Assembly: GCA_963796285.1 (NCBI GenBank)
Contig: CAWCKW010000009.1
Location: 1-17,744 of the forward strand
Direction of reading: 5' to 3'
From: Nitrospirota bacterium
GTDB lineage: Bacteria > Nitrospirota > UBA9217
DNA: 17,744 bases
In this document: positions 1-17,744 of the stretch, in pieces
Layout of the letters: each line of letters opens with the position of its first letter
Numbering within the stretch: position 1 is the first letter of the stretch
Program-made: the position numbers and the translations under genes
Notes under the pieces: model-generated
Database searches by the model: none
What the model was told of the DNA's origin: nothing
What the model saw: only the letters and a program-made list of their open reading frames with translations

Positions 1-2055
1 ACTACTCACGGCAGGTCCGAATACCGGCAATGCAGCTGACATATCTTTCGCGATGTCATCGAAAGATTGCCATGTTGTCGATTTTCCGATCGTGGCAAGT
101 ATATCACGGATCCACTTCCAGCTTTCCTGAATGTCATGGTTCGGTTTGAATACCTGATAGAACCGCTGTGCCCGGCCTTCATTGTTCATCAGAGTTCCCT
201 GGGCTTCCGCAAAAGTAGCAGCGGGCAGGGTGACATCCGCTCTTGACGATGTCGGATTGACCAAGGAGTCGAGAACGATGAGGTTTTTTGCATGACCCAA
301 GGCTTCATCGACGATCTTTGCATCAGCCCTGCGAAAAAGGTCATTTTCAAGGATGATCATCGTATCGGCCTGACCGTCCCGGATGGATTTGAATGCCTCA
401 TCCAGGTTCTTACCCTTCATGAGGGCGAGTCCCATGGTATTACATTCCAGGACCGTGTAACAGAGGCCGGCCTGCTTCCCAATCGAGCAAAGGGCCCATG
501 CAATATTGGCGGCAGCCTCAATGATCGCCTGGCTCATGCATCCGGTGCCGCTCACGACAACGGGACGCTTTGCACTCTTGAGCGCCGCGGCTATTTCCCT
601 TGCTAGCGCTCTGACATCGGGTGATTGGTCTGGAACCGCGGGAACATGCTGATCCAATTCATTTGCCACCGCAATACCGAGCCCTGCGATGTCGGCGGCC
701 GAAGCCTGGTAGGTTTTTGTTGCAACATCATCCAACTTCGACTTTGAACCGGACGCTATGTAGATCGGTGTTTCTGAATTCTGTCCCGCGTTCCTGACCG
801 CATTATCGTCCCAGCCGGGGATCTTCATAGCTGCCGCTGTCTCGCGTTGCTTGTTCTGAGCTGACTGACGGATCGAGAGCGCGAGCATCGGGGCTGTGTT
901 GGTCACATCTTCACCGAGAACAAAAACCGCATCCGCAGACTCGATCTCATGCAGGGAAGGCGTGCGAGCAGGACCTTTTTGAAGAATGTCTACGATAGAC
1001 CCCATGAGCGTGTGTTCCTGGCCGGACAGGCCTGAGCAGAAGTTGTCAGGACCGACAAGGGTGCGAAGGGCAAAGTTCGATTCAAGCGACGCACGGGGCG
1101 ATCCGATGCCGATCATGACTTTGTTTTGGGACAGCATCTTCTTGATCCTGCTGATCGCTGCGGTCTTGTCCGCAGGTGCCTGGCCTTCCTGTGTTGTTGC
1201 TTTAAGCAGCGCTTTTCTGATTCTGCGCCCGCTGTTCACGAATTCATATCCAAACCTGCCGCGGTCGCAGAGGAAATAACCGTTGATCTCATAATTGTAG
1301 CGGTTCAATATTCTGCGGAGGGTGCCGTACCGTTCACCGGGAATCGTGTTGCAGCCGATGCCGCAATGAACGCAGATCGACGGCGCGGTCTGAAGGTCCC
1401 ATTTTCGAGTAAAGTGCTGTTTGAGCGTTTTATCCGTAAAAACCCCGGTGGGGCAGACTTCGACCAGGTTCCCGCTGAACACGTTTTCGAGCGCGCCCTC
1501 TTCATGCCTGCCGAAATAGACGTTATCATGGGACGCGAATACAGAAAAGTCGCGGCCACCCGCATAATTACGATAGAACCTGACACAGCGATAGCATTGG
1601 ATGCACCGGTTCATTTCATGATTGATGAAAGGGCCGAGGTCCTGGTTCCGTTGAGTGCGTTTTTTGAACCGCGTCCGCCGGTAAGTATGGCCGGTCATGA
1701 CCGTCATGTCCTGAAGGTGACATTCGCCGCCCTCGTCGCAGACCGGACAATCATGGGGATGGTTCAACATGAGCCATTCGATCACGCTCGACCTGAAGGC
1801 CCGAGCATCGGCATCGTCAATAGATAATCGCATTCCCTCGGCAACCGGTGTCATGCAGGACATGGTGATCCTGCCGCGCGTATCCTTGTCATCCTTGAAC
1901 AGTTTGACAGCGCATTGACGGCATGCGCCCACAGAGTGCAGGGCAGGGTGCCAGCAGAAGTAGGGGAGATCGAACCCCAGCGAGAGGCAGGCCTGGAGGA
2001 GGTTCTGGCCTTCTTTGACTTGATGGGGTTTATTGTCTATATATATCGTAAGCAT
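1..2055 (-). CDS. nuoG: NADH-quinone oxidoreductase subunit G (partial; runs off the left edge)
   Basis: Not in the ORF track. Manual translation from ATG at 2055 gives MLTIYIDNKPHQVKEGQNLLQACLSLGFDLPYFCWHPALHSVGACRQC..., with a later motif ICVHCGIGCNTIPGERYG...YFLCDRGRFGY (N7 cluster type). Directly follows nuoF. Confidence 0.96.
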   Translation of the reverse strand, partial: MLTIYIDNKPHQVKEGQNLLQACLSLGFDLPYFCWHPALHSVGACRQCAVKLFKDDKDTRGRITMSCMTPVAEGMRLSIDDADARAFRSSVIEWLMLNHPHDCPVCDEGGECHLQDMTVMTGHTYRRTRFKKRTQRNQDLGPFINHEMNRCIQCYRCVRFYRNYAGGRDFSVFASHDNVYFGRHEEGALENVFSGNLVEVCPTGVFTDKTLKQHFTRKWDLQTAPSICVHCGIGCNTIPGERYGTLRRILNRYNYEINGYFLCDRGRFGYEFVNSGRRIRKALLKATTQEGQAPADKTAAISRIKKMLSQNKVMIGIGSPRASLESNFALRTLVGPDNFCSGLSGQEHTLMGSIVDILQKGPARTPSLHEIESADAVFVLGEDVTNTAPMLALSIRQSAQNKQRETAAAMKIPGWDDNAVRNAGQNSETPIYIASGSKSKLDDVATKTYQASAADIAGLGIAVANELDQHVPAVPDQSPDVRALAREIAAALKSAKRPVVVSGTGCMSQAIIEAAANIAWALCSIGKQAGLCYTVLECNTMGLALMKGKNLDEAFKSIRDGQADTMIILENDLFRRADAKIVDEALGHAKNLIVLDSLVNPTSSRADVTLPAATFAEAQGTLMNNEGRAQRFYQVFKPNHDIQESWKWIRDILATIGKSTTWQSFDDIAKDMSAALPVFGPAVSS

Positions 2056-2077
2056 ATTTTCTCTGATTGCTGATCAT

Positions 2078-3349
2078 CTAGTGCCATGGGCATTTCTTAT
2101 CCTGTATGTGTTTCGCAAAGTCTTCGCGGAAGTATTTGAGCGCGCTTTGGAGCGGCTCAACGGCGCCTGGCGCAAGAGCGCAGTAGGTATTGCCGGGACC
2201 GAGCAGCCTGCATTGCTGCGCCAGCAGATCGATGTCGCCTGGCTCTCCCCCTCCGGTCTCGATCGCATGGAGAATCTTCTCTATCCACGGGAGGCCTTCG
2301 CGGCAGGGCGTGCACCAGCCGCAGGATTCCCGTCTGAAAAAGACTTCAAGGTTGTGGACAAACCCGACAGGGCAGGTCTTGTCGTCGAGCACGATCATGG
2401 TGCCGGTGCCCATGCGGCTGCCGGCTTTCATGACCGAGTCGAAGTCCATCTTGATATCCAGATGTTCTGCAACCAGAAAGTCGGTTGAAGCACCTCCGGG
2501 GATCAAGCCGCGGAACTGATAGCCGTCCAGCATGCCGCCTGCGTGCTCCTCAAGCAGCTCCCGGATGGTCATGCCCATGGGCAGTTCCCATGCCCCGGGC
2601 TTCCTTACCCTGCCGCTGACACCGTACAACTTGGTCCCGCCGTCAGGGCTTGAGCTCAAACCCTTGAACCAATCAGGTCCGTTGTTCACGATATGAGGTA
2701 TGTTCGCGATAGTTTCCGCATTGTTCACGATCGTGGGTCTGCCGAAGAGGCCGCAGACCTGGGGGAAGGGCGGCTTCGCTCTCGGCGTGGCACGTTTCCC
2801 TTCAAGGGCGTTCAAAAGCGCGGTCTCCTCGCCGCAGATATAGCGGCCCGCACTCGCATGGATGCGGAGGTCGAGATTGAAGCCAGAGCCGAGGATATTC
2901 GTGCCGAGATAGTTGTGCTCATAAGCTTCGGCAATGGCCGCTTCAAGCCGATGCGCCGCCAGTTTGTATGCCCAGCGGATGAAGATGAATGCCTGCTGCG
3001 CTTCAATGGCATAGGCGCTGGTGATCACACCCTCGATGATCTGGTGGGGGTCGCCTTCAAGCAACATCCGGTCCTTGAATGTTCCCGGCTCCATCTCGTC
3101 GGCATTCACGACCAGATATTTAGGGCGCGGCGCGTCCTTTCCCATGGGAACGAAGCTCCACTTTGCGCCCGTAGGAAAACCAGCTCCTCCGCGGCCGCGC
3201 AAATTCGATGCCTTGACGATGTTCTGGACGTCCTGCGGAGACATCGCAAGCGCTTTGCGCACAGACTGGTAGCCGCCGGTTTTCTCATAGTCTTTCAGAG
3301 AAAGCGGCTCCTGGCCAGCGCGTATGTTTTTTGTGAGTGGTCGTTCCAT
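2078..3349 (-). CDS. nuoF: NADH-quinone oxidoreductase subunit F
   Basis: Motifs LRGRGGAGFPTG, NADEMEPGTFKDR, GRYICGEETALLNALEG and ESCGWCTPCREG...C (FMN/NADH site, N3 cluster). Confidence 0.98.
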   Translation of the reverse strand: MERPLTKNIRAGQEPLSLKDYEKTGGYQSVRKALAMSPQDVQNIVKASNLRGRGGAGFPTGAKWSFVPMGKDAPRPKYLVVNADEMEPGTFKDRMLLEGDPHQIIEGVITSAYAIEAQQAFIFIRWAYKLAAHRLEAAIAEAYEHNYLGTNILGSGFNLDLRIHASAGRYICGEETALLNALEGKRATPRAKPPFPQVCGLFGRPTIVNNAETIANIPHIVNNGPDWFKGLSSSPDGGTKLYGVSGRVRKPGAWELPMGMTIRELLEEHAGGMLDGYQFRGLIPGGASTDFLVAEHLDIKMDFDSVMKAGSRMGTGTMIVLDDKTCPVGFVHNLEVFFRRESCGWCTPCREGLPWIEKILHAIETGGGEPGDIDLLAQQCRLLGPGNTYCALAPGAVEPLQSALKYFREDFAKHIQDKKCPWH

Positions 3350-3362
3350 GGTATTTATTTGA

Positions 3363-3827
3363 CTATGGGTAATTCTCCAGGATCTTTTCCATCATCTCCG
3401 GGGTCACGGGCCCGTACAAGTCCTCACCAACCATCATGGCCGGTGCGCGGTCGCAGGCGCCGAGGCAGGAGACGGGGAGGAGTGTGAAACGCTCGTCCTC
3501 TGTCGTTTCTCCGAATCGAATGCCGTGGGTCGTCTTCAGAAGTTGCAACAGCGGATTGTAGCCCATGACCCAGCAACTGATGCTGTCACATATCAGGATC
3601 ACGTGCCTGCCCACTGGCTTCCGAAAAATAAAACTGTAAAATGTCGCAACTGCATCCAACTCATCGGGCGTCATCTCGAGCATTCGCGCAACTTCCTTGA
3701 GGCTCTCATCCGATACCCAGCCTTGGTGGCGCTGTACGATGTTCAGCGCTTCAATTGAAGCTGACTGCTTCGTCACGCAGTGTGCCAGTTCAACGTTGAT
3801 TTTCTGTATTTCGATTTCGCTCAGCAT
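3363..3827 (-). CDS. nuoE: NADH-quinone oxidoreductase subunit E
   Basis: VATFY, CDSISC and CLGACDRAP 2Fe-2S motifs. SD AGGAGGT lies 8 nt upstream. Confidence 0.97.
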   Translation of the reverse strand: MLSEIEIQKINVELAHCVTKQSASIEALNIVQRHQGWVSDESLKEVARMLEMTPDELDAVATFYSFIFRKPVGRHVILICDSISCWVMGYNPLLQLLKTTHGIRFGETTEDERFTLLPVSCLGACDRAPAMMVGEDLYGPVTPEMMEKILENYP

Positions 3828-3833
3828 TTCAAT

Positions 3834-4226
3834 TTACCTCCTCTCCCCGAGGGGAGAGGATAGAGGTGAGGGGGTGTGTTGTCTTTGTTCTATTGCTCTC
3901 AAAATTGCTTCGTATATTCCTTCTTTGTTTAGCAATATATCCCTATTGTTGAATCTGATAATATGTATGCCCCGCGCTGACAGCGCCTTTTCTCTCTCTG
4001 CGTCATGCGTCGCGCCCTTATTTTCATAATGCTGGCCGCCGTCTGCTTCAATGGCAATTTGCAATTCAGGTGCATAGAAGTCCAGGATGTATTTGTCGAT
4101 AGAAAACTGTCGTCTGAATTTAATACGAGCCAATCGTCGATCGCGTAAGAGCGACCAAAGATTTCTTTCCGCGTCAGTTTGATTTCTGCGAAGTTCTCTG
4201 CTTCTCGGTATATTGGGTCGTTTCAA
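3834..4226 (-). CDS. DUF559 / Vsr-like PD-(D/E)XK endonuclease domain protein
   Basis: RELRRNQTDAERNLW...KFRRQ...ILDFY...IEADGGQH...D..R...L...G..IIRF is the DUF559 signature. TTG start. Visibly AT-richer than the flanking nuo genes. Confidence 0.9.
   Translation of the reverse strand: MKRPNIPRSRELRRNQTDAERNLWSLLRDRRLARIKFRRQFSIDKYILDFYAPELQIAIEADGGQHYENKGATHDAEREKALSARGIHIIRFNNRDILLNKEGIYEAILRAIEQRQHTPSPLSSPLGERR
3838..3874. repeat. REP-like GC-rich palindromic repeat, left copy
   Basis: Reverse complement reads CCCCCTCACCTCTATCCTCTCCCCTCGGGGAGAGGAG, with an internal hairpin. It is an inverted, imperfect copy of 4230-4268. Confidence 0.85.
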
Positions 4227-4229
4227 CTT

Positions 4230-4268
4230 CCCCCCTCACCCCAGCCCTCTCCCCACAGGGAGAGGGAG
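4230..4268. repeat. REP-like GC-rich palindromic repeat, right copy
   Basis: CCCCCCTCACCCCAGCCCTCTCCCCACAGGGAGAGGGAG, with hairpin CCCTCTCCC-CACA-GGGAGAGGG. Confidence 0.85.
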
Positions 4269-4276
4269 AATTCTAA

Positions 4277-6025
4277 TCATCTATCCAAATCCGCCAGAAT
4301 AAAATCAATGCTCCCGATGATCGCCACAAGGTCGGCGATCATCAGCCCCTTGCTGATCTTCGGCACCATCTGCATATGGGCAAACGAAGGGGTCCTGATG
4401 CGGGTACGGTAGGACATGGTATTGCCGTCGCTGATGAGATAATACCCGTTGTTCCCCTTGGTCGCCTCGATGCCCATGAACGCCTCGCCGGCAGGTATCA
4501 CCGGTCCCCAACTGACGCCGAGGAAGTGGTTGATGAGCGTCTCGATGTCATGCATGGTGCGTTCCTTGCGGGGCGGCGTCGTGAGTGGATGGTCCGATTT
4601 GTATCCGCCTTCAGGCATGTTGTTCACGCACTGTTCGATAATGCGCAGGCTCTGTCGTATTTCCTCGACGCGCACGACCCCGCGGTCGTAGCAGTCGCCA
4701 TGGGTTGCCGTGGGGATATCGAACTCGAAGTTCTCATAGCCGGAATACGGCCGCTTCTTTCTAAAGTCCCAATCGAATCCGCAGGCGCGGAGACCGGGAC
4801 CGGTCACTCCCCAGTCGATGGCCTCGACCTTGGTATAGATGCCGACACCCTTGGTGCGGGCCTTGAATATCCTGTTCCGCATCACGATCGTGTCGTATTC
4901 CTTGAGCCGGGGAGGCAGGTATTTGAGAAAGTCGCGCACGAGCCTGTCCCATCCCTTCGGCAGGTCCATGGCCACGCCGCCGATCCGGAACCACGCAGGA
5001 TGCATGCGTCCGCCGCAGATCGCCTCGACGATATCGAAGATACGCTCGCGGTCCGTGAACATATAGAACACCGGCGACAGCGCGCCCACGTCCTGGGCAA
5101 AGGTGCCGTACCAGACGAGATGGCTCGCGATGCGGAAGAGCTCGGCCATCATCACGCGGATGGTCTTTGCCCGGTCAGGCACCTCGATGCCCGCGAGCTT
5201 TTCGACCGCAAGGCAGTAAGCCATATTGTTCATAACGCCGCCAAGGTAGTCGACGCGGTCGGTGTAGGGGATGTAGGTGTGCCAGGACTGGCGTTCGGCC
5301 ATCTTTTCAGCGCCGCGGTGGTGATAGCCGATGTCGAGCACGGCGTCGGCGATCTCCTCGCCATCGAGCTGTAGGACGATGCGTAACAGTCCATGGGTGC
5401 CGGGGTGCTGTGGCCCGAGGTTCAGGAACATGAAGTCCGAGTCTTCAGAAACGCGTTTCAATCCCCAATCTTCGGGTCTGAACTTGAGCGCGGCCTGCTC
5501 TTTTTCTTCTTTTTCATCAGACAGCTCGAACGGGCCCATCTCGGTGGCCCGCGCAGGGTGGTCCTTGCGAAGGGGATGGCCGTTCCAGGTCGGAGGCATC
5601 AGGATCCTTTTCAAGTGCGGGTGGCCGTCGAACGTTATCCCGAAGAGGTCCCAAACCTCGCGCTCGTACCAATTGGCTGACTGCCAGAGGTTGGTGATAG
5701 TGGGGAGTGAAAGAGATCCATTCGTGAGCGGCACCTTGATGCGGATATCCTCATTCCGGTCAAAGGAAAGGAGATGATATACGACCGTGAATTCACTCGC
5801 CGGCTGGTCCTGACGATGATTGCGAACGCGCTCATCGATGGCCGTAAGGTCATAAAGCATCTTATAGGGATGATCGACACCTGTTTTAAGATGTCTCAAA
5901 ACATCGTTGACCTTGTCGTGTGACACCCAGAGTGTGGGGATCTCATCGCGCGTGGTCTGTTCGGCGAGAATGGAGTCGCCGAAGGTTGTTTTGAGTTCAG
6001 TGATGATGGGGTTGTTTGGCGTCAT
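4277..6025 (-). CDS. nuoCD: NADH-quinone oxidoreductase fused subunit C/D
   Basis: NuoC part ([16 protein letters not shown]...GHPLRKD) is fused to a NuoD part ([29 protein letters not shown]-terminal DFILADLDR). 582 aa. Confidence 0.97.
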
Positions 6026-6034
6026 AAGTGAAGG

Positions 6035-6090
6035 CTAAATGTTAAATTACAAAGCTCAGAGTTTAGAGGAATGTCAAAACGTCAATGTTT
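6035..6090. repeat. Degenerate heptamer-periodic repeat tract
   Basis: CTAAATGTTAAATTACAAAGCTCAGAGTTTAGAGGAATGTCAAAACGTCAA resembles the tract at 6963-7020. Confidence 0.5.
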
Positions 6091-6335
6091 AATTTGATTA
6101 TTTTGAGTTGTATATAATGACATATTACGCCATCGCCGGACATGATCCGCATCTCCGAAGGCAAGGTATTTGTGAAAAGACTGACTCCTCCACCTCAGGA
6201 AGCACAAACTATGAAGATAATCAAAATAGGCATGATGCAAAGAGATCCAAGAAATTAGTTGCTTTTCCCCGGTACGTATGAATCAATAAGAATACTTCAA
6301 GATAATGTTGAAATCATAAGGGTATTCCTCTGCTT

Positions 6336-6950
6336 TCAAACTTCATCGGGCGATCTCAGGACCGTGGCCTTTTGCCGCTCTTCCCGTTTCAGGTCCCGCA
6401 TGCACGGTTTCTCCGGCCGCACGATGTCCTGCGGCCCGGCGATCCAGCTCAAGGGCCTGCGTTCTTTGCCGACCTGCTCACGCAGCATCAGCAGGCCTTC
6501 CATAAAGGCCTCGGGCCGGGGAGGACAACCGGGCACGTACACGTCAACGGGCATGAACTTGTCCACGCCCTGGACCACGCTGTAGATGTCGTACATGCCG
6601 CCGGAGTTGGCGCAGGAACCCATGGAGATGACCCATCGCGGCGCCATCATCTGTTCATAGAGCCGCTTGATGATCGGCGCCACCTTGATGAACACCGTAC
6701 CGGCAACGATCATCATGTCCGCCTCTCGCGGCGTTCCGCGGATCACCTCCGCGCCGAAGCGCGCAATATCGTACTTGCTCGTCAGACTCGTGGCCATTTC
6801 AACATAGCAACAGGAGAGGCCGAAGTTGAACGGCCAGATGGAGTTCTTCCTCCCCCAGGCGAGCATGTCCTGCATCGTCGTGAGGATCACGCTTTGGCGC
6901 ATCGCGTCTTCCGCGGAACCGCGGTCAGGTCTGGTTAAAGAATAGTTCAT
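6336..6950 (-). CDS. nuoB: NADH-quinone oxidoreductase subunit B
   Basis: [20 protein letters not shown] and [14 protein letters not shown] (N2 cluster). ATG at 6950 with upstream AAAGG is preferred to the TTG at 6971. Confidence 0.96.
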
Positions 6951-6962
6951 GAAGCCTTTCGG

Positions 6963-7085
6963 AAAGTTCAAATGTCAAAATTCAAAGTTCAAATCAATCC
7001 TTAACCAAAAAAATTCAAATTTCACGCTTGTTGTTTTTTTTATTTCGAACGTTGATCTTTGAACTTTGAAATTGATTTTGCAAAT
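6963..7085. repeat. Inverted pair of heptamer-repeat tracts between nuoA and nuoB
   Basis: AAAGTTC AAATGTC AAAATTC AAAGTTC AAATC (from 6963) faces TTTCGAACGTTGATCTTTGAACTTTGAAATTGATTTTG (7043-7080). Confidence 0.7.
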
Positions 7086-7459
7086 GTTCCCCACTCCAGT
7101 GCGCCGATCCGCCAGAGATAGACGAGCGTGGCAGTCAGGACACCGATGAAGACCAGCATCTCCCCATAGCCCAACCATCCATTCTCCCTGATGGACACTG
7201 CCCAGGCAAAGATGAACACGGCCTCGAGATCGAAGATGACGAAGAACATGGCGATGAGGTAGAATTTGATGTCAAAGCGCACCCGTGCCGTGCCGGTTGA
7301 CACGATCCCCGACTCATAGGGCTCATCGGTCTGTTTTTCCCGGTGCCGTTCGCCGAGGAGCGAGGAGAGGACGATGATGATCGATACGAGGACGATGACT
7401 GCGAGGAAATACACGCCGAGCGGCCAGAGCGCGGTTGTGTCTGCTGTTGGTTGCGTCAT
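7040..7459 (-). CDS. nuoA: NADH-quinone oxidoreductase subunit A
   Basis: PYESG...FDIKFYLIAMFFVIFDLEAVF...YLWRIGALEW with three hydrophobic segments. ATG at 7459. Confidence 0.96.
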   Translation of the reverse strand: MTQPTADTTALWPLGVYFLAVIVLVSIIIVLSSLLGERHREKQTDEPYESGIVSTGTARVRFDIKFYLIAMFFVIFDLEAVFIFAWAVSIRENGWLGYGEMLVFIGVLTATLVYLWRIGALEWGTFAKSISKFKDQRSK

Positions 7460-7465
7460 GTGCAA

Positions 7466-7493
7466 AGAATAGCACAGAGGGGGATAAAGTCAA
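7466..7493 (-). promoter_or_regulatory. Putative sigma70 promoter of the nuo operon
   Basis: TTGACT (7493-7488), 16-nt spacer ending TGTGC, TATTCT (7471-7466). Extended -10. Confidence 0.6.
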
Positions 7494-7596
7494 GCAGGAG
7501 ATGACTGCAAACAGGTGACACTGCTCGACGCTGGAATATAGGATGCGCATGCGGGGCAAGTCATACGTGGTGCTTCATTTGTTATCAGCGGGGAAC

Positions 7597-7623
7597 AAAA
7601 AAAGCGGGGCATCTCTGCCCCGC
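7597..7623 (-). terminator. Rho-independent terminator after the octaheme cytochrome gene
   Basis: Minus strand GCGGGGCA-GAGA-TGCCCCGC followed by T7, about 10 nt after the stop. Confidence 0.85.
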
Positions 7624-7633
7624 CACAGTGTTT

Positions 7634-8980
7634 CTATTTTGCGGTTGTACCGCCATACCGCTCATTGTAGAACTTCTGGATCTTTTCAAGCTGCTCTTTG
7701 GTCATGCCCTTGGTATACCACTCGTGCCTGACATCGGTCTCGAGGTATTTTTTCACGATCTCGCTATAGAGTTCCGGACCGGCAACGTTCTTTACCTCGG
7801 GCAGGAATTCGGTATAGAAGTTCTTGGCCACATCATAGATACCATGCCACCACGCATAATCGGGGCCGGACATGGCCGCGCCGTGCCTTGCTCTTCTGCC
7901 TTCATGGTGCCACAGCTCCCAGTATATCCAGTCCAGCTTGTCGTCGAAATTCGCCTTTGTAAGCTTGCCCTTGTCCATCAGTTCCTGCCTGATCGCGGTC
8001 GCGGGTTTTGCGAATTTGTCGTCATAGAGATTGACAAGATTGTCGAACTGTTTATAGAACCCTTCCACGAACGGCGTTGAATGGCAGCTGTTACAGACGT
8101 TCTGCATGGCAGCGCGCTTTTTATCCGCGTTCTCCATCTTCTTCGAAATGGGCGGCCGAAGCGTCCAACTGATCCGGGCGCCTACGTCATGGGTCACTGC
8201 CTGGGTCGGCGTGGCGCTCATATGGCAGGTGGCGCAGGTGGGGGCGGCGGAATAATCCTGTCCAACGACCCACTTGTCCTTGTGCATGTTCATCCGTTCC
8301 TTGTTGGCCTCGTAAAGGATCCCGTGCTTTGATTCCTGATATACTTCCATCTGCGGATGGTCAGGGCCGAGATGGCATTTACCGCAGGTCTGGGGTTCTC
8401 GTGCCTGCGCTTTTGAGAAACTGTGGCGCGCATGGCAGGCCGAGCAGGATCCCTTGGAGCCATCGGGATTTATTCGGCCGATGCCCGTGTTTGGCCAGCT
8501 GTTGGTATCGAGCTTACCATTTGCAAGGACCTTGACAATGCCGCCATGGCACTGCAGACAGCCGACCGCAACGGCCTCCTGTCCACCCACGACCTCGCCG
8601 AGATAGTTGTCCGCGGAATTGAGGATGTCCCCGGCTTTGGCATGGTGGCTCTCGGTCATCTCCTTTTCTTCCTTAGCGTGGCATTTGCCGCAGTCTTTGG
8701 GAGTGACGAGGATCGCGATCGTATATCCATTGTGCTCCATGGCATCAGGATCGGACTTCTCCGCCTTGTGGCAGGTGTAGCAGTCTACGCCTTTTGCCGC
8801 GTGAGTACTCAGTTTCCATTCCGTGACAAAGGCTGGTGACTGTGCCTCGTGGCAACCTATGCAGGCCTGACCTTCTTTTGATACTTTTAGCTTTGCCGCT
8901 TCTCCCGACCCGGCATGGAACGTCATGGCCATGCTCAGCACCGCTGATAGAACAATGATCGATACCTGTTTCCTTTCCAT
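7634..8980 (-). CDS. Periplasmic octaheme cytochrome c, hydroxylamine oxidoreductase (HAO) family
   Basis: Signal peptide. Eight CxxCH motifs (CIGCH, CYTCH, CGKCH, CLQCH, CSACH, CGKCH, CATCH, CNSCH). HAO-type motifs CHLGPDHPQ.E.Y..SKHG, APTCATCHM and ELWHHEGRRAR...PDYAWWHG. SD AAGGAGG. Confidence 0.92.
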   Translation of the reverse strand: MERKQVSIIVLSAVLSMAMTFHAGSGEAAKLKVSKEGQACIGCHEAQSPAFVTEWKLSTHAAKGVDCYTCHKAEKSDPDAMEHNGYTIAILVTPKDCGKCHAKEEKEMTESHHAKAGDILNSADNYLGEVVGGQEAVAVGCLQCHGGIVKVLANGKLDTNSWPNTGIGRINPDGSKGSCSACHARHSFSKAQAREPQTCGKCHLGPDHPQMEVYQESKHGILYEANKERMNMHKDKWVVGQDYSAAPTCATCHMSATPTQAVTHDVGARISWTLRPPISKKMENADKKRAAMQNVCNSCHSTPFVEGFYKQFDNLVNLYDDKFAKPATAIRQELMDKGKLTKANFDDKLDWIYWELWHHEGRRARHGAAMSGPDYAWWHGIYDVAKNFYTEFLPEVKNVAGPELYSEIVKKYLETDVRHEWYTKGMTKEQLEKIQKFYNERYGGTTAK

Positions 8981-9452
8981 ACGTTGACCCTCCTTTTTCT
9001 TGGTTTATCTATTTTGAACAGCCCGGATGTCTGCTCACTGTTCTCTAAATGACAATACGCTGTAGTGAGGAACCATGTTATAATGTGGTTATTATTGTCT
9101 CTTTTGCCCGGAGGCTGAATTGTACGTACCCTTCATATGAAGGCCCCTCGTTATAGGGTGGCTTGGCTGAAAAATGAATAACAATCGCAATGGAAACGCA
9201 CCTTATTGCACAAACGAACAGAAAGGTCATCACACCTAACACCTCAGGATGTGCAGTGCGTTCCGGTATGCGATGAATCGTAACAAATCAAGTGTAGCAT
9301 AAAATCTTTTTCTGTTTTTTTGAAATCACCGGTCCAGCCCTTCATCGAATACAGATATTTTCTTAGCATAAAACGCCTGCCGATGGCTATGATATGCATC
9401 ATAGGTCCTGACCCTGGGCGCCTGATGTGGTTGGACAAGCGTGGATTTTGCC

Positions 9453-9481
9453 TTGACTTTGAAGTGCTTATGCACTATATT
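9453..9481 (+). promoter_or_regulatory. sigma70 promoter of ihfA-merR
   Basis: TTGACT (9453-9458), 17-nt spacer, TATATT (9476-9481). SD GAGGAGG at 9492-9498. Confidence 0.75.
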
Positions 9482-9503
9482 ATGCTCCGTAGAGGAGGTC
9501 TGT

Positions 9504-9800
9504 ATGACCAAAGCAGATATCATCTCAGAAGTTTTTGACAAGGTTGGCTTGCCGAAGCAGGAAGCGGAAGAATTGGTGGAGATGATTCTGGATATGATCA
9601 AGCTGGTCCTGAAAGAGGGCGAGACGGTGAAACTTTCGGGATTCGGCAACTTCGTGGTCCGGAAGAAGAACTCGAGAAAAGGCCGTAATCCGAAGACAGG
9701 CCAAGAGATCGAGATCACGCCACGGAGCGTCGTTAGCTTCAGACCCAGCATGATTTTCAAAGAGCATGTCATCGAATCCCCAACAACAACAGTCGAGTAA
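9504..9800 (+). CDS. ihfA: Integration host factor subunit alpha
   Basis: MTKADI...VKLSGFGNF...GRNPKTG.EI.I.PR.VVSFRPS. ATG at 9504 has a strong SD. Sits upstream of a MerR-family gene, the usual ihfA context. Confidence 0.92.
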   Translation: MTKADIISEVFDKVGLPKQEAEELVEMILDMIKLVLKEGETVKLSGFGNFVVRKKNSRKGRNPKTGQEIEITPRSVVSFRPSMIFKEHVIESPTTTVE

Positions 9801-10098
9801 GCTCTTTTACCGGATCGGTGAGGTCAGCCGCTTGTCCGGGCTGGAACAGTACGTACTGCGCTACTGGGAAAGCGAGTTCCCTCAACTCAAACCGAACAAG
9901 GGTAAATCGGGACAACGCCTCTATAGTAAAAAAGATTTAGACACTGTTCTCCAGATAAAGCAATTACTCTATAAAGACGGGTACACGATCTCCGGCGCAC
10001 GGAAAAAAATGAACGGCAAAGGGGACCGGGAGGTCCTTGAGTCGGTTATTGAGACGGCCAAGACGGAGCTGAAGGAGATACTGGAAATTTTAAAATAG
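9766..10098 (+). CDS. MerR-family transcriptional regulator
   Basis: KLFYRIGEVS...YVLRYWESEFPQLKP.K..SGQRLY...GYTISGAR. Conserved position after ihfA. Confidence 0.92.
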   Translation: MSSNPQQQQSSKLFYRIGEVSRLSGLEQYVLRYWESEFPQLKPNKGKSGQRLYSKKDLDTVLQIKQLLYKDGYTISGARKKMNGKGDREVLESVIETAKTELKEILEILK

Positions 10099-10169
10099 AT
10101 TTTTCAAGTCAAGGCTCAAAGTGCAAATGAGATAGTTGGATTTTGTCATTTAGATTTTGATTCATATAT

Positions 10170-10246
10170 CGGGGCGTGGCGCAGCCTGGTAGCGTACTCG
10201 CTTGGGGTGCGAGTGGTCGGCCGTTCAAATCGGCTCGCCCCGACCA
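10170..10246 (+). tRNA. tRNA-Pro(GGG)
   Basis: CGGGGCG acceptor stem, D arm GCGCAGCCTGGTAGCGT, anticodon stem CTCGC/GCGAG with loop TTGGGGT (GGG at 10204-10206), T loop GTTCAAAT, encoded CCA end. 77 nt. Confidence 0.97.
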
Positions 10247-10253
10247 ATTGTTG

Positions 10254-10285
10254 AAAGGCCCGGAAAACCTCCGGGCCTTTTTTTT
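10254..10285 (+). terminator. Rho-independent terminator after tRNA-Pro
   Basis: AAAGGCCCGGA-AAACC-TCCGGGCCTTT followed by a T run. Confidence 0.88.
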
Positions 10286-10394
10286 ACTCAACCAGGGAAG
10301 CGGGAAGTTCTGTTTGGCAATATTTGCCGGATCCAGTCGGATGTCAACACCGGACCGTCCTGTCAATCCTACTATCCTGTCAGAGGTATGATCC

Positions 10395-11165
10395 ATGATC
10401 CTCGTAACGAACGACGACGGCGTATACTCCCCCGGAATCCAGGTCCTCGCCAAGCATTTGCGGGAACTCGACACCGTGGTGATCGTTGCCCCTGACCGGG
10501 AACGGAGCGCGGCGGGCCATTCGATGACGCTCCACCGGCCGCTCCTGATCGAAGAGATCAAGGAGTCGATGTACAGCGTCAATGGTACGACAACGGACTG
10601 CGTGAACATGGCGGTCAAGGGTTTGCTCAAAGAAACGCCGCGGCTCGTGGTCTCCGGCATCAACAAGGGGCCGAACCTTGGGGACGATGTGACCTATTCG
10701 GGGACTGTTGCGGGGGCCATCGAAGGCATCCTGCTGGGGATCCCTTCCCTGGCCATTTCACTCAACGGGCGCGAGAATTTCCGTTTTGCCGAGGCAGCGG
10801 AGGTGGCCCTCTGTACTGCCCGGCGGATGCTTGAACAGGGGATGCCCGCAGGCACGCTCCTCAATATCAATGTTCCGAACCTTCCGCTCTCCGAGGTGGT
10901 GGGGACGCGCATTACCCGGCTCGGCAAACGCATTTATCACCAGATGACCGTGGAACGCATTGACCCGAGAGGAAAGAAATACTATTGGATCGGGGGCGGC
11001 GAGCCGGATTGGGAGCGGGAGGAGGGCACGGACTTCGACGCTGTTGACCGCAAGATGGTCTCGATCACGCCAATTCATCTCGACATGACGGACTACGCTT
11101 CGTTCGACAGGATGAAATCCATGGAATCGCTTTCCTACTCTCCGCCCATCCACAAGGAGCATTAA
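10395..11165 (+). CDS. surE: 5'/3'-nucleotidase SurE
   Basis: ILVTNDDG, VAPDRERSAAGHS, SGINKGPNLG and YSGTVAGA.EG motifs. Confidence 0.97.
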   Translation: MILVTNDDGVYSPGIQVLAKHLRELDTVVIVAPDRERSAAGHSMTLHRPLLIEEIKESMYSVNGTTTDCVNMAVKGLLKETPRLVVSGINKGPNLGDDVTYSGTVAGAIEGILLGIPSLAISLNGRENFRFAEAAEVALCTARRMLEQGMPAGTLLNINVPNLPLSEVVGTRITRLGKRIYHQMTVERIDPRGKKYYWIGGGEPDWEREEGTDFDAVDRKMVSITPIHLDMTDYASFDRMKSMESLSYSPPIHKEH

Positions 11166-11810
11166 GTGTTCAACCCTGACAAAGAGCGTATGCGCATGGT
11201 GGACGAGCAGATCGTCTACCGGGGGGTAAAAGATGAGCGTGTTCTCGCGGTCATGCGCAAAATACCCCGCCATGAGTTCCTGCCCGAGGCCATCCGCGGT
11301 ATGGCTTACACTGATAACGCCCTCCCGCTGGGCGAAGGCCAGACCATGTCGCAGCCCTATATGGTCGCGCTCATGACCGAGTTACTCGGCCTCAAGGGCC
11401 CGGAACGGGTACTCGAGATCGGGACGGGATCAGGCTATCAGGCCGCGGTACTTGCCGAGTTGTGCGAAAAGGTCTACACGGTGGAGCGCATAAAGTCCCT
11501 GGCTGACAAGGCCCGGGCAACACTCGACCGGCTGGGATATAAAAGTGTTGCGATAAAAATTTACGACGGCACCTACGGCTGGAAGGAGATGGCGCCCTTT
11601 GACGCGATCATGGTGACCGCGGGCTCACCCGATATACCGGCGCCTCTTGTGGAACAGCTCAAAGAGGGCGGCAGGATGGTGATCCCGGTGGGGGAGCGGT
11701 ATGGACAGGAGCTTATCACGGTGGTCAAAACCGCCGAAGGCATGGTCACCTCACGTAGCATCCCGTGCGTGTTCGTTCCACTGATCGGCAACCACGGGTG
11801 GAAAGAGTAG
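11166..11810 (+). CDS. pcm: Protein-L-isoaspartate O-methyltransferase
   Basis: GQTMSQPYMV, VLEIGTGSGYQAAVLA, APFDAIMVTA and FVPLIG. GTG start directly after surE. Confidence 0.96.
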   Translation: MFNPDKERMRMVDEQIVYRGVKDERVLAVMRKIPRHEFLPEAIRGMAYTDNALPLGEGQTMSQPYMVALMTELLGLKGPERVLEIGTGSGYQAAVLAELCEKVYTVERIKSLADKARATLDRLGYKSVAIKIYDGTYGWKEMAPFDAIMVTAGSPDIPAPLVEQLKEGGRMVIPVGERYGQELITVVKTAEGMVTSRSIPCVFVPLIGNHGWKE

Positions 11811-11816
11811 GTCCCG

Positions 11817-12413
11817 TCACGGCACTGCGGCCTTCTTCGTCCGGTTTTTCCCAAGAAACTCATACCCCAAGGACAATGCCAGTGCAATGAACGTCCCCAG
11901 AAGCGCGCCCACCAGTACATCCGTCGGATAATGGACCCCCAGGTACATCCTGGAGAACGCGATCAGCAATGCAAGAACAATCGGATACGTCCTCCACGCA
12001 TTTGCAATAAACTCCCGGGTCAGGTAAAAGAGAGGTATCGCAAAGGCAAATGAGCTTATCGCATGACCGGACGGCATGGAGTATGATTTCGGGCACGCGG
12101 TAATGAGCCGGATACCCTCTATCGCCCTGCATGGCCTTTCACGGGCAACAGCGATCTTCAATACATCCTCCGCCCATTCCGCGAGAAAGACAGCGCAGCA
12201 GGATATCGCGATGGTCCAGAGAGCCGCTGTCAGATATCCTTTCCCCTGAGAATTTACCTGAGTACGGCCTCTTACGAACATATAGAGCAGAAAGGGGAGG
12301 GCCAGGAGATAGCCCTGATAGGAGAGTGCCGGCATCAAAATATCGAATAGAGTATTTTCAGTGCCGTGATTGATCAGGAGAAGCAGCTGTGTGTCCAGGT
12401 ATTGGATAGTCAT
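11817..12413 (-). CDS. PAP2-family membrane phosphatase (undecaprenyl-pyrophosphate phosphatase-like)
   Basis: K.AVARERP, SMPSGH and SRMYLGVHYPTDV catalytic motifs with hydrophobic segments. Confidence 0.92.
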   Translation of the reverse strand: MTIQYLDTQLLLLINHGTENTLFDILMPALSYQGYLLALPFLLYMFVRGRTQVNSQGKGYLTAALWTIAISCCAVFLAEWAEDVLKIAVARERPCRAIEGIRLITACPKSYSMPSGHAISSFAFAIPLFYLTREFIANAWRTYPIVLALLIAFSRMYLGVHYPTDVLVGALLGTFIALALSLGYEFLGKNRTKKAAVP

Positions 12414-12425
12414 GGGTAGGCATCG

Positions 12426-12764
12426 CTACGAACTTTTCGCGCAGCACTTGATGATATTCGTATCGCTCACCTCAATGAGCCCGCGTTCGACGACGGAACC
12501 GATCTCTGCCAGGATGATATTGATCATTTCCTCTGAATCCACAATTTCGATTTTGACCGGGAGCGTGGTGGAGAGCTCCAGGATCTTGGCGGTATGGAGT
12601 TTGCCATGGCTCCCGTAACCTGCAACACCACGGAACACGCTGGCCCCGGCTATTTTTCTATGCGCCAGAATGTCCAAAACCGCTTCATACACGGGCTTGC
12701 CGTGGAGCTTATCGGTTTCATCGATGTAGATCGTCAGCTTTTTTGCCGGGCCGGTATTGAGCAT
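12426..12764 (-). CDS. DUF190 (PII-like) protein
   Basis: LTIYIDE.D...GKPVYE...IAGASVFRGVAGYG...LELSTTLPVKIEIVD. ATG at 12764 with SD AAGGAG. Typical crcB neighbour. Confidence 0.9.
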   Translation of the reverse strand: MLNTGPAKKLTIYIDETDKLHGKPVYEAVLDILAHRKIAGASVFRGVAGYGSHGKLHTAKILELSTTLPVKIEIVDSEEMINIILAEIGSVVERGLIEVSDTNIIKCCAKSS

Positions 12765-12792
12765 GGTATTCTCCTTAATTCTGTCAAAATCC

Positions 12793-12959
12793 ACCACAGA
12801 GAACTCAGAGGAATGTTTGATTTTGTAAATTCGAAGCATTTACTGACGCGCCTCTGTGTCCTCTTCAGGGGCCTCACTTATTCATACTGAGGTTTTCCCT
12901 AAAACGACTTGAGAGCACAGAGATTGTTAATCCTTTGTTTTCTCAGTGTGCTCTGTGGT
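12793..12959. repeat. Nested inverted-repeat element built from CACAGAG-type units
   Basis: Outer arms ACCACAGAGAACTCAGAG (12793-12810) and CTCAGTGTGCTCTGTGGT (12942-12959). Inner arms CTCTGTGTCCTC (12852-12863) and GAGAGCACAGAG (12911-12922). Confidence 0.7.
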
Positions 12960-12998
12960 TTCATTTTATCTTCTTCATTTGTTTTTTTACACAACCGA

Positions 12999-13373
12999 TT
13001 ATATGCTCTTCGCGATCACCTCACCGAGCTTCAATGCGATAAACCCGGCGGAGACGCTCAACACGACATTTAATCCCGCGATCAGCCATTCGCTGTCTTT
13101 CAGGAGCGCGCCGGTTTCGTACTCGAAGGTGGAGAAGGTGGTATACGCGCCGAGAAATCCCACGACGAGCATCAATCGCCATTGCGGGTTCACCATGAAC
13201 CGTTCGGTGAAGAGTGACATGAGCAGGCCGATGAGGAAGCTGCCGCTCACGTTGATCACGAATGTGCCGAGGGGAAAGCTGCGGCCCCACCGCTGGCCGA
13301 TCCAGAGGGCGACACCGTACCGCGTGATCGCGCCGAGGAAGCCACCAATGCCTATGATGAAGATATTTGCCAT
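12999..13373 (-). CDS. crcB: Fluoride efflux channel CrcB/FluC
   Basis: GGFLGAITRY, FPLGTFVINVSGSF and GFLGAYTTFSTF signature. ATG at 13373. Confidence 0.96.
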   Translation of the reverse strand: MANIFIIGIGGFLGAITRYGVALWIGQRWGRSFPLGTFVINVSGSFLIGLLMSLFTERFMVNPQWRLMLVVGFLGAYTTFSTFEYETGALLKDSEWLIAGLNVVLSVSAGFIALKLGEVIAKSI

Positions 13374-13399
13374 CGTTATCCCTGTCCCTGATTGTTCCA

Positions 13400-13428
13400 T
13401 TCATAGCAGAAGGCACGCCTCAAGTCAA
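13400..13428 (-). promoter_or_regulatory. Possible promoter of crcB-DUF190-PAP2
   Basis: TTGACT, 17-nt spacer ending TGC, TATGAA. The -10 box is imperfect. Confidence 0.35.
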
Positions 13429-13650
13429 TGAAAATGGTCATGCTTTCCAAAGCTGGAGCTTGCTCTCGAATCTCATAATCGGGGGCGGGTATGACGAAAT
13501 AACGAGCAATCAGGGCCTCTGTCCGGGAGGCGTTGTGTCCAGGGGCAAGGAACAGCGCGGCAATGATGATGGCGGCAGGTCTAGTGAACATATCATTTAC
13601 GATAGCGCTGCTTAGGCCGTCAGTCCTGCTGATTTATGACCAACGGGTGC

Positions 13651-13680
13651 TTGACTTTGGTGCGTGTTGAATGCTATTAT
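13651..13680 (+). promoter_or_regulatory. sigma70 promoter of aspS
   Basis: TTGACT (13651-13656), 18-nt spacer ending TGC, TATTAT (13675-13680). Confidence 0.65.
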
Positions 13681-13719
13681 CCAGCCTGTTTTGCATCATT
13701 TCGAGAGGGGTAGGGTCAC

Positions 13720-15461
13720 ATGAAATTACACAAGAAGACGCATAACTGCGGCGAGCTTGCAAAAAAAGACGTCGGCGCGGTCGTGACGCTCATGGGCTGG
13801 GTGCATACGAGAAGGGACCACGGCGGGCTCATCTTCATCGACCTTCGCGATCGCGGAGGCATCACGCAGGTGGTCTTCAATCCCGTGACGGCAGCGGATG
13901 CACACGCGCGTGCGCATGACGTCAGGAGCGAGTATGTGCTCGCCGTCACCGGCACGATCTCGCTGCGGCCGGAAAGTACCGTGAACACGAAGCTTCCTAC
14001 CGGAGAGATCGAAGTGGTGGCGAGCGACCTGGTGATATTGAACGAATCAAAGGCACTGCCGTTCATGATCGAGGACGAGACAGCCGTGGCCGAGAACCTC
14101 AGGCTGAAGTACCGTTACCTCGACCTGCGCCGGCCGAGCCTCCAGAGCGTCTTTATCGCCCGGCATCTGATCACGCAGACCGTGCGGCGCTTTCTCGACA
14201 ACAGCGGCTTCATCGATATTGAAACGCCTTTTCTGACCAAGAGCACGCCTGAAGGCGCGAGGGACTTCATTATCCCGAGCAGGGTCAACCACGGGATGTT
14301 CTACGCCCTGCCGCAGTCACCCCAGCTCTTCAAGCAGATACTCATGGTGGCCGGATTCGACGTATTTCCAAATAGCACGATGCTTCAGGGACGAGGATCT
14401 CAGGGCGGACCGTCAGCCCGAGTTTACTCAAATCGATCTCGAAATGAGCTTTGTAGACGTGGAAGATGTCATCGAGGTGATGAAGGCATCGTGAAGCTTT
14501 GAACGTCAATGAAGAGGCTCGATGATTGCGGTTCCTTTCAACGGATGGACTCATCATGCGTTGCCATGGAACGGTACGGCACGGACAAACCGGACTCCGT
14601 TTCGATCTCGCCTTTAAGGATGACCCCTGCTTTGAAGGGACGGAATTCGGGTATGTCTGCAGGTCGTAGAATCGGGAGGTCGGTGAGGGGTGTATTAAGG
14701 GCCGGTCAGGGGAAGCTCTCGAGGAAGGAAGTGGATACCGCAGTGGAGACGGCAAAGATCTTCGGCGCGAAGGGCCTAATCTGGATCAAGTGACGAAGAA
14801 GGCTTGTCTCGCCCATTGTCAAGTTCTTAAAGGAGGGCAGTAAAAGCCATTGACCGGAGCTCTCGACCAATCCCGGCGACGTCATGTGTTCATTGGCGAG
14901 AGTCCGAAGAAGGTTAATGAGACTCTCGGGTATGTTCGGCTGCTCATGGGGAAAAGGATGAACCTCATCGCCGGGACCAACTAACTTTCTCTGGGTGCCT
15001 GATTTTCCGTTGTTCGAGTAGAACGCAGAAGAGAAGCGATACGGCGCCATCACCATCCGTTCACCTCGCCAAGGGAAGAAGACTGAATTCATGGCGACCG
15101 ATTCGCTTCAGGGCCAAGGCCTATGACATCGTGCTCAACGGCGCGGAGATAGGCGGAGGAAGCATCCGGATCCACAGATCGAGGAGCCGATGGAGATGTT
15201 CAGGCTCCTCAACATTGCAGAAGAAGAGGCGACGGAAAAGTTCGGGTTCCTACTCGAAGCCCTCGAGATCGGCGCTCCGCCCCACGGCGGGATCGCCTTT
15301 GGTCTTGACCGGCTCAGGCGATCCTGGGGCGTGAGAGCATAAGAGACGTAATAGCGTTCCCCAAGACGCAGAAGGCCATCTGTCTCATGACCGAGGCGCC
15401 GTCGCGAGTCTCCGCTGCTCAGCTCCGGGAGCTGTCGATCAAGCTGGATATTGTGGAGTAG
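13720..15461 (+). CDS. aspS: Aspartate--tRNA ligase, multiply frameshifted in this sequence
   Basis: Intact N-terminus ([34 protein letters not shown]). Then, in shifting frames: [86 protein letters not shown], ending [13 protein letters not shown] at 15461. Confidence 0.93.
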
Positions 15462-15475
15462 ATGCGAAACCCTTT

Positions 15476-15542
15476 GCCATGGAGACACGGAGAGAAAATG
15501 ACTAGCGGCATGATTTTCTCCGTGCCTCAGTGCCTCCGTGGC
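15476..15542. repeat. Inverted-repeat element of CACGGAG-type units after aspS
   Basis: GCCATGGAGACACGGAGAGAAAAT ... ATTTTCTCCGTGCCTCAGTGCCTCCGTGGC. Related to 12793-12959. Confidence 0.7.
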
Positions 15543-15566
15543 TGCAATTAAGATGTTGAGGTTTCT

Positions 15567-15734
15567 ATGAAATGCAAGTCCTGCGGCAGGGAAGTCGAAC
15601 TCCGGATCGGCTGACGCGCCATCACCTTTCGCTGCACGGCGTGCGGCAAGGATTTTTCGATCAAGGAGTATGCGGACCAGATCGATGAGGAGATGTGGGA
15701 GAAGATCTCCCGCCGCCCCTGCAACCGCGCGTGA
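15567..15734 (+). CDS. Small dual-CxxC selenoprotein (55 aa, Sec at codon 16)
   Basis: MKCKSCGREVELRIG-U-RAITFRCTACGKDFSIKEYADQIDEEMWEKISRRPCNRA. SD GAGG 5 nt before ATG, in-frame TGA at 15612-15614, SECIS-like hairpin downstream, close to selD. Confidence 0.85.
15625..15651 (+). promoter_or_regulatory. Putative bacterial SECIS element of the small selenoprotein
   Basis: CCTT-tc-GCTGCAC-GGC-GTGCGGC-AAGG. Starts 10 nt after the UGA, has a bulged U and a G-initiated apical loop 23 nt from the UGA. Confidence 0.7.
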
Positions 15735-15815
15735 AGCCTGGTTTTCACCAATGAGTCGTATTTCTCCACTTCCCACCCATTCTTTTTTCCAGCTTAATTC
15801 AGCAGGCTCGGCTGT

Positions 15816-15864
15816 ATGTCAAATTAATTTTATGTTGACATTTACATAAAAACATAGTAATACT
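15816..15864 (+). promoter_or_regulatory. AT-rich promoter/operator of arsR-selD-tauE
   Basis: Perfect TTGACA at 15835-15840, overlapped by inverted repeats TTTTATGT-N8-ACATAAAA (15828-15851) and ATGTCAA-N12-TTGACAT. The -10 box is ambiguous (TAATAC at 17 nt). Confidence 0.55.
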
Positions 15865-15891
15865 TGCATATATTATTTGGAGGTGCCCTTT

Positions 15892-16233
15892 ATGATTCCC
15901 CCTGAGAAGCGCATTGAACTGCTCAAAGTCATCGCCCACCCCATACGGATAAGGATCCTCGAAGATCTCACGCAGGGGGTGAAGTGCGTGAGCGACTTCG
16001 AAGAAACCCTCGACATCAGCCAGCCGAACGTATCCCAGCACTTGACCCTCCTTCGCACCCACGGCATCGTCGATTACTTTGTCGACGGCAGGCTCAAATG
16101 CTACTTTCTCAAAGAACCCCTGATCCCCGATCTGCTTGAACTCCTGAAAAAAGAGTACGACGAAGATATTCCCGCGCCGGCATGCTGCCCCGTGACAAAA
16201 AAGGGGACCTATCCCGGAGGGAGAAGGCGATAG
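15892..16233 (+). CDS. ArsR/SmtB-family transcriptional regulator
   Basis: LKVIAHPIRIRIL...KCVSDF...ISQPNVSQHLTLLRTHGIV helix-turn-helix. ATG at 15892 with SD GGAGGT. C-terminal PACCP. Confidence 0.93.
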   Translation: MIPPEKRIELLKVIAHPIRIRILEDLTQGVKCVSDFEETLDISQPNVSQHLTLLRTHGIVDYFVDGRLKCYFLKEPLIPDLLELLKKEYDEDIPAPACCPVTKKGTYPGGRRR

Positions 16234-16263
16234 AGACGGTAAAAATGGAGAAGGAGGGGGACC

Positions 16264-17311
16264 ATGGAAATAAAACTTACACAACTTTCCAGCTGCGCCG
16301 GTTGAGCGGCAAAATTCAGCCCTGCTGAACTGTCCCAGGTCCTGGGACAATTGCCGAAGATCACCGATCCGAACGTGCTGGTCGGCGCTTCGAATGCCGA
16401 CGATGCCGGCGTTTACCGCATTACGGACGACATCGCCATGGTCCTGACCGCGGATTTTTTCACGCCCGATCGTGGATGATCCCTACTGGTTCGGTGCGAT
16501 CGCTGCTGCCAACTCGCTTTCCGACGTCTACGCCATGGGCGGCAAACCCCTGGTCGCTCTGAACATCGCTGCGCTTCCCGCCGGGCGCGGATTTTTACGA
16601 GATCAACAAAAAGATCATGCAGGGCGGCATCGACAAGATGACCGAGGCCGGGGTGTTCATCATCGGCGGCCATACGGTCAAGGACAAGGAGCCGAAATTC
16701 GGGTATGCCGTCATGGGATCGATTCATCCCGAGAAAATACTCGATAATGCAAAAGCGCAGCCGGGGGACGCCCTGATACTCACGAAACAGATCGGCACGG
16801 GCGTGATATCCACCGGGATAAAAGCCGGGAAATGCAGCGCGGCGACTGCCGAAGCGTTCACCAAATCCATGGCCATGCTGAACAAACGGGCCGGCGAGAT
16901 CATGCTCGAGGTCGGCGTCAGCACGGCAACGGACATCACGGGCTTCGGCCTGATCGGACATCTGAACGAGGTGCTGACGGCGAGCAAACGCACGGCGCGT
17001 CTCCACGCACGCCAGGTCCCTGTCTTCGAAGAAGCGATAACGATCACGGAGATGGGCATGGTCCCGGGCGGAACAAGGGCGAATCAGAAAAGCTATGATC
17101 CCTTTGTGGAGTGGGGCGCCGACGTTTCAGCGACCGACCGGGTCCTGATGAACGATGCCCAAACCTCGGGCGGCCTCCTGATATTCGTGCCAAAGGACAA
17201 AAAGGAGCGGCTTATCTCGGCGCTGCAGAAGGAGAACATCCTGGCAGCGCATATCGGCGATGTGTTCGAGGGAGAGGCAGGGACGCGAAGCGGATCTTCG
17301 TGGAGCAATAG
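16264..17311 (+). CDS. selD: Selenide, water dikinase (selenophosphate synthetase), Sec-containing, with apparent indel errors
   Basis: [20 protein letters not shown] (TGA at 16303-16305), [60 protein letters not shown]. Extra bases near 16466 and 16578 and a shift near 17275 that restores ...KRIFVEQ-TAG at 17311. Confidence 0.95.
16331..16349 (+). promoter_or_regulatory. Putative SECIS element of selD
   Basis: Perfect 8-bp stem TGTCCCAG-GTC-CTGGGACA with a G-initiated loop 33 nt after the UGA. A second small hairpin TTCAGC-CCT-GCTGAA lies at 16315-16329. Confidence 0.65.
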
Positions 17312-17312
17312 C

Positions 17313-17744
17313 ATGGACGCCGCCTTGTATCTGTTCCTGGCCCTGGTCGGCGCTGTCCGTCGGGTTTCTCTCGGGCCTGCTCGGCATCGGCGGCGGAATC
17401 GTCATGTTCCCGCTGTTGCTCTACGTGCCTCCGCTTTTGGGTCTCGGCGGCATCGATGTCAAGAGCATCACCGGGCTCACGATGGTCCAGGGTTTTTTTT
17501 CCGCGCTTACGGCGATGTTCTACTACCACAAAAATGCGCTCGTGAACAAATCGCTCGTACTGACGCTCGGTCTTTCGCTGTTCCTGTCATCGCTGCGGGT
17601 TCGCTGGTGTCGAAGAGGGTGCCGACGGGCCTCTGCTGATGGTCTTCGGGACCTTGGCGTTGATCGCGTCGATCATGATGCTCATCCCGCGCAGTTACGC
17701 CAGGACGAGCTGACCGAGGAATACGAATTTCCACAGGACCACCG
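17313..17744 (+). CDS. TauE/SafE (DUF81) family membrane transporter (partial, frameshifted in this sequence)
   Basis: ATG 1 nt after the selD stop. MDAALYLFLALVGAV, then after a +1 shift near 17357 VGFLSGLLGIGGGIVMFPLLLYVPPLLG..., the G..G.GGG N-terminal signature of TauE. Runs off the window. Confidence 0.85.

Follow-up and report, generated by a model that had tools for sequence, protein, structure and literature searches.

OS_HP3 (Olavius symbiont hypothetical protein 3) was first reported in 2007 by Zhang and Gladyshev from a symbiont metagenome, as two TGA-containing genes with predicted SECIS elements; that paper's account of the family proposes no function, and its Table 2 gives no known Cys homologues (PMC1976440). 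The family corresponds to NF041197, "dual CXXC motif small (seleno)protein", and is listed with one selenocysteine (Sec) in Table 1 of a 2026 selenoproteome review (PMC13188914); a methods paper of 2025 states that its own predictor missed the OS_HP3 family in Desulfosarcina widdelii (PMC12013277). The literature already contains this family together with its Sec and SECIS, and the kind of gene considered here is known. Other selenoproteins listed in the review (PMC13188914; e.g. YHS-domain GxU, UxxU metal-binding and HesB-like proteins) are likewise small, occur in sulfate-reducer-like anaerobes, have a Sec/Cys pair and are predicted by genomics only, their roles being metal-linked or unassigned; they have other folds and motifs, whereas the Sec of the protein studied here lies outside any UxxC or CxxU pair and a resolving Cys is not conserved.

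The DNA analysed here (the window) is the entire contig C9 (17,744 nt) of a Nitrospirota assembly. Its read-through protein matched the NF041197 profile with 65.7 bits (E = 3e-18, profile positions 1-52 of 53; curated cut-off: 40 bits), so that the family named in the preceding sequence-only reading proved to be the right one; a six-frame scan of the genome with the same profile recovered the window gene with 55.2 bits and one TGA. A Pfam scan of the read-through protein gave no model, zinc-ribbon matches staying below threshold. An exhaustive profile search yielded 136 proteins with E ≤ 0.001, of which 42 were fetched and 22 of these scanned against NF041197: all 22 matched and 21 exceeded the cut-off. 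The window protein has in common with NF041197/OS_HP3 the CxxC-x9-U/C-x6-CxxC layout, the small size, the (predicted) acidic helix, the [D/N]-R-hydrophobic C-terminal end and a SECIS just past the UGA. The columns of the spacing C3xxC6-x9-U16-x6-C23xxC26 show no variation across 49 aligned members and hardly any across 38 distant ones; the 55-residue protein, at the lower end of the family's size range of about 55-75 aa, ends in NRA, with N53 nearly invariant and R54 invariant among the 49. It represents a short Nitrospirota form (no N-terminal extension, W44, end RPCNRA), whereas metagenome-derived forms and the named Maridesulfovibrio protein carry about 15 more N-terminal residues and VPMDRL-like ends; nothing essential differs. 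Cys forms, of which none were known in 2007, are now numerous. We consider it highly probable (roughly 0.9) that the window harbors a genuine selenoprotein gene, an ordinary member of NF041197 (OS_HP3), whose UGA-16 is decoded as Sec by way of SelB and the SECIS (see Table 1). Added here are the extent of the family among Nitrospirota, a quantified coincidence of the SECIS with the codons of the second zinc knuckle, the incidental nature of the selD adjacency, the clade-limited aspS synteny and the predominance of truncated stumps in public protein sets.

Table 1. Features of the window around the small gene, as read in this study (positions in the window).
Feature	Position	Strand	Remark
aspS (aspartate--tRNA ligase)	13720..15461	+	directly upstream; broken over several reading frames
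Shine-Dalgarno GAGG	15558..15561	+	5 nt before ATG; kept in three diverged copies
Dual-CXXC small selenoprotein gene (NF041197/OS_HP3), highly probable	15567..15734	+	55 codons, terminal TGA included
UGA, codon 16, highly probable Sec codon	15612..15614	+	TGA/Cys-codon conservation in relatives
Extended hairpin, lower stem CCUU/AAGG with unpaired UC	15625..15651	+	MFE structure, present in the window
Core bacterial SECIS hairpin, predicted	15631..15647	+	codons 22-27, R-C-T-x-C-G, second zinc knuckle
ArsR/SmtB-family regulator	15892..16233	+	next gene downstream; weak BigR-like match
selD (selenide, water dikinase)	16264..17290	+	frameshifted in contig
TauE/SafE-like permease	17260..17742	+	runs off contig; tblastn of the intact C1 copy matches relatives' TauE-type genes

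The reading frame opens with the ATG at 15567 and is terminated by a second TGA (15732-15734) 40 codons past the Sec codon; the read-through product begins M-K-C-K-S-C, comprises the motifs C3xxC6, U16 and C23xxC26 and an acidic stretch (residues 37-45), and ends PCNRA. The sequence-only reading had described a short, unlisted ORF with a GAGG, split by a TGA at codon 16, with two CxxC motifs on either side of the TGA, an acidic segment and a C-terminal PCNR, all of which are present at 15558-15734; the gene was missing from the ORF list at its 60-aa minimum. In an alignment of the copies of the locus in C9, C1 and C8, the GAGG is invariant and the coding region of the small gene is far better kept than the diverging flanks. 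A minus-strand ORF of 213 codons (15135-15776), antisense to aspS and the small gene, had no family match and was taken as spurious.

Longer or fused family forms were searched for with only one, unrelated, C2H2 protein as result; the representatives search contained one 216-aa form (P0136; cluster of four members), the N-terminal part of which is without Pfam match. The family was found in none of the 301 genomes searched from the phylum of one weak Clostridia match (L073), and a natural Cys-form relative retrieved its own family only from the ESM Atlas, the commonest recorded phylum being Thermodesulfobacteriota.

Codon 16 and its decoding

Among 401 sampled Nitrospirota genomes, 158 contained a family match above the cut-off, almost always in the Sec form: exactly one TGA was present in 146 of the 150 matches listed (out of 177 from the 401 genomes), and the remaining four had TGT or TGC at the aligned codon. 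Exactly one TGA was likewise present in all 24 over-cut-off matches among 41 relatives, and a TGA in each of the 42 ORFs obtained from 44 named Nitrospirota loci. In the distant metagenome branch (16 loci), six genes had TGA and ten a Cys codon; the central column of 38 aligned family members held C in 37 (one of them the U of the query, written as C) and W in one. Reading frame and protein conservation run on across TGA-16. The comparison of homologues proposed with the sequence-only reading thus gave a TGA or a Cys codon at position 16, with no genuine Trp, Arg or Gly: the W in a few public records (P0002, P0036, P0105) was rejected as code-4-type mistranslation, since it also stands at the terminal TGA (P0002) or in the same column. 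As judged from the aligned genes, the pattern at codon 16 is the classic Sec/Cys signature.

The assembly (3.58 Mb, 13 contigs) is 96.2% complete and 5.04% contaminated, and the same locus occurs in it three times in diverged form, as C9, C8 and C1:85.5-103.4 kb (piecewise 80-99% identical), most simply explained as strain variants binned together; the small gene with its TGA is present in all three. Indel errors are likely in C9, where the aspS and selD coding sequences break up into several frames (aspS also in C1); the frame of the small ORF is intact despite these frameshifts. The contig being indel-prone, the window copy of the small gene could hold undetected errors. A miscall of the TGA itself, raised as a concern at the outset, is countered by its recurrence in the listed matches and by contigs of two unrelated metagenomes which bridge 15612-15614 with no other letter (X1 records 1-2, X2 record 13) and which, at 88-99% likeness to the window, belong to relatives and not to the own strain.

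The genome check for selA, selB and selC, likewise suggested beforehand, found all three: selA (C12:143175-144557; 595 bits) and selB (C12:140804-142690; 370 bits), both above their cut-offs, and a well-formed tRNA-Sec (C12:134660-134754; 64 bits) 6 kb from selB. As the sequence-only reading had stated, SelD is encoded two genes away, an ArsR-family gene lying between; selD has an in-frame TGA of its own (16303-16305) in the N-terminal glycine-rich motif. An Rfam gathering scan of the window reported one tRNA only (10170-10243). By analogy with established bacterial Sec decoding, SelB and Sec-tRNA would read UGA-16 as Sec because of the hairpin 16 nt downstream, and the second TGA would terminate the protein.

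Decoding of UGA-16 as a residue other than Sec, e.g. Trp, Cys or Ser via a suppressor or allo-tRNA with anticodon UCA, is very improbable. Two extra UCA tRNA-like sequences (C12:1201224-1201314 with 53.3 bits, above the Rfam tRNA-Sec gathering score of 47, and C3:325140-325231 with 44.2 bits) and the W in public records could be taken in its favor; however, both tRNA-likes have mismatched acceptor stems and lack a paired variable arm, Cys as the classic partner of Sec is the only alternative residue in nature, and a conserved SECIS is accompanied by the full selABCD set. Furthermore, TGA ends the gene itself in 34 of 46 unique Sec forms and is therefore a stop in these genomes, and the record P0002 reads even this terminal TGA as W. 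That TGA-16 arose by missequencing or misassembly, or that it is a true stop, leaving a 15-codon ORF with an untranslated remainder or a pseudogene, can be practically dismissed: the contig does carry indel errors and public gene calls mostly comprise the post-TGA part, but a substitution error cannot recur at one codon in 146 of 150 listed matches or in independent metagenomes, frame and protein conservation cross the TGA, Cys codons replace it and the SECIS codons are frozen.

The SECIS hairpin in the second zinc-knuckle codons

The core stem of the predicted hairpin comprises 7 bp (15631-15637 paired with 15641-15647) and closes a GGC loop (15638-15640), with 16 nt between UGA and stem and 23 nt between UGA and loop. 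In the window it is extended by a lower stem (15625-15628/15648-15651), which is not kept in most relatives, unlike the core. From the earlier description of this element, the start 10 nt past the TGA was recovered; the single bulged U was not, as an unpaired UC is found instead. According to the review (PMC13188914), the bacterial SECIS consensus comprises a distance of 16-37 nt from UGA to loop and a G among the first two nucleotides of the loop, commonly with a G or U after it; the window element with its G-first loop and its spacing agrees with it. In the family, the loops begin with G, followed mostly by G or U.

Codon usage in 46 unique Sec-form genes differs markedly between the stem and the rest of the gene. 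Within codons 22-27, R22 is encoded by CGC (43/43), C23 by TGC (46/46), T24 by ACG (45/45), A25 by GCG (18/18), C26 by TGC (46/46) and G27 by GGC (43/45), whereas R50, an equally conserved residue outside the stem, uses six codons, R54 five and Thr 18, 20 and 43 four each; the TGC:TGT ratios of C3, C6 and C52 are 43:3, 40:6 and 28:5, respectively. Correspondingly, the mean pairwise pS (1035 pairs) is 0.045 in codons 22-27 versus 0.672 in the rest of the gene, a 15-fold drop; outside the SECIS codons selection is purifying, with a pN of 0.228 versus this pS of 0.672. A hairpin occupies the equivalent place in the distant Sec forms but is absent from the Cys forms, in which TGT and other codons are used.

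There is no compensatory covariation, since the stem pairs never vary; in consequence, the argument at the RNA level consists of the frozen synonymous sites and the loss of the hairpin in Cys forms. As the folding of the 69-nt stretch behind the UGA is no more stable than that of shuffled sequences (z = 0.79), the support for the SECIS comes from conservation and not from folding energy. Going by these substitution patterns, the putative SECIS is under RNA-level selection. It consists of the codons of the second CxxC knuckle, so that one 17-nt stretch serves both the RNA structure and the zinc knuckle, a clear example of dual coding; if this holds, a switch from Sec to Cys would free the knuckle codons from the constraint at the RNA level.

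Predicted fold and presentation of the selenol

The AlphaFold2 model (49 aligned sequences; mean pLDDT 76.9) contains strands at residues 9-14, 19-23 and 29-31 and helices at 32-35 and 41-48; residue 16, although between the knuckles in sequence, is placed in the turn of the main beta-hairpin at its far end. A zinc-ribbon-like fold with the Sec displayed in this turn is thus predicted, in agreement with the scaffold with exposed Sec that had been proposed at first. The structural neighbors of the model are generic zinc ribbons, all weak (best Foldseek E 0.3, best VIA Z 3.3): ribbons of Rpb9/RPC10-type proteins and topoisomerase I, and the small protein ZifS in the top Foldseek row, on which a literature search gave nothing relevant. 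A sequence search of the PDB gave no relative, its matches being confined to generic CxxCGK knuckles of C2H2 fingers, and neither this search nor those with Foldseek (PDB) and VIA provided a functional lead. Because of the weak structural matches, the term zinc ribbon refers here to the motif pattern together with a medium-confidence model.

Ribbons of the TFIIS type present their hairpin tip. The model resembles this mode of presentation by analogy: it has the two CxxC knuckles and the three-stranded sheet in common with the Rpb9/RPC10/TFIIS-type and topoisomerase I ribbons, and in hairpin-tip ribbons the functional conserved residue is likewise located in the turn of the main hairpin. However, the matches are weak (E at least 0.3, Z at most 3.3) and without sequence relationship, the tip carries Sec/Cys and not acidic residues, and the protein is free-standing and no polymerase subunit. 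Across the family, the knuckle Cys (all four), R50, R54 and the central Sec/Cys do not vary, nor does W44 within the Nitrospirota branch; 13 of 46 sequences have S, I or A in place of C52 of the PCNR end, so that C52 is not an obligatory resolving Cys.

According to the model, the product would be a zinc-ribbon-like protein of about 6 kDa with one metal ion bound by its two CxxC knuckles. A hairpin of strands 9-14 and 19-23 would show the selenol in its turn (G15-U16-R17), away from the knuckles, and an acidic helix would be followed by the conserved [D/N]-R-hydrophobic end. We tentatively suggest, as the best of several possible functions but at less than even odds, that the ribbon is a metal-stabilized handle and the single exposed selenol acts on a partner protein, either in thiol/selenol redox chemistry or in metal or chalcogen transfer: The redox route would proceed by selenenylsulfide exchange with the partner, the other by binding a soft metal or chalcogen and handing it over. 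The selenol would most likely act intermolecularly, because no second Cys near the Sec is conserved and C52 is replaceable. A more specific version of this suggestion, a "selenol finger", is rather unlikely: the free-standing ribbon would insert its tip Sec/Cys into the active or metal site of a partner enzyme and would supply in trans a residue for catalysis or repair, a mode of action that would be new in kind. The handle reading itself is suggested by the Sec/Cys alternation, which is limited to the hairpin tip, by the conserved basic residues flanking residue 16 and by a C-terminal end conserved as if docked by a partner. The protein is among the most compact selenoproteins; its simple scaffold carries just one invariant Sec/Cys, and it would be a convenient model for studying the preference of Sec over Cys.

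Gene neighborhood and candidate partners

Of 42 related loci, 38 have a same-strand aspS directly upstream of the gene, and of the four others two have less than 400 nt of upstream sequence. Downstream genes vary widely among the 42 loci: in the fetched flanks selD was found at two (L030, L034), ArsR at 12 and TauE by tblastn at four, and Pfam TauE at L038, L041 and L047. From other Nitrospirota families 20 regions were taken, of which 17 gave the ORF by pattern; upstream aspS was found at none of these 17, nor was selD (tblastn with the neighbors of the window). The aspS linkage is confined to the family-level clade of the window, and aspS was accordingly rejected as a family-wide partner. 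The flanking genes of the 17 loci are heterogeneous. A CxxCxxCC (PF03692, YkgJ-like) protein of about 190 aa is encoded directly after the small gene, on the same strand, at five (L096, L098, L102, L103, L106; 5/5 match, best E 1.9e-05; 8-nt overlap to 76-nt gap), and it is followed by a YacP-like NYN gene, i.e. two genes downstream, at L096, L098, L102 and L103. A class II D/K/N-type synthetase lies 14 nt downstream at L097, tilS upstream and gltX 51 nt downstream at L104, and rplM-rpsI downstream at L111 and L112; the remaining loci have unrelated flanking genes. In the distant metagenome branch, for which the Pfam scan covered 41 of 69 neighbor ORFs from 11 of 16 loci, a TolC-like OEP gene precedes the small gene at nine of the 11 loci and an SLT_2 transglycosylase gene follows it at four. 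No neighbor is common to all lineages compared; the synteny therefore yields leads (translation genes, the CxxCxxCC protein) and no partner, and the functional part of our reading is in consequence weakly grounded.

Three partnerships were weighed against this background. A translation-linked role, in which the protein would assist aminoacyl-tRNA synthetases, tRNA or the ribosome or guard their redox state, is improbable, if somewhat less so than the other two. Zinc ribbons are frequent among the small proteins of the ribosome and of translation, and beside the upstream aspS the synthetase, tilS/gltX and rplM-rpsI genes and the four YacP-like NYN nucleases point in this direction; however, the 38 aspS loci are close kin and count as roughly one event, aspS is lacking at all 17 loci of other families, housekeeping genes often adjoin by chance, the metagenome lineage (six Sec, ten Cys forms) has the TolC-like OEP and lytic transglycosylase genes instead, and sequence matches to ribosomal proteins of the PDB are at chance level (E at least 0.26). 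Slightly less probable still is a partnership with the CxxCxxCC protein, by which a metal, an Fe-S fragment or reducing equivalents would be exchanged: it is suggested by the five adjacent genes, but at the other 12 of the 17 loci PF03692 is not adjacent, none was seen among the scanned metagenome neighbor ORFs, the genome of the window has only a weak partial relative elsewhere (C12:523093-523449, 26% over 120 aa), and PF03692 is itself without known function. Both partnerships are special cases of the "finger" proposal, for which synteny would name as candidate partners the CxxCxxCC/YkgJ-like protein or the aminoacyl-tRNA synthetases and translation apparatus.

The least probable of the three, and doubtful on the counts given above, is a selenium carrier working with SelD, for which the adjacent arsR-selD-tauE cluster would speak; the sequence-only reading had offered a Se carrier or a redox/metal(loid) handler as possible roles. 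While selD lies two genes downstream in the window and in both other copies of the assembly, and some close relatives also carry ArsR, TauE and DsrE-type genes downstream, the adjacency is specific to this strain cluster, being rare at related loci and lacking in the other families; the 41 scanned metagenome neighbor ORFs contained no SelD-type domain, and many family members are Cys forms. Hence, the hint to function taken from the proximity of SelD is not supported: the selD adjacency is incidental, SelD was rejected as an unsupported partner, and the partner of the selenol, in the handle reading preferred here, is probably not SelD.

In public protein sets the family appears largely in truncated form. 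A collection of 5.8 billion proteins contained 32 relatives, of which 28 are stumps of 31-38 aa that start after the UGA and two more also start there; a few public relatives are mistranslated with Trp at the UGA. The gene is thus systematically lost or truncated by ordinary gene callers, being cut at its internal UGA.

Reading frames of aspS and selD and copies of the locus

The selD gene of the window (16264-17290) contains an in-frame TGA at 16303-16305, located within the N-terminal glycine-rich motif, and is therefore a selenoprotein gene itself. Both selD and aspS (13720-15461) were each distributed over several reading frames, and aspS was split in the copy on contig C1 as well. Since the two genes are intact in relatives, their broken state looks like the result of indel errors of the long-read assembly rather than of real pseudogene formation. 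The assembly (G000) comprises three copies of the 17-kb locus (see table) that have diverged from each other (80-99% identical piecewise); these probably represent strain variants that were binned together, consistent with the contamination estimate of 5.04% for the assembly.

Features of the window and of related loci (L, loci of other genomes carrying the small selenoprotein gene; C, contigs of G000)
Feature	Location	Strand	Remark
17-kb locus copies	whole window (C9); G000 C8; G000 C1:85555-103375		one assembly
nuoB-CD-E-F-G cluster and adjoining multihaem cytochrome	window 1-6971 and 7634-8980	-	
Imperfect inverted repeat	window 15486-15524		aspS-to-small-gene spacer
ArsR-family regulator (weakly BigR-like), selD and TauE-like permease cluster	window 15800-17742		
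PF03692 CxxCxxCC protein	L096:2909-3502	-	
PF03692 CxxCxxCC protein	L098:3738-4271		
PF03692 CxxCxxCC protein	L102:3663-4235		
PF03692 CxxCxxCC protein	L103:2882-3463	-	
PF03692 CxxCxxCC protein	L106:3659-4279		
tRNA-like sequence, anticodon UCA	G000 C12:1201224-1201314		53.3 bits, above Rfam tRNA-Sec gathering score
tRNA-like sequence, anticodon UCA	G000 C3:325140-325231		44.2 bits

Gene neighbourhood of the small selenoprotein

In five loci of other Nitrospirota families, the small selenoprotein gene is followed by a gene for a conserved, Cys-rich PF03692 protein of approximately 190 residues (8-nt overlap up to 76-nt gap); this protein possesses 41 invariant columns, 23 of them of Cys/His/Gly type. 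In four of the five loci, the gene after it encodes a YacP-like NYN nuclease. In the window, the ArsR/selD/TauE cluster sits after an AT-rich spacer; the equivalent position in relatives (L030, L041, L067, L038, L047) is occupied by varying combinations of ArsR, TauE and DsrE-like genes, and the cluster may be a movable module of sulfur/selenium handling. The start of selD was placed too late by ordinary ORF calling.

Family members in public protein sets

Three public family members (P0002, P0036, P0105) display Trp at the Sec position, P0002 also at the true stop, as TGA is translated as Trp by some public pipelines; most other records hold only the piece downstream of the UGA (31-38 aa). 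In one lineage, P0136 (216 aa; cluster of four members) carries the small domain at its C-terminus, and its N-terminal 150 residues gave no match in Pfam; the protein is a genuine fusion or else the product of a run-on gene call.

Additional sequence features

The two UCA tRNA-like sequences are identical in anticodon arm and T arm; in both, the acceptor stem contains mismatches and the variable region is unpaired. The multihaem cytochrome gave a weak hydroxylamine/hydrazine-dehydrogenase-like match (73.9 bits, far below the cut-off of 900). Neither the C1 nor the C8 copy has the inverted repeat. Window 15510-15545 was matched by contigs of run X6 from unrelated contexts, a hint of a short dispersed repeat.
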